From Clostridia bacterium (lineage in GTDB: Bacteria; Bacillota; Clostridia; Oscillospirales; CAG-272): a stretch of DNA of 57,031 nt. A program made the position numbers and the translations under genes. The stretch is from the NCBI GenBank assembly GCA_017415485.1, contig JAFQGP010000016.1, forward strand, positions 1 to 57,031, written 5' to 3'. Under the pieces are notes generated by a model. That model worked only from the letters and a program-made list of their open reading frames with translations. It had not been told where the DNA came from and did no database searches. Below are positions 1 through 57,031 of this stretch, in pieces. Positions within the stretch are counted from its first letter, which is position 1. Each line of letters starts with the position of its first letter.

Positions 1-112
1 AACTGTAGGTCTGTCTTCTCGGCTTACGCCTCCATTTTCCTTCGGAAAACCGACAGACCTATCGGGCGCAGGCGGTCTGCGGACGCCGCCTCAGGATGAC
101 ATCGTTTCTTTT

Positions 113-226
113 GAAGGGGGCTGCGCCCCCTTCACCCCTGCTTTACGAGTGCGAACATAGCTTTTTACTAATTAATTGTGCATATTGCTATATGTTAATT
201 TTTAATATACGTTTGTCAGTGGTCTG
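113..226. mobile_element. Right half of a foldback MITE-like element (second copy of 2776-2980)
   Basis: Aligns by eye to about 2868-2980 (ggggctgcgcccccttcacccctgcttt...gagtgcgaaca...tgtgcatattgctatatgttaatt...aatatacgtttgtc..tggtctg). It ends in the TIR-like gtttgtcagtggtctg immediately before a terminator hairpin. Confidence 0.7.
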
Positions 227-227
227 A

Positions 228-255
228 ACTCGGATATTGCAAGCAATATCCGAGT
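228..255. terminator. Hairpin downstream of serA (probable intrinsic terminator)
   Basis: actcggatattgc-aa-gcaatatccgagt is a perfect inverted repeat 28 nt past the serA stop. Confidence 0.6.
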
Positions 256-283
256 AAATATTTTTCCGAGAAGCTGTACGCAC

Positions 284-1450
284 TCAAATGACGACGACTC
301 TCCAAACGCCGTCAATTTCGTTTATGGTTTGCTTCATGGCTTCGATGTCCTCGTCGGAGGTGCCGGGGGCGAGGGCGAGGAGGGTGCAGGCGTTGTTGCC
401 GCGCGATTTATTCGAAAGATGCTCGATGTTGACGCCTCTTTCTGCGACCGCGCCCGAGATCTTTGCGATCGAGGCGGGGATATTCGCGTGAAGGACGAGC
501 ACGTTTCTGCCCGCGTGGGCGGGGAGGTCGATCGCGGGGAAGTTGACGGAATTGCGGATGTTGCCCGTGGTGAGGAACTCGACAAGCTGATTTGCCGCCA
601 TGATCGCGCAGTTGTCCTCACTTTCACCCGTGGATGCGCCGAGGTGGGGGATGTTGACGATGCCCTTGACACCCAAGGTTTCCTCGGTCGGGAAATCGGT
701 GACGTAGGACGCGATCTTGCCCTCGGCAATAGCATCCTTGATGTCAGCCGCGACGGCGAGGTCGGCGCGGGCGAGGTTGATGATCTTGACGCCATCTTTC
801 ATCTTGTCGATGTTTTCCTTGCGGATCATTCCGCGGGTCGCCTCGACTGCGGGGACGTGGAGGGTGATATAATCGCTCTTTTCGAAAATTTCATCGGTGG
901 TGAGCGCGTGGCCGACGGCGCGGGAGATGCGCCAAGCGCCCTCAACGGTCAGGTAGGGGTCGTAGCCGATGACCTTCATGCCGAGATCGATCGCGGCATT
1001 CGCGACAAGCGCGCCGATCGCGCCGAGTCCGATGACGCCGAGCGTCTTTCCGCGAAGCTCACAGCCCGCGAAAGCGGATTTGCCCTTCTCGACCGTCTTT
1101 GCGACGTCGGAGGTGAGCGTTTCCGCCCAGTTTGCGCCGCCGATGACGTCACGCGAAGCGAGCATCAGCGCGCAGATGACGAGCTCCTTTACGCCGTTTG
1201 CATTCGCGCCGGGAGTGTTGAAAACAACGATTCCCGCCTCGGTGCAGCGGTCGATGGGGATGTTGTTGACACCCGCGCCGCAACGCGCGATGGCAAGCAG
1301 CTCGGGATTGAATTCCATATCATGCAGAGCCGCCGAGCGCACCATTATAGCCTCGGGAGCCGCCACATTCTCGCCGACAACGTACTCAGCGCGGTCAAAA
1401 ATATCGGTACCGCACGCGGCGATCTTATTCATTAACTTGATATTTTTCAT
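284..1450 (-). CDS. serA: D-3-phosphoglycerate dehydrogenase with C-terminal ACT domain
   Basis: GAGVNNI, NTPGAN, the Rossmann motif GVIGLGAIG, INLAR, PHLGAST and an ACT-like C-terminus; lies directly downstream of serC. Confidence 0.95.
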   Translation of the reverse strand: MKNIKLMNKIAACGTDIFDRAEYVVGENVAAPEAIMVRSAALHDMEFNPELLAIARCGAGVNNIPIDRCTEAGIVVFNTPGANANGVKELVICALMLASRDVIGGANWAETLTSDVAKTVEKGKSAFAGCELRGKTLGVIGLGAIGALVANAAIDLGMKVIGYDPYLTVEGAWRISRAVGHALTTDEIFEKSDYITLHVPAVEATRGMIRKENIDKMKDGVKIINLARADLAVAADIKDAIAEGKIASYVTDFPTEETLGVKGIVNIPHLGASTGESEDNCAIMAANQLVEFLTTGNIRNSVNFPAIDLPAHAGRNVLVLHANIPASIAKISGAVAERGVNIEHLSNKSRGNNACTLLALAPGTSDEDIEAMKQTINEIDGVWRVVVI

Positions 1451-1462
1451 GATTAACTCCTA

Positions 1463-2548
1463 TTACTTCGGGTTCTTCTCTGCGAAATCCTTCATAAACG
1501 CGACGAGGGCTTCGACGCCTTCGTAGGGCATTGCGTTGTAGATCGAGGCGCGCATTCCGCCGACTACGCGGTGACCCTTGATGTTCTTGAGTCCCGCTTT
1601 TTCAGCCTCGGAGGCGAATTTTTTATCAAGATCGGCGTCGCCCGTGACAAATGTGACGTTCATCATCGAACGGCAGTCGGGGCGGACGGGGGCGATGTAG
1701 TAATCCTGCGAATCGAGGTAATCGTAAAGCAGAGCCGCCTTTTTCGCGTTCATCTCCTTCATCACCTCAAGGCCGCCGAGCGATTCGATCCATTCGTAGA
1801 CCAGACCCGCCATATAGATGGTGTAGCAGGGCGGGGTGTTATACATCGAGCCGTTCTCCGCCATTATATTCCAATCGAGCATCGAGGGACACTCGTGGCG
1901 AGCCTTGCCGAGGAGATCCTTGCGGACGATGACAAGGGTCATACCCGCGGGAGCCATATTCTTCTGCGCGCCCGCATAGATGACGCCGAATTTGGTGACG
2001 TCGACGGGCTCGGAGATGATGCAGGATGACATATCGGCAACCAGCGGAACGTCGCCCGTGTCGGGGATGTAGTTATATTTGGTGCCGAAAATGGTGTTGT
2101 TGTAGCAAATGTGAACGTAGGCGGCATCCGGGTTCAGATCCTCGCGCTTGACCTCGGGGATGTAGGAGAAGCCGTCAGCCTTCGAGGTGGCAACAAGACG
2201 AACGTCGCCGTACTTCTGCGCCTCGGTGTAAGCCTTGCCCGAAAACTGACCCGAAACGATGTAATCCGCCGTTCCGCCCGCGGGCAGGAGATTGAGAGGT
2301 ACCGCCGCGAACTGCGTTGACGCGCCGCCCTGAAGGAAGAGCACGGCGTAATTGTCGGGAATGTTCATCAGCTTACGCAGATCAGCCTCAGCCTTCTCAA
2401 TGATGGGCTCAAAATCCTTTGATCGGTGCGACATCTCGGCAACAGACATGCCGCTTTCGCCATAAGAGATCATCTCGGCAGCGGCGCGCTCAAGCACGGG
2501 AAGCGGAAGCATCGAAGGACCTGCGGAAAAGTTGTATACTCTCTTCAT
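1463..2548 (-). CDS. serC: Phosphoserine aminotransferase
   Basis: NFSAGPSMLP, EMSHRS, GGASTQF, ADMSS, the PLP lysine in GAQKN, NTPP and GHRVVGGMRASIYNA. Confidence 0.97.
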   Translation of the reverse strand: MKRVYNFSAGPSMLPLPVLERAAAEMISYGESGMSVAEMSHRSKDFEPIIEKAEADLRKLMNIPDNYAVLFLQGGASTQFAAVPLNLLPAGGTADYIVSGQFSGKAYTEAQKYGDVRLVATSKADGFSYIPEVKREDLNPDAAYVHICYNNTIFGTKYNYIPDTGDVPLVADMSSCIISEPVDVTKFGVIYAGAQKNMAPAGMTLVIVRKDLLGKARHECPSMLDWNIMAENGSMYNTPPCYTIYMAGLVYEWIESLGGLEVMKEMNAKKAALLYDYLDSQDYYIAPVRPDCRSMMNVTFVTGDADLDKKFASEAEKAGLKNIKGHRVVGGMRASIYNAMPYEGVEALVAFMKDFAEKNPK

Positions 2549-2589
2549 GATATTTCTCCTGTTTAACGTAGTAAAATGTTATTGCAGAA

Positions 2590-2618
2590 ATTATACTACA
2601 ATTATATGCATTTGTCAA
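2590..2618 (-). promoter_or_regulatory. Sigma-A promoter of serC-serA
   Basis: Minus-strand TTGACA (2613-2618), 17-bp spacer, TATAAT (2590-2595). Confidence 0.75.
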
Positions 2619-2775
2619 TACCTTTTTGCAAAATTTTGCAACTTATGAAAGAGTTTTATTGCAAAATTTTGCCCGATTTCGCCCAAAATGCTAAAAATCA
2701 CCCAAAATTGTGAATGACGGAGCGAAAGACGGCTTCATTTTTGTATAAAGAAAGGGCGATCTTTCGATCAGCCAC

Positions 2776-2980
2776 CAAACCGCTGACAAACTTGTTTATG
2801 GAAAAACAATATGTCAAATTGCACAATAATGGTCAAGCAACTGTGTTCGCAATTTCTAATAGGGGTGCAGGGGGCTGCGCCCCCTTCACCCCTGCTTTGT
2901 GAGTGCGAACACAGCTTTCTACTCATTATGTGTGCATATTGCTATATGTTAATTCACAATATACGTTTGTCGGTAGTCTG
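2776..2980. mobile_element. 205-bp foldback MITE-like element with IS1182-style ends, flanked by a duplicated palindrome
   Basis: Ends are caaaccgctgacaaac and gtttgtcggtagtctg (12/16 inverted match). The whole element is an imperfect palindrome centred on gggggctgcgccccc. The flanks agggcgatctttcgatcagccac and agggctgatctttcgatcagcccc are near-direct repeats. Confidence 0.7.
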
Positions 2981-3014
2981 AGGGCTGATCTTTCGATCAG
3001 CCCCAAAATATTAT

Positions 3015-4823
3015 TTATCCTTGAAAAACATCATTCTGCCATTGGCCGTCGAAGGTTTGGCCGTATTGGTTGATGTATTTGCCGTAGCCGTGGCGTTTGT
3101 TGTCTTTCCAGTTGCCGTCGTAGGAGGATCTATCTGCCCAGGTCATTTTGCCGTAGCCGTTGCGGTCGCCGTTTGCCCACTCGCCGACGTATACGTGGCC
3201 GGCGGCGTAGGTATATTTGCCTTGACCGTGGCGGTCGCCGTTCTTGAATTCGCCTTCGTAGCAGGAGCCGTCCGTCCAGGTCATTTTGCCCTTTCCGCTG
3301 AAATCACCGTCAACGAACGAACCGACGTAAACGGTGCCGCCGACAAATGTAAAGGTTCCCTGACCGACGCGCTCGCCCTTGACCCAATCGCCGACGTATT
3401 CGTTTCCGTTTGCGTAATGAAAGGTGCCCTTGCCGTGGCGGTCGCCGTCCTTGTAGTCGCCCTCGTAATAGGAACCATCAGTCCAGGTCATTTTGCCCTT
3501 GCCGTTCCAAGCGTCGTTTTCCCAGTTTCCTTTGTAGACCGTGCCGTCAGCGAAGGTGAGAGTGCCCTCTCCCGTGCGGGTGCCGTTCACCCAATTTCCG
3601 ACAAAGCGATCGCCGTTCGGCCAGGTGTAGCTGCCCTTGCCCGTGCGCTCACCGTGAACCCAGTCGCCTTCATACACACCGCCATCGACCCAGGTATACG
3701 TTCCCTTGCCGTGGAGCGATCCGCCGTCAAAAGTACCCTTGTATCTGTCGCCGTCGGTGTAAATTATCTCGCCCTCTCCATCGGGAGTTCCGCGCTCGAG
3801 GTTACCTGTGTAGGTGCCGTAGCCCAGCTTGTGATCGGTCACGTATCCCGTCACCGATTGTTTTTCTCTTTCCGAAACGATATAATCATTTGTCAGATGG
3901 TTCGTCTGTTTTAAGAATTCAAGTGCCTCGGCATCCATCTCCTCGTCCCAGCCTATGATGAAGGCGGTGAGGGGATCGGTCGTTTTGCCGCTGTTCATTA
4001 TGCTGTCGGTGAGATAATTGTTCGCAAGCTCGGTGACAAGCTCGGGAAAGTAGAAATCCTCCGCGCCGTAAATGTGATAAAACTCGTGCGTGAATGATGT
4101 AAGATCGGAAGAAAACACAACGGCAAATTCGGTGTTGTTTTTCGATGTTTGCTGCTGTGCGTAGGCTCTTCCCGATTTATTGAGGGCGAAGATCATCGGA
4201 TTCGAGTCCGCGCCGTTTTGCGAATCGAGCTGTTTTCCCGCTTCTTTTAACGTCGGAAGCCCTGCATTTGACAAGGCTGCCTCTATCCATTCCGTTGAAT
4301 AATCGCCTTTCGCGGCATCGCCCGTGATCTTTGCGTTGAGATAGCTGAAGGTGAGGTCGAGCGACTTGCCATAGGATGCGGCGAGATCTTCGATCTCCTT
4401 TTCCTGTGCCGAAAGCGATGCCGAAAGCTCGGAAAGCGCGGAGTCGTTCCAGGCGCTGACCTCGTCGCTGACCGTGACGACCGTGACGGTGACTTTACCC
4501 ACAAGCTTCTCACATCTGCCATTGTTCATCATTGCAAGATAGATATTGTCCTGAACGTCATCGGGGATATTGTCGGTAGTTTCGGGAGCCGAGGTGGTTT
4601 CGGGGGTTGCGATGGTTTCGGGAACATAAGTAGTTTCTGGCGTGAAATCTATTATTTCGGGATATGTGAATTCGACTCTTTCCTGCGTTTTCGAGGGTCC
4701 TTCCGTGAAGCTTGCAAGATAGGATTCGGTGAAGTATCCGCAGGAAGAAAGTCCCGCGGATATTGTGAAGAGGCAGAGCAAGAGTGCCGTGATCCTAAAA
4801 GCAAATTTTTTGCTGTTATTCAT
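3015..4823 (-). CDS. Lipoprotein with HEXXHXXGXXD zinc-metallopeptidase-like domain and about 11-12 C-terminal MORN repeats
   Basis: Lipobox LSSC, PETT linker, THEFYHIYGAED plus downstream SIM (Met-turn-like), and 23-aa YxGxWxxGxRxGxG repeats. Confidence 0.85.
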   Translation of the reverse strand: MNNSKKFAFRITALLLCLFTISAGLSSCGYFTESYLASFTEGPSKTQERVEFTYPEIIDFTPETTYVPETIATPETTSAPETTDNIPDDVQDNIYLAMMNNGRCEKLVGKVTVTVVTVSDEVSAWNDSALSELSASLSAQEKEIEDLAASYGKSLDLTFSYLNAKITGDAAKGDYSTEWIEAALSNAGLPTLKEAGKQLDSQNGADSNPMIFALNKSGRAYAQQQTSKNNTEFAVVFSSDLTSFTHEFYHIYGAEDFYFPELVTELANNYLTDSIMNSGKTTDPLTAFIIGWDEEMDAEALEFLKQTNHLTNDYIVSEREKQSVTGYVTDHKLGYGTYTGNLERGTPDGEGEIIYTDGDRYKGTFDGGSLHGKGTYTWVDGGVYEGDWVHGERTGKGSYTWPNGDRFVGNWVNGTRTGEGTLTFADGTVYKGNWENDAWNGKGKMTWTDGSYYEGDYKDGDRHGKGTFHYANGNEYVGDWVKGERVGQGTFTFVGGTVYVGSFVDGDFSGKGKMTWTDGSCYEGEFKNGDRHGQGKYTYAAGHVYVGEWANGDRNGYGKMTWADRSSYDGNWKDNKRHGYGKYINQYGQTFDGQWQNDVFQG

Positions 4824-5736
4824 TTATCATAGTTTCCTCTGATGTTGTTTCTTCGGGCGCGCCGATGAGACCGAGGTATTCCTCGAAAGTGATGCCCTTC
4901 GTCATAATTTCGGTGGCTATCTCGACGCCGACGTAGCGATAATGCCAGGGCTCGTAGATGATGCCCGTGATGGGCGTTGTTCCCTTGGGATAGCGCAGGA
5001 TGAAGCCGTATTTGTGGCAATTCGCCATCAGCCACTTTTGCGTTGCCGTGTTCGCCTGACCTTCGTCGAGCCAGGGGCGGCTCTGACAAAGAATATCAAC
5101 GGCAAGACCGAGCTGATGCTCGCTTGTTCCGGGTACGGCGGTCTCCTTTGCCGCAAGGATCTTTGCCTCTTCTTCGCTGTACCCCTTCGAGGTGAAGGAC
5201 TTCACCTTTTTATCGAAAAGATAGACCTGATCGTCCCAGGTGCGGTAAGCGGAGCAGATATAGGGCGTGTGTCCCGCCGCCTTGCAATCGGCAAGGAACT
5301 GCTTCAGCGCGTCTGCACAGCGCGAGTCGATCTTGTATTTGCCCGTGACAGTCGTAAGCTCGAATTCATAATCCTCGGGCAGGGGATACCAGGGGTTGAC
5401 GAGGACGAGATTCCAAGGGGTCTCGGTCACTTCTGGTTCGGGAGTCGTCTCGGGCTCGGTGGTGATCTCCTCGGTCGTCTCCTCGACAGTGGTTTCGGGC
5501 TCTGTCGTGACCTCCTCGGTAGTTTCGGGCGCGGAAGTAGTCTCCTCCTCGGTGGTGACCTCGGGGGAGGCGGTCGTTTCCACTGCGGTGGTTATTTCGG
5601 GGGTGATCCCGCTTGTTTCGGGCGGGAGGGTGATCTCGTCGATATTGAGATAGGGCAGGCAAGAAGTCAGCATTCCCGCCGCGAGCGCCAAAAGGATCGC
5701 CGCGGCGGCTTTTTTGATGCCGGACTTTTTATTCAT
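4816..5736 (-). CDS. M15B (VanY-like) D-alanyl-D-alanine carboxypeptidase lipoprotein
   Basis: Start moved to the ATG at 5736 (GGAGG upstream, MNKKSGIKK, lipobox LTSC). Motifs SAYR, PGTSEHQLGLAVD, YGFILRYP and EPWHYRYVG. Confidence 0.92.
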   Translation of the reverse strand: MNKKSGIKKAAAAILLALAAGMLTSCLPYLNIDEITLPPETSGITPEITTAVETTASPEVTTEEETTSAPETTEEVTTEPETTVEETTEEITTEPETTPEPEVTETPWNLVLVNPWYPLPEDYEFELTTVTGKYKIDSRCADALKQFLADCKAAGHTPYICSAYRTWDDQVYLFDKKVKSFTSKGYSEEEAKILAAKETAVPGTSEHQLGLAVDILCQSRPWLDEGQANTATQKWLMANCHKYGFILRYPKGTTPITGIIYEPWHYRYVGVEIATEIMTKGITFEEYLGLIGAPEETTSEETMINE

Positions 5737-6514
5737 TTGTTGCCTCCAGAATGTCGCCGATGCCTCCGAAGATGTATTTGGGACGGTAGGGGAAGTTGCC
5801 GATGTCCTCGCGCGCGGTAACGCCCGAAAGAACGAGAATGGTATCAACGTTCGATTCGATGCCCGCAATAATGTCGGTGTCCATTCTGTCGCCGATGAAT
5901 GCGATGTCCTCCGAGTGACAGCCAAGGCGCTTGAGTCCGTGGCGGATCATTACGGGGTTGGGCTTGCCGACAAAGTATGCCTTTTTGCCCGTCGCGATCT
6001 CGATGGGGGCAACGAGAGAACCGGTTGCGGGCATGATTCCGCGGTCGGTGACGCCGACGGTGTCGGGATTGGTTCCGATGAGCTTTGCACCGCCGTTGAC
6101 GAGCGCGATAGCCTTTTCGATCTTTTCAAAGCAGTAGGTGCGGGTCTCGCCGACAACGACGTAGTCGGGGTTGACGTCGTTCATATAGATGCCCTGGTCA
6201 TACATCGCCTTCGAAAGCGACGCCTCGCCGATGACGTAAGCGGTGCATCCGGGCGCCTGGCTGTGCAGAAATTCAGCAGTCGCCATTGCGCTGGTGTAAA
6301 AATGGTCGGGAGAGACCGAAAGACCCATTCTCTCAAGCTTCATAGAAAGCTCGTGGGGAGTTCTTTCGGGGCTGTTGGTGAGAAAGACGAACTTTTTGCC
6401 GTTATCGAGCATCCAGTTGACGAATTCGCGCACGCCGTCAAGGATCTTGTCGCCGTGGTAAATGACACCGTCCATGTCGCAGATAAATCCCTGCTTTTCA
6501 ATAATGTTCTTCAT
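5729..6514 (-). CDS. HAD-IIA (NagD-like) sugar-phosphate/nucleotide phosphatase
   Basis: DMDGVIY, LTNS, GKP and IGDRMDTDI motifs. Confidence 0.92.
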   Translation of the reverse strand: MKNIIEKQGFICDMDGVIYHGDKILDGVREFVNWMLDNGKKFVFLTNSPERTPHELSMKLERMGLSVSPDHFYTSAMATAEFLHSQAPGCTAYVIGEASLSKAMYDQGIYMNDVNPDYVVVGETRTYCFEKIEKAIALVNGGAKLIGTNPDTVGVTDRGIMPATGSLVAPIEIATGKKAYFVGKPNPVMIRHGLKRLGCHSEDIAFIGDRMDTDIIAGIESNVDTILVLSGVTAREDIGNFPYRPKYIFGGIGDILEATNE

Positions 6515-6632
6515 TTTGCTTCTCCGTATATCCTAAAAATTTTTTCTTTATATACTCCGATGGCCTCCCTTGAAACAAGGGAGGCTTTCGGTTGATATTT
6601 TATTGTTTTGATGTATTTTTATTCATTATTCA

Positions 6633-7832
6633 TCAGTTGTATATCATCGATATACCGTATCTGAGATCTGCTTCCGAGAGAGCGCCTACGCCGTATGCGA
6701 CAAGTCCGCCCCATTTGTCAATGAAGTAGGTCTGCGGGATCGATTCGATGCCGTATTTGCTGACCGCGTCTTCCAAAAGATCGAAATAAACGGGGAAGGT
6801 GTATCCCATTGAATCGATAATTGCCTCTGCCGCCGACTGTGTATCCCAGACGTTGACCATCATAAAGACCACTTCGCCATCCAATTCGCGGCTGACCTTG
6901 TCAAAATCGGGCATTTCAGCCTTGCAAGGCGGGCACCAGCTTGCCCAGAAATTGAGCACCACGGGCTTACCCTTCATATCCGAAAGACGAACGGGATTTC
7001 CGTTTGCATCGAAAACGATGAAATCGGGCGCGGGATCATATTCGCTGTACCCGGGCTCGGTGGTTTCTTCGGGCGCGGGTTCTGTCGTAACCTCGGGCTC
7101 GGGTGTGGTCTCCGGCTCAGGTTCGGTCGTAACCTCGGGTTCGGGAGTAGTTTCCGGCTCGGGCTCGGTCGTGACCTCGGGCTCGGTCGTGGTTTCGGGC
7201 TCGGGTTCTGTCGTTACCTCGGGTTCGGGAGTAGTTTCCGGCTCGGGTTCAGTTGTAACCTCGGGCTCGGGTGTGGTTTCGGGTTCGGGTTCTGTCGTAA
7301 CCTCGGGCTCGGTCGTGGTTTCGGGCTCGGGCTCGGTCGTAACCTCGGGCTCGGGTGTGGTTTCGGGCTCGGGTTCGGTCGTGACCTCGGGTTCGGGTGT
7401 GGTTTCGGGTTCGGGTTCGGTCGTTACCTCGGGCTCGGGAGTGGTTTCGGGCTCGGGTTCGGTCGTTACCTCGGGTTCGGGTGTGGTTTCCGGCTCGGGT
7501 TCTGTCGTAACCTCGGGCTCGGGAGTGGTTTCGGGCTCGGGTTCGGTCGTAACCTCGGGTTCAGATGTGGTTACCGGCTCGGTGGTTTCGGCGATTCCGG
7601 GGGTTATCACGGTAATGCCGCCAAAGTCGATCATAGGTGATGTTGTTTCTTCGTTCGTTTCTGTTTCTTTTGCGGTATCTTCTTCCGCAGCGGTGGTTTC
7701 TTGCGCAATAACTTCGGTGTTAAGTGTAGAAATATTATCCGTCGTTATTTCTCCGCTCTCGGCTACGCAAGAGGTAAAGGAAAAGAGGAGAAACAGAGCG
7801 AGAAATAAAGAGAAAGATCTGATCTTTTTCAT
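6633..7832 (-). CDS. TlpA/ResA-family thiol-disulfide oxidoreductase lipoprotein with a long Pro/Glu/Thr stalk
   Basis: Lipobox FTSC, 12 copies of [14 protein letters not shown], and a C-terminal [18 protein letters not shown] and IP motif. Confidence 0.9.
7060..7565 (-). repeat. Coding tandem repeat, about 12 x 42 bp
   Basis: Repeated tcgggctcgggttcggtcgtaacctcgggctcgggagtggtt-like units encoding a 14-aa repeat with synonymous variation. Confidence 0.9.
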
Positions 7833-7884
7833 AAGATTACCTCCATAAATATTAAATTGATTAAGATTTTTGTTTGATTTTTAT

Positions 7885-8430
7885 TTATTCGATCGCGGCG
7901 TAGATCATCGATATACCTCTGCGGAGCGTGTCGCCGTCGATTGCCTGATCGGCATAGGCAACAACGCAGCCCGAGGCATCTATGAAGAATGTATTGGGAA
8001 TCGATTGAATTCCGTATTTATAAGCCGCATCGCTGTCCTTGTCGAAGTAAACGGGGAAGGTGTAGCCCATCGAGTCGATGAATGCCTGCGCCTTTTCTTG
8101 TGTTTCCTGCACTCCGTCGGTCAGATCGACCATCATAAACGCGACCTTGCCCTCGTATTCTTTGGCGATCTCGTCAAATTCGGGCATTTCTGCCTTGCAG
8201 GGCGGGCACCAGCTTGCCCAGAAGTTGAGCACAACGGGCGTGCCCTTCATATCCGAAAGCTTGACAGGCTTTCCGCCCTTGTCGTAGACCGTGAAATCGG
8301 GCGCGGGTTCAAACTCTTCGGCAGATCCGCTTTCGGTGGTTTCGGTAACTTCCTCGCCCTCACCCGCACAAGCCGAGAGGGAAAGGATCATCATCAGCGC
8401 GAGAAGAAGGCTCCAAAATCTTTTCATCAA
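7885..8430 (-). CDS. TlpA/ResA-family thiol-disulfide oxidoreductase lipoprotein (short paralog)
   Basis: Lipobox LSAC and [18 protein letters not shown]; highly similar to the catalytic domain of 6633-7832. Confidence 0.92.
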   Translation of the reverse strand: MMKRFWSLLLALMMILSLSACAGEGEEVTETTESGSAEEFEPAPDFTVYDKGGKPVKLSDMKGTPVVLNFWASWCPPCKAEMPEFDEIAKEYEGKVAFMMVDLTDGVQETQEKAQAFIDSMGYTFPVYFDKDSDAAYKYGIQSIPNTFFIDASGCVVAYADQAIDGDTLRRGISMIYAAIE

Positions 8431-9065
8431 AGTGCCTCCAGAAGCGCCTCGTATCTTGTGAGAAGGAAATCGTATCCTTCATCAGAGAAATGGCGGTTAG
8501 ATTTGCCCTCAAGCACACAGCCCTCGTCGATCCACTCGCACTGCGCGGGATTGTAGAAGGAGAAGCCCGCCTGACGGTAGTTGTCGAAGCAAACGAGTCC
8601 CCAACGGGCACAGACCGCAAGCATTGCGTCAACGTAGTCGATGTCGGAAAGGCCTTCCTTGTTCTTCGAGCGCCAACGGTCATAGTTGGTCAGGAAGAGA
8701 AATTTCGCCTTCGGATATTTCGCGGTCAGACCGAGAATGAGGGCGTTGAGCCCGCCGCAGAAGGTCGAGGTGTCCTCGGAATCGATCTCGCCGAGCGGAA
8801 CGTGCAGGCGCTTGTCATTCGCGCCGCCGAGAACAACGACGTAATCCGCGCCGTCCTCCATATCCGCATAGCGGACGCACATGGGAACGCGCTGGGGTTC
8901 TGTGGTCTGATGCGCGACGGGGTTGCCGTTGATGCCGTGATTATATACTGTCATATTGTGCTTTTTTGCCAGCTTGTTGACCCAAGTCGCCTCGTTTCCG
9001 AGCTTCGAGCCGTAAATAAGCGAGTCGCCAAGCGCGACGATCGTCTTGCCTGTAAGATTGGACAT
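8427..9065 (-). CDS. SGNH/GDSL hydrolase
   Basis: ALGDSL, HGING, LGGAND and a C-terminal His (RHFSDEG). Confidence 0.88.
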   Translation of the reverse strand: MSNLTGKTIVALGDSLIYGSKLGNEATWVNKLAKKHNMTVYNHGINGNPVAHQTTEPQRVPMCVRYADMEDGADYVVVLGGANDKRLHVPLGEIDSEDTSTFCGGLNALILGLTAKYPKAKFLFLTNYDRWRSKNKEGLSDIDYVDAMLAVCARWGLVCFDNYRQAGFSFYNPAQCEWIDEGCVLEGKSNRHFSDEGYDFLLTRYEALLEAL

Positions 9066-9103
9066 AATTAATTTCCTCCAAGATTGTATAATACTACATA
9101 ATA

Positions 9104-9132
9104 ATTATATCACCAACCAAGCCGTTTGTCAA
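9104..9132 (-). promoter_or_regulatory. Sigma-A promoter for the SGNH-tlpA operon
   Basis: Minus-strand TTGACA (9127-9132), 17 bp, TATAAT (9104-9109). Confidence 0.7.
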
Positions 9133-9235
9133 TGATAAATCTGTTCTGTTTTCTTCCATTTATATTATATACCATTTTCTGCAGATTTTCCGTGACGCAG
9201 TCACAAAAAACTCCTTCTGCAGGGCAAAAGGAGTT

Positions 9236-9955
9236 TTAAATCTTTTTCAGATAATCAAGATAGGCAATTTTCAGATCGGGCATCGTTCTGCGGGGGATGG
9301 AAAGGACAGCACCGTTCTCCATCACTACCCTGTCGGCAAGAAGCTTGTCGATGCGGTCGAAATTGATGATATAGGTCTTTCCGCAGGGATAAAAATGACC
9401 GAATGGCACAAGCTTTTCGCAAAGCTCGGAAAAGGACACTCGAACGCGCATCGATTCGCCGTTTTGCATACAGACGTGCTGATAGTGGTTGTCGGACTCG
9501 CTGTAAACAATTTTATCCGCCGACACCTTGCAGTATCCGTTTGATATCTTCAAAAGGACAATTTTCGGGTGTTCCGCGCCAAGCGAACGCAGAGCTTTAT
9601 CGACCGCCTCGAAAAAGTCCTTTTGGGCATAAGGCTTCAGCAGATAATGGGTCGCATTGACGCCGAATGCCTGGAAGGCAAGGTCGGGGGAGGAGGAGGC
9701 AAGGATGATGGGGCTTTCGGTATTTTTCTCGCGAAGCTGTGCCGCAAGGTTCATTCCCGTGATGCCGGGCATGTGGATGTCAAAAAAGAAGATGTCATAA
9801 TCCGCGCCTTGCTCTGTTTTGTCAAGGAAATCAGAGGGACTTGAAAAGCTTTCCACCAGGAAACGAACGCCACGTTCGGCTTGGTATGCCGAAATGAGCG
9901 CGAGGGCTGAATCGAGATATTCTTTTTCGTCATCCAAAATCGCAATTCTTCGCAA
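9236..9955 (-). CDS. LytTR-family response regulator (REC + LytTR), no adjacent kinase
   Basis: IAILDDE, phosphoacceptor DIFFFDIHMP, YLLKP and LytTR-like IVYSES...FYPCGKTYIINF. The start is probably the TTG at 9955 after GAAGGTG; the ATG at 9973 is an alternative. Confidence 0.88.
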   Translation of the reverse strand: MRRIAILDDEKEYLDSALALISAYQAERGVRFLVESFSSPSDFLDKTEQGADYDIFFFDIHMPGITGMNLAAQLREKNTESPIILASSSPDLAFQAFGVNATHYLLKPYAQKDFFEAVDKALRSLGAEHPKIVLLKISNGYCKVSADKIVYSESDNHYQHVCMQNGESMRVRVSFSELCEKLVPFGHFYPCGKTYIINFDRIDKLLADRVVMENGAVLSIPRRTMPDLKIAYLDYLKKI

Positions 9956-10028
9956 CGCCGCACCTTCTTTCATAAAAAAATAAAGCGCCTCCGTGACAGC
10001 CAAAGTCACAGAAAGGAACGCTTGCTTG

Positions 10029-10052
10029 CGTAAAAGAGTTACTTTTACGAAA
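10029..10052. promoter_or_regulatory. Left recombination site (IRL) of a putative invertible segment
   Basis: cgtaaaa-gagttac-ttttacgaaa has dyad arms around a 7-bp asymmetric spacer. Its reverse complement matches 11106-11129 at 23/24. Confidence 0.85.
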
Positions 10053-10995
10053 GTCTGACAAATTCCGAGAACCTTTCCATTTCCTTCTTTTTGGCTTCCA
10101 TTGATGGATGAACGTACAAGTCAAGGGTGATCTTGACGCTTGAATGTCCGAGTATTTCGCTTAAAGACTTGGGATCAAACCCAAGCTCGATCGCGCGGCT
10201 TGCGAAGGTGTGACGTAAGGTGTGGAAATGATACTGCGGGATTTCGCATTCCGTGTAATAGCGCTTTATAATATTCTGATAAGTCCTCGGCTGAGTAAAA
10301 ACGGGCGTTCCCGTTGTAACGTAGCACTCGGGCGAGGCGGCGTGTTGCTGCAATATAACGTTCAAAAAACTCGGTATGGGCACTTCTCTGTCCGAGTATT
10401 CGCTTTTCGGCGTTCCCGTGAGCATATAAGTGCTTCCGTTGCCGTTGCTGACCCGCTGTATGGTTCGTGCGATCCTGATGGTTTGCCTTTTTAAATCAAC
10501 ATCGCCCCACTTAAGACCGCATATCTCGCCCAAGCGCAGACCCGAATACAGGCAGATCAAAACACCCAATTTGTTCAGATCGAGATCGGAAAGTAAATAA
10601 TCGGTAAGCGTTTTTTGCTCCGAAACCGAAAAGACCTGCGGGCGGACAGCTTTAAACGGCTTTGTTTTGGGCGACATTTTCATAATTTTTGGAATATAAC
10701 CGCAATCATACGCATATTTTAACACTTGGTTGATCGTTAAAATATGAAGCTTTGCCGTGCGAAGCTCATATCTTTGCAAGATCTCCTCGCCGAGCTCTGC
10801 CAACAAGTCTTCATTAATATATAAAAGCGGCTTATCTCTCCAAGCATCGCTTCTTGCAATGCTTTGTATTATGCTCCGATACTGCGCTGCGGTCGATTCC
10901 TTTGTTTCAGTCGATTTGATCTTCAGCCAACCCTCCGCAGCCTCTTCAAATGTCGCGGATCCCTCAAAATGACGGTCAAATTCATTTTTCATCAA
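10045..10995 (-). CDS. Tyrosine recombinase (putative invertase)
   Basis: Complete catalytic set: GLRLGE (R), TPKS (K), HTLRH (H-x-x-R), LGHS (H) and LDLYVH (Y). The stop codon lies inside the left inverted repeat. Confidence 0.93.
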   Translation of the reverse strand: MMKNEFDRHFEGSATFEEAAEGWLKIKSTETKESTAAQYRSIIQSIARSDAWRDKPLLYINEDLLAELGEEILQRYELRTAKLHILTINQVLKYAYDCGYIPKIMKMSPKTKPFKAVRPQVFSVSEQKTLTDYLLSDLDLNKLGVLICLYSGLRLGEICGLKWGDVDLKRQTIRIARTIQRVSNGNGSTYMLTGTPKSEYSDREVPIPSFLNVILQQHAASPECYVTTGTPVFTQPRTYQNIIKRYYTECEIPQYHFHTLRHTFASRAIELGFDPKSLSEILGHSSVKITLDLYVHPSMEAKKKEMERFSEFVRLS

Positions 10996-11054
10996 TATTT
11001 CCTCATTTTTTATTCAAAAATGCGCCAAGAGCTTGAAATGTTTACAAAATGTTA

Positions 11055-11083
11055 TTGATTTTTTATCTTGGCGTATATATAAT
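11055..11083 (+). promoter_or_regulatory. Outward-facing sigma-A promoter inside the invertible segment
   Basis: TTGATT (11055-11060), 17 bp, TATAAT (11078-11083). An overlapping minus-strand extended -10 TGCTATAAT (11082-11090) faces the recombinase gene. Confidence 0.7.
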
Positions 11084-11105
11084 TATAGCAGACATTTATT
11101 AACAT

Positions 11106-11129
11106 TTTCGTAAAAGTAACTCTTTTATG
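11106..11129. promoter_or_regulatory. Right recombination site (IRR) of a putative invertible segment
   Basis: tttcgtaaaa-gtaactc-ttttatg. The spacer gtaactc is the reverse complement of the IRL spacer, and 11106-11127 is a perfect 22-bp inverted copy of 10031-10052. Confidence 0.85.
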
Positions 11130-11170
11130 AAAATTTGACATTATTATTATGCCATACGGGGGTGGGGATC

Positions 11171-12169
11171 ATGACGGATAGGTTGAAAAAGATCAATTTT
11201 CTGATCGTGATTCTTTGCATTTTGCTGGCAATCAGCCTGGCGGCGCTGGCTTTTGTTCATTTTTGGGGCGAAAATGCATCGGGCGTTGCTCCCGATAACT
11301 ACATTTTGCCGCAAACGGAGCGTTCGTCGGGGCATTTGCCATCGGGGCTTTATGCTTCACCGCTCAGAACAGTCATTTCATCCTCGCGCGCGAAGGAAAC
11401 TGTGCTCTCGATATACAAAAACCACGCCGAGGACAGCACGCCTTTCAACTCCCCGAATCTTTTCCCCGGCGACAGCGAGTCGAAAAAGTATCTCGTTGAG
11501 GTCTCGCACAGGGGAACTGTCACTGTCCGCTTCCGCGCCGATATACGCGCGGGCTATGATAAACTTGCTGAGGTGCTTATGTGCCGCGTTGAGGTTGCGG
11601 GCGAGGGCGCGCTTTATGACGGACTTATGCGCGATATGCCCGAAAGCCTGAATTGCCGCATCTCTTCGGTGTTCAAAAAAACGACCGATCTTGTCTATAC
11701 CGTCACCGTCTATCTCGAAACGAGTGTCGGAAATGAATATATGGACCGCGAGCTCGTTGCGGATTTCCGCTGGTGGGTCGAGGAAAGCGGAGGAAGCAAT
11801 CCTCCCGTGACCACAGAAAAGCCCGACACGACCAGACCTATCGTGACCGATGAGCCCGACACGACCGAGAAACCCATTGTAACCGACGAACCCACCGTCA
11901 CAGACGAAACTACCGATGAACCCATCGTGACCGATGAACCTACCGATACCGATGAACCCATCGTCACGGCAGAACCGACAGTGACGGAGGAGATCACAAC
12001 CGAGGAAACGACCGCGGATCCCGAGGACACGGGTGAGCTTGTCAGCCCCCCGACGGGCGACAGCTTCCATTCGCTGCTTTGGCTGCTGCTTTTGCTTGCC
12101 GTGATCGTGATCGGCAGAATGCTCTCAAAGAGCGCGCGCCGCGAGTACGGCGAGGAGGGCGAGCGATGA
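11171..12169 (+). CDS. Surface protein with a TasA/camelysin-like domain, Pro/Thr linker and sortase-type C-terminal sorting signal
   Basis: N-terminal hydrophobic segment, NLFPGDS motif resembling the TasA-like PG motif, VTDEP repeats, then SPPTGD, a hydrophobic helix and a basic tail. Confidence 0.7.
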   Translation: MTDRLKKINFLIVILCILLAISLAALAFVHFWGENASGVAPDNYILPQTERSSGHLPSGLYASPLRTVISSSRAKETVLSIYKNHAEDSTPFNSPNLFPGDSESKKYLVEVSHRGTVTVRFRADIRAGYDKLAEVLMCRVEVAGEGALYDGLMRDMPESLNCRISSVFKKTTDLVYTVTVYLETSVGNEYMDRELVADFRWWVEESGGSNPPVTTEKPDTTRPIVTDEPDTTEKPIVTDEPTVTDETTDEPIVTDEPTDTDEPIVTAEPTVTEEITTEETTADPEDTGELVSPPTGDSFHSLLWLLLLLAVIVIGRMLSKSARREYGEEGER

Positions 12170-12708
12170 AAAGAAACACGTCAAAACGCCTCGCTTTCGG
12201 AATTTTTGCGGTGATCCTGCTTTCCGCGGCACTTTGCATAACGACCTATGCTCTGTTTTATGCCACGGTCACGGTCGAGGGCAATTATTTCAAAACGGGA
12301 ATCATAAACATCGATCTCAACGGCGGCGAGCCGGTGATCGAGGAAAGCGAATATCTGTTTGAGCCCGGAATGACGGTCGAAAAGGACTTTTACATACAAA
12401 ACAAGAGCACCTGGGCGGTCTATTACCGGATCTACCTTGACAATGTCGAGGGCGGGCTTGCGGATATACTTGAAATAACCGTTTTTGACGGGGATAACAT
12501 CCTTTATCAAGGCAAGGCATCGGATATGACAAGGCAAAACGCGGGCGCGGCTGATGATATACTTCTGATCGGCGAGCGGCGCGAGCTGAAGATCAGATTC
12601 CACTATCCCAAGGGAAGCACCAATCTCTCGCAGAATTGGGAGCTCAAATTTGACCTCTGCGCCGACGCGGTGCAGGAAAAGAACAACCCCGACAAGGAAT
12701 TCGATTAA
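12166..12708 (+). CDS. Small TasA-like protein with SipW-dependent signal peptide
   Basis: ATG at 12166 overlaps the upstream stop. Sequence shows ...CITTYALF...NYFKTG, LFEPGMTVEKDFYIQN and a terminal ADAVQ. Confidence 0.8.
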   Translation: MKRNTSKRLAFGIFAVILLSAALCITTYALFYATVTVEGNYFKTGIINIDLNGGEPVIEESEYLFEPGMTVEKDFYIQNKSTWAVYYRIYLDNVEGGLADILEITVFDGDNILYQGKASDMTRQNAGAADDILLIGERRELKIRFHYPKGSTNLSQNWELKFDLCADAVQEKNNPDKEFD

Positions 12709-12711
12709 AAA

Positions 12712-13413
12712 ATGAAAAAGGCATTAAATATCATATCCACGGTGCTTGTGTGGTTGCTTGTTGTTGCAACGGTGGGGATAATGATCTTCACTTTCATTTC
12801 CGTCAACACCTTTGACCAGGCGAACAGAAGCATTTTCGGATACAAATTCTTCATCGTCCGATCCGACTCTATGAGCGCAACGGATTTTGACGCGGGCGAC
12901 ATTGTTTTTGTCAAGAACTGTGACCCCTCCACCCTGCAGGCGGGCGATATAATCGCATATACCTCGCAAAACCCGAACAATTTCGGCGACACGGTGACGC
13001 ACAAGATCAGGGAAAGGGTGACGAATGAATACGGCGAGCCCGCGTTCATCACCTACGGTACAACGACAGACACAAACGACGAGACCCCGGTCACGTACCC
13101 CTACGTTCTCGGCAAATATTCGGGCAGGATACCGAAGGTGGGCTCGTTTTTTCAGTTTCTTAAAACGACACCCGGCTATATTCTTTGCATTTTTGTTCCT
13201 TTTCTGCTTCTTATACTTTATCAAGGCTGGAACTGCATCAAAATCTTCCGCAAATACAGGGAGGAGCAGCTTGCCGCCCTCCGCGCGGAGCGCGAGCAGC
13301 TTGAGGAAGAACGCAGACAGTCCGCGGAAATGATGCGCGAGCTTCAGGCACTCAAGGAACAGCTCACGGGCAAGAGCAACGCTGAGCCCGAGAATAAAGA
13401 TATTGACAGCTAA
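12712..13413 (+). CDS. sipW: Signal peptidase I, SipW (S26B/ER-type) family
   Basis: IVRSDSM (catalytic Ser), GDIVF, GDIIAY, VTHKI (His general base) and a C-terminal TM helix; flanked by SipW-type substrates. Confidence 0.9.
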   Translation: MKKALNIISTVLVWLLVVATVGIMIFTFISVNTFDQANRSIFGYKFFIVRSDSMSATDFDAGDIVFVKNCDPSTLQAGDIIAYTSQNPNNFGDTVTHKIRERVTNEYGEPAFITYGTTTDTNDETPVTYPYVLGKYSGRIPKVGSFFQFLKTTPGYILCIFVPFLLLILYQGWNCIKIFRKYREEQLAALRAEREQLEEERRQSAEMMRELQALKEQLTGKSNAEPENKDIDS

Positions 13414-13467
13414 AAGCTGTTTATATATTCGTCTTACAAAAATATATTACTTAGGAGGTAAAACAAA

Positions 13468-15078
13468 ATGACGAATAAGACAACAAAGAGAGCATTGCTT
13501 GCAAGTATAGTCTCCCTCGTACTTTGCTTCTCAATGCTTCTCGGCACCACTTATGCGTGGTTTACTGATAGCGCAAGCTCGGTAAACAATGTTATCAAAT
13601 CCGGTAATCTTGACGTAGTTCTTGAAGTCGGAACACTCAACGCAGGCGGCGCTTCCGCTAACCCCAACGATTGGACTTGGACTGCACTTGATTTGAGCCA
13701 GCCCATCATCGAGCTTGAAGATGTTGAACCCGGTTACGTAGCAACCAAGGCGATCCGTATCCGCAACAATGGCTCGCTCGCTTTCAAGTATCAGCTTTCT
13801 ACAGCGATAGTTTCGGAAACTACCGTTGCTAATATCGAAGGCGGCACCTTCAAGCTTTCTGATTATCTCTATACTTTCACTTCCCAGAGCCTTTCTTTCA
13901 CCGATTGGGATAGAGAAAAGATCCTTGAAATTATCGATATTTCACTTGCCGGAAACTTTAACGACGGCTTTGGTGCAGGCACTTCCAACACCTCTGTAAA
14001 CAGATTCGGTGACATCGTTGCCACAGATTTGGTTCTTAAAGAAGGCGAATCTCAGGCATTTGCTTTTGCTGTAGCAATGCCCACTTGGGTCGATAACAAG
14101 GCAAACCATGCCGGTGTTGCGCCTCAGCTCACTTTCGGTATCAACGTTCTTGCAACTCAGTTTACTTACGAGAAGGATAGCTTCGACGATCAGTATGATA
14201 AAGAAGCTTATTATTCCGGTGCTTTGAACAAAGACGGTAATGTTTATTCTCTCACTGGCGACGCAACGATTGCTGATGAATCCTTCTTTGCTGACTATAA
14301 CGCTACTGATGCTTATACAGTAAATGGTAACGGTCATACTGTTACAGGTGTTGCAACTTATGTTCCAGGATGGGGAAGTATTGGAAACATGCCCGAAAAT
14401 GGCATAGTATTCGCTTCTTCAAATGGTGCAAAAACAACCGTTAATGACATTACATTTACAGGAAATTCTCAGATGATTATGAGTGGTTATTACAATCCCT
14501 CAACTGGTAGCACCAACTACAATTCCGAATTTAACAATGTAAAAGTTGTTGATATCAAAGCAACCGGTTCTGTGAATAATGAGTATTTTGCTATGAGCAT
14601 TTATGGTAATGCAACAATGAACAATTGTACGGTAAAAAATACCACCGTTTCTGCTCTTTGTGATGATCATGCCACAGCAGAGGTATATGATATCGCCATT
14701 GTAAATGGAGCAAAACTGATTGCTAATAACAGCACTTTCGGAAGTCTTTATACTGGAAAGCATACAAGTAGCAACTTTTGGGGCAAGGCTTATGTTGAGC
14801 TGAACAATTCTTCCGCTGATGTTATCTATGCTTGCGGTAGAACTAACGGAGGAGCAACAGTAATCAACAGTGGATCTTATGTTACAAAGATCGTTGCAAA
14901 CAACAACTCAGGTATTAACCTTACAATTGCTGAAGGTGCAGTAGTTGATACTCTCGATCTGACTGCAATCACCGGTGCTGCATCAAAGAGCACATTCAAT
15001 ATTCAGGGTACTGTCAATACAATAGTTGATGGAACTAATGTGTATACTACCATCGACGAGTGGATAGCTGCGCAATAA
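13468..15078 (+). CDS. TasA/camelysin-family protein with SipW-dependent signal peptide and an additional C-terminal beta-rich domain
   Basis: AGGAGG RBS; KRALLASIVSLVLCFSMLLGTTYAWFTD...NNVIKSGNLDV, EPG...IRNNGSLAFKY, and VLATQFTYEKDSFDDQYD closing the conserved domain. Confidence 0.88.
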   Translation: MTNKTTKRALLASIVSLVLCFSMLLGTTYAWFTDSASSVNNVIKSGNLDVVLEVGTLNAGGASANPNDWTWTALDLSQPIIELEDVEPGYVATKAIRIRNNGSLAFKYQLSTAIVSETTVANIEGGTFKLSDYLYTFTSQSLSFTDWDREKILEIIDISLAGNFNDGFGAGTSNTSVNRFGDIVATDLVLKEGESQAFAFAVAMPTWVDNKANHAGVAPQLTFGINVLATQFTYEKDSFDDQYDKEAYYSGALNKDGNVYSLTGDATIADESFFADYNATDAYTVNGNGHTVTGVATYVPGWGSIGNMPENGIVFASSNGAKTTVNDITFTGNSQMIMSGYYNPSTGSTNYNSEFNNVKVVDIKATGSVNNEYFAMSIYGNATMNNCTVKNTTVSALCDDHATAEVYDIAIVNGAKLIANNSTFGSLYTGKHTSSNFWGKAYVELNNSSADVIYACGRTNGGATVINSGSYVTKIVANNNSGINLTIAEGAVVDTLDLTAITGAASKSTFNIQGTVNTIVDGTNVYTTIDEWIAAQ

Positions 15079-15106
15079 TAATATTTTACTAATTTTTGAT
15101 TTTTCA

Positions 15107-15190
15107 GCCACCCATCCCCCACCCGGGGGATGGGCGGCAATCAAAGGGCACAACTTGAAGTAAGAAGTAAGAGGGAAGAAGTAAGAAGTT
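15107..15190 (+). repeat. GC-rich hairpin followed by gaagtaa heptamer repeats
   Basis: gccacccatccccc-accc-gggggatgggcggc, then gaagtaa gaagtaa gagggaa gaagtaa gaagtta. Confidence 0.7.
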
Positions 15191-15238
15191 ATGCTTTTTG
15201 ATTGCTGAAATAAGAAAAAGCCGAAAGGAGGCGCGAAA

Positions 15239-16768
15239 TTGAATACCGAAAGGCTTACGGAAAAAGCGTTTTGCAGAAAAATGACTTTATTCTTCTTGAC
15301 CATTCTTGCCTGCGCCGCCATGATGGCTTCGTCGGCTTACGCTTTGTTCTTTAAGCATATTTCTGCGCAAAATTCAACCCTCGTCGGTGCTTATTATACC
15401 GTGGAGGTCACAAACACCGCAAATAACACCCTCGTCGCTCCTCTTGCTTATGAGGATATGCACGTTTTCACAATAACCTCCCGCGGCACCGCCTCGAAGG
15501 GCTATTGCAAGATCGGGGTGAATGACAACACCTATTACACCGTGGAGATCCCGAAGGATCAGTCCATCACCATCACCATCAAAGCCGCGCGCGACAGCGT
15601 CATCACTTTCACCCCCCAATGGGGCGCGCAAACAGAGATCATCGCATCTATGGCATATAAAGACGGCGACACCGTTATCGATTCGGTAACTCCGCACGCC
15701 ACCTATACCGTCGAGCCCGCCGCAAGGCTTTCCGCCATCGCGGAATACTACGGCGTTCCCGAGGCGGATATCATCATCTACAACAATCTCGTTGCCACCG
15801 CGGACGAATCGGGAAACACCTCGGTTTCCCTGCAGACGGAAAACGGTCTGAAGATCCCCGGCGCGGAGGCAAGCAAAAAGGAAGCATACAAGGTTCCCTT
15901 CTCCACTTACACCGTCGAGCCCACGGCAAAGCTCGAGGACGTCGCGCGCTATTATGAGGTCCCCGTCGCCGATATCCTCGCCTTCAACAAGCCCGAAGAT
16001 CTTTTGGTGCGCCAAACGCTCAAGATCCCCTATGCCGCGCAGAGGGCTGTCCCCTATGCCGTTCCTTTTGCGACCTACAAGGTCGAGGCGACAGCGAAGC
16101 TTAAGAATATTTCGGATCATTACAAAATTTCCGAGGCGGATATCCTTGCCTACAACAACATCACCGCGATCAAGGTCGGTGAGCTGCTGAAGATCCCCGG
16201 CGTCAGCCCGGATACAAAGGCATATGCCGTGCCCTTCAGGGAATATCGCATAGAGCCCACGGCAAGGATCGGTGACATCTCCATCTATTACGGCGTTTCG
16301 GTCGAGGATATCTTCATTTACAACAACATCACAAACGGCATGATCATCGCGGGCACCGTTCTGAAAATTCCAAGCCCCAAGGAAGTGCCGATAGATTATA
16401 AGGTTCCGCATACCATCTACACCGTCGAGCCCACCGCCAAGATCGAGGATATCGCGAAGCATTACGGCGTCACGCCCGATATGATCAAGCGTTTCAACTA
16501 CATTGAGGCAATTGCGACGGGAATGCAGTTAAAGATCCCCTATCCCGTGACAAGCGAGCTTTATAAGATACCGTTCGCCGCCTACACCGTCCCCGAAGGA
16601 GCAACGCTTGAAAATATCGCCAAGCATTACAATATCGCGCCCGCGGATATTCAGGCATTCAATCCGAACATAGAGATCAAAGCGGGCGCAGCCATCCGCA
16701 TCCCCGGCGTTGCCCCCGACTCCCCGCCCTACATCCCCCCGGCAAAGACCGAGGAGAAGAAGCAGTAA
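15239..16768 (+). CDS. Secreted protein with SipW-type signal peptide and six LysM-like repeats
   Basis: TTG start after AAAGGAGG; ...ASSAYALF...N signal; six YTVEPTAKLEDIAxxYGV...IxxxN...LKIP units. Confidence 0.85.
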   Translation: MNTERLTEKAFCRKMTLFFLTILACAAMMASSAYALFFKHISAQNSTLVGAYYTVEVTNTANNTLVAPLAYEDMHVFTITSRGTASKGYCKIGVNDNTYYTVEIPKDQSITITIKAARDSVITFTPQWGAQTEIIASMAYKDGDTVIDSVTPHATYTVEPAARLSAIAEYYGVPEADIIIYNNLVATADESGNTSVSLQTENGLKIPGAEASKKEAYKVPFSTYTVEPTAKLEDVARYYEVPVADILAFNKPEDLLVRQTLKIPYAAQRAVPYAVPFATYKVEATAKLKNISDHYKISEADILAYNNITAIKVGELLKIPGVSPDTKAYAVPFREYRIEPTARIGDISIYYGVSVEDIFIYNNITNGMIIAGTVLKIPSPKEVPIDYKVPHTIYTVEPTAKIEDIAKHYGVTPDMIKRFNYIEAIATGMQLKIPYPVTSELYKIPFAAYTVPEGATLENIAKHYNIAPADIQAFNPNIEIKAGAAIRIPGVAPDSPPYIPPAKTEEKKQ

Positions 16769-16776
16769 AATATCAA

Positions 16777-16808
16777 GGGACTGAGCCACAGATCAAGGCT
16801 CAGTCCCG
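16777..16808 (+). terminator. Intrinsic terminator of the SipW operon
   Basis: gggactgagcc...ggctcagtccc followed by attattttt. Confidence 0.7.
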
Positions 16809-16916
16809 ATTATTTTTCAGAAATATTCCAAACCCTCTTTACAAACGCGCGAAAATTTGGTATCATATATAGTGGATAAAAATAATCCTTAATCTATAAA
16901 AAGCGAGGAAAAAACT

Positions 16917-18623
16917 ATGATGAATATTCCGCGTCCCGAACATCCGCGTCCTGATTTTTACCGTGCCGATTGGGTAAACCTCAACGGCGAGTGGGAATTC
17001 CACGAGGATTACAGCCGCTCGGGCAGAGCGCGCAAGCTCTACCACGCCGATGCCGCGCTTGACTCGAAGATCACCGTCCCCTTCTGCCGCGAAAGCGTGC
17101 TTTCGGGTCTTGGCCACACCGATTTCTGCGAGTGCGTCTGGTATCGCCGTGCGATCACACTTCCCGAAGGTTGGAATAACGGCTCTGACCGCATCCTGCT
17201 CCATATCGGCGCTTGCGACTACAAGACCGAGGTATGGGTCAATGGCAAAAACGTCGTCAACCACGTCGGCGGCTACGTTCCCGTGAACGCAGACATCACC
17301 GATGCTCTCGGTGAGGGCGAAAATATCATCACGGTCTGCGCCGATGACGTCATCCGCACCCACAATCAGCCCGGAGGCAAGCAGTGCCCCGAGTATGCCT
17401 CCCACGGTTGCTCCTATACAAGAACCACCGGCATTTGGCAGACGGTATGGCTCGAGCGCGTTCCCGCTTCCTACATAAAGAATTTCAAGATCTACACCGA
17501 CATCCACTCGGGCACCGTCACCGTCGCAGTCAGCACGATCGGCTGCGAGGGCAAGAATGTTTCGGTCAAGACAAGCTTTGGCGGAAACTGCACAGGCGGC
17601 GCCGAGGCAGGCGTTTCGAACGGTATGGCAACCGTGACCGTCAAGCTCTCCGAGGTCAACCTTTGGGAGATCGGCGCGGGCAGACTTTACGATATGACCA
17701 TCTCGGTCGGCGACGACGAGGTCAAGACATATTTCGGTATGCGCTCGGTCGAGGTCAAGGACGGATTCCTTTATCTCAACGGCAAGTGCGTATTCCAGCG
17801 ACTCATCCTCGACCAGGGCTTCTATCCCGACGGAATCTACACCGCTTCGGTCGACGAGGAGCTTCTGAGCGACATCAAGCGCTCGATGGCGTGCGGATTC
17901 GACGGCGCAAGACTTCACCAGAAGATCTTTGAGCCCCGATTCCTCTACTATTGCGACCGCGAGGGCTACATCGTTTGGGGCGAGCACGGCAACTGGGGTC
18001 TCGACATCGCGCGCGCTGACGCTTGGGCAAACTTCATTCCCGAGTGGGTCGAGTGCGTTGAGCGCGATTTCAACCATCCCTCCATCATCGGCTGGTGTCC
18101 TCTCAACGAAACGCAGAAGAATCAGGATCCCGATTTCGTCCGCGCTCTCGGCGCAGTGACACGCTCCTTCGACCCGACCCGTGCCTACATCGACACATCG
18201 GGATGGACCCACGTTCACCACGTTTCCGACTTCATGGACGTTCACGACTACGATCAGAATCCCGAGACCTTCCGCGCGAGATATGAGGATATGAGAGTCA
18301 ACGGCACTCTCCAGGGTATGCCGCGCAACCACTTCGGCTACACCACCACCTTCGTTTCCGAGTACGGCGGAATCCGCTGGGCTCCCGAGGGAGCAGGCTG
18401 GGGCTACGGCAACGCGCCGAAGTCAGGCGAGGAATTTATCGAGAGATTCCGCGGCTTGACCGACGCCCTCCTCGACAACCCCGCGATCGGCGGACTTTGC
18501 TACACCCAGCTCACCGACGTCGAGCAGGAAGTCAACGGACTTTACACATATAACCGCGAAGTCAAATTCGACCCCGCGATCTTCAAGGCAATCCTTCAGC
18601 GCAAGGCAGCTTGTGAGGAGTAA
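16917..18623 (+). CDS. Glycoside hydrolase family 2 (beta-galactosidase/glucuronidase-like)
   Basis: PRPEHPRP, LNGEWEF, GIWQTVWLE, NHPSIIGWCPLNE (acid/base) and VSEYGG (nucleophile). Confidence 0.92.
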   Translation: MMNIPRPEHPRPDFYRADWVNLNGEWEFHEDYSRSGRARKLYHADAALDSKITVPFCRESVLSGLGHTDFCECVWYRRAITLPEGWNNGSDRILLHIGACDYKTEVWVNGKNVVNHVGGYVPVNADITDALGEGENIITVCADDVIRTHNQPGGKQCPEYASHGCSYTRTTGIWQTVWLERVPASYIKNFKIYTDIHSGTVTVAVSTIGCEGKNVSVKTSFGGNCTGGAEAGVSNGMATVTVKLSEVNLWEIGAGRLYDMTISVGDDEVKTYFGMRSVEVKDGFLYLNGKCVFQRLILDQGFYPDGIYTASVDEELLSDIKRSMACGFDGARLHQKIFEPRFLYYCDREGYIVWGEHGNWGLDIARADAWANFIPEWVECVERDFNHPSIIGWCPLNETQKNQDPDFVRALGAVTRSFDPTRAYIDTSGWTHVHHVSDFMDVHDYDQNPETFRARYEDMRVNGTLQGMPRNHFGYTTTFVSEYGGIRWAPEGAGWGYGNAPKSGEEFIERFRGLTDALLDNPAIGGLCYTQLTDVEQEVNGLYTYNREVKFDPAIFKAILQRKAACEE

Positions 18624-18683
18624 AATTAATTAATAATTCTGCTTTCTTGATATAGTGCAATTGTCAAATATACGCACAAACCC

Positions 18684-18989
18684 GTAGGGGACGGCGCCCT
18701 CGACGTCCCCTTACAGCACATAGATTTATATAAAACATTATTTAGTAATTCAAAATAATATTATACCTGTAGGGACCGACGTCCTCGGCGGTCCGTGGGC
18801 ATTAAATTATATATTTGGTATGATTTAGAAAACATAATTATATTTTCTTGATTTAATACTTAGCAATAATTTCATTGGGCTCGGACCGCCGAGGACGTCG
18901 GTCCCTACTGGAATAATTTTATAATAGCATCTAATTTAATCAAATAAATAATTCTGTGCAGCTCGGGACGTCGAGGCGCCGTCCCCTAC
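18684..18989. repeat. Nested GTAG-type REP pairs (A-B-B'-A', REPIN-like)
   Basis: A 18684-18710 gtaggggacggcgccctcgacgtcccc; B 18769-18795 gtagggaccgacgtcctcggcggtccg; B' 18882-18908 is the exact reverse complement of B; A' 18965-18989 is the reverse complement of A minus one base. Spacers are AT-rich. Confidence 0.85.
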
Positions 18990-19060
18990 GAGCTCGTAAG
19001 ATGATTTGAGATATAATTCTGTTTTTATCTCGTACATTAAATAAGAAAAGGTAACATAAA

Positions 19061-20122
19061 ATGAGCGAAAAAATGATGGCAGCCGTGCTTTGCGGCGACA
19101 GAGATCTTCAGTATAAAGAAACAGAAAAGCCCTCCCCGAAGGCGGGTGAGGTGCTTGTAAGAGTCCGTGCGAGCGGTATCTGCGGCTCGGATATTCCGCG
19201 TGTGCTCCACGGCGGCGCGCATTTCTTCCCGATCATCCTCGGTCACGAGTTTTCGGGCGAGATCGCGGCTCTCGGCGAGGGCGTTGAGGGATTTGAGATC
19301 GGCGACCGCGTTTCGGGTGCGCCTCTCAAGCCCTGCGGAAAGTGCCGCGATTGTCAGAAGGGTAATTACTCCCTCTGCAAGCACTATTCCTTCATCGGCT
19401 CGCGTGAAAACGGAAGTTTTGCGCAGTACGTTTGCATCCCCGCGCAGAACGCGATCAAGTTTGACAAGAGCGTTTCCTTCGAGCAGGGCGCGATGTTCGA
19501 GCCCTCGACCGTAGCTCTCCACGGCGTGCTCCTCAACGAGTGCGCGGGCGGCGAGTACGTTGCCGTTTGCGGCGGCGGTACGATCGGTCTTTTCACCGCG
19601 CAGTGGGCAAAGATCTTCGGCGCGAAGAAGGTCGTCGTAATCGACATTCTCGACGAAAGACTTGAGCTCGCAAAGAAGCTCGGCGCGGACGAGGGATTCA
19701 ACTCCACCGACCCCGATTTTGCCGAAAAGATCAAGGCATACACGGGCGGTCAGGGATTCGGCGCAGTCTATGAGACCGCGGGAAGCCCCGTAACTATGAA
19801 AATGGCGTTCGAGCTTGCGGCAAACAAGGCTCACGTCTGCTTCATCGGCACCCCCCACACCGACGTCACCTTCACACCCAAGATGTGGGAAAACCTCAAC
19901 CGCAAGGAATTCCGCCTTGTCGGCTCCTGGATGAGCTATTCCGCGCCCTTCCCGGGCAAGGAATGGGAGCTCACCGCCGCTTGCTTCGGCGACGGCAGAC
20001 TCAAGTACGACGACGGCCTCGTTTTCGCAAAATACCCCCTCGCAAAGGCGTGGGATGCGTTTGAGCTCTATCTTACACCCGGAGCGGTGAAGGGTAGGAT
20101 TTTGCTCGTTGACGAAGACTGA
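19061..20122 (+). CDS. Zinc-dependent sugar-alcohol(-phosphate) dehydrogenase, galactitol-1-phosphate 5-dehydrogenase-like
   Basis: GICGSD, GHEFSG, structural Zn motif CGKCRDC...C, FEP, GGGTIG and GSWMSYSAPFPG. Confidence 0.88.
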   Translation: MSEKMMAAVLCGDRDLQYKETEKPSPKAGEVLVRVRASGICGSDIPRVLHGGAHFFPIILGHEFSGEIAALGEGVEGFEIGDRVSGAPLKPCGKCRDCQKGNYSLCKHYSFIGSRENGSFAQYVCIPAQNAIKFDKSVSFEQGAMFEPSTVALHGVLLNECAGGEYVAVCGGGTIGLFTAQWAKIFGAKKVVVIDILDERLELAKKLGADEGFNSTDPDFAEKIKAYTGGQGFGAVYETAGSPVTMKMAFELAANKAHVCFIGTPHTDVTFTPKMWENLNRKEFRLVGSWMSYSAPFPGKEWELTAACFGDGRLKYDDGLVFAKYPLAKAWDAFELYLTPGAVKGRILLVDED

Positions 20123-20127
20123 GCGTA

Positions 20128-20376
20128 AAGAGTGCAGAGTGCAGAATGCAGAGTGCAGAGTGAAGGAATATTTTCTCGCGTTGCTCGGAAATAATTAAAT
20201 AATAATTCTCGGATATCAAGAAGTTTTTACTTCAAAATATCCGAGAATTTTTTATTTACTTGTATTAATTTTGAAAATGCGAAGTTGCATTAGAACAGCA
20301 CAAAATTATTGATGAAAATTTTCGCTTCGCGAAAATTTACCTTCAACTAGCAACTAGCAACTAGCGACTAGCAACT
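20128..20376. repeat. Convergent intergenic element bounded by heptamer tandem repeats
   Basis: Left (agagtgc)n, right (caactag)n; each runs inward into GAAGG(A/T)A..TTT and a hairpin. Central inverted repeat aattctcggatat...atatccgagaatt. Confidence 0.8.
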
Positions 20377-21185
20377 TACTGATGCTTTCCCCTGTTACGA
20401 AGGAACTGCAGAATCTCATCCGGATTGTTGCAGGTGATGAGCGTGCCGCCGCATGCGATTACTTCGTCAACGTGCTCCTGAGTCTTGACTCCTGCGGGTG
20501 CCCAGGGCTGGATCCCGAGGGCTGCCATGCGGTCGAATTCTTCCTTCGTCGCCATATTGATGGGGCTATACAGCGCGCGGAACATGCAGCAGCAGTAGGC
20601 ACTGGAGGTGTAGGGGTCGCGCTTGACCTTGCCCATGTGGGTGAGGGGGTAGTAGATGTGGCGGCGGTATTTGGAGCCGTACTTGTCCTCCATATACTCG
20701 TGAAGCTTGCCGTTGAAGGTATTGATAACAACGCGGTCTGTGAAGCCGTAGTCGTCGATGATCTTCATAACGCGGTCGCAAACGTCAAAGGCGATCTCGT
20801 CACGTCCGTCAACGGGGTATTCCTTGAGCTCAATATCGAGGGTCATTGTGGGATGATCCTTGACAAGCTCCATAAATTCAATGAAAGTGGGGATCTTTTC
20901 GCCCGCGAACTCCGCGCCCTTCCAGGAACCCGCGTCGAGGGTCTTGAGCTCTGCGAGATTCTTGTCGCAAACCTTACCCGTGCCGTTTGTGGTGCGGTCA
21001 ACGGTCGCGTCATGGATGCAGACGAGCTCGCCGTCGCGGGTGATGCGGACGTCGGTCTCGATCTGGTCAACGCCGATCTCGATAGCCTTGCGGAACGCGA
21101 GCAGGGTGTTTTCGGGGTAAACGGTGCTCCATCCGCGGTGCGCGGCGACGTATATGTTATCCTTCGATAGTGTCCAGTAATTCAT
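20376..21185 (-). CDS. Glycerophosphodiester phosphodiesterase family protein
   Basis: AHRG, PENTL.AF, IETDV, HDATVDRTTNG and IELK. Confidence 0.92.
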   Translation of the reverse strand: MNYWTLSKDNIYVAAHRGWSTVYPENTLLAFRKAIEIGVDQIETDVRITRDGELVCIHDATVDRTTNGTGKVCDKNLAELKTLDAGSWKGAEFAGEKIPTFIEFMELVKDHPTMTLDIELKEYPVDGRDEIAFDVCDRVMKIIDDYGFTDRVVINTFNGKLHEYMEDKYGSKYRRHIYYPLTHMGKVKRDPYTSSAYCCCMFRALYSPINMATKEEFDRMAALGIQPWAPAGVKTQEHVDEVIACGGTLITCNNPDEILQFLRNRGKHQ

Positions 21186-21372
21186 TTTCTGCCTCCGTAG
21201 GTAGTTTTTTTATAATTATATCACCTAAAGCGGCGAAAGTCAATATCTTTTCTTCCGACATATAATGACAATGAGGAAAAATTTCCATTGTCATTATTTC
21301 CGTCAAATGTTTAAGATGGCGTATTTGATGGCAAGAATATCAATAGAAGCCCACAAGGAAAGGATGAAGGAA

Positions 21373-21825
21373 ATGAACTCGCAGATCCGCAGAGGGGATA
21401 TATATTATGCAGATCTTTCGCCCGTAGTCGGTTCGGAGCAGGGCGGCCTGCGCCCGGTGCTGATAATACAAAACGATGTAGGGAACAAATACAGTCCGAC
21501 GGTCATAGCCGCCGCGATCACCTCGAGAATGAGCAAAACACGCCTGCCGACACATATCGACATATACGCCTCGCGCGCGGGACTCGCGCGGGATTCGGTG
21601 ATACTTCTCGAGCAGATACGTACACTTGACAAACGCCGCCTGCGCGAGCGGATGGGACATCTTGACGATGAGATGATGGACAGGGTGAATAATGCCATAG
21701 CGGTCAGTTTTGGGATAATGACGGCGCCGACGGTGGGGGATGAGGAGGAGATACAGCCTTCGGCTGTGGCGGAGGTTACTATCGCGCAGGGGACGGGAGA
21801 TGTTCCGCCACAGGCGGAGGGATGA
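21373..21825 (+). CDS. mazF: PemK/MazF (NdoA/EndoA-type) endoribonuclease with acidic C-terminal tail
   Basis: [46 protein letters not shown] and [13 protein letters not shown]. Start is 21373 or 21364. Confidence 0.93.
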
Positions 21826-22225
21826 GGAGATCGCTGCGCGAGTTAAGATCGGCTTGCGCCGAGATATTGTTGCGCTGCGCGCAAGTTATGATCGCGCGAT
21901 GCGCGAGTTAAGATTCGCCTTCGGCGAAGTTTGAAGGTGAATTTCCGCACGCGGAAATTTTCGATCAAAAAAACAACAGCAGCGGGAAAGTTTTTGAAGA
22001 TTCTTAAGGAACTTTTCTCAAAAAGTTCCTTAAGTCGCGCTCCGCAGACATATTTGCCTACGGCAAAAGTCGACTCTGCCTTGTCGGCTTCCGCCTCCAT
22101 TTTCCTTCGGAAAACCGCCAGAGCCGTGCGAAACTCCCCCTGCGCTTCAAACGGGCGGCGCCCCGCCGCCCGTTTGGAAGGAGTAAAACCTCCCCTAACA
22201 GGGGAGGTTTTCGCTCCTTCACCCT
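21826..22225 (+). repeat. Composite structured repeat (hairpin array plus double-stem module), homologous to 37594-37900
   Basis: Five short hairpins with 7-nt linkers, gaaggtgaatttccgc..gcggaaattt, cttaaggaacttttctcaaaaagttccttaag and gaaggagt-stem-cgctccttc. Confidence 0.8.
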
Positions 22226-22333
22226 TTGCCGCACGAAAGAGTCTTCGCTTCATTATTTCCCAAAATTACAAAAATTGCAACGAAAAAATGTAAGATCATC
22301 ACACTTTTTACGACGAATAATGTAAAAATACCT

Positions 22334-22366
22334 CCGCCGAGAGTAACGGTCTGTTACTCTCGGCGG
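22334..22366 (-). terminator. Probable terminator of the ECF sigma gene
   Basis: ccgccgagagtaac-ggtct-gttactctcggcgg followed by a T-rich tract on the minus strand. Confidence 0.65.
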
Positions 22367-22373
22367 AATTTAA

Positions 22374-23918
22374 TTAATATTTTACAACACAAATGGCAGG
22401 TTTATCGCTATCTGTGACCGGGCTTATCCAATCCATTTCAGACAGCTTGCTTACCAATTTATCTATTGAATAGAAGCGGTAAACCAATGCGCCGACGTAT
22501 TCTGCGGTTTGGCGGATGTGAGTAGGAGCAAGATCCGCAGTTATATTTGCGGCAATCTCGGCAGTTTTTCTGTTCAAATCCGTAACAACGGAGATGCACT
22601 CATGCAGGATCTGCTGAAGCTCATTGTATTCTTTGTATGACCATACTGCAAAATTCGCCTTGCCGTTCTTTGCGTAACCGCGTTCGTCCAGCACTTTCTG
22701 CCAATCATTCGGCAAATACTCAAAGCAATCGACCGCTGTGCAAACTATGGGATCAGTCATGCCATAATCAAAATGCTGGGCATTCAGCGTTTGTCTGAAA
22801 TTCATTGCTATAACACTTCCGCGTTTATCGCTTGACTCGCACCCGTTATAAATTCCTTGAATACCCTGGGGTAATTTTTCTTGAACAGATGACTCAAAGC
22901 TTCTGCCCCAGATCACACCCTTACCGTTCTCGGCTGTTTTACCGTACTTACTTTTCAGAGTCTTCTCGCTTTCCATCAATGCGAAGTGCATACACATTAA
23001 AACTTTTTGCCAACGTGCGAGATTGGTGTTTGCAAATCTGTTTTCAAAACGCGCGTCAAACTCATCCGTCACGGCAACAAGTTTTCGTGCGCTTTCTTCG
23101 ATAAGCTCTTTCAGCTTTTCATCGATCGTGTTCGTGCAATCAAGCGTGAAGATCGGGATATTGGTCAGATATTTTCCATTGTTGCAGACAAGATATTCAC
23201 GATCAACGAGCAACTTGATTTCGTCCTCAAGGTAAGGAAGCGCAACGCCGAGCTCTATGCTGATCTCTTGAATCGTCATCGGGCTGTAGTATGCCGCAAG
23301 CAAAATATTGCCCTTTATCTTTCTTTTCCGAAATGAGCTGAATTCGTTTGGATTGAATTGTACCAATCCCCAGTAATCAATTTCGAACCCGCAGGGTTTA
23401 TAACTTTTTTCACCGAATAGTCTTTCCATATTCATACCCTCTCTGATAATTTTTCTTGCGCGGAACAAATAATACTTTACCATTTCCGTGCTGATCTGCA
23501 ATTTTTTCGCAATTGCGGAGCAGGAGAGATTTTCGATATAGTACAAAACGGTTGCATCCCGATACTGTTTTGACAAAAGCGAGAGCTCGCGTCGAAGAAG
23601 ATTCAGTTCCTCTTTTTGGGCGATTTCATCTAAAACAGACTCGGAGTCATCGGCAATGTTTTCGTCGAGCTCCGCTGTACGGCTTGCGTTTTTCGCTTTT
23701 TTGCGAAGATAGTCCATATAAACATTCTCCGCAATTTTCCACATAAAGCCGTAAAATCGTTCCTCATCTTTCAGATTAGGTGCCGACCGAATAATTTCAT
23801 ATAAAATATCGCTCGCAAGATATTCTGCTTCGGTCACATTCCCCAGCCTTGTCAAAGCAAAGCCGAATATCGACTTCATATTTTCGGCTATCAACCGCTC
23901 AAGCTTTATACTATCCAT
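22374..23918 (-). CDS. ECF sigma-70 factor with a long C-terminal extension
   Basis: Region 2 (SIFGFALTRLG...AEYLASDI...FMWKIAENV), region 4 (LYYIENLSCSAIAKKLQISTEMVKYYLFRAR), then about 350 extra aa. Start ATG at 23918. Confidence 0.85.
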   Translation of the reverse strand: MDSIKLERLIAENMKSIFGFALTRLGNVTEAEYLASDILYEIIRSAPNLKDEERFYGFMWKIAENVYMDYLRKKAKNASRTAELDENIADDSESVLDEIAQKEELNLLRRELSLLSKQYRDATVLYYIENLSCSAIAKKLQISTEMVKYYLFRARKIIREGMNMERLFGEKSYKPCGFEIDYWGLVQFNPNEFSSFRKRKIKGNILLAAYYSPMTIQEISIELGVALPYLEDEIKLLVDREYLVCNNGKYLTNIPIFTLDCTNTIDEKLKELIEESARKLVAVTDEFDARFENRFANTNLARWQKVLMCMHFALMESEKTLKSKYGKTAENGKGVIWGRSFESSVQEKLPQGIQGIYNGCESSDKRGSVIAMNFRQTLNAQHFDYGMTDPIVCTAVDCFEYLPNDWQKVLDERGYAKNGKANFAVWSYKEYNELQQILHECISVVTDLNRKTAEIAANITADLAPTHIRQTAEYVGALVYRFYSIDKLVSKLSEMDWISPVTDSDKPAICVVKY

Positions 23919-24063
23919 TTGTTTCTCACTTTCCGTTTTCAGGCGCCTGCATATATATAGTCGTCGAAAAGACAAAACGGTTAAGATGATTTCAATATTT
24001 TTCAGAATAATTATATCATAAATATGTGAATTAGTCTACATAAATATTTGCAGACACAAAAGC

Positions 24064-24092
24064 AAAATCCGCCCGGATTTCGGGCGGATTTT
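24064..24092. terminator. Bidirectional-type terminator downstream of the AEC transporter
   Basis: aaaatccgcccg-gattt-cgggcggatttt. Confidence 0.65.
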
Positions 24093-24228
24093 AGTTTAGA
24101 GTTTAGAGTTATGATGCCCTTCGGGCAGTTATGAATTTGCTTCGCAAACGTTATAGTTGTGCCGCAGGCACATCATAACTTGGCGTAGCCAATCATAACT
24201 CAAAACTCGCCGCAGGCGAATATAACTT
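24093..24228. repeat. Inverted hairpin array with agttatga/tcataact linkers
   Basis: (agtttag)2 agttatga tgcccttcgggca gttatga tttgcttcgcaaa ... tgtgccgcaggcaca tcataac ttggcgtagccaa tcataact ... tcgccgcaggcga atataact. Confidence 0.8.
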
Positions 24229-25218
24229 TTAGAACGCTCCTCCCATACGAAGCAGGAAGGTCACGAGGAATACGGTGAGGGCTGAAACGAGGGTGGACCA
24301 GACTACGAGCTGACCTGCGAGGGTTACGTCGCCGCCCATTTCCTGAACCATGGGTACGCTGGGGACTGCAACGGGGGTCGCAAAGGCTGCAACGAGGGTT
24401 GCAAACTGCGCGGCGTTGAATTTTTCGCGGAAGAAGAGGAATGCCACGCCGAGAACGAGAGCGGGAACGATCACGGTGCGGGTGAGAGTACCGAAAATGA
24501 TCTCCTTTTTGAGCGCGGCAACTGCCGAGAACTCAAACTGTGCACCAAGAACGAGAAGCGCGAGCGGTATCGCAAGGTTTGCGAGATACTGAAGCACCTG
24601 GAAAAGGGGCGTGATGTTCGAAAGCTTGAAGGTGATGCCCATCGGCTCGAGTACGAAGGTTCGAACCGCAACGCAAACGAGTGCCGCGAAAATACCGATG
24701 ATGAGGGGGTTCTTGATGATGTCAAGAATGATCTTCTTCGGCGAAATCTTCTCACCGCTGTCGTTGCCGAGAGCGGAAAGGCTGATTACTGCAAGAACGT
24801 TGAAGCAAGGAATGAGCGCGGCGGAAAGAATGGTTGCCGCCATCATACCCTCATCGCCGTAAAGCGAGCCTGCAAGGGGGATACCGATCAGGGAGTAACC
24901 CGAACGGAAAATAGCCTGAACGAGAACGCCGACGCGGTCCTTTTTGCCCGCGATCATCATGCAAGCGGGGATGGAGAGCGCGAAAACGATGAAAAGCGCG
25001 ATGAGGCAGTATCCGATGAAGCCGAGATCGACGTCGGAAAGCGACATCTTGTAGATATTAACGAAGAGCATAACGGGCATGAACGCGCGGAAAACGAGCT
25101 TGTTCGCCTTTTTGGCGAAATCCTCGTCCATCATACCGATCTTTTTGAAAAAATATCCGACAATTACAGCCAAAACGATCGGCGCAACAGCGGAGAGAGC
25201 GAAAATAAACGAATCCAT
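24229..25218 (-). CDS. AEC (auxin efflux carrier)-family transporter
   Basis: About 10 hydrophobic helices, NKLVFR...P, IGIPLA, IIKNPLI, ALLVLGA and ATPVAV. Confidence 0.9.
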   Translation of the reverse strand: MDSFIFALSAVAPIVLAVIVGYFFKKIGMMDEDFAKKANKLVFRAFMPVMLFVNIYKMSLSDVDLGFIGYCLIALFIVFALSIPACMMIAGKKDRVGVLVQAIFRSGYSLIGIPLAGSLYGDEGMMAATILSAALIPCFNVLAVISLSALGNDSGEKISPKKIILDIIKNPLIIGIFAALVCVAVRTFVLEPMGITFKLSNITPLFQVLQYLANLAIPLALLVLGAQFEFSAVAALKKEIIFGTLTRTVIVPALVLGVAFLFFREKFNAAQFATLVAAFATPVAVPSVPMVQEMGGDVTLAGQLVVWSTLVSALTVFLVTFLLRMGGAF

Positions 25219-25374
25219 AAACTGATCCTTCTTCCTTATTGAAATAACTCCAATATTTTACCACTTTTTTCATCGCTCTTCAAGTGCATTTTTTGACGAT
25301 TTTCTACCTATTTATATAATTTTTTTGTGTGAGTTGCCTTGAGCGACATATTTTCTATCCCAAACGATGAAAAA

Positions 25375-25646
25375 AGCGCCACGGAAAGTTTTCGTCCACC
25401 TTTTTCAAAAGGTGGCAGAGCTCGAGACGGAGTCTCGAACTAATGCAAAAGCTTCAGCTTTTGCTTCCGTGCTTCAAACAGGTGAAGCTCTGCTTCTCCT
25501 GTTTGGACAGAGTCAATACTTCCCGATTGTAGGGAAGTATTGCGCTCTGTCACCCTGCGCGACCTATGGTCGCGCAATACGGCATAAAATCTTCGCTTGG
25601 GCACTGTATACCCACCGTGGCCCTCCCGCTTGCGGGAGGGCTTAAA
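25375..25646 (+). repeat. Structured intergenic repeat, third member of the double-stem family
   Basis: ggaaagtttt, ccacctttttcaaaaggtgg, gcttcaaac-stem-gtttgga and cagagt-caatacttccc..gggaagtattg-cgctctgtcaccct. Confidence 0.7.
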
Positions 25647-25764
25647 TTTAGAAGACCGGTAATATAGTTCTATCTCCTTCCAATCATCACAAAAAAGCGC
25701 TATGAGAAAACCCTCATAGCGCTTTTTGAAAATTATTATATTCTTGTCGAGCCTTTTGACAATA

Positions 25765-26601
25765 TCAAACCTCAATTTCCTCGCCGGGAGTCTCGACCGC
25801 AGCCAAAGCTGCGTCGCGGAGAGCCATGACCTCGAGCGTCTCTGCGCAGTCGAAGCTTGCCTTTCCCGTTTCAAAGAAATTCAGCATATCCGCGATAAGT
25901 CCGTCAAAGAAGGGGGATTTCAGCGACTTCCAAGTCTCTTTCCCGGACTTGGTCATATACGCGCCGTAGGGCATAGAGGCGCCCCAGATCATCGTTGCAT
26001 CCTTGCCGCTTGTCGTCTTTGCCTGAATTATCCACTGGCTGCCGTTCGCGGTGGCTTTGACGCACTTGACTGCGCCCATCTTCTTTACCACCATCTCGCC
26101 GAGATGAATGAAATACTCGGGAAGATTCGAGCCGCCACCCGTCACGAGCAGACTGTCGGGCGCGTCGACCGCGTCAAGCTCGGTGGCGTATCTTAAAGCA
26201 GAGGTGCTGAAAAATGGAGTGCCATATTTCTCGCCGAGGGCGAAAATCTCCTTTGCGACGGCGGAATCGGGCGCGAAGGTCTTGTCGATATAGGTCCTCT
26301 TGCCGTGCTTCAGAACCGCCTCGGCATAGCGCAGATGCGTTTCGGGATTCGAGGGCGAGAGAATTACGATAACGTCGCTCTTCTCGCAAAGCTCGTCGAT
26401 GGTCGCGCAGGACTCCGCGCCGAATTTTTCGCACCACTCGGCGGTGGTGAGACCGTCAATGGGCGAGGTCTCAAGCTCTGCCCAAGCGTAGGCGACCTTG
26501 TAATCCACGCCCATTTCGGCGGCGATGCGGTCGATCCACGCGGGATAGTTGTTTGCGTGCCATTCGCTGATAAAATAATCAACAAATCCAATCTTTTTCA
26601 T
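25765..26601 (-). CDS. Gfo/Idh/MocA-like oxidoreductase
   Basis: N-terminal KIGFVD, H...A...L..GK..YIDKTFA and FSTSALRY. Confidence 0.75.
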   Translation of the reverse strand: MKKIGFVDYFISEWHANNYPAWIDRIAAEMGVDYKVAYAWAELETSPIDGLTTAEWCEKFGAESCATIDELCEKSDVIVILSPSNPETHLRYAEAVLKHGKRTYIDKTFAPDSAVAKEIFALGEKYGTPFFSTSALRYATELDAVDAPDSLLVTGGGSNLPEYFIHLGEMVVKKMGAVKCVKATANGSQWIIQAKTTSGKDATMIWGASMPYGAYMTKSGKETWKSLKSPFFDGLIADMLNFFETGKASFDCAETLEVMALRDAALAAVETPGEEIEV

Positions 26602-26615
26602 ATCGAAACCTCGTT

Positions 26616-27926
26616 TTATTTCAAATTTTCAAGCATTTCCTTCGCCGCGCTGACGATCTCTTCCTCGAGCGAAGGCATAAAGAATGAGGAGCAAGCCTCG
26701 TAGCCGCCCTGACCGAATGCCTCGGCGGTCGGCAAATAACCCTCGTAGCCGTTGGCGCAGACCACGGAAACAACGAACTTGTCGGGGCAAAGATCGCGCA
26801 TGATCTTTCCGTATGAGGTGAACGCCTCGCCGCCGAAGCCGACGAAGACCACGCCGCCCACGCCTATGACTGTGATGGGCACGGGTCGGAAGATGGGCTG
26901 CGCGCGAAGGGCAGCCACGCGATAGCAAAATGCGCGCTCTGCCATTGTGTAAGAGTCTGCGGGAATCTTTCCCGCCTTGTAGTCCTTGACCCACTCGACG
27001 CACTCATCGTACTTTTCAATGCCCTCGGTATTCGTGAGGGTGTAAAGGGTGCGGCACTCGGCAAAGATCGTGTCGCCCGCCGCGGGAGTCATTTCGTTCC
27101 AAACTGCAACTGCGGCATCGGCGACCGTTCTGCCCATAAATGCACTGTGCTCGTAACGCTTGCCGCGGAGGCGTTTTTCCTTCGGCAGGAAGTAATCGTA
27201 GTGGTTGGAGTCGCCCTGACAGCCCGTGAAGAAGAGGCAGGACGTGCCCGCAATGTCCTCCTCGAGGAAGCGGCGAGCGAAGCCCGGCCAGTCGGCAGAC
27301 CACTTGGTGCCTCCGATGACGTCGGGGTGGGTGGAGAAATTGAGGATCGCAATGTCGTTTTTGTCTGCTCTCGCAAAACGAACAAGTCGCATCGTGTTGT
27401 CGGCTTCGGCACAGCGACCCGTCAGCGTGAATTTCGAGCTCGGATTGGTGACAACGCCCGCCTCTTTTGTAAAATATCGGCGCACGAATGCGATCGGCTC
27501 TGCCACGTCACGCGCAGACACCGACATTTCTGCATCGGCTCTGTCGTCGAGTGCCATCTGTGCGGCATCCGCAAAGCGGCGGTAGACAACGTCGATGAAG
27601 TTCTTGTCGCGCAGCGAGGTATCGCGCGTTGCCGGATCGGAAAGGCAGGGGCTTGTGTGCTGATGCAGCGCGGCGATCAGAATGTGATCGACCGGCACAC
27701 CCGTCCGCTCGCAGATGAGACGGCGGATCTTGAGGTTTTCATCCATCTTGATGCCGATGTAGTCGGCAGCCATAAGAAGAACGGTCTCCTCACCGACCGT
27801 CAGCGCAACGACGTTGAGGTAGAGCGGATCAAGCGTCCCATCCGCAAGACGGCGCTCGTAATAACCCGAAAGATCGTTTCCAAAGGGCGGTGTGATATCA
27901 ACTCTTGCAAATCCTGCTTGTAACAT
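26616..27926 (-). CDS. Neutral/alkaline ceramidase-like metallo-amidohydrolase
   Basis: AGFARVDITPP, DPLY, ALHQHTSP, NFSTHP, SADWPG, GCQGD, GEAF and ANGYEGYLPT...GGYE. Confidence 0.8.
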   Translation of the reverse strand: MLQAGFARVDITPPFGNDLSGYYERRLADGTLDPLYLNVVALTVGEETVLLMAADYIGIKMDENLKIRRLICERTGVPVDHILIAALHQHTSPCLSDPATRDTSLRDKNFIDVVYRRFADAAQMALDDRADAEMSVSARDVAEPIAFVRRYFTKEAGVVTNPSSKFTLTGRCAEADNTMRLVRFARADKNDIAILNFSTHPDVIGGTKWSADWPGFARRFLEEDIAGTSCLFFTGCQGDSNHYDYFLPKEKRLRGKRYEHSAFMGRTVADAAVAVWNEMTPAAGDTIFAECRTLYTLTNTEGIEKYDECVEWVKDYKAGKIPADSYTMAERAFCYRVAALRAQPIFRPVPITVIGVGGVVFVGFGGEAFTSYGKIMRDLCPDKFVVSVVCANGYEGYLPTAEAFGQGGYEACSSFFMPSLEEEIVSAAKEMLENLK

Positions 27927-27962
27927 GGTGATTCTCCTTTTTGAGGTTGATTTATTAACTTA

Positions 27963-27991
27963 ATTATACAATATTGCCGTCAATTTGTCAA
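27963..27991 (-). promoter_or_regulatory. Sigma-A promoter for the ceramidase-like/oxidoreductase pair
   Basis: Minus-strand TTGACA (27986-27991), 17 bp, TATAAT (27963-27968). Confidence 0.7.
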
Positions 27992-28104
27992 TCGGTTGCG
28001 GGTTTTTATCATTGGTTTTCGATGGTTTTTTCCAATAAAAAAGGTGCTGCTTCACTGTTTTGTCAATGAAGCAGCACCATATTTCCATATGTAAGATTCA
28101 GAGA

Positions 28105-28692
28105 TTATTTGAAATATCTCTTAAGAAGACCCTCGAGAGCTCTGCCGTGGCGAGCTTCGTCTCTTGCCATCTCGTGAACGGTGTCGTGGATAGCGTCGAG
28201 GTTGTTCTTCTTTGCGCACTTTGCAAGGTCGAACTTGCCTGCGGTTGCGCCGTATTCGCAGTCAACGCGCCATGCAAGATTGTCCTTGGTGGTCGCCTTC
28301 ATGTTGGGCTCGAGGTCCTCGCCGAGGAGCTCTGCGAACTTTGCGGCATGCTCTGCCTCTTCATAAGCTGCCTTTTCCCAGTAAAGACCGATCTCGGGGT
28401 AGCCCTCGCGGTGTGCGATGCGAGCCATGCAGAGATACATACCAACCTCGGAGCACTCGCCCTGGAAGTTAGCCATGAGCTGCTCGAAGATGTACTTCTT
28501 GTCTTCCTCGGAAACGTCGGGGTTGTTCTTTACGGTCTTTGCGTAGATGCCGTACTCGTGCTCTGCTGCGAGAGCCGCGCCCTCTTCCATTACCTTGAAC
28601 TTGGATGCGGGAACCTTACAAACGGGACACTTTTCGGGAGCTGCGTCGCCCTCGTGAACGTAACCGCAAACGGAACATACAAACTTTGCCAT
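28105..28692 (-). CDS. Reverse rubrerythrin (NADH peroxidase)
   Basis: N-terminal rubredoxin-like CSVCG...CPVC followed by ferritin-like EAEH and EARH motifs. Confidence 0.93.
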
Positions 28693-28725
28693 GATGATTT
28701 TACCTCACTTTTATATTTTAGTTTT

Positions 28726-30405
28726 TTAATTTATACCAAGCTTCTCGGCTGCTGCCTCGATAGCATCGGATTCTTTGAGAGATGAGAAGAGCATTTCGCG
28801 CTTGCATCGGATGCCGTTGCGCTCGAGTACCGTGTAAGCCGCAAGGCTGACGGCGGGAAGGATCTCGGGCTCGGCAAAAATATAGGCGTTCCAGGACTGA
28901 CCCGCGAAGGAGCGCGTCCAGTCGTTGAGATTGACAGCCTCCGACATCGGAATGAATTCGCCGTCGTAAGTCAGGACGGGCGTGCGGCTGTAATCCTTCG
29001 CCATGCTGATGTGCGGGATCGCGATGTGAATATCGTACATTTCGGGACGCTGCATACCGAGCTTTTCGGCATAGATGCGCGACTGCTCAAGGATCTCCTC
29101 GCGGAGTCGCGGGAGCAGGCTGACAGCCGCCGCAAGACCCGAAATTCCAAGGTCGCGCGAGTTGATCCCGCCCGCGGAATGGATATTCGACTGGCTGATG
29201 ACGAGTGCCTTTTTCGGCAGACGGCGAGCAAGAACTCTTGCCGCCATATCGCCAACCGTCACATCGCTTTCCTCCGAAAGCTTCCAATCCGTGATCGCGG
29301 GGCGAAGCGCCTTGTCAGCCGAGGGCGCGCCGATCGAATAGATGTCGTTGTCGCAAAGGTAGAGGAAGTCGATGGGGTGCGAGAAGCGGCCGCTTCTCTG
29401 CATTCCGACGACCATATCCTCGATCAGCGACTCTGCGGCGAGCACTTTTTGGTGCTGATAGATGTATCTCGAGAGCATCAGCTTCGAGAAGACCATTTCC
29501 TCGACGGTCGACAGACCCGAAACGGGGACGGTCAGATGTCGCTCGACGGTGCCGTCGTCGGACACGCGGTCGGCGAGGCGGAGTTTATAAAGGAATCGGT
29601 CGATGTGGTAGCCGAGGGCAAGACCCGTCGCGTAGCTGTCGCGGCGGAGATAGTCGAGCGCGTCGGCGTCGAACTGACCGTTGATCATTTCGGTCAGATA
29701 AACGTAGCGCACGCCGTCCTTGACCTCGGGCGGAGCGCCGACGATCATTCGTCCGACCTCTTCAAGCAGCTCGGCGGCATTCTCGCCATCCTCGAAGGGA
29801 TAACCGAGGCTTTCGCCGAAGCATTTTACGAAAGTGGGAGTGTTTATGATGATGTAACCGAGCATTTCGTGCGGCTGAGCGCGCTCAAACATCGGCTCGG
29901 TCGCCTTGAGCTCCTTCATTGCGGGCATCTCGCCGTAAATGGTTTCGGATAAGTGCGAGAAGAAGCAATGTCCGACGTCGTGGAGAAGCGCGGCGAGTCG
30001 GAGTCGGCGCTGATGCGATGCGGGGATGGTCTGCTCCTTGCCCGCCATAACGGCGGCATCGTGGCGCGCGACGCCCGCGATCATCTGCGCGACGACGGCA
30101 ACAACGCCAAGCGTGTGCTCGAATCGCGAATGATGCGCGGAAGGATAGGTAAGCTGCGCAAGTCCAAGCTGATTGATGCGGCGCAAACGCTGAAGAAGGG
30201 GAGAATCTATGAGCTCAAGCTCCCAGGGGTAGAACATAACAGTCCCCCAGACGCAGTCGTGAATGACCTTTGTGCCCGTGATGGTACGCGGCTTGAAATT
30301 CGCCATATTTTCCGCAACAAAAGCATCCGCACGGCGTTGAAAATCAAGATAAAGCTCGCTCTTCGGCGCCCCCGGCGCCGGGCGGGAGAATGAATTCTTT
30401 TTCAT
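28726..30405 (-). CDS. HD-domain dNTP triphosphohydrolase-like protein (SAMHD1/YdhJ-type)
   Basis: IHDCVWG, LQRLRRINQLG, HSRFEHTLG, LLHDVGH..FSH, DADALDYLRRD and YQHQK. Start ATG at 30405 with GGAGG. Confidence 0.88.
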   Translation of the reverse strand: MKKNSFSRPAPGAPKSELYLDFQRRADAFVAENMANFKPRTITGTKVIHDCVWGTVMFYPWELELIDSPLLQRLRRINQLGLAQLTYPSAHHSRFEHTLGVVAVVAQMIAGVARHDAAVMAGKEQTIPASHQRRLRLAALLHDVGHCFFSHLSETIYGEMPAMKELKATEPMFERAQPHEMLGYIIINTPTFVKCFGESLGYPFEDGENAAELLEEVGRMIVGAPPEVKDGVRYVYLTEMINGQFDADALDYLRRDSYATGLALGYHIDRFLYKLRLADRVSDDGTVERHLTVPVSGLSTVEEMVFSKLMLSRYIYQHQKVLAAESLIEDMVVGMQRSGRFSHPIDFLYLCDNDIYSIGAPSADKALRPAITDWKLSEESDVTVGDMAARVLARRLPKKALVISQSNIHSAGGINSRDLGISGLAAAVSLLPRLREEILEQSRIYAEKLGMQRPEMYDIHIAIPHISMAKDYSRTPVLTYDGEFIPMSEAVNLNDWTRSFAGQSWNAYIFAEPEILPAVSLAAYTVLERNGIRCKREMLFSSLKESDAIEAAAEKLGIN

Positions 30406-30543
30406 AAAGCGATCCTCCGAATAAGCAGAATGCAAAGCCAAAGTATCTATACTTGACCAATTTTATTATAACACAAATTTTACCAAATTGCAATAGGGTG
30501 GGGCAAAAATGTTAGCACATCGTGTGTCCAAAATAATCAAATG

Positions 30544-30611
30544 ACCAATTACGCCAAATTTGCTACCAATTACGCCAAATGATTTACATATGACATGAAA
30601 TAATATATAAT
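30544..30611 (+). promoter_or_regulatory. Promoter of the large surface protein with an upstream 16-bp perfect direct repeat
   Basis: accaattacgccaaat at 30544 and 30565 (21-bp period), then TTTACA (30583-30588), 17 bp, TATAAT (30606-30611). Confidence 0.75.
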
Positions 30612-30682
30612 ATAACTTAACTATCTATTTTTTAAAGAATAATAGTAAACAAAATTCAAAATCTTTTTGAGAGGGAAATGAT

Positions 30683-33600
30683 ATGAAAAAACGGATTTTA
30701 AGCGTGATGCTGACGGTTGTGATGCTCTGCTGCCTTGTGGCAGTATTTGGCATAAATACGAATGCTGCTGACATTGCAATCGGATCAGAAGGAAATATTT
30801 CTTGGGTGTTGGCTGCTGATGGTACATTGACCATTTCGGGTACCGGAGCTATGCCGGATTATTCGTCGAGTTCAACAAGACCGAGTTGGGATCAATATAA
30901 AGATCAGATTACAAGTGTAATTGTTGAAGGGAGTGTTTCTTCGGTAGGAACATACTCATTTTACAGTTATAAAAATATATCTAAAGTGGATATCGGCGGC
31001 TCTGTAAAGAGTATTGGAAGTAGTGCGTTTAGTAGCTGCAGCGCCATTGATTCACTGACATTGTCGGAAGGTGTTGAAACTATTGGATATGATGCGTTTT
31101 ATAATTGTGAAAATATAAAAAAGCTGACTGTCCCCGCCAGTGCTACAGATATCTCTGACGACGCATTTTCCAGTTGCAAAATAGAAGAAGTAATTTTTGC
31201 TCCAGGAACTCAAGTAATTACATGTAAAAGTTCCGGTGCTTCGTCTGCCGGACCATTTGCCAGTTCTGCATTGAAAAAAATTACTCTTCCTTCTACGGTT
31301 GAAACCATTGAAAGACGTGCTTTCTACGATAGTACAAATTTAAATGAAGTTGTAATACCTAATAGTGTTACTTATATTGGTTTTGAAGCTTTTGCCACCT
31401 ATTACCCTCAAGGTGTTGATCAGTTATTTTTTGAAGACGGCGGTAATGAACCACTTGAAATAGATGAGAGAGCTTTCAGAAATTGCACAATAAGCAGTCT
31501 TGTTCTTCCGGAAAGAGTTAAAACAATAGGCGCATATGCTTTTTCAGGAAATAAACTTACGAGTGTACATATTCCCGAAAATGTTGAATCAATATCAACA
31601 TCATCATTTAATGGGGATTTAAAAACCATAACTGTTGATGAGAACAACGGCGCTTATAAAGCGATTGATGGAATTCTTTATACTAAAGACGGCAAAACTC
31701 TCGTGATGTGTCCGAGAGGAAGAAGTGGTAAGGTAAATATTCCGGAAGGTGTTGTAACAATTGGAGACTCTTCTTTTTATGGTTGTGAAAAAATTACTGC
31801 TGTAGCATTGTCTGAAGGATTGACTACAATTGAAGGATACGCGTTTTCAAAAACATATTTAACATCTATCCATTTGCCCTCGACTGTTACAGATTTTGAT
31901 TATAAAGCTTTTTATAACTCTTCAAATGACGGAGGTTACGATAAGCTGTCGAGTATTACGGTAGCTCCCGGAAATTCAGTATATAAATCTGTAGACGGTA
32001 TTCTATATAGCGCGGATGGCAAAACACTCTATATGTGTCCGAGAGCTAAAACGGGTGATATAGCGGTAATTGACGGTGTTGAAGACGTAGCAGATAATGC
32101 TTTTGAGAGTTGTACATTGGTTACATCAATAGTATTTCCCGATACTTTACAAACTCTCGGTAAAAATGCAATAAGCGGTAATTCGGTAAGAAAATTAAAT
32201 CTTTCCTCTATTGTTATACCTGCAAATACGGTATTGGAGGGAGCATCTTTTGGTAGTGTAGGCATCTATACCGGATCTTCTTATACAAATATAACTCAAC
32301 TAACGGTTACGAGCGGCGCATCATCTATTACGTTAACCGGAGAGGATATCAAAAAGGTGGCAGATAAGAATGTTGCTTCTGTCCCCACCGTTCCCGAATT
32401 GATGGCTAATGCAACGAATCCTTTTACCATTTCAGAACAGGTAGATGGTGATAAAGTCAGTTATACAGTTAGCGCCGGTCAAGTTACTCTTGACAATGAA
32501 AGCATTGATGCTATCGCGAATAACAGCAAAGTTATTTTCGATGACGGAAGCAATGACCTGACCGGATTGGTAGTAGCAACAGGCAGTATGATCGATAAAC
32601 CTGCTGACCCGACAAAGAGCGGCTTGACCTTTGTCGGTTGGTATAAGGAAAGCACCTGTATTAATGAGTGGAATTTTGACACCGATACAGTAACTGAAGA
32701 TATCACTCTCTATGCAAAGTGGACTTTCTCCGTTTCAAACATCGATGTTACAGGAAGTCTCGTAAAGCCCTACGACGGCGAACAGATCAAATTGACTGCA
32801 GAAAATAAAACAAACGCAACTTATCAGTGGTATAAAGATACAGTAGCAATTACCGGAGAAACAAGCAGAACCCTTACCCTTGACGGTAAGATCGCTGACA
32901 ACGGAAACTATTATTGTGTCATTACTTTAGACGGAGTAACTGCACAGACCAATGAAGTTACAGTTAATATATCCAAGGCAAAGGTGGAGTTTTTTGTTGA
33001 AGAAATGAGTTTGCCGTTGAGTATGGTAAATGGCAATTATGAAGCTTTGACACTAATAAATCTGCTTCAGACTTCTGGTTTGTTCTATGATCAAGTAGAA
33101 CAATTTGGTGTTACAGTTAAATATAATCAAATATCAGGGGGAAAAGATAGTGAACTGAGCAGCTTTCTTCAGAACGCAAGCAACGTATTAACTGTAAAGT
33201 TAGGAGATGAACAAGTTAACGGAGATGTTACAACATATCCCATTATTCTGAACTGTGATCCTAATAATAGCGAATATATTGCCCTTCAAACTCACTATGA
33301 TGTGACCTTTAGCTCGAACGGTAAGTTTGTTATCAAACCGGATGCTGTTATTGAATGGTGTGACAGTGTAGTACAAAACGAAGGCATATTCGTGGAATAT
33401 ACCGGTTCAGCAATAACGCCTTCTACTGACCTATTTACAGCTACAGATGGCAAAACTTCCGCAAACGTACTTACCGGAGGTACAAAGGGATATGAGTTCT
33501 ATTATATGATAACTGTTGAGGACATACTCACTAGTCAAAGAAATGATTATTATGAGTCTCTGCTTCAAACCTTTTTGACCTCATATACCGTGGGAGATTA

Positions 33601-36600
33601 TTCTGAATATGCTGACGCTATTAATAATCCCAACATTTATATGTCAAAGTATTTGGAGTATTTAGTAGAAGCCGAATTAAAAACTCTCGATTCTGAGTTC
33701 GTCAGCCTCGAACATGATGCGGGAGCAAGAATAGTCTTCAACTATTACGTCAAAGCCACCTATTCCGGTAACGATACATATTTCGGCACGGAAAGTGAGT
33801 TTGTTCTTCTTACCGTCAAGCCTATACCGCTTACCGTAAAGGCTAAAGATCAGACGATTTTCACCAATGGTGCGATAGTTGCGGATGTAAACGCTATCGT
33901 TCTTGAAGGTGCGATTCTTGCCAACGACGAATCCAGACAAACGCTCGAAAGCGCATTGCCTGCTCTTGTTGATCTTGGAATTATTACCATTGAAGTCAAC
34001 GCAGATACCTCTGTTGCCGGAGAATACACAAATGCTATTGTTGTGAAATACAATACCGAGAGATTAACTGAATTATCCGGCGAAAATGCTATCAAGGCAT
34101 CAATGTACGATATTACAACTGTAAATGGCATCCTGACTGTCGTTGACGTATCGGATGTAAACAGCACGATCAAATCTTTGCAAGACAAGATCGACGATCT
34201 GGAGGATGCTATCGGCAATCTTGGCACAAGCAACGATATAGCAAATCAGATAAACGAACTTTCTGCAAAGATCACAGCAGCGCAGAACGCTATCAACGCA
34301 CTTGATGATACGTATGCTACCGACGCTGAGTTGGCATCGGTAAAATTAGATCTTGAAGGCAAGATTACAGCAGCGCAGACCGCACTGCAGGGAAAAATCG
34401 ATGACCTCTCTGCCAAAGTTACGGATCTTACAACCCAACTCAACACCGCAAACGGCAAGATCGACACCAACTCCTCTGATATCGCAACACTTGAGGCCGA
34501 TGTTGACGCGCTCAAATCTTGGCAGACTGCGGCGCAGGATGCAATTTCTACACTCCAAAATTTGACTGCCTCTCAAGGTGCAAGTATTGTCGACTTGCAG
34601 ACTGCGGTTGCGAGTTTGCAGACTGCTGTTGATGCTGCTACATCCAATATCACCGCTGCCATAGATAGAATTGCTACCCTCGAAGGCAAGGTCTCGGCTC
34701 TTGAAACAGCAAAGACGCAACTTGAAGCAGACATAGCTGCTTTGCAGACTGCGGTTGCGACAAAGGCAGACGCTCAGGCGCTTACCGCTGCGATCAACAG
34801 CTTGAATGCATCGATCACAGAAGCAAAGGCTTATGCTGAATCGCAGGATGCAGCATTGAAGACCCTTCTCGAAGCAGCTGACGCGACGATCAATTCCGCT
34901 ATTGATGAACTCAAAGAAAGAGTCACCAACCTCGAAGACGGTCTCACTGCCGCAAACGGCAAGATCGACACCAACTCCTCGAATATCGAAACACTTAAGG
35001 CCGATGTTGACGCGCTCAAATCTTGGAAGGCCGAGGCACAGGCGGCGATCGACTCGCTCGAGTCGCTTTCTGCTACCAAGGCAGAGCTTGAAGCCGCTGT
35101 TACAGAGCTCAAGGCTGCTTTGAAGACCGCCAACGACAATATTTCCGCGGCGATCAAGAGGATCGAAGACCTCGAAGGCAAGGTCGAGGATCTTGAAAAG
35201 GATGCGGAAGCGCTCGAAAAGGCAGTTTCGGAGCTTAAGGCTGCGATGACCTCGACCACCGAGGCTCTTGCCAAGGAGATCAAGGATCTGAACACGGCTC
35301 TTGAAGCGGCAAAGAAGACAGCCGCCGAAGGCGACGCGGAACTTAAGAAGGCTATCGAGACCGCAGAAACCGCGCTTAAAGCCGCTGTCGGCGAGCTTGA
35401 GGGCAGAGTTGCCGTCATCGAATCCGTTCTTTCCGCGGCAAATGCGAACATTAATACCAACACCACCGACATCGCGACCCTTAAGGCGAACATCAAGACC
35501 ATAGAAATGCTTCAGTCCGAGGCCGAAAAGACCATCAAGGCTCTCGGCACGCTGATCGGCACAAATGAGGAGAATATCGCCGAGCTTCAGACCTCTGTCA
35601 CCAAGCTCCAGGAATCCGTTTACGCCGCCGACACCAAGATCGCCGCGGCTGAGGCGCGGATCGCAGTCCTTGAAGGCAAGGTCGAGGAGCTTGAAGGCGT
35701 GAAGAACGAGCTTCAGGCATCTGTTGCAAATCTTCAGGCAGCTCTTGCAACCAAGGCTGACCGCGAGGCGGTCAACAACGCCGTTGCCGCCCTGCAGGCA
35801 TCCATCTCCGCTCTGCAGTCGGCACAGAACAACTATATTTTCGCCGATATGACGCTCAAAAACGAGCTCACCGCTGCAATAAATGCAGCAAAGGAACTGG
35901 CAATTTCGACAGCGAAGGACCTTGTAAGTCAGTCGGCTACCGAGCTCCGGGCTGCCATCGACAAAAAGGCAGATTCCGCTACCCTTGAAGCAAAGGCGGC
36001 CGAGCTCGCAGAAGCTATCGTCCTTGCGGAGACCGCCTCCAAGGCTTACGCGGACGCACAGGATGCTCTCCTCAAGGAAGCCCTTGACGCCGAGCTCCTT
36101 GCTGCAAACGAGCTTATCGCTTCGCTCGGAATCAGAATGACCGATGCGGAAGCGGCTATCGACGCTCTTGAAAGCGCAGTTGAAGTGCTGCAGAAAGTTA
36201 CCGCAGACGATGCGCAGGCACTCAAGGATGCCGTTGCGTCGCTTAGTCAGGCTCTCGCGGATGCAAAGGCATTGGCGGCGGAGTCCGACATCGCTATCGA
36301 AACCGCGCTTGGTCTTGTGATCTCCGAAGCACAGAAAGCACTTGAAGCAAAGATCTCCGACGTTCAGTCGGGGCTCAACAAGGCGATCAAGGATCTCAAG
36401 GCAGCCGATGCTTCGAACGCCGATGAGCTGAAGAAGGCGATCAAGTCCATCGAAGATGCAATGGCAGCAGCCGAGTCCGCAAGAGATGCGGCAGACAACG
36501 CACTCGAATCGAAGCTCACCGAGGCACAGACCGAGCTGACCCGCAAGATCGCGGAGGTCCAGGCTAACCTTGACACCGCAAAGACCGAGCTTGGCAAGGC

Positions 36601-36937
36601 TATCGAGTCGGGCGACACAGCCCTTGGCGAGAAGATCAAGGAGCTGAACGAAGCACTCGAAGCGGCAAAGGCGGCAACCGAGGCATCTGATGTCACTCTG
36701 AAGACCGAGCTCACGGCAAAGATCGATGAAGCTGACGCGGCAATTTACGCGCTGATCGAGAAGCTCCAGAAGGAACTTCAGGAATCAAACGTAGAACTGA
36801 ACACCGCCATAGAAGAGGGCGATGACGAGCTGAATACACAGTTTATCATTTCCACCTCAGTCGCAGGTGTCGGCGTTGCAGGCAACATCGGACTTCTTGC
36901 CTGGATCATTATCAGCAAGAAAAGAAGACTTTTCTAA
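30683..36937 (+). CDS. 2084-aa surface protein: BspA-type leucine-rich repeats, InlB B-repeat/Ig-like domains, long coiled-coil stalk and C-terminal membrane anchor
   Basis: Signal peptide, GTLTISGTGAM, V..IG..AF repeats, GILYTKDGKTL, PADPTKSGLTFVGWY...W.F...V..DITLYAKW, about 900 aa of heptad repeats, and a TM helix followed by KKRR. Confidence 0.88.
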   Translation: MKKRILSVMLTVVMLCCLVAVFGINTNAADIAIGSEGNISWVLAADGTLTISGTGAMPDYSSSSTRPSWDQYKDQITSVIVEGSVSSVGTYSFYSYKNISKVDIGGSVKSIGSSAFSSCSAIDSLTLSEGVETIGYDAFYNCENIKKLTVPASATDISDDAFSSCKIEEVIFAPGTQVITCKSSGASSAGPFASSALKKITLPSTVETIERRAFYDSTNLNEVVIPNSVTYIGFEAFATYYPQGVDQLFFEDGGNEPLEIDERAFRNCTISSLVLPERVKTIGAYAFSGNKLTSVHIPENVESISTSSFNGDLKTITVDENNGAYKAIDGILYTKDGKTLVMCPRGRSGKVNIPEGVVTIGDSSFYGCEKITAVALSEGLTTIEGYAFSKTYLTSIHLPSTVTDFDYKAFYNSSNDGGYDKLSSITVAPGNSVYKSVDGILYSADGKTLYMCPRAKTGDIAVIDGVEDVADNAFESCTLVTSIVFPDTLQTLGKNAISGNSVRKLNLSSIVIPANTVLEGASFGSVGIYTGSSYTNITQLTVTSGASSITLTGEDIKKVADKNVASVPTVPELMANATNPFTISEQVDGDKVSYTVSAGQVTLDNESIDAIANNSKVIFDDGSNDLTGLVVATGSMIDKPADPTKSGLTFVGWYKESTCINEWNFDTDTVTEDITLYAKWTFSVSNIDVTGSLVKPYDGEQIKLTAENKTNATYQWYKDTVAITGETSRTLTLDGKIADNGNYYCVITLDGVTAQTNEVTVNISKAKVEFFVEEMSLPLSMVNGNYEALTLINLLQTSGLFYDQVEQFGVTVKYNQISGGKDSELSSFLQNASNVLTVKLGDEQVNGDVTTYPIILNCDPNNSEYIALQTHYDVTFSSNGKFVIKPDAVIEWCDSVVQNEGIFVEYTGSAITPSTDLFTATDGKTSANVLTGGTKGYEFYYMITVEDILTSQRNDYYESLLQTFLTSYTVGDYSEYADAINNPNIYMSKYLEYLVEAELKTLDSEFVSLEHDAGARIVFNYYVKATYSGNDTYFGTESEFVLLTVKPIPLTVKAKDQTIFTNGAIVADVNAIVLEGAILANDESRQTLESALPALVDLGIITIEVNADTSVAGEYTNAIVVKYNTERLTELSGENAIKASMYDITTVNGILTVVDVSDVNSTIKSLQDKIDDLEDAIGNLGTSNDIANQINELSAKITAAQNAINALDDTYATDAELASVKLDLEGKITAAQTALQGKIDDLSAKVTDLTTQLNTANGKIDTNSSDIATLEADVDALKSWQTAAQDAISTLQNLTASQGASIVDLQTAVASLQTAVDAATSNITAAIDRIATLEGKVSALETAKTQLEADIAALQTAVATKADAQALTAAINSLNASITEAKAYAESQDAALKTLLEAADATINSAIDELKERVTNLEDGLTAANGKIDTNSSNIETLKADVDALKSWKAEAQAAIDSLESLSATKAELEAAVTELKAALKTANDNISAAIKRIEDLEGKVEDLEKDAEALEKAVSELKAAMTSTTEALAKEIKDLNTALEAAKKTAAEGDAELKKAIETAETALKAAVGELEGRVAVIESVLSAANANINTNTTDIATLKANIKTIEMLQSEAEKTIKALGTLIGTNEENIAELQTSVTKLQESVYAADTKIAAAEARIAVLEGKVEELEGVKNELQASVANLQAALATKADREAVNNAVAALQASISALQSAQNNYIFADMTLKNELTAAINAAKELAISTAKDLVSQSATELRAAIDKKADSATLEAKAAELAEAIVLAETASKAYADAQDALLKEALDAELLAANELIASLGIRMTDAEAAIDALESAVEVLQKVTADDAQALKDAVASLSQALADAKALAAESDIAIETALGLVISEAQKALEAKISDVQSGLNKAIKDLKAADASNADELKKAIKSIEDAMAAAESARDAADNALESKLTEAQTELTRKIAEVQANLDTAKTELGKAIESGDTALGEKIKELNEALEAAKAATEASDVTLKTELTAKIDEADAAIYALIEKLQKELQESNVELNTAIEEGDDELNTQFIISTSVAGVGVAGNIGLLAWIIISKKRRLF

Positions 36938-36952
36938 GATAATTACATAACA

Positions 36953-36988
36953 AAAAACGCTATGGGGGATCTTCCTCATAGCGTTTTT
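36953..36988. terminator. Bidirectional terminator between convergent genes
   Basis: aaaaacgctatggggga-tct-tcctcatagcgttttt. Confidence 0.7.
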
Positions 36989-36993
36989 CTGTC

Positions 36994-37578
36994 TCACTTC
37001 TTTTTGGTGTGCTTTTTCTTTTTTCTGACCGAATAGCCGAAGGAGCCGATGGTTTTGCCGAGCTCGAAATACTCGCCGTGGGCGAAGGCGGAGAGGTTGG
37101 CACGGCCGAGGTGCAGACTTCCCTTCTCGTCTATCAGCGACTCGTCCACTCCCGTGGCGACGATGTCGGCGATGAACATATCGTGCGAGCCCTGCGGGAT
37201 GATCTCGCGGAGCTTGCATTCGAGAGTCAACGGAGATTCCGCGATCGCGGGCGCGGAGATCTTGAAGCACTTTTCGGGCGTCAGCTTGCACTTTTCGAAC
37301 TTATCGACCTTTCTTCCCGTCAGCACACCGCAGGTATCGGCGGCGCGGACGAGGTTCACGGGCACCAGATTGACGCAGAATTCGCCCGTTTCCTTGATGA
37401 TCTCATAAGAATGGCGCGAGGGTCGCACCGAGATATAAAGCGCGGGCGGATGTGTCGAGATGATGCCGCACCAAGCGATAGTGATCGCGTTCGGCTTTTC
37501 GCCCTCACGGGCGGAGGTGACTATGACAGCAGGCAGAGGCGCGAGGAGAGCGCCGCCTTTCCATTCTTGTTTGGACAT
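36994..37578 (-). CDS. Flavin reductase-like FMN-binding protein
   Basis: Start ATG at 37578; PLPAVIVT, NAITIAW, ISVRPSRHS, GEFCVN, ESPLTLEC and GSHDMFI. Confidence 0.9.
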   Translation of the reverse strand: MSKQEWKGGALLAPLPAVIVTSAREGEKPNAITIAWCGIISTHPPALYISVRPSRHSYEIIKETGEFCVNLVPVNLVRAADTCGVLTGRKVDKFEKCKLTPEKCFKISAPAIAESPLTLECKLREIIPQGSHDMFIADIVATGVDESLIDEKGSLHLGRANLSAFAHGEYFELGKTIGSFGYSVRKKKKHTKKK

Positions 37579-37593
37579 TTTTTGCTCCTTACT

Positions 37594-37900
37594 ATCTCGC
37601 TTCGCGAGAGTGAATGTTGCGCTTCGCGCAAGATAAGATCGGGCTTCGCCCGAGTTAATGTTCGCCGATGGCGAAGGTAAGGTGAATTTCCGCGAAAGCG
37701 GAAATTTCCAATTAAAATAAAACAATAGACAACAGTAGCGGAAAGCTTTTGAAAATTCTTAAGAAACTTTTCTCGAAAAGTTTCTTAAGTCGCGCTCCGC
37801 AGAGCGCGAAACCTCTTCTTGTGCTTCGGGATGGCGGCGCCCCGCCGACATTCCGGAAGGAGTAAAATCTCCCCTTGGGGAGATTTTTGCTCCTTCACCT
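37594..37900 (+). repeat. Composite structured repeat homologous to 21826-22225
   Basis: Four 15-bp hairpins with 7-nt linkers, aaggtgaatttccgc..gcggaaattt, cttaagaaacttttctcgaaaagtttcttaag and gaaggagt-stem-tgctccttc. Confidence 0.8.
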
Positions 37901-37907
37901 CAAAAAA

Positions 37908-38645
37908 TCAAATAAAAACCACAGCTCCGTCGTCAAGTGAGTGCTTTTCCACTCCCATCACGTGCTCAATTGCGCCCGATTTGATGCATTCTTCGCGCGT
38001 TCCCGCAAAAACGACTTTTCCGCCGTCTATGAGCAGAATATCGTCCGCGTACTTCACCGCGGCGGTGAGGTCGTGCATTACTGCGGCGACGGTTTTTCCT
38101 TCGCTTTGCGCCTGTTTGAGGGTGGAGAGGAACTCCCTTGCGTTGGGGGCGTCCATATACGTTGTCGGCTCGTCGAGCAGAAGGATGTCGGCGTCCTGCG
38201 CGAGGGTCATCGCGAGGTATGCCATTTGCCGCTCGCCGCCCGAGATTTCGGTCAGGACTTTGTCCTTCAGGTGCGAAATTCCGCATTTTTCGATCGACTT
38301 TTCAACGATCTCGTTGTCCGAATCGGTGAGCTTGAAGGAAATGTACGGCTCTCTGCCGAATGCGACGGTCTCGCGCACCGAAAACTGCGTCAGCGGCAGG
38401 TTTTGGGGCAGGCAGGAGATGATCTTTGCGCGCTCGCGCGGCGGGATCTCCGAAATTTCGCGCTCGCCGAGCAGAATTTTGCCCGAATATCGCTTTTGCG
38501 AGGCGAGGCAGGAGAGCAGACTCGATTTTCCCGAGCCGTTTTTGCCGAGGATGGCGGTGAATTTTCCGCGCTCGAGATTGAAGGAGAGGTCGAAAAGCAC
38601 CTGTTTTTTGCCGTAAAAGGCGGAAAGATTTTCGATCTTAAGCAT
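37908..38645 (-). CDS. Iron-chelate/cobalamin ABC transporter ATP-binding protein
   Basis: GKNGSGKS, ISGGERQ, LLDEPT and MHDL. Confidence 0.92.
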   Translation of the reverse strand: MLKIENLSAFYGKKQVLFDLSFNLERGKFTAILGKNGSGKSSLLSCLASQKRYSGKILLGEREISEIPPRERAKIISCLPQNLPLTQFSVRETVAFGREPYISFKLTDSDNEIVEKSIEKCGISHLKDKVLTEISGGERQMAYLAMTLAQDADILLLDEPTTYMDAPNAREFLSTLKQAQSEGKTVAAVMHDLTAAVKYADDILLIDGGKVVFAGTREECIKSGAIEHVMGVEKHSLDDGAVVFI

Positions 38646-39627
38646 CGCGGTGTCCTCCTTTGAGCAAGATCCCGAGGAAGAAGGGCGCGCCGAGAAGTGC
38701 CATCAGCACTCCCACGGGCATTTCGCCGGGTGCGAAGATGACTCGCCCGCAGAGGTCCGCGGCGAGGACGAGGTCTGCGCCGACGAGCGCGGTACATGGG
38801 ATCAGTTTTCTTGCATCCGCGCCGACGAGTGCGCGCGCAATGTGGGGCGACATCAGCCCGACGAAACCGAGAAGACCGACCGCCGAAACCGCCGCGCCCG
38901 CCGCCGCAGAGGCGAGGAGCATACAGATCACGCGCAACGCTTTGACTCTTACGCCGAGCGAGGACGCTATCGGCGCGCCGAGGGCGAGGAGATTTATCCT
39001 TCTTGCCGCAAAAGTGGCGGCTATGAGTGACAAAATTATCAGAATTGCGGGCAAAACGAGCCCCTTTGCCTCAACTCCCGCAAGCGAGCCGACCGAAAAG
39101 GCGTTGTAGTTCACGAGCACGTCGGCATCAAGCAGCGAAAGCAGCGAAATTCCCGCCGAAAGTATCGCGGAAAAGGCGATTCCGCTGAGGACGACGGTGT
39201 TTTTCGTCATTCCCATCCGTCCCGCGATGGCAATTATGGCAAGCGTCGCCAAAAACGCGCCGCCGAAAGCCGCTATCGGTATGAGTCCGATCGGGAAAAA
39301 CGGCAAAGAAAGAGCGAGGATCACGGCAAATCCCGCGCCGGAATTGACTCCGATAAGCCCCGGGCTTGCCATTTTGTTGTCGGTCACGCTCTGGAGAAGC
39401 ACTCCCGAAAGCCCGAGTCCCGCGCCCGCGAGTATGCCCGCGCAGGTTCGCGGCAGGCGCAGAGTGTAGATGATCGCGCTTTGCGCGGCGAATCCCTCGC
39501 GCCTCAAAAGTGCCGAGAGGAAGCTTTTTCCGTCTATAAAAACGCTTCCGAAGCGCATTGAAAGCAGGATGAGAGCGATCAGCGCCGCGCCGAGCGAGAG
39601 AAATAACAAAGGTCTTTTAGTTTTCAC
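38638..39627 (-). CDS. FecCD/BtuC-family ABC permease
   Basis: LRLPR, ASPGLIGVNSGA, GLLGFVGLMSPH, ADL.GR and GAPFF. Confidence 0.92.
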   Translation of the reverse strand: MKTKRPLLFLSLGAALIALILLSMRFGSVFIDGKSFLSALLRREGFAAQSAIIYTLRLPRTCAGILAGAGLGLSGVLLQSVTDNKMASPGLIGVNSGAGFAVILALSLPFFPIGLIPIAAFGGAFLATLAIIAIAGRMGMTKNTVVLSGIAFSAILSAGISLLSLLDADVLVNYNAFSVGSLAGVEAKGLVLPAILIILSLIAATFAARRINLLALGAPIASSLGVRVKALRVICMLLASAAAGAAVSAVGLLGFVGLMSPHIARALVGADARKLIPCTALVGADLVLAADLCGRVIFAPGEMPVGVLMALLGAPFFLGILLKGGHRDA

Positions 39628-40555
39628 TGTAAAGATACTCCGCTAAAAATTTGTAAGCCTCGCCCCATCGGGAATTCGGCTTGAATTGGAAAAGATTTTT
39701 GTCGAGATAGACGTATCTGCCCTCGCGTACCGCCGAAAGCGTCTGCCAAGCCTCGCCCGCGAGCACGGAATCCATATACGCGCGCGATTTTTGCTCGTTG
39801 CCCATCGTCGAGAAGAAGATCACCTCGGGATCGGCGGCGAGGATCGCCTCGAGCGCAAGCCCATCCGAAAGCTCGGGTGCCGCATCGGCGATGTTGACCG
39901 CGCCGAGTTCCTCGAGCATCTTGCAGACGAAGTTTTCCGCCGCGACTTTAGCCTTTGTCGCGCCGTAGCTGGAGCCGCAACGGACGAAAAGTATGCGCGG
40001 TGCGGCACTTTTGTCGACGTCGGCAAGGATTTTATCAATCTCCGCGCCGACAGCGGCGACGTTTTGCTCAAAAAGATCGGCTCTGCCCGTGATGGCGCAA
40101 AGATGGGTCATGGCTCTTTCGTAATCAGCGAAGCAATCGACCCTGAAGAGCGCGCAGGGGATGCCGACGGTGTCGAGATACGCCGCAAGCTCTGCCTGCG
40201 CGGCGATATCCGCGGACGCAATGACGAGATCGGGCTCTGCGGCAAGAAGCGCCTCGCGGTCGACGGTCTTACCCGCGCCCGAATCAACGAGCGGAGTGCC
40301 CTCGGGCGCAAATCCGCGCTCGATGCTCTCACCGACGGTGATCTTCACCTCCCCGCCCGCCAAAGTCCACATTTCGGCATAGGACGAGAAAAGCACCGCG
40401 ACATTTTGAGGTTGGTTCTTGAGATTTACGCCTCGCCCGCTATCATCGGTGAAGCTGTAAAAGCCCTCCGCCACGCCCTCACCCACGTTTTCCGCGCATC
40501 CGAAAAGCGCGAGAATCATCAGCGCGCAAAGCAAAAGTGATATATATTTTTTCAT
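39617..40555 (-). CDS. Iron-chelate/cobalamin ABC substrate-binding lipoprotein
   Basis: ATG at 40555, lipobox LFGC, FTDDSGR.V...P..V, E.LLA..PDLVI and AVREGRY. Confidence 0.9.
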   Translation of the reverse strand: MKKYISLLLCALMILALFGCAENVGEGVAEGFYSFTDDSGRGVNLKNQPQNVAVLFSSYAEMWTLAGGEVKITVGESIERGFAPEGTPLVDSGAGKTVDREALLAAEPDLVIASADIAAQAELAAYLDTVGIPCALFRVDCFADYERAMTHLCAITGRADLFEQNVAAVGAEIDKILADVDKSAAPRILFVRCGSSYGATKAKVAAENFVCKMLEELGAVNIADAAPELSDGLALEAILAADPEVIFFSTMGNEQKSRAYMDSVLAGEAWQTLSAVREGRYVYLDKNLFQFKPNSRWGEAYKFLAEYLYSEN

Positions 40556-40581
40556 TGAAAACACCAACTTTCTATCATATA

Positions 40582-40610
40582 ATTATATCATTATATATGG
40601 TGTTTGTCAA
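40582..40610 (-). promoter_or_regulatory. Sigma-A promoter of the ABC operon
   Basis: Minus-strand TTGACA (40605-40610), 17 bp, TATAAT (40582-40587). Confidence 0.75.
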
Positions 40611-40680
40611 GATTGCAATGGTTCGGATTCCTCTTCCGGATTGATATAATAATGTTATTTTTTGCATCGAGAAATTAACT

Positions 40681-40770
40681 ATGCATATTTTAGGATATTG
40701 AAAAATACGATTTATGCATATTTTCGGATATTCAAAAATCGAAATAATGCATATTTTCGGGATATTGTTT
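40681..40770. repeat. Three non-coding direct repeats with a 33-bp period
   Basis: atgcatatttt(a/c)ggatatt at 40681, 40714 and 40747. Confidence 0.8.
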
Positions 40771-40845
40771 TTACAAGAGTCACTAAAATACAAAAAATGA
40801 AGCTTTTCGCCAACGGCGAAAAGCTTCAGAATTATTTACCTCAAT

Positions 40846-41676
40846 TTACGCCCTTCCGTTCGAGCCGAAGAGGAGCATTTTCTTCATTGTTGCCGCCTTG
40901 ACCGCCTCGCTCATTGCGCCCATGACGTCGGTCATGCCCTTGCCCTCGGCATAAGCATCGTGCGCCGCCTTGACGCAGGCGATGTTGATGTCGGTGAAGA
41001 TGTTGATCTTCGAGATTCCCGCGGCGATCGCGCGGCGGAAGTCATCGTCGCTGAGACCCGAGCCGCCGTGGAGCACGAGGGGCGCCTCGATCATCGACGC
41101 GATCTTCTCGATGCGCTCGAAATCGAGCTGGGGCTTGAATTTATACGCACCGTGCGAGGTGCCGACGGCGATCGCGAGCGCATCGCAGCCCGTGAACTCG
41201 GCAAATCTCTTTGCCTCGTCGGGATCGGTGTAGGCATCGGAAGGCACGCTGACCTCCTCGGTTCCGACGTGACCGATCTCCGCCTCGACGGTGATGCCCT
41301 TCGAGTGCGAATAATCGCAGATCGCCTTGACCGCGCCGAGGTTTTCCTCGAATCCGAGGGTGGAGCAGTCGTACATTACCGAAGAAAATCCGAGCGCGAT
41401 CGCCTTTTTGACGTTTTCCTCGGTCAGTCCGTGGTCAAAATGGAGCACTACGGGCACGCTCGCGCGCTTTGCCATCGGCAGAAGCATATTTGCGAGGTCG
41501 TCGAGCCCCGAATAGCAGAGCAGGCACTCCGCGCTGCCGATGATGACGGGAGAGCGAAGCTCCTCAGCCGCTGCCAGCACGCCGACAGCCATCTCAAGAT
41601 TGACGGTGTTGAAAAGTCCCACCGCGTATTTGTTCTTTTTTGCGTCCCTTAAAACTTCGTTGAGTGTAACTAACAT
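40846..41676 (-). CDS. Class II ketose-bisphosphate aldolase (FBA/tagatose type)
   Basis: ATG at 41676; YAVGLFN, LHFDHG, FSSVMYD, VEAEIGHV, GTSHG, LHGGSG and KINIFT. Confidence 0.93.
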   Translation of the reverse strand: MLVTLNEVLRDAKKNKYAVGLFNTVNLEMAVGVLAAAEELRSPVIIGSAECLLCYSGLDDLANMLLPMAKRASVPVVLHFDHGLTEENVKKAIALGFSSVMYDCSTLGFEENLGAVKAICDYSHSKGITVEAEIGHVGTEEVSVPSDAYTDPDEAKRFAEFTGCDALAIAVGTSHGAYKFKPQLDFERIEKIASMIEAPLVLHGGSGLSDDDFRRAIAAGISKINIFTDINIACVKAAHDAYAEGKGMTDVMGAMSEAVKAATMKKMLLFGSNGRA

Positions 41677-41844
41677 GATTATTATCCTTTCTTTTTTTGC
41701 CAAAATTACAATTTAACGATACTGCACCCCGTAGCGCCAAAGCACGCGGCATAACAGTCGTAAAAAGAGCATCTTGCAGACGACATCATAATGCCTCCGC
41801 CGCTATCATTTAGATATAATAGCAAGTGCGAACAAAGCGTTCTG

Positions 41845-42192
41845 GGTGTCCCCTCATCACCCGCTACGTCAGAACCCCAAAAACGCGCAAGCGCGTTTCC
41901 GGGAACCCGACGGCGGGAGCTTCTCCCAGGAGAAGCCTGGGGGGACTGATAGTCTCTTGTTTTTACTTTCTAAACTTCGAATAATTTATAATGAAATGAA
42001 ATTTGCCAAAGCAAATTTCTACCTTTGCATTCCGCTTCAGCGGAATATTTAGCTCGTGCGAAGCGCGTATTTAGCTTTTGCATAGCAAAAATTTAGCATT
42101 TCTCTAAAAGAGAAATATTTAGCTTCAGGCGTTAGCCTCCCAAGGCTTCTCCTGGGAGAAGCTCCCGCCGCAGCGGGTGATGAGGGGACACC
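41845..42192. repeat. Long inverted-repeat pair enclosing a hairpin array
   Basis: The reverse complement of the right arm (42136-42192) matches the left arm (41845-41944), except for a 45-nt insert at 41866-41910. The inner region 41998-42125 is a minus-strand hairpin array with atttagc linkers. Confidence 0.8.
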
Positions 42193-42269
42193 GTCTGTAC
42201 TGCATTTTATCAAGAGAGCCAATGCTTTTTTGAGAGCATTTCACCTTTGCGTAAGGTAATAGTGATTTT

Positions 42270-43058
42270 TTATGCCTCTATAACAGTGATATTCTTTTGC
42301 AGCAGTGCGGTTTTGATCTCGTTATCGAGCCATTTGTTTGTCACAAGAGTATCGACCGACTCGATGGGCGCGTAGTGGATGACCGATGCCTTGCCCGCTT
42401 TTGAGGTGTCGGCGAGCAGGATTCGCTTGTCCGAGCCTGCGACGACGAGCTGATTGATCCTTGCGGTATCAAAATCCGACGCTGTCAGCCCGTTTGCGAC
42501 CGAAAATCCGTCCGCGCCGACGAAGCATTTACTGAAATGAAGCCTTTTTATGACCTCGTCGGTGAGGTAGCCGCAAAAATCCTGCCTGTGCGGGCGGTAT
42601 TCGCCGCCGATGAGGCAGACGTTCATATGATCCTTGAGCAGATTGAGATTAGCCAGCGAATTGGTGAACACGGTGACGGAGGAATATTTTTCCCCATTTG
42701 CCACCGCCGCGCGTGCCATAGCGGAGCAAAGCCGCATGACCGTCGTTCCCGAATCAAGATAAAGCGTGTCGCCCTCGCTGATCAGCTTTTCCGCCGCCTC
42801 GCCTATCATTATTTTTTCATTCGAGCGGTAAAGCTCGTTCTTTTCAAAGGAATAGGACTCGCGCATTCCCGAAACGGCGTTGATGCTGATGCCGCGATAT
42901 GTCCGCACAGCCATTCCGTCGGCTTCAAGCTTGCAAAAAAGCCGTCTGACAGTCGATTCCGAAACGTCGAGCAGAGCCATCGCCTCCGCGACGCTGACCT
43001 TTCCCGAAACGCGCAAAAGTGCCATTATTTCCTTTTCGCGTATTTCCGCCTTGTTCAT
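42270..43058 (-). CDS. DeoR/GlpR-family transcriptional regulator
   Basis: HTH VSESTVRR, K..IG..A, LDSGTT, TNSL, IGGE and ADTSK. Confidence 0.93.
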   Translation of the reverse strand: MNKAEIREKEIMALLRVSGKVSVAEAMALLDVSESTVRRLFCKLEADGMAVRTYRGISINAVSGMRESYSFEKNELYRSNEKIMIGEAAEKLISEGDTLYLDSGTTVMRLCSAMARAAVANGEKYSSVTVFTNSLANLNLLKDHMNVCLIGGEYRPHRQDFCGYLTDEVIKRLHFSKCFVGADGFSVANGLTASDFDTARINQLVVAGSDKRILLADTSKAGKASVIHYAPIESVDTLVTNKWLDNEIKTALLQKNITVIEA

Positions 43059-43225
43059 GCCCTTCCCTCTCTTTTTTTGCTATATTTATGCTACCACAGT
43101 TGACGGAATTTGTCAAGTCAAATTTGAAAATTTTTTCATTTTCCTTGAAAATTGCCCGAATTTCTTTCAAAAAATGAAAGATTCGGTCAGATTTTGACTT
43201 TTTTGCGTTTTCGCGTCAAAGTCTA

Positions 43226-43254
43226 TTGACAAGCGGCGCAAATCCGTGTATAAT
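43226..43254 (+). promoter_or_regulatory. Sigma-A promoter of the sugar catabolic operon
   Basis: TTGACA (43226-43231), 17 bp, TG-TATAAT (43249-43254). Confidence 0.8.
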
Positions 43255-43291
43255 ACAATATGTAATTATATTAACTATATGAGGTAATAAA

Positions 43292-44431
43292 ATGAATAAG
43301 AAAAAGATCAGATTTGCCGTTATCGGCTGCGGACTTATGGGCCGCGAATTTGCCTCCGCGGCGGCAAGATGGTGCCATTTGACGAAGGACATCCCCGCGC
43401 CCGTGATCGTTGGCGTTTCCGACGTAAACGAGAACGCGAGAAATTGGTTCACCGATAATTTCGACAGCATCAAATATTCGACCGCCGACTACCGCGAGCT
43501 TCTCGACAAAGACGACATCGACGCCGTATATTGCGCCGTTCCGCACAATCTGCACAAGCAGATCTACGTTGACATCATCAATTCGGGCAAGCATCTTCTC
43601 GGCGAGAAGCCCTTCGGCATCGATATTGAAGCAAACCGCGCGATCATGGATGCCATCAAGGCACACCCCGAGGTTATGGTTCGTTGCTCGAGCGAGTTCC
43701 CCTTATATCCCGCCTGTCAGAAGCTGATCGAATGGATCCGCGAGGGCAGATTCGGCAAGATCATAGAGGTCCGCTCGGCATTCTGCCACTCGAGCGATAT
43801 GGATCTGAACAAGCCGATCAACTGGAAGCGCACGCTCTCGATCAACGGCGAGTACGGCTGTATGGGCGACCTTGGACTTCACACCGAGCACGTCCCCTTC
43901 CGTATGGGTTGGAAGCCGCTCAACGTTTTTGCGAAGCTTTCGAACATCGTCACCGAGCGCCCCGACGGAAAGGGCGGCAGAGTCCCCTGCGAGACCTGGG
44001 ACAATGCCCTTCTTCTCTGCGACGTTCGTGACAAAGACGGCTCAATCTTCCCGATGATGTACGAAACCCGCCGCCTCTCGCCCGGCTCGACCAACGAATG
44101 GCGACTCGAGGTCTACGGCATCGAGGCTTCGGCAAAATTCTCGACCAACGACCCCGGCGCATTCCTTTACACCCAAAGCTGGGACAAGGAGCAGGCGTGG
44201 TGCCGCATCAATATGGGCAACAAGCCGATGATCCCCTCGATCACGGGCGGCATCTTTGAGTTTGGCTTTGCGGATTCGATCCTCCAGATGTGGGGCGCAT
44301 TTATTTGCGAGCTCTGCGGCATCGAGATCCCCTTCGGTTGCGTCACCCCCGAGGAGACCGAGCTTTCGCACAAGCTCCAGACCGCCGCTATCCTCTCGCA
44401 CAACGAGGGCAGAGTAATTGAGATCAAATAA
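43292..44431 (+). CDS. Gfo/Idh/MocA-family oxidoreductase
   Basis: IGCGLMG, AVPHNLH, GEKP and GCMGDLGLH. Confidence 0.9.
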   Translation: MNKKKIRFAVIGCGLMGREFASAAARWCHLTKDIPAPVIVGVSDVNENARNWFTDNFDSIKYSTADYRELLDKDDIDAVYCAVPHNLHKQIYVDIINSGKHLLGEKPFGIDIEANRAIMDAIKAHPEVMVRCSSEFPLYPACQKLIEWIREGRFGKIIEVRSAFCHSSDMDLNKPINWKRTLSINGEYGCMGDLGLHTEHVPFRMGWKPLNVFAKLSNIVTERPDGKGGRVPCETWDNALLLCDVRDKDGSIFPMMYETRRLSPGSTNEWRLEVYGIEASAKFSTNDPGAFLYTQSWDKEQAWCRINMGNKPMIPSITGGIFEFGFADSILQMWGAFICELCGIEIPFGCVTPEETELSHKLQTAAILSHNEGRVIEIK

Positions 44432-44443
44432 AGAGGTAGAAAA

Positions 44444-45979
44444 ATGTTCAAAAATATAAAAATGTCGCTTGCCGACTTGCTCGGCAAGGAATATACCAAC
44501 GCCGTTGCGGCTGCGGAAGCGGCTCTTGGCGCGCATAGCTTTGAAGAAGCGCTGGCGATCGCAAACGAAAAGGTCGAATTCTTCCCCGAGGCGGTTCAGA
44601 AGAAAAATTCCGAAATGCTCTCCCTTGTCGGTAAGCAGGTGATCGACCCGATGCCCGCCCTCACCGCGGGCGCGCCGACCGATTCCTTCCGCAAGGCGGC
44701 AAGCCGCGAGGCTGCTCCCGTTGCGGCGCGCGGATATTTCCGCGTCGGCGAGGACGGCAAGCTTTACTTCATCGGCAAGAGCGAGCACTATCACGCATCC
44801 CTCGGCCACTCCTTCCCCGGCTACAAGCTGATCGACAAGGCGCGCGCCCTCGGCATCCCCAACGCGACCCACAACAACACCCGCGGTCACATCACCCGCC
44901 TTTGCGAGGAAAAGCTGATTGCATCCGTCAACGGAATCGATTGGGATAACGCCGCCGAGATCGAAAAGGTCATCTCCTCAAAGAAACCTAAAGTACTCAA
45001 CCGCGTCATCAACCTTGAAACCGGATCGCTTGCAGTTGAGGCGGGATTCAAGATGATGCTTGCGCGTTTCTATAAACTCTCGCCCGAGTTCCCCGAGCCG
45101 AAATACGCGGGCAAGACCCCCGTTTTCTTCGTGATGGGCGACAAGGTTGGCGGCGTTACCGCGAATTACCACGGCACCACCACCCTCATTCAGACCTTCC
45201 GCGGACTTTGGGACGAGATCCGCGAGAAATCCGAGAACGCCGAGATCTACAAGGTCGTTCCCGTTTCGATCAACGATATCGACGATTTTGAGGCGAAGAT
45301 CAAGAAATACAACTCGGGGGGCTACAAGACCGCGGGCTTTATGCACGAGATCATCCTTATGAACTACGGCGGGATCCGCCTTGAAAAGGCATACCTCAAG
45401 CGCGCGCACGAGCTTTGCGCCGAGTACGACACGCCCACTATGGTTGACGAAATTCAGTCCTGCATGTGGTACGATGGAATGTTCCAGTTCCGACTTTACG
45501 ATCTGAAGCCTGATTTCGTTATCATCGGCAAGGGCTTTCCGGGCGGCGAGTATCCCGCAAGCAAGGTCATCACCACCGCCGAATACGACAACCTCAACCA
45601 GTTCGGCGCGCTCGTAACGAACGGTCAGGAGGAGCTTGCGTCGCTTTCCTACCTCGTAACGATGAAGTTTGCGCTTGAAAACAGAGAGATCATCGCGGAA
45701 AATTGCGCTTATTTCGAGGAAAGACTCAATTCCCTCGTTGAAAAATACCCCTCGAAGTTCACAAAGGCAGAGGGCTCGGGACTCCTTGCGGCTCTGCATT
45801 GCGAAGACGTCGAGGAGGCGAAGAAGTTTATGGGCGAGCTGCACGAGCGTTGCATCGACGCAAGCGCGCAGATATACAAGCAGAACTGCCTGCCCGCAGT
45901 CCTCTTCAAGCCGCCCCTCATCGCAGACCGCGACGCCATCGACTTCATCTGCGACGCGATCGACGAGATAGCAAAATGA
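44444..45979 (+). CDS. Class III PLP-dependent aminotransferase
   Basis: TGSLAVEA, NYHGTT, VDEIQS and PDFVIIGKGFPGG. Confidence 0.88.
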   Translation: MFKNIKMSLADLLGKEYTNAVAAAEAALGAHSFEEALAIANEKVEFFPEAVQKKNSEMLSLVGKQVIDPMPALTAGAPTDSFRKAASREAAPVAARGYFRVGEDGKLYFIGKSEHYHASLGHSFPGYKLIDKARALGIPNATHNNTRGHITRLCEEKLIASVNGIDWDNAAEIEKVISSKKPKVLNRVINLETGSLAVEAGFKMMLARFYKLSPEFPEPKYAGKTPVFFVMGDKVGGVTANYHGTTTLIQTFRGLWDEIREKSENAEIYKVVPVSINDIDDFEAKIKKYNSGGYKTAGFMHEIILMNYGGIRLEKAYLKRAHELCAEYDTPTMVDEIQSCMWYDGMFQFRLYDLKPDFVIIGKGFPGGEYPASKVITTAEYDNLNQFGALVTNGQEELASLSYLVTMKFALENREIIAENCAYFEERLNSLVEKYPSKFTKAEGSGLLAALHCEDVEEAKKFMGELHERCIDASAQIYKQNCLPAVLFKPPLIADRDAIDFICDAIDEIAK

Positions 45980-47418
45980 AGATATACATAGGAATCGACG
46001 TCGGCACGACCTCGCTCAAGGCGCTTGCCCTCACCGAAAAGGGCGAGTGCGTTGCTACCGCCAAGAGCTCTTATGAGCTTTTCGCAAACGGTGCCGAGGC
46101 GACGCAGAACGCAAACGATTGGTACGAAGCCGCAGTCGGCGCCATCCGCGAGATCGCGGAAAAAGTCAAGGATCTTGGCGAGATCTGCGCCATTTCGGTA
46201 TCGGCGCAGGGCGGCGCGACGGTTTTGCTTGACGGATCGGGCAAAACGATCACTCCCGCCTACTCCTGGATGGACAACCGCGCCACCCGCGAGAGCGAGG
46301 AGCTGAAAAATACTTTCGGCGACGAGCTGTTTTACAGCCGATGCGGCTGGAGAATGCAGCCGAACGCGGACGCGGCAAAGCTTCTTTGGATGAAGAAGAA
46401 CATTTCCGAAATTTATGAAAGCGCGGCATCCTTCCCCTCGACGCTCGGGTTTATCAACCAAAGATTGACCGGAAATATCGTTGAGGACCCCACCTGCGCC
46501 GCCATTCGCCGACTTTACGACATAAACGAAAAGAAGATGAGCGGCGATATTCTCGATCATCTCGGTCTTGCTGAGGAAAAACTCCCCGAAACGCTCCCCA
46601 CGGGCGTGCTCGTGGGCAATCTTACCGCCGAAGCCGCCGCTCAGACGGGGCTTTGCAAGTCTGTCCGCGTTTACAACGGCGCGCACGATCAGTATTGTGC
46701 CTCGATCGGCAGCGGAACCGTCGAAGCGGGTCAACTCCTGCTTGCCACGGGCACAGCTTGGGTGCTTTTCGGAGTCACCGAAACTCCACTTTTCGGTAAA
46801 AGCAGAATTTCGCCCTGCATTCACCCCGCGGGCGGCTACGGCGCGCTTTCGACCGTTTCGGGCATCGGCGCGGCTTTTGAGTGGCTTTCGAAGCTGACAA
46901 ACACCCCCATCCCCGAGCTTTCCGCGGGTGCAGAGGCTCGAAAGGGCAAAAACGACACCCTCTTTTTCCGCCCGTCGGCAACGGGCACGGGTCTTTTGAT
47001 CGGTCAGAGCGTCGGCGCGCATATCACGGGGCTTACGATCGGGCACGACAAATACGATCTTGCGCTTGCGCTGATGGAAGGCGCGGCTTTCGAGACCGCC
47101 CTCAACATCGAGGAATACAAAAAGAGCGGTATGAGCGCGCCCGCGTCGATCACAATGGCGGGCGGAGCGACGGCAAGCCGATTCTGGCAGAGCCTGATCG
47201 CCGACGTCACGGGGCTTGACGTCTATGCAAGCACGCAGACCGACTCCCCCGCTCTCGGCGCCGCCATACTTGCCGCGGCATCCGATAGCGGCGAGGACAT
47301 CTCTGCCGTTGCCCGTCGCACATCGGCAGGCAGCCGAAAGGTTTCGCCCTCGGAATATTCGGAATATTATAATAGGAAGTTTAATTCATACAAGCAATGG
47401 CGCAAATCGCACCCGTAG
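45976..47418 (+). CDS. FGGY-family carbohydrate kinase (xylulokinase-like)
   Basis: ATG at 45976 overlapping the upstream stop; GIDVGTTSLK, WMDNR, GAHDQ, ATGT and GGA..S..W...ADV. Confidence 0.9.
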   Translation: MKIYIGIDVGTTSLKALALTEKGECVATAKSSYELFANGAEATQNANDWYEAAVGAIREIAEKVKDLGEICAISVSAQGGATVLLDGSGKTITPAYSWMDNRATRESEELKNTFGDELFYSRCGWRMQPNADAAKLLWMKKNISEIYESAASFPSTLGFINQRLTGNIVEDPTCAAIRRLYDINEKKMSGDILDHLGLAEEKLPETLPTGVLVGNLTAEAAAQTGLCKSVRVYNGAHDQYCASIGSGTVEAGQLLLATGTAWVLFGVTETPLFGKSRISPCIHPAGGYGALSTVSGIGAAFEWLSKLTNTPIPELSAGAEARKGKNDTLFFRPSATGTGLLIGQSVGAHITGLTIGHDKYDLALALMEGAAFETALNIEEYKKSGMSAPASITMAGGATASRFWQSLIADVTGLDVYASTQTDSPALGAAILAAASDSGEDISAVARRTSAGSRKVSPSEYSEYYNRKFNSYKQWRKSHP

Positions 47419-47454
47419 TGCATATCTGTCAACTTCTGAGTTGACAGATATGCA

Positions 47455-47580
47455 GTGATATATTTCGCCGTTGGCGAAATGTGATATTTTGCTGCGCAAA
47501 GTGATATTCGCGCTTCGCGCGAGTGATATATTTCGCCGTTGGCGAAATGTTAAGGTAGAAATTTGCCTTTGGCAAATTTC
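47455..47580 (+). repeat. Hairpin array with gtgatat linkers
   Basis: gtgatata tttcgccgttggcgaaa t gtgatat tttgctgcgcaaa gtgatat tcgcgcttcgcgcga gtgatata tttcgccgttggcgaaa t gttaaggta gaaatttgcctttggcaaatttc. Confidence 0.85.
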
Positions 47581-47608
47581 AGAATTTAATTAAATAAGGA
47601 GTAGCGAA

Positions 47609-49627
47609 ATGAAGAAGGGGTTACTTATATTGTTACTAATATTCGTGCTTGTGGCTTTCGCGGCGTGCGAAACGCCGCCGCTGCCGGGGCCCGAAGAAAC
47701 ACTCGGTGAAACCGTGGCAGAAACCGAAGCACTCACCGAGCACGTTCACGAATACATCGAGGAATTAAAGGCTCCCACCTGCACCGAGCCGGGGTATTTT
47801 GAGCGCAAATGCTCTTGCGGGGACGTGCAGAGGACGGATACCTCTCCGAAGGGTCACACTTACGGCGCTTGGGAGACTTTGAGCGCTCCCACCTGTGCCG
47901 CCGAGGGCAAGCGCGCGGCGAGCTGTACCGTTTGCGGCGAGAAGATCGAGGAAGTCATCCCCGCGGGCGAATCCTCGCTTGACGGCAAAAAAATTATGTT
48001 CGCGGGCAACTCGCTGACATATTACGGCGAGGTCGTCATCAACTCGGACGGCAGCCCGACGCAGTCCAAAGGCGTATTTGAAAAGATCGCCGAGACTTTC
48101 GGCGACAAGGTGAAGGTCACCAACTTCACCTACGGCTCTGCGGGATTCGTTGACGGCCGCGACAAGGCTTCGACCGACAAGATCCCCACAAGCTACAAGG
48201 ACTACGGCCTTTACCAGCTCATGCTCGAGCTTCACCCCAACCACTACGGCAACAAAGACGGCAAGGAAATGGACTCCTTCTACGATCAGGACGTCGTCAT
48301 TTTCCAGCAAAGAGGCGCCTCGATCGCGGATTCCTACGATCAGGTCATGAAGATCGCCGCCCTCTTCCCCGAGGACACGCAGTTTGCCGTCATCATCACC
48401 CACTATGACACCAAAAACACCGCCACATCCTCGGCTCTGAAGAAGACCCTCGCCGACAGCTGGGTGGTCATCCCCGCGGGCGACCTTGTCACCGACCTCT
48501 GGAACGGCAGACTCAAGGGGATGGAATTCAAATACACAAAGAACGATTTCGTCATCACCAAGGACAACGTTCACCCCAACTACCTGACGGGCTACATCAA
48601 GGCGCTGATGACATATTGCGCACTGACAGGTCGCTCGGCGGAGGGAGTGGATTACTCCTTCGTCAACCGCTCGACCTCCTATTACACAAGCGCGGCGGAA
48701 ACGCAGTTTGAGGATGTTCTTGCATCCTCCACCGAAATGCTCCGCATTCAGGAGCTGATCGACGATTACATAGTCAAAGCCGGCAACAAGCCCGCCGCGG
48801 CGCATTCCTATACCGAATGGAAGGAAATTTCGGCGCCCACCTGCACGAAAGCGGGCGAAAAAGCGCGCGAGTGTACTGCTTGCGGCAAAAAGGAGAGCGT
48901 GGCGCTCACACTTCCCCACACCTACGGCGACTGGAAGGTGGCAACCGCCGCCACCGCCTCTGCCAAGGGCACCAAGGAGCGCGCCTGCACCCTTTGCGGC
49001 GCGAAGGAAACGAAATCCTACACCTTCAACCTGCTTTACGGCAAGTCGCTCGCGAAGACCGAGTCCTTCGGTCTTTCCACCATCTCGAACCCCGCAAATC
49101 AGACCGACGGCAAATACGTTTACGATAAGGACGCAAAATCGACCTACACCGACTTCAAGATGACTTTTTCCAAGTCGCAATGCGCCGATTACACTTCGAT
49201 CTCACAGCTTTATAACGAAAAGGGTCAGCTTGCGGCAGACGGAAAATACCTCTGCGGATTTTGGTTTGAGCTTGACGAGACCGCCTTCATCGACTCGTTC
49301 TCGCTCTACAACAGCGGCGTGACCTACGATATTGACGGATTTGATATTCTTGTCAGCACCGACGGCGAGAACTGGACGGTGGCGTGGTCGGGCGAAAAGC
49401 TTGCATCGGGTCTGAAATACGAAAAGGTCGATGCAACCACCAACAAGATCACCGCGTCCTTCGCAAAGGCAGAGGCGAAATACGTTATGTTCGCCCTCAC
49501 CGCGCCCAGAAGCCGCGACGCCTCGGGTGTGTCTGCCTTTAATCAGAAATACGGAGTCACCGCCGAAGTCAACGCAAATCCCCACTATTTCCGAATCGTC
49601 GAATTTGAACTTTACGAGGCAAATTAA
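47609..49627 (+). CDS. Lipoprotein with an SGNH-like esterase domain, Cys-rich PTC repeats and a discoidin-like C-terminal domain
   Basis: Lipobox FAAC, APTCT..G...C..CG repeats, FAGNSLTY and DNVHP, and VSTDGENWT...IVEFELY. Confidence 0.7.
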   Translation: MKKGLLILLLIFVLVAFAACETPPLPGPEETLGETVAETEALTEHVHEYIEELKAPTCTEPGYFERKCSCGDVQRTDTSPKGHTYGAWETLSAPTCAAEGKRAASCTVCGEKIEEVIPAGESSLDGKKIMFAGNSLTYYGEVVINSDGSPTQSKGVFEKIAETFGDKVKVTNFTYGSAGFVDGRDKASTDKIPTSYKDYGLYQLMLELHPNHYGNKDGKEMDSFYDQDVVIFQQRGASIADSYDQVMKIAALFPEDTQFAVIITHYDTKNTATSSALKKTLADSWVVIPAGDLVTDLWNGRLKGMEFKYTKNDFVITKDNVHPNYLTGYIKALMTYCALTGRSAEGVDYSFVNRSTSYYTSAAETQFEDVLASSTEMLRIQELIDDYIVKAGNKPAAAHSYTEWKEISAPTCTKAGEKARECTACGKKESVALTLPHTYGDWKVATAATASAKGTKERACTLCGAKETKSYTFNLLYGKSLAKTESFGLSTISNPANQTDGKYVYDKDAKSTYTDFKMTFSKSQCADYTSISQLYNEKGQLAADGKYLCGFWFELDETAFIDSFSLYNSGVTYDIDGFDILVSTDGENWTVAWSGEKLASGLKYEKVDATTNKITASFAKAEAKYVMFALTAPRSRDASGVSAFNQKYGVTAEVNANPHYFRIVEFELYEAN

Positions 49628-49641
49628 TAAGGAGAACAAAA

Positions 49642-50664
49642 ATGTTTGGAGTACAACTTACAGATTACGATAAGAAAGTTTACGAAGAAAAGCTCGCGGA
49701 TTTTCTGCCAGATAAGATAATCGACGCGCACGCGCACGTCTGGACCGACGGAATGAAGCGCAAAAAGCCCGAGGAGCGCAAGGGTTGCGTCTCCTGGACC
49801 GAGCTCGTCGCGCCCAATATGACCTATGAAGACATCGCCGAAACCGCGCGCAACGTCTTCCCCGGCAAGGAAGTGACCTCGCTCATCATGGGCTCGCCCA
49901 CTTGCTACCTCGATAAAGTCAACGGCTACGTCACCGATCTCATCAAGAATCAAGGCGCGCACGGACTTTACTGCACGTCCTACAAGACCACCAAGCGCGA
50001 CATTATCAATGCGATGGCGCAGGGCTACCTCGGAATCAAGCCCTATCAGGCAAACTGCGCTCCCTACATCCCCGCCTCCGAGATCAGGATCTTCGATTTC
50101 CTTCCCCACGAGCATCTTGAGGTTATGAACGACCTTGGCGGCATCGTCATTCTCCACATCCCGCGCTCGATGCGACTGAAAGATCCCGTCAACCTCGCGC
50201 AGATGCAGGAGATCGACGAAAGATACCCGAATGCGAAGGTCATCATCGCACACGTCGGCAGAGCCTACGTCTACGAAGACATCGGCGACGCCTTTGACGT
50301 CATCAAGAATACCAAAAATCTCTACTACGATTTCTCCGCGAACGTTTACGACTACGCAATGGAAAGGCTGATCGACGCGGTCGGACCGCAGCGCGTGCTT
50401 TACGGCTCGGATATGCCCTACACCAAGATGCGTATGTACCGCATCAACGACGGAGGAAAGTACGTCAACGTCGTTCCGCGCGGACTTTACGGCGACGTTT
50501 CGAACGACAAGCAGATGCGCGAGACCGACGAGAGCGACATCACCCTCTTCATCTACGAGGAGCTCCTCGCCTTCCGCCGCGCCGCAGAAAAGCTTGGTCT
50601 TACAAAGCAAGACGTCAGCGACATTATGTACGGCAACGCCGCACGCTATCTCAACATCAAATAA
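49642..50664 (+). CDS. Amidohydrolase-superfamily protein (amidohydro_2-like)
   Basis: IIDAHAH, GIKPY, ILHIPR, IAHVGR and YGSDMP. Confidence 0.88.
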   Translation: MFGVQLTDYDKKVYEEKLADFLPDKIIDAHAHVWTDGMKRKKPEERKGCVSWTELVAPNMTYEDIAETARNVFPGKEVTSLIMGSPTCYLDKVNGYVTDLIKNQGAHGLYCTSYKTTKRDIINAMAQGYLGIKPYQANCAPYIPASEIRIFDFLPHEHLEVMNDLGGIVILHIPRSMRLKDPVNLAQMQEIDERYPNAKVIIAHVGRAYVYEDIGDAFDVIKNTKNLYYDFSANVYDYAMERLIDAVGPQRVLYGSDMPYTKMRMYRINDGGKYVNVVPRGLYGDVSNDKQMRETDESDITLFIYEELLAFRRAAEKLGLTKQDVSDIMYGNAARYLNIK

Positions 50665-50680
50665 GAAAGGATTTTGAATT

Positions 50681-52078
50681 ATGAAAAAGGTTAAAATCGG
50701 TTTTCTTCCTCTTTATATAAAGCTTTATGACGACTGCGGCAGCGGTGCTGTCGGCAGACCCAGACTCGAGCCTTTCTATGAAAGACTCGCTTGCGAGCTC
50801 GAAGCGCGCGGATTTGAGGTCATCCGCAACGAATTTTGCCGCATCAAGCCCGAATTTGCGGCTGCTGTTGAAAAATTCGAGAAAGCGGGCGCGGATTGCA
50901 TCGTCACCTGGCACGCGGCTTACTCCCCCTCGCTTGAGTCGATCGACGCCCTTGCGGGAACCGAACTCCCCATAATCGTCCTCGACACCACCGAAACCTA
51001 CGATTTCAGTCCCGCACAGAACCCCGCCGAGATCAGCTTCTGCCACGGAATCCACGGAGTTATGGATATGTGCTCCCTGCTCCGCCAGCGCGGAAAGGCT
51101 TATGCCGTTTGCGCGGGTCACATCGAGCATTCCGACGTGCTCGACAAGGTTGCGGGCTACGTTAAAGCCGCAGGCGCGGCACGTGCTCTCGCGGGCAGCC
51201 GCGCGGGCTCGGTTGGCGGCTCCTTCGACGGTATGGGCGACTTCCTCATCGACGACGAGACCCTTCTTTCCCGCTTCGGCGTGACTGCCGTTTACCCCGA
51301 GGCAGGCGAGCTCGACGCTCTCCGCGAATCCGTCACCCCTGCCGAGGTCGAGGCTGAGATCAAGGAAAACAACGAGCTCTTCTACGAGATCGAGCCCGTT
51401 GACACCGACTCCCACGCCGAGACCGTCCGCAACTGCCTTGCAGTTCGCAAATTCATCGAAAAACACGATCTTGACGCTTTCACGATCAACTTCCGCAAGA
51501 TCGGCGGCGACAGCGGCATCAAGGCGATGCCCTTCATCGAGGCTTGCAAGGCAATGGCTCGCGGCATCGGATACGCGGGAGAGGGCGACATCCTCACCGC
51601 CTCCCTCGTCGGCGCGCTGCTCAAGTCCTATGACGGCGCAACCTTCGCCGAGATCTTCTGCCCCGACTGGAAGAACGGCTCGCTCCTTATTTCTCATATG
51701 GGTGAATACAACCTCGCGCTCACCAAAGCAAAGCCCGGAATGAAGAAGATCAACTTCATCTACGGCGAAAACACCCTCGACCCCGTCGTCGCCTACGGTT
51801 GCTATCGCGCGGGCAAGGCTGTCTTCATCAACCTTTATAAGAGCGAGGAAGGCTACAAGCTCTTCATCTCGCCCATCGAGATGCTCGACGTGCCCACCGA
51901 CGTTTTCGAAGCGAAGGTCAGAGGCTGGTTCAAGCCCGCCGCTCCCCTTCCCGAGTTCCTTGAGCAGCTCAGCAACGCCGGCGCGACCCACCACAGCGCC
52001 ATCATCTACGACGCCACCGTCGATCAGATGAAGTATTTTGCCTCCCTCCTCGACCTCCCCACAGTTGTTGTGGAGTAA
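50681..52078 (+). CDS. L-arabinose/L-fucose isomerase-family protein
   Basis: AYSPS, CHGIHG, GYAGEGD, FAE, SHMGE and GATHHS. Confidence 0.82.
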   Translation: MKKVKIGFLPLYIKLYDDCGSGAVGRPRLEPFYERLACELEARGFEVIRNEFCRIKPEFAAAVEKFEKAGADCIVTWHAAYSPSLESIDALAGTELPIIVLDTTETYDFSPAQNPAEISFCHGIHGVMDMCSLLRQRGKAYAVCAGHIEHSDVLDKVAGYVKAAGAARALAGSRAGSVGGSFDGMGDFLIDDETLLSRFGVTAVYPEAGELDALRESVTPAEVEAEIKENNELFYEIEPVDTDSHAETVRNCLAVRKFIEKHDLDAFTINFRKIGGDSGIKAMPFIEACKAMARGIGYAGEGDILTASLVGALLKSYDGATFAEIFCPDWKNGSLLISHMGEYNLALTKAKPGMKKINFIYGENTLDPVVAYGCYRAGKAVFINLYKSEEGYKLFISPIEMLDVPTDVFEAKVRGWFKPAAPLPEFLEQLSNAGATHHSAIIYDATVDQMKYFASLLDLPTVVVE

Positions 52079-52099
52079 TTGAATAGAAAGGAATACACC

Positions 52100-52906
52100 A
52101 TGTCTACTTTGCTTCCCCGCACAGCGGATGCTGACGTTCGCGTCATGTCCAGCAATATTTTGTTTGATAAGACCCTCCAGGACCGCCTCCCCTTGATCGC
52201 CGACTACTATCGCGCAAGCGATGCCGATCTGATCGGTATGCAGGAGGTCAACCGCGTCGGAACCGCACTTTTTGAGACGCTTTCCGACATTTATGCTCCC
52301 GTCGCACTGCGCCACGCGGAGGATAAGCATTGCTATACCCCCATTCTCTACCGCCACGACCGTTTTGAACTGCTCGAGGGCGGAAGCGAGCTTTACCGCA
52401 GCCGCGGCACCGATACCAAGTCGATGGCGTGGGCAGTCCTTTCCGATAAGAAAAGCGGCAAAAAGCTTGCGCTGATCAACTCCCACGGCTCGCTGATCCT
52501 GAAATCCTACAACCTCGAGGCGACCAACGCCGTCGAGGGCGAGATGTGGCGCGTCGATAACGTCTGCCAGATGCTCGAAAAGAAGGACGAGCTCCGCGCA
52601 AAATACGGCGCCGACCTCCCCGTTTTCGTCACCGGGGACTTCAACGCCCACCCGGAAAGCGACTCGATCCGGAATATGAAGAAGGTCCTGCCCGACAGCG
52701 CCGATATCGCAACCATCAGCGCGACCACCGGCATCAACTCCTTCCACGGCGTCCCCGGCCGCCCCTGCCCCGAAGGTACACCCATCGACTTTGTCTTCGT
52801 CACCGATGACGCAGTAAAAATCCTCGTCCACTGCATCCCCGACGACGAAACCGCCCTCGCCATCTCCGATCACAGCCCCGTCTGCGTAGACGCGGAATTG
52901 ATCTGA
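52100..52906 (+). CDS. Endonuclease/exonuclease/phosphatase (EEP) family protein
   Basis: VMSSNI, GMQEV, NSH, TGDFN, IDFVF and SDHSPV. ATG at 52100 after GAAAGG. Confidence 0.9.
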   Translation: MSTLLPRTADADVRVMSSNILFDKTLQDRLPLIADYYRASDADLIGMQEVNRVGTALFETLSDIYAPVALRHAEDKHCYTPILYRHDRFELLEGGSELYRSRGTDTKSMAWAVLSDKKSGKKLALINSHGSLILKSYNLEATNAVEGEMWRVDNVCQMLEKKDELRAKYGADLPVFVTGDFNAHPESDSIRNMKKVLPDSADIATISATTGINSFHGVPGRPCPEGTPIDFVFVTDDAVKILVHCIPDDETALAISDHSPVCVDAELI

Positions 52907-52915
52907 CCTATAGAA

Positions 52916-52947
52916 AAGCCCTCTGCAGATCTTTTGCAGAGGGCTTT
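52916..52947 (+). terminator. Terminator of the catabolic operon
   Basis: aaagccctctgcaga-tc-tttgcagagggcttt hairpin. Confidence 0.65.
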
Positions 52948-53049
52948 GCGATGATTTGATTCGATTGAGAAATTTGAAATTTGTTTTAATTGAAAAAACA
53001 CTATATTGAATACGCGGTATTAATTGCGGAAAATAATATAACATATATA

Positions 53050-53095
53050 TTGACAAAATAACATTGTTGTGTTATAATATAAAAAACGATGTTAT
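53050..53095 (+). promoter_or_regulatory. Consensus sigma-A promoter overlapped by an inverted-repeat operator
   Basis: TTGACA (53050-53055), 17 bp, TATAAT (53073-53078). ataacattgtt (53058-53068) and aacgatgttat (53085-53095) are 10/11 inverted repeats. Confidence 0.7.
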
Positions 53096-53107
53096 AAGGA
53101 GTTGGAT

Positions 53108-54028
53108 ATGGAGCAGTATATTAAATCCGCATTGGGTTACGATATAATTTCAGAGAAATATGATATTCCGAAAAATACTCCGCGGTACTTGATTGACGGT
53201 TATTCATATAACAAATACACAATTGAAGGACAAGATTGCCTTTTTGTTGCTCCGGCAGATTTTTCTCTCGCGAACTACAAAAAGCATTATGAGAAAATAA
53301 GACAGCTTACGGGATTTATTCCTGTGCTTGCGCTTCAAGGCATCACTCCATACCAAAGGAAAACCTTGATTGAGGAACACATCCCGTTTGTTGTTCCCGA
53401 GAGTCAGATATATCTCCCGTTCCTTGCTGTTTTACTTACGGAAAAGTATAAGAATAAGCGTGAGATCGTTAAATTCACACCAACTACACAGCTTGTTTTC
53501 CTCTATCTGTTTTATAACAGCACAAAGCTCACAGCGACAGATATTGCGTTGAAGCTTAATTGCACGGCTATGTCGGCAACAAGAGCATACAAGGCTCTTA
53601 CGGATTGCGGACTATTCAGCTACGAATGCGATGGCAGAAAGAAATATATCGTGCCGAATTACAAAGGCGGAGATCTTCTACGTGCAGCGGAAGAATATTT
53701 AGTTTCTCCCAAAGAGAAATCCGTTCTTGTCCCCTATGGTACCAAAACGGACGGCATGACTGTTTCGGGACTATATGCACTCGGACAAAAAACAATGCTT
53801 GCGGTCACCGACAAAGACCGGTGCTTTGCTATACCAAAGTCGGAAGACCTTGCGGTTGACGCTGATCTTGAAGATGGCATTTTGATTGAACAATGGAAAT
53901 ATGATCCCGCATTATTGGCGCAAAACGGTATCGTTGATGATATTTCTCTGATCCTTTTGCTGAAGGATAACGGAGATGAAAGAGTTCAAGCGGAGCTTGA
54001 CGGACTTAAGAGGTATCACGAATGGTAA
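53108..54028 (+). CDS. Winged-HTH (MarR-like) protein, putative AbiEi-like antitoxin/regulator
   Basis: Central HTH TATDIALKLNCTAMSATRAYKAL; LIEEHIPFVVP..QIYLPFL; terminal DERVQ. Overlaps the downstream nucleotidyltransferase-like gene. Confidence 0.65.
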   Translation: MEQYIKSALGYDIISEKYDIPKNTPRYLIDGYSYNKYTIEGQDCLFVAPADFSLANYKKHYEKIRQLTGFIPVLALQGITPYQRKTLIEEHIPFVVPESQIYLPFLAVLLTEKYKNKREIVKFTPTTQLVFLYLFYNSTKLTATDIALKLNCTAMSATRAYKALTDCGLFSYECDGRKKYIVPNYKGGDLLRAAEEYLVSPKEKSVLVPYGTKTDGMTVSGLYALGQKTMLAVTDKDRCFAIPKSEDLAVDADLEDGILIEQWKYDPALLAQNGIVDDISLILLLKDNGDERVQAELDGLKRYHEW

Positions 54029-54777
54029 ACGGAATAGAAAAATTCAAAGAGAAGTTTGAAAGCTTCAAAGGAAAATATACGCTTATCGGCGGCGTTGCAT
54101 GCGGACTGCTGATGGACGACGCAGGCCTCGACTTTCGCGCCACGCAGGACTTTGATATCGTACTGATTATCGAGTCAATGGATGAGGATTTTGGAAAAGC
54201 CATCTGGGACTTTATCCGTGAGGGCGGCTACAAGATCAGAGAAAAGAGTACGGGAGAGCCCGAGTTCTACAGATTCAAGAGTCCCGAGGACAGATCCTAT
54301 CCCAAAGAGATAGAGCTGTTTTCGAGAAAGAGTAAATTACTTAACTTTACGGATGAAGATCGTCTCACGCCGATACATATCTCGGATGAGATCTCGAGTC
54401 TTTCTGCAATCTTGCTTGATGACGAGTACTACTCATTCCTCTCCCACGGACTTACCGAGATTGAAGGAATACAAGTGTTAAACTATACACATATTATCCC
54501 GTTCAAAGCAAAAGCTTGGCTCGATCTCAAGGAACGCAAGGAAAACGGCGAAACTGTCGACAGTAAGAATATACTCAAGCACAAAAACGACGTCTTTCGT
54601 CTGTCACAGCTCCTTGCCGAAACGGATTCCATAATTTTAAGTGATGGAATCAAGGCTGACATGGCAAGCTTCGTTTTGCAAATGGAAAACGAAGACGTTG
54701 ACCTCAAAAACCTGAAGATCCGAGGCAATAAAAAAGACATCCTTTCTTTTATCTCGAAAGTATATAAGATTAATTAA
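54022..54777 (+). CDS. Putative nucleotidyltransferase (AbiEii/DUF1814-like)
   Basis: YTLIGGVAC...FRATQDFDI (GG.A...R.T.D.D), FKAKAW and KH.ND. Confidence 0.7.
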   Translation: MVNGIEKFKEKFESFKGKYTLIGGVACGLLMDDAGLDFRATQDFDIVLIIESMDEDFGKAIWDFIREGGYKIREKSTGEPEFYRFKSPEDRSYPKEIELFSRKSKLLNFTDEDRLTPIHISDEISSLSAILLDDEYYSFLSHGLTEIEGIQVLNYTHIIPFKAKAWLDLKERKENGETVDSKNILKHKNDVFRLSQLLAETDSIILSDGIKADMASFVLQMENEDVDLKNLKIRGNKKDILSFISKVYKIN

Positions 54778-54913
54778 CGTAAAATCGGGAATGCCTTTTG
54801 TGAATATGAACAAGAAGATTAAAAAACAAACGAGAGCTTGATCCGGGTCAAGTCCGGAGCTTCTGTGCAAAATCAACATAAAAATCTATTCAGAATAGGA
54901 ATGAAAAATTGAA

Positions 54914-55441
54914 ATGATATATGATGAAATATATAGAAAGTTCTATCGCGTAATAGTCAATTACTCTTATCGTCGGGTAAAAGATAAGTTTTACGCGGAA
55001 GAAGCGGCGAACGAAACATTCCGCTTGCTTTGGATAGAATGGCAGACTATGAGTTTTCCCAATGAAAACGCGTTGCTGTCATGGCTGTATAAAACGGCTG
55101 CCAACAAAATTAAAGAGCGCGGGAGAGATAAGCAAGCAAATTACATACCGCTCGACAGCGAAAGCGTGCGCAACATCGTTGATCTCCGCGCCGCGGTTGA
55201 TTACGAGGAAATTGATCCACAGAGAGAGGAACAAAAGTTACTTATGTATATGTCCGAGCTCAGGTGCCGGCTGAACGAAGAAGATCAAAAGCTGTTTGAC
55301 TTGGTGATCGTCGAGAAGCAACCGTACAAGATCGTTGCCGAAGAATTGAAGATAACGCCCGATGCAGCCAAAATGCGAAGTATGCGCCTCAGGCACCGAT
55401 TGCTGCAGTTCGTCGGTGAGATAACGTCAAAATGTAAATAA
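54914..55441 (+). CDS. ECF sigma-70 factor
   Basis: AEEAANETF...SWLYKTAAN (region 2) and PYKIVAEELKITPDAAKMRSMRLR (region 4). Confidence 0.85.
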   Translation: MIYDEIYRKFYRVIVNYSYRRVKDKFYAEEAANETFRLLWIEWQTMSFPNENALLSWLYKTAANKIKERGRDKQANYIPLDSESVRNIVDLRAAVDYEEIDPQREEQKLLMYMSELRCRLNEEDQKLFDLVIVEKQPYKIVAEELKITPDAAKMRSMRLRHRLLQFVGEITSKCK

Positions 55442-55543
55442 AATGTTAATTATAAAAAATAATCGTTACCATTGACCGTTTTTTGTCATTAATTGGCGAA
55501 GGCGGTGAGATTAATGTAATAAATAATAGCAAGGAGAACAAAT

Positions 55544-56398
55544 ATGGCACAACGTAGCCAAATGAATGCCAAGGAAAAGCTCGGCCGCGAGATAGATCTT
55601 ACTAATGCGTCAAAAGACGAGCTGATAGAGCATTTGTGTAAAATTATAGAATATGAAGTAGAGAAAGGGGATGATGCAGACTGCGATCTGGTCCGTGAAT
55701 GCAGCGACTGGCTCGACAAACTGACCGAGGACGAAGTGACCTTCACACCCGAGGAGCTTGAGCGAAAGCTTGCACAGATGAAAGCCGGCTCGGAATCGAA
55801 GAAGCCCGTCAAGATATGCAAAAAGGCGAAGCTTAAGACCTTTGTGCGCGTTGCCCTGATCGCGGCGGTGATCTTCGCCATCTCGCTCGTATCCCTGTCC
55901 GCTGTGGCGATGAATAAGGGGTATGGATCGGCGTGGGAGTATGTATCAGAAAATATTAGAGAAATATTTGATTTGACCAGTGGCGAGGAAATCACTGAGT
56001 CGGGTATTTCAGTAACAATGAATACGGGCACGATTGAATATAACACTGTTGATGAGTTTATAAAGAGTTGTTCATTAAATATACTCTATCCACATATGAT
56101 GCCTGATAAGGTAAAAATCGCGGGAATACATATTGTTCAAGAAGAGGATGGCAAATATTTGTTATCATTTATTATTTCCAATCCTGTATATGTATTTAAT
56201 ATTACTAATTATTCGCTGCATGATGTTTCTTGCATGGATACATATCAATGTCTGGCTATTGATGACTTATACTTTTACTATACTCAAATACAAGATAATA
56301 CTTATTATGCAATTCTTCAATATGAAGGATTTGAATACACTATACAAACACCCAATTATGATGATTTACTGATTATAATTAACAGCATGAAAGGATAA
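55544..56398 (+). CDS. Putative membrane anti-sigma factor
   Basis: Directly after the ECF gene; cytoplasmic N-terminus, single TM helix after a basic patch, and an extracellular domain with LYP.MMP and terminal LLIIINSMK. Confidence 0.65.
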   Translation: MAQRSQMNAKEKLGREIDLTNASKDELIEHLCKIIEYEVEKGDDADCDLVRECSDWLDKLTEDEVTFTPEELERKLAQMKAGSESKKPVKICKKAKLKTFVRVALIAAVIFAISLVSLSAVAMNKGYGSAWEYVSENIREIFDLTSGEEITESGISVTMNTGTIEYNTVDEFIKSCSLNILYPHMMPDKVKIAGIHIVQEEDGKYLLSFIISNPVYVFNITNYSLHDVSCMDTYQCLAIDDLYFYYTQIQDNTYYAILQYEGFEYTIQTPNYDDLLIIINSMKG

Positions 56399-56402
56399 AG
56401 CT

Positions 56403-56786
56403 ATGAAAAAATTATTTGTTTCTTTGATAGCACTTTTGTTTGTTTTACTTATAACAATTACATCAGCCGCAAGAGAGAATATTTATACTATTAATGATGT
56501 TACAATTGTATTTTCTGAAACCTCATCTTTATCAGATGAACAAAAGGCGCTAATATCTCATTTAATTATTAACGGTACAGATAATTCTTCTACGACATAT
56601 AATCTTATGTGTACTCTATTTGGACATAATACTGCTACCGAAAATATTTCTGTTATTGAGCATTGTGTTAACGACACTCCTCCGAGATGCAGAAAAACTG
56701 TTCAGGATGTAACTATGTGCACGCGATGCGAAGAGTTAATAGATACGCATATAATCACTTCCTATTACATAAACTGCTGCGAATAA
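56403..56786 (+). CDS. Small secreted Cys/His-rich hypothetical protein
   Basis: Signal peptide MKKLFVSL...TSA; C.LFGH...H......PRC........C.RC...CC. Confidence 0.7.
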   Translation: MKKLFVSLIALLFVLLITITSAARENIYTINDVTIVFSETSSLSDEQKALISHLIINGTDNSSTTYNLMCTLFGHNTATENISVIEHCVNDTPPRCRKTVQDVTMCTRCEELIDTHIITSYYINCCE

Positions 56787-56948
56787 AAACTCTCTCCCAA
56801 AAACCGCCTCATTGTCTCACAAATCGAAAAAAATCGAAAAAATTCGACAAATTTTGCAAAAACCGTGGTGCGCCCCGTGTTAATTACTTAAAAAGTGTGA
56901 TATTATTTTCTCTGTTTGTGTTTGGAAAAAAAGGCAATGAGAGAAGAA

Positions 56949-57031
56949 ATGGAACATGTTTTGAAGCAAATGCTTCGCGCGCTTGCACTTGAAACACGGT
57001 CTCGTTTGGGGCTGACCCAAAAAGAAATGTC
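56949..57031 (+). CDS. XRE-family HTH protein, N-terminal fragment running off the window
   Basis: Reads MEHVLKQMLRALALETRSRLGLTQKEMS, showing the R...GLTQ.EM pattern. Confidence 0.6.
   Translation, partial: MEHVLKQMLRALALETRSRLGLTQKEM

Follow-up and report, generated by a model that had tools for sequence, protein, structure and literature searches.

An inverton enclosing a tyrosine recombinase gene next to a SipW/TasA-like fibre operon in an uncultured gut Clostridium

Within the stretch of DNA analysed here (57,031 nucleotides, called the window below), a segment of about 1.1 kb inverts at its flanking repeat, and both of its orientations exist in nature, as seen in contigs of public gut metagenomes. 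The locus is best read as an autonomous promoter inverton, that is, a 1.1-kb cassette in which two inverted 27-nt sites enclose a tyrosine recombinase and an outward-facing promoter of the sigma-70 type, and we put the probability of this reading at about 0.75. Most likely, this uncultured gut bacterium toggles a TasA-like surface-fibre operon by DNA inversion. The features of the locus are collected in Table 1.

Table 1. Features of the invertible cassette and of the genes on either side, in window coordinates.
Feature	Position	Strand	Remarks
Orphan response regulator (receiver and LytTR DNA-binding domain), 245 aa	9236..9973	-	points away from the segment
Terminator-like hairpin between IR-L and the regulator ATG	9983..10023	-	from terminator scan and fold
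Left recombination site, IR-L	10026..10052	.	two ~10-nt dyad arms, 7-nt centre GAGTTAC
Invertible segment, 1097 bp	10031..11127	.	both orientations in public gut metagenome contigs
Tyrosine recombinase gene, 315 aa	10045..10992	-	ATG at 10992; Pfam PF00589
Outward promoter candidate P_out, TTGATT-17-TATAAT	11055..11083	+	consensus match 10/12
Candidate extended -10 for the recombinase gene, TGCTATAAT	11082..11090	-	putative, read from the sequence
Right recombination site, IR-R	11106..11132	.	centre GTAACTC, that of IR-L in reverse complement
Operon gene 1, 332 aa	11171..12169	+	anchor-like protein
Operon gene 2, 180 aa, small TasA/camelysin-like secreted protein	12166..12708	+	SipW-type signal peptide
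SipW-type (archaeal/ER-type) signal peptidase I	12712..13413	+	TIGR02228
Operon gene 4, 536 aa, N-terminal TasA/camelysin-like domain	13468..15078	+	SipW-dependent-type signal peptide
Operon gene 5, several LysM (peptidoglycan-binding) repeats	15239..16768	+	Pfam LysM 8.9e-26, 3 stretches
Intrinsic terminator closing the five-gene operon	16777..16815	+	-25.5 kcal/mol, z -8.2

A repeat search of the window gave arms of 27 nt for IR-L and IR-R that are 93% complementary, with a perfect core of 22 nt (10031-10052 and 11106-11127), just where an initial annotation of the sequence had placed a perfect inverted repeat of 22 bp. In comparison, repeats did not exceed 11 nt when one flank was shuffled 20 times, or 9 nt when the flank was reversed without complementing it. 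Across the draft genome (2.69 Mb, 87% complete; up to 3 mismatches allowed) the site was counted twice, at IR-L and IR-R only. At both sites dyad arms, TT(G/T)CGTAAAA and TTTTA(C/T)GAAA, flank an asymmetric 7-nt centre, which is the tyrosine-recombinase geometry that had been proposed for them. With enzymes of this class, sites in inverted orientation give rise to inversion and not to excision. A further extension of the arms, GAAAnTnTGACA, which had been claimed as shared between the sites, was dropped as probably due to chance: there are two copies against 0.25 expected, the pattern was recognized post hoc, one copy is coding sequence of the recombinase C-terminus, and the extension is not kept in G022, which holds the closest relative of the cassette.

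Orientation was read from assembled contigs of four public runs (X1, X3, X5 and X12) compared with the locus, the stretch being present in 20 runs; such contigs give no orientation ratios and rare variants are lost from them. In X3 (study P2), a single contig of 3140 nt reads 8521-10030 (+), 10031-11127 (-) and 11128-11662 (+) and is thus flipped, and both flipped junctions were also found in X12 (study P6, records 8 and 9). X1, possibly the source sample, has a contig spanning 9783-11193 in the unflipped orientation of the window. The studies of X3 and X12 are two different ones and neither is that of X1. In X5 (study P3) the contigs break off at the repeats and junctions of both types are present in the run: contig overhangs of 8 nt, at a depth of 9.5-10.4, agree with the flipped junctions, and the unflipped left junction lies in a 38-nt contig of depth 3. 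The joints of the inversion fall at 10030/10031 in IR-L and at 11127/11128 in IR-R, and their position is ambiguous across exactly the 22 perfect bases. Inversion at the repeat had been predicted together with the junctions that it should produce; the contigs of three independent studies bear out the former, and the latter are present in the public assemblies.

The recombinase gene is the sole real ORF of the segment. Its product matches the Phage_integrase family (PF00589) at 3.6e-23 (82.6 bits against a cut-off of 27.1), and the catalytic residues R154, K197, H258, R261, H284 and Y294 all stand in the expected motifs. Aligned with the Tn1549 integrase, whose catalytic domain is the best solved relative (2.2e-15), the five catalytic motifs are identical in their letters. 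The protein scores below the cut-offs of the FimB/FimE-type families (NF007370, 32.3 bits against 221; NF007371, 18.4 against 222) and below those of XerC, XerD, XerA and XerS (83, 58, 53 and 52 bits against 220-335). The inner arm of IR-L contains its stop codon (10045-10047), a placement repeated in the G022 homologue, so that the gene is intact in both orientations. The description of the locus as a self-contained switch therefore stands, with the stop codon in the arm and with the recombinase, its full set of catalytic residues and the candidate TTGATT-17-TATAAT promoter all found inside the segment. The gene is unbroken, and purifying selection acts on it, as seen from identities to G022 of 42% at third codon positions and 75-84% at positions 1 and 2. 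It is probably this enzyme that catalyses the inversion; since the genome has at least four other tyrosine recombinase matches, an enzyme acting in trans is also possible.

On the right of the cassette lies the five-gene operon, whose terminator consists of a GC-rich 11-bp stem and a U run. The first gene product, which has no match in Pfam or NCBIfam and is 38% identical to that of the same-position gene in G031, has a membrane helix at its N-terminus and a linker rich in Thr, Pro, Glu and Asp; at its C-terminus, an SPPTG motif precedes a hydrophobic stretch and a basic tail. Gene 2, the start codon of which was chosen by alignment, falls slightly below the cut-off of Peptidase_M73 (21.4 bits against 22.5) and is also sub-cut-off for TIGR04090 and TIGR04088. 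Its predicted structure is weak (pLDDT 64), and the best fold matches of this weak model were FimA pilins and the TasA fibre 8aur_A (TM 0.37-0.45; for 8aur_A, E 4.6e-5 and TM 0.45). The signal peptidase passes TIGR02228 (69.6 bits, cut-off 51.85) and matches the Bacillus SipW equivalog NF046067 at 2e-22, under its cut-off (79.7 bits against 190). Gene 4 passes both Peptidase_M73 (36.4 bits against 22.5) and TIGR04088 (20.8 against 19). Among solved structures, no sequence match was found for gene 2 or gene 4. Orthologues of the SipW protein, 55-64% identical, occur in seven of the 37 other genomes of the genus, in operons that are without this cassette. Upstream of the orthologous fibre operon of a sister species (G031) lies a small putative inverton (L053:6072-6235) of an unrelated, serine-invertase type; if this holds, phase-variable control of the fibre has been acquired at least twice.

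The distance from IR-R to the start codon of gene 1 is about 38 nt, and no promoter-like site was found from IR-R to this ATG at 11171, which supports the initial annotation on this point. P_out, with a -10 ending 22 nt inside IR-R and a score reached by about 2% of shuffles, faces across IR-R to the operon in the window orientation and probably drives outward transcription. Since the operon itself lacks a promoter-like site, the window orientation would be the fibre-ON state. On the other strand, the candidate extended -10 TGCTATAAT shares the palindrome TATAATTATA with the -10 of P_out and so overlaps it, and the block TGCTATAATTATA is identical in G022.

Scanning metagenome and genome contig collections with the recombinase identified one close relative only, the 69% identical protein of G022, the remaining matches being 22-54% identical. 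The G022 homologue lies in an unrelated neighbourhood, beside a VWA / PP2C / 1740-aa operon, and has the same repeat with the centre altered in both arms (GTGTTAC). Homology begins and ends at the repeats: identity amounts to 81-89% within them and to 71% for the non-coding DNA on their inner side, and drops to 36-40% beyond them. These limits and the different setting in G022 indicate that the cassette behaves as a unit. The equivalent promoter in G022 has a poor -35, and the best outward match there is 62 nt from the repeat (p ~0.085).

The survey of homologous recombinases suggested by the initial annotation showed perfect flanking repeats of their own at 34 of 49 loci (15-34 nt; at most 14 nt in shuffled controls), and in two pairs of homologous loci the assembled states are opposite relative to the common flank. 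An outward promoter is predicted at p<=0.1 against shuffles in 28 of these 34 cassettes, compared with five on the inward strand, and in 32 the outward match is no more than 72 nt away from the repeat. These promoters, on the 5' side of the recombinase, are often a perfect TTGACA-17-TATAAT, so the outward promoter by the repeat, claimed earlier for the present locus, is a sequence feature of the family. By crude longest-ORF calls, genes on the promoter-side flank show no bias (14 outward, 12 inward). The other 15 loci have no flanking repeat of at least 15 nt: some are cut by contig ends (L010, L063, L079, L086), some are metagenome homologues (L017-L020), some align only from about residue 80 (L041, L042, L093), and the others are L064, L073, L074 and L075, the last with 14 nt. 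Such loci could represent ordinary integrases, or their repeats may be imperfect and have escaped the exact matching. Short contigs (25 of the best 120 homologues, with a longest contig of 1.1-1.6 kb) were set aside as evidence, as contigs of the collection are short anyway.

We propose that a weak promoter of its own would keep the recombinase at a low level, that the enzyme would attach to the dyad arms of the two sites and that strand exchange in the 7-nt asymmetric centre would flip the cassette. In the window orientation, P_out would read into the anchor-like, small TasA-like, SipW, large TasA-like and LysM genes. After a flip, the operon would lie behind the 950-nt recombinase gene and be reached by read-through only, and hence be OFF or low; as no terminator intervenes between the recombinase gene and the operon, a point that the initial annotation had not taken up, "OFF" may mean "low". 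P_out would then point, through a possibly attenuating hairpin, at the promoter-less LytTR regulator on the left of the cassette.

This regulator matches Response_reg (2.6e-14) and LytTR (2.3e-09) of Pfam, and a Pfam scan of the 18 longest ORFs in about 10 kb on each side gave no histidine-kinase domain. No promoter-like site was found on the minus strand at 10060-9974, ahead of the gene, and this lack of room for a promoter of its own favours a coupling to the cassette. The hairpin in between (-18.3 kcal/mol, z only -1.5) has an interrupted 15-bp stem, is followed by the U7 run UAUUUUUUU (9982-9974) and contains, in its 3' half, a GGAGG upstream of the regulator ATG; its role may be that of a terminator, an attenuator or an RBS trap, and it may insulate the regulator or stop transcripts from P_out. 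For a promoter-less gene behind a terminator-like hairpin, a second output is only plausible, and we give somewhat less than even odds to the flipped state altering regulator expression via P_out. In the 37 other genomes of the genus, neither a close orthologue of the regulator (E<=1e-50) nor material for reconstructing an ancestral "empty" site was found. It is somewhat unlikely that the switch has the fibre operon as its one output, with hairpin and U run serving as the terminator of the recombinase transcript and insulating the LytTR gene in both states. Such an ON/OFF switch would fit the stem and energy of the hairpin with UAUUUUUUU following at once, and also the family, in which outward-facing genes on both flanks were found in only eight of the 26 cassettes with two readable flanks and on one flank in 17 (rough longest-ORF calls). 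However, the hairpin is unexceptional when compared with shuffles, and since the U run adjoins the regulator ATG and no promoter-like site lies from IR-L to that ATG, every transcript of the regulator would have to cross the hairpin from inside the cassette.

The polarity of the switch could also be the reverse of that proposed, with the operon transcribed mainly in the flipped state by long read-through from the recombinase promoter TGCTATAAT and with P_out not being the operon promoter. The identity in G022 of the extended -10 on the recombinase strand, the terminator-free path from the recombinase stop codon to the operon in the flipped state and the predominance of the flipped form in three of the four runs are in line with this. 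We nevertheless consider it improbable, as the outward promoter is the rule in the family and the inward one rare, and as the recombinase promoters of known switches are weak.

A similarly small probability is given to a fixed strain polymorphism, in which a rare evolutionary inversion marks lineages and there is no active phase variation. A single orientation dominates the sample in three of the four runs, and X3 and X5, both mainly flipped, have many SNPs in common. X5 has junctions of both types, although this mixture could be one of two strains rather than the result of switching within a clone. Against fixation, X12 is also flipped, and yet most of the substitutions common to X3 and X5 at 9027-9100 are absent from it, the recombinase appears to be maintained by selection, and both states occur among other members of the family.

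An IS-like unit or small tyrosine-recombinase transposon with terminal inverted repeats, to which the unrelated neighbourhoods here and in G022, the two to four family copies in several genomes (one pair 96% identical) and the many homologues at contig ends might point, is very improbable, given that the cassette keeps the same locus in all four runs with orientation as the sole difference, that no contig of these runs joins the flanks without it, that the genome has one copy and two sites, that no target-site duplication is present at the ends, that the other copies within genomes have no blastn match or align weakly (at best 68% over 916 nt) and differ in their repeats, and that inverted sites are established to give inversion and not excision.

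Taken jointly, the observations allow a wider reading that we hold tentatively, namely an undescribed family of portable tyrosine-invertase switches in gut Clostridia, a two-output toggle at the present locus and fibre control acquired at least twice. Members of the family would combine a recombinase, a strong outward promoter and a site sequence of their own in 1.1-1.6 kb and would stand repeatedly ahead of surface operons (TasA-like fibres, pilins, PA14, collagen and cohesin-type). In the toggle, one state would give the fibre and the other would raise the orphan LytTR regulator and, through it, a second programme in trans; if this coupling is true, a single DNA flip sets a surface structure and a regulon together. 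Much of the reversible heterogeneity of gut bacteria stems from invertons, and most of those described are from Bacteroidota and Proteobacteria. To these the present locus adds one that is backed by data and comes from an uncultured gut Clostridium, and it would link phase variation to a SipW/TasA-type fibre. A genome could hold several mutually different cassettes, each with its own enzyme, 27-nt sites and strong outward promoter, and the family pattern would explain broken metagenome assemblies at such loci; four paralogous cassettes are present in G269. Compact tyrosine invertases that possibly do not cross-react would also be useful parts for genetic memory.

The tapA-sipW-tasA operon of Bacillus is regulated by SinR, and the control of SipW/TasA fibre systems known to us so far is by transcription factors. 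Like the present operon, the Bacillus operon and related SipW/TasA-like fibre operons, the subject of PMC9674648 and PMC10151520, combine a SipW-type peptidase with TasA/camelysin-like subunits and a possible anchor protein. In the literature searched, no paper was found that ties sipW, TasA or camelysin to invertons, invertible DNA or phase variation; the initial annotation knew of no described recombinase-inverted TasA/SipW operon, and this stands to the same extent, while the layout itself has precedents in Hin and in Providencia stuartii. No description of the cassette family was found there either; similar loci may be present in S2 Table of PMC5903667, which covers inversion sites of Clostridia, and in the PhaseFinder and PhaVa papers and their supplements.

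In Salmonella Hin/hix, a segment of about 1 kb with short inverted sites holds a recombinase gene and an outward promoter that drives, in one orientation, a flanking surface-structure operon, which is the layout predicted here. Hin belongs to the serine recombinases, has a crossover of 2 bp and depends on an enhancer and Fis, whereas the enzyme of the present locus is of the tyrosine class and its sites have dyad arms around an asymmetric centre of 7 nt. In E. coli fimS, the tyrosine recombinases FimB and FimE invert the promoter of the type 1 fimbria operon from genes that lie outside the element; here the gene is inside the segment and its product is not of the FimB/FimE family. The relevant parts of PMC5903667 give fimS as about 300 bp with 9-bp repeats, cite Hin as an example of a recombinase within the invertible segment and report, for P. 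stuartii, a putative fimbrial switch that encloses a recombinase ORF. The latter belongs to a Proteobacterium and a chaperone-usher fimbria, and its section in that paper gives no family survey, promoter analysis or second output. The RecV switches of C. difficile (cwpV, flgB and cmrRST), as covered in parts of PMC5903667 and 10.1101/690230, share with the present locus the class Clostridia, a tyrosine recombinase, promoter-proximal inversion and surface proteins, and the cmrRST target is a signal-transduction system with response regulators among its parts (10.1101/690230). RecV acts on several small switches from a gene located elsewhere, in contrast to the cassettes described here, each of which has its own enzyme and site sequence. 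The locus is a real inverton with a layout like that of Hin but with a tyrosine recombinase.

The 1097-bp segment ahead of the SipW/TasA-like fibre operon is bounded by a 27-nt inverted repeat, complementary at 25 of its 27 bases and with a perfect core of 22 nt. Each copy of the repeat carries dyad arms, TT(G/T)CGTAAAA and TTTTA(C/T)GAAA, on either side of a 7-nt asymmetric centre, a layout which, judged on sequence, is that of a simple tyrosine-recombinase core site. Tyrosine-recombinase sites with oppositely oriented centres give inversion, and since the two centres are oppositely oriented here, inversion is the expected outcome. A search of the draft genome (154 contigs, 2.69 Mb, 87% complete), allowing up to three mismatches, returned these two sites and no further match. 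The encoded recombinase possesses residues R154, K197, H258, R261, H284 and Y294 in the usual motifs, and five of its motifs are letter-identical in an alignment to the catalytic domain of the Tn1549 integrase (2.2e-15); in a profile search it fell below the cut-offs of the Xer, integron-integrase and FimB/FimE models. Its stop codon falls within the left site, in the inner arm. The perfect repeat, the site geometry, the full catalytic set and the position of the stop codon had all been described in the initial annotation, together with a TTGATT-17-TATAAT promoter pointing outward across the right site, and each was recovered here.

Features of the invertible segment and its flanks
Feature	Position	Strand	Remarks
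Response regulator with LytTR domain	9236-9973	-	Faces away from the cassette
Hairpin	9983-10023		-18.3 kcal/mol
Left site	10026-10052		Perfect core 10031-10052; centre GAGTTAC
Tyrosine recombinase	10045-10992	-	Sole credible gene between the sites; Pfam Phage_integrase 3.6e-23
Outward promoter candidate (P_out), TTGATT-17-TATAAT	11055-11083	+	Points right; within the remaining 110 nt of the segment
Palindrome TATAATTATA	11078-11087
Right site	11106-11132		Perfect core 11106-11127; centre GTAACTC
Operon gene 1	11171-12169	+	Membrane helix, acidic Thr/Pro-rich linker, C-terminal SPPTG, then hydrophobic stretch and basic tail
Operon gene 2	12166-12708	+	180 aa; TasA/camelysin-like, slightly below Pfam cut-off
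Operon gene 3			SipW-type signal peptidase; above TIGR02228 cut-off
Operon gene 4			536 aa; SipW-type signal peptide and Peptidase_M73 domain, both cut-offs passed
Operon gene 5			LysM protein
Terminator closing the operon	about 16777-16815		Strong; -25.5 kcal/mol, z -8.2

Inversion of the segment was demonstrated in independent public data. The locus was found in 20 public runs from 12 studies, all stored as contigs, and four gut metagenome runs (X1, X3, X5 and X12) were aligned to positions 8500-12700. A contig of X1, possibly the source sample, crosses 9783-11193 in the window orientation. In X3, from another study, a single contig of 3140 nt reads 8521-10030 (+), 10031-11127 (-) and 11128-11662 (+), an exact inversion at the repeat with one base difference within the segment. 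Both flipped junctions are present in X12, a sheep gut sample from a third study (records 8 and 9). The contigs of X5, from a fourth study, end at the repeats: two long ones (depth 9.5-10.4) have 8-nt terminal overhangs which are the reverse complements of 10023-10030 and 10053-10060, and a 38-nt contig (depth 3) holds the unflipped left junction, 10023-10060. The inversion proposed in the initial annotation was therefore borne out, and the flipped junctions predicted there are matched by the X5 overhangs. Both orientations exist in nature, and at least once in one sample (X5), where the mixture represents either one switching clone or two strains; contigs give no orientation ratios. The flipped form predominates in three of the four runs, a number of samples that says little about the prevailing state.

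We infer that inversion is catalyzed by the cassette's own recombinase, which, weakly expressed from within the segment, would bind the four arms, exchange strands in the 7-nt centres and flip the cassette. On another contig the same genome carries two adjacent tyrosine recombinase genes (G000:C93:5366-7017), whose products share 29% and 37% identity with the enzyme of the cassette, and further matches occur on contigs C5 and C102. On sequence, these genes may encode a trans-acting enzyme or belong to a mobile element.

Another species of the genus (G022) has a 69%-identical recombinase in an unrelated neighbourhood, with a VWA/PP2C/1740-aa protein operon on one side and a small ORF on the other. 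It is bracketed by a like repeat, the centre of which is altered in both arms to GTGTTAC, and its stop codon again lies within the inner arm. Within the repeats the two loci are 81-89% identical, and beyond them 36-40%; between the repeats, the non-coding DNA reaches 71% and the gene 67%, a value that drops to 42% for third codon positions. Homology therefore stops at the repeats, and the non-coding part is under constraint. Of 401 genomes sampled from the order, 53 (the window's own genome counted) encode distant homologues of the recombinase (31-44% identity), and 6467 of 7997 candidates scored from a large protein collection were homologous at E<=1e-30.

A perfect repeat of 15-34 nt brackets the recombinase gene in 34 of 49 loci examined (longest repeat in shuffled controls, 14 nt), and four of the 15 loci without one are cut by contig ends. 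Many of the sites have a common form, TTTCGCAGAGT, 5-7 nt, ACTCTGCGAAA. Copies within one genome mostly gave no blastn match or aligned weakly at the DNA level and their repeats differ, one pair being 96% identical. Opposite assembled states relative to a common flank were seen for loci L061 and L063 and for paralogues L085 and L095. Genes beside distant cassettes encode a 1531-aa PA14 protein, collagen-repeat/cohesin/dockerin proteins, a SpaA-type pilin with signal peptidase, and another Peptidase_M73-like protein. Many homologues sit close to a contig end, a few hundred bases away at most (G432:C2:147-1040, G120:C8:5-892, G225:C79:66-782), and for 25 of the best 120 homologous proteins the longest contig is only 1.1-1.6 kb, short contigs being common in the collection anyway. 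Assemblies breaking at cassettes present in both orientations would fit this.

The region from the 5'-side repeat to the start of the recombinase gene was scored for sigma-70-like matches in the 34 repeat-bearing cassettes, against shuffles. The best outward match reached p<=0.1 in 28 cassettes, compared with five for the inward strand; several outward matches are perfect TTGACA-17-TATAAT, and the outward -10 ends no more than 72 nt from the repeat in 32 of 34. P_out, at 22 nt from the repeat (p about 0.02 against shuffles), fits this family rule. The opposite strand bears an extended -10 element, TGCTATAAT, as a candidate promoter for the recombinase gene. The palindrome TATAATTATA is used by both and yields a consensus -10 hexamer on each strand at one location, so P_out and the candidate promoter of the recombinase gene would be rivals for a single RNA polymerase binding region. 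A block, TGCTATAATTATA, is identical in the window and G022.

The fibre operon begins about 38 nt beyond the right site, and no promoter-like site was found between that site and the first operon ATG. In the window orientation a strong P_out would read over the right site into the promoter-less operon (ON). In the flipped state the recombinase gene would precede the operon, no terminator separating the two, and the operon would receive read-through only (OFF or low). Control of the fibre operon by the cassette is given a probability of about 0.8, a predicted scheme for which the anatomy of the locus and the comparison with its family give good support.

The best fold matches of the predicted gene 2 model (pLDDT 64, moderate confidence) are FimA pilins and the TasA fibre 8aur_A (E 3e-5 to 7e-4, TM 0.34-0.45), a result that hints at a donor-strand type fibre subunit. 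Gene 1 may anchor the fibre to the wall, in the manner of TapA, because its C-terminus resembles the sortase sorting signal of Clostridia, (S/P)PxTG; the end reads SPPTGD, compared with PPYTGE in the homologue from a sister species (G031), both followed by a hydrophobic stretch and basic tail.

Upstream of the orthologous operon in G031 (L053, G031:C60; a homologue of gene 1, a TasA-like gene and SipW) lies a pair of 21-nt inverted repeats (6072-6092 and 6215-6235, 90% complementary, 122 nt apart), adjoining a serine recombinase gene (6255-6884 (-), Pfam Resolvase 8.8e-30). The arrangement resembles a small promoter inverton, unrelated in type, ahead of the same fibre operon. Among six loci with this serine recombinase or its 60-75% homologues, three have a similar repeat pair just downstream of the gene and one is cut by a contig end.

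A second output of the cassette is possible, as P_out would face the orphan LytTR regulator in the flipped orientation. No Pfam histidine-kinase domain was detected in the 18 longest ORFs scanned, up to about 10 kb away on each side. The gap between the left site and the regulator ATG has room for the hairpin only, with UAUUUUUUU immediately after it and the ATG next. Lacking room for a promoter of its own, the regulator would always be transcribed out of the cassette and through this hairpin, giving weak, long transcripts in the window orientation and short, strong ones after inversion. This favours the two-output switch of the initial annotation. Regulator output may be blunted or gated by the hairpin, since it is terminator-like and holds the sole GGAGG upstream of the ATG. 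Dependence of regulator expression on cassette orientation is a tentative reading, to which we give slightly less than even odds.

The intergenic stretch at 9027-9148, which separates the regulator from the GDSL hydrolase gene, is a hot spot for differences between strains: 18 substitutions and two single-base deletions at 9027-9100 are common to X3 and X5, and a contig of X12 lacks 5, 7 and 1 nt at 9134-9148. The stretch also contains, at 9132-9104 (-), a perfect TTGACA-17-TATAAT preceded by a TG.

No literature was found linking sipW, TasA or camelysin with invertons or phase variation, or describing this cassette family, although PhaseFinder and PhaVa surveys and supplementary tables could list such loci undescribed. 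A putative fimbrial switch of Providencia stuartii (844 bp) encloses a recombinase ORF according to a study on genome-wide inversion detection (PMC5903667), and on that account the cassette architecture is not unprecedented. In Clostridioides difficile, the signal-transduction system cmrRST is reported to be under an invertible switch (10.1101/690230). The locus is best described as an autonomous tyrosine-invertase promoter cassette ahead of a SipW/TasA-like fibre operon, a clean, testable case rather than a new principle, and its family may be broadly useful. Its layout, with recombinase and outward promoter both inside the segment, is that of the Salmonella Hin switch, while the chemistry of its enzyme class is that of FimB/FimE or RecV.
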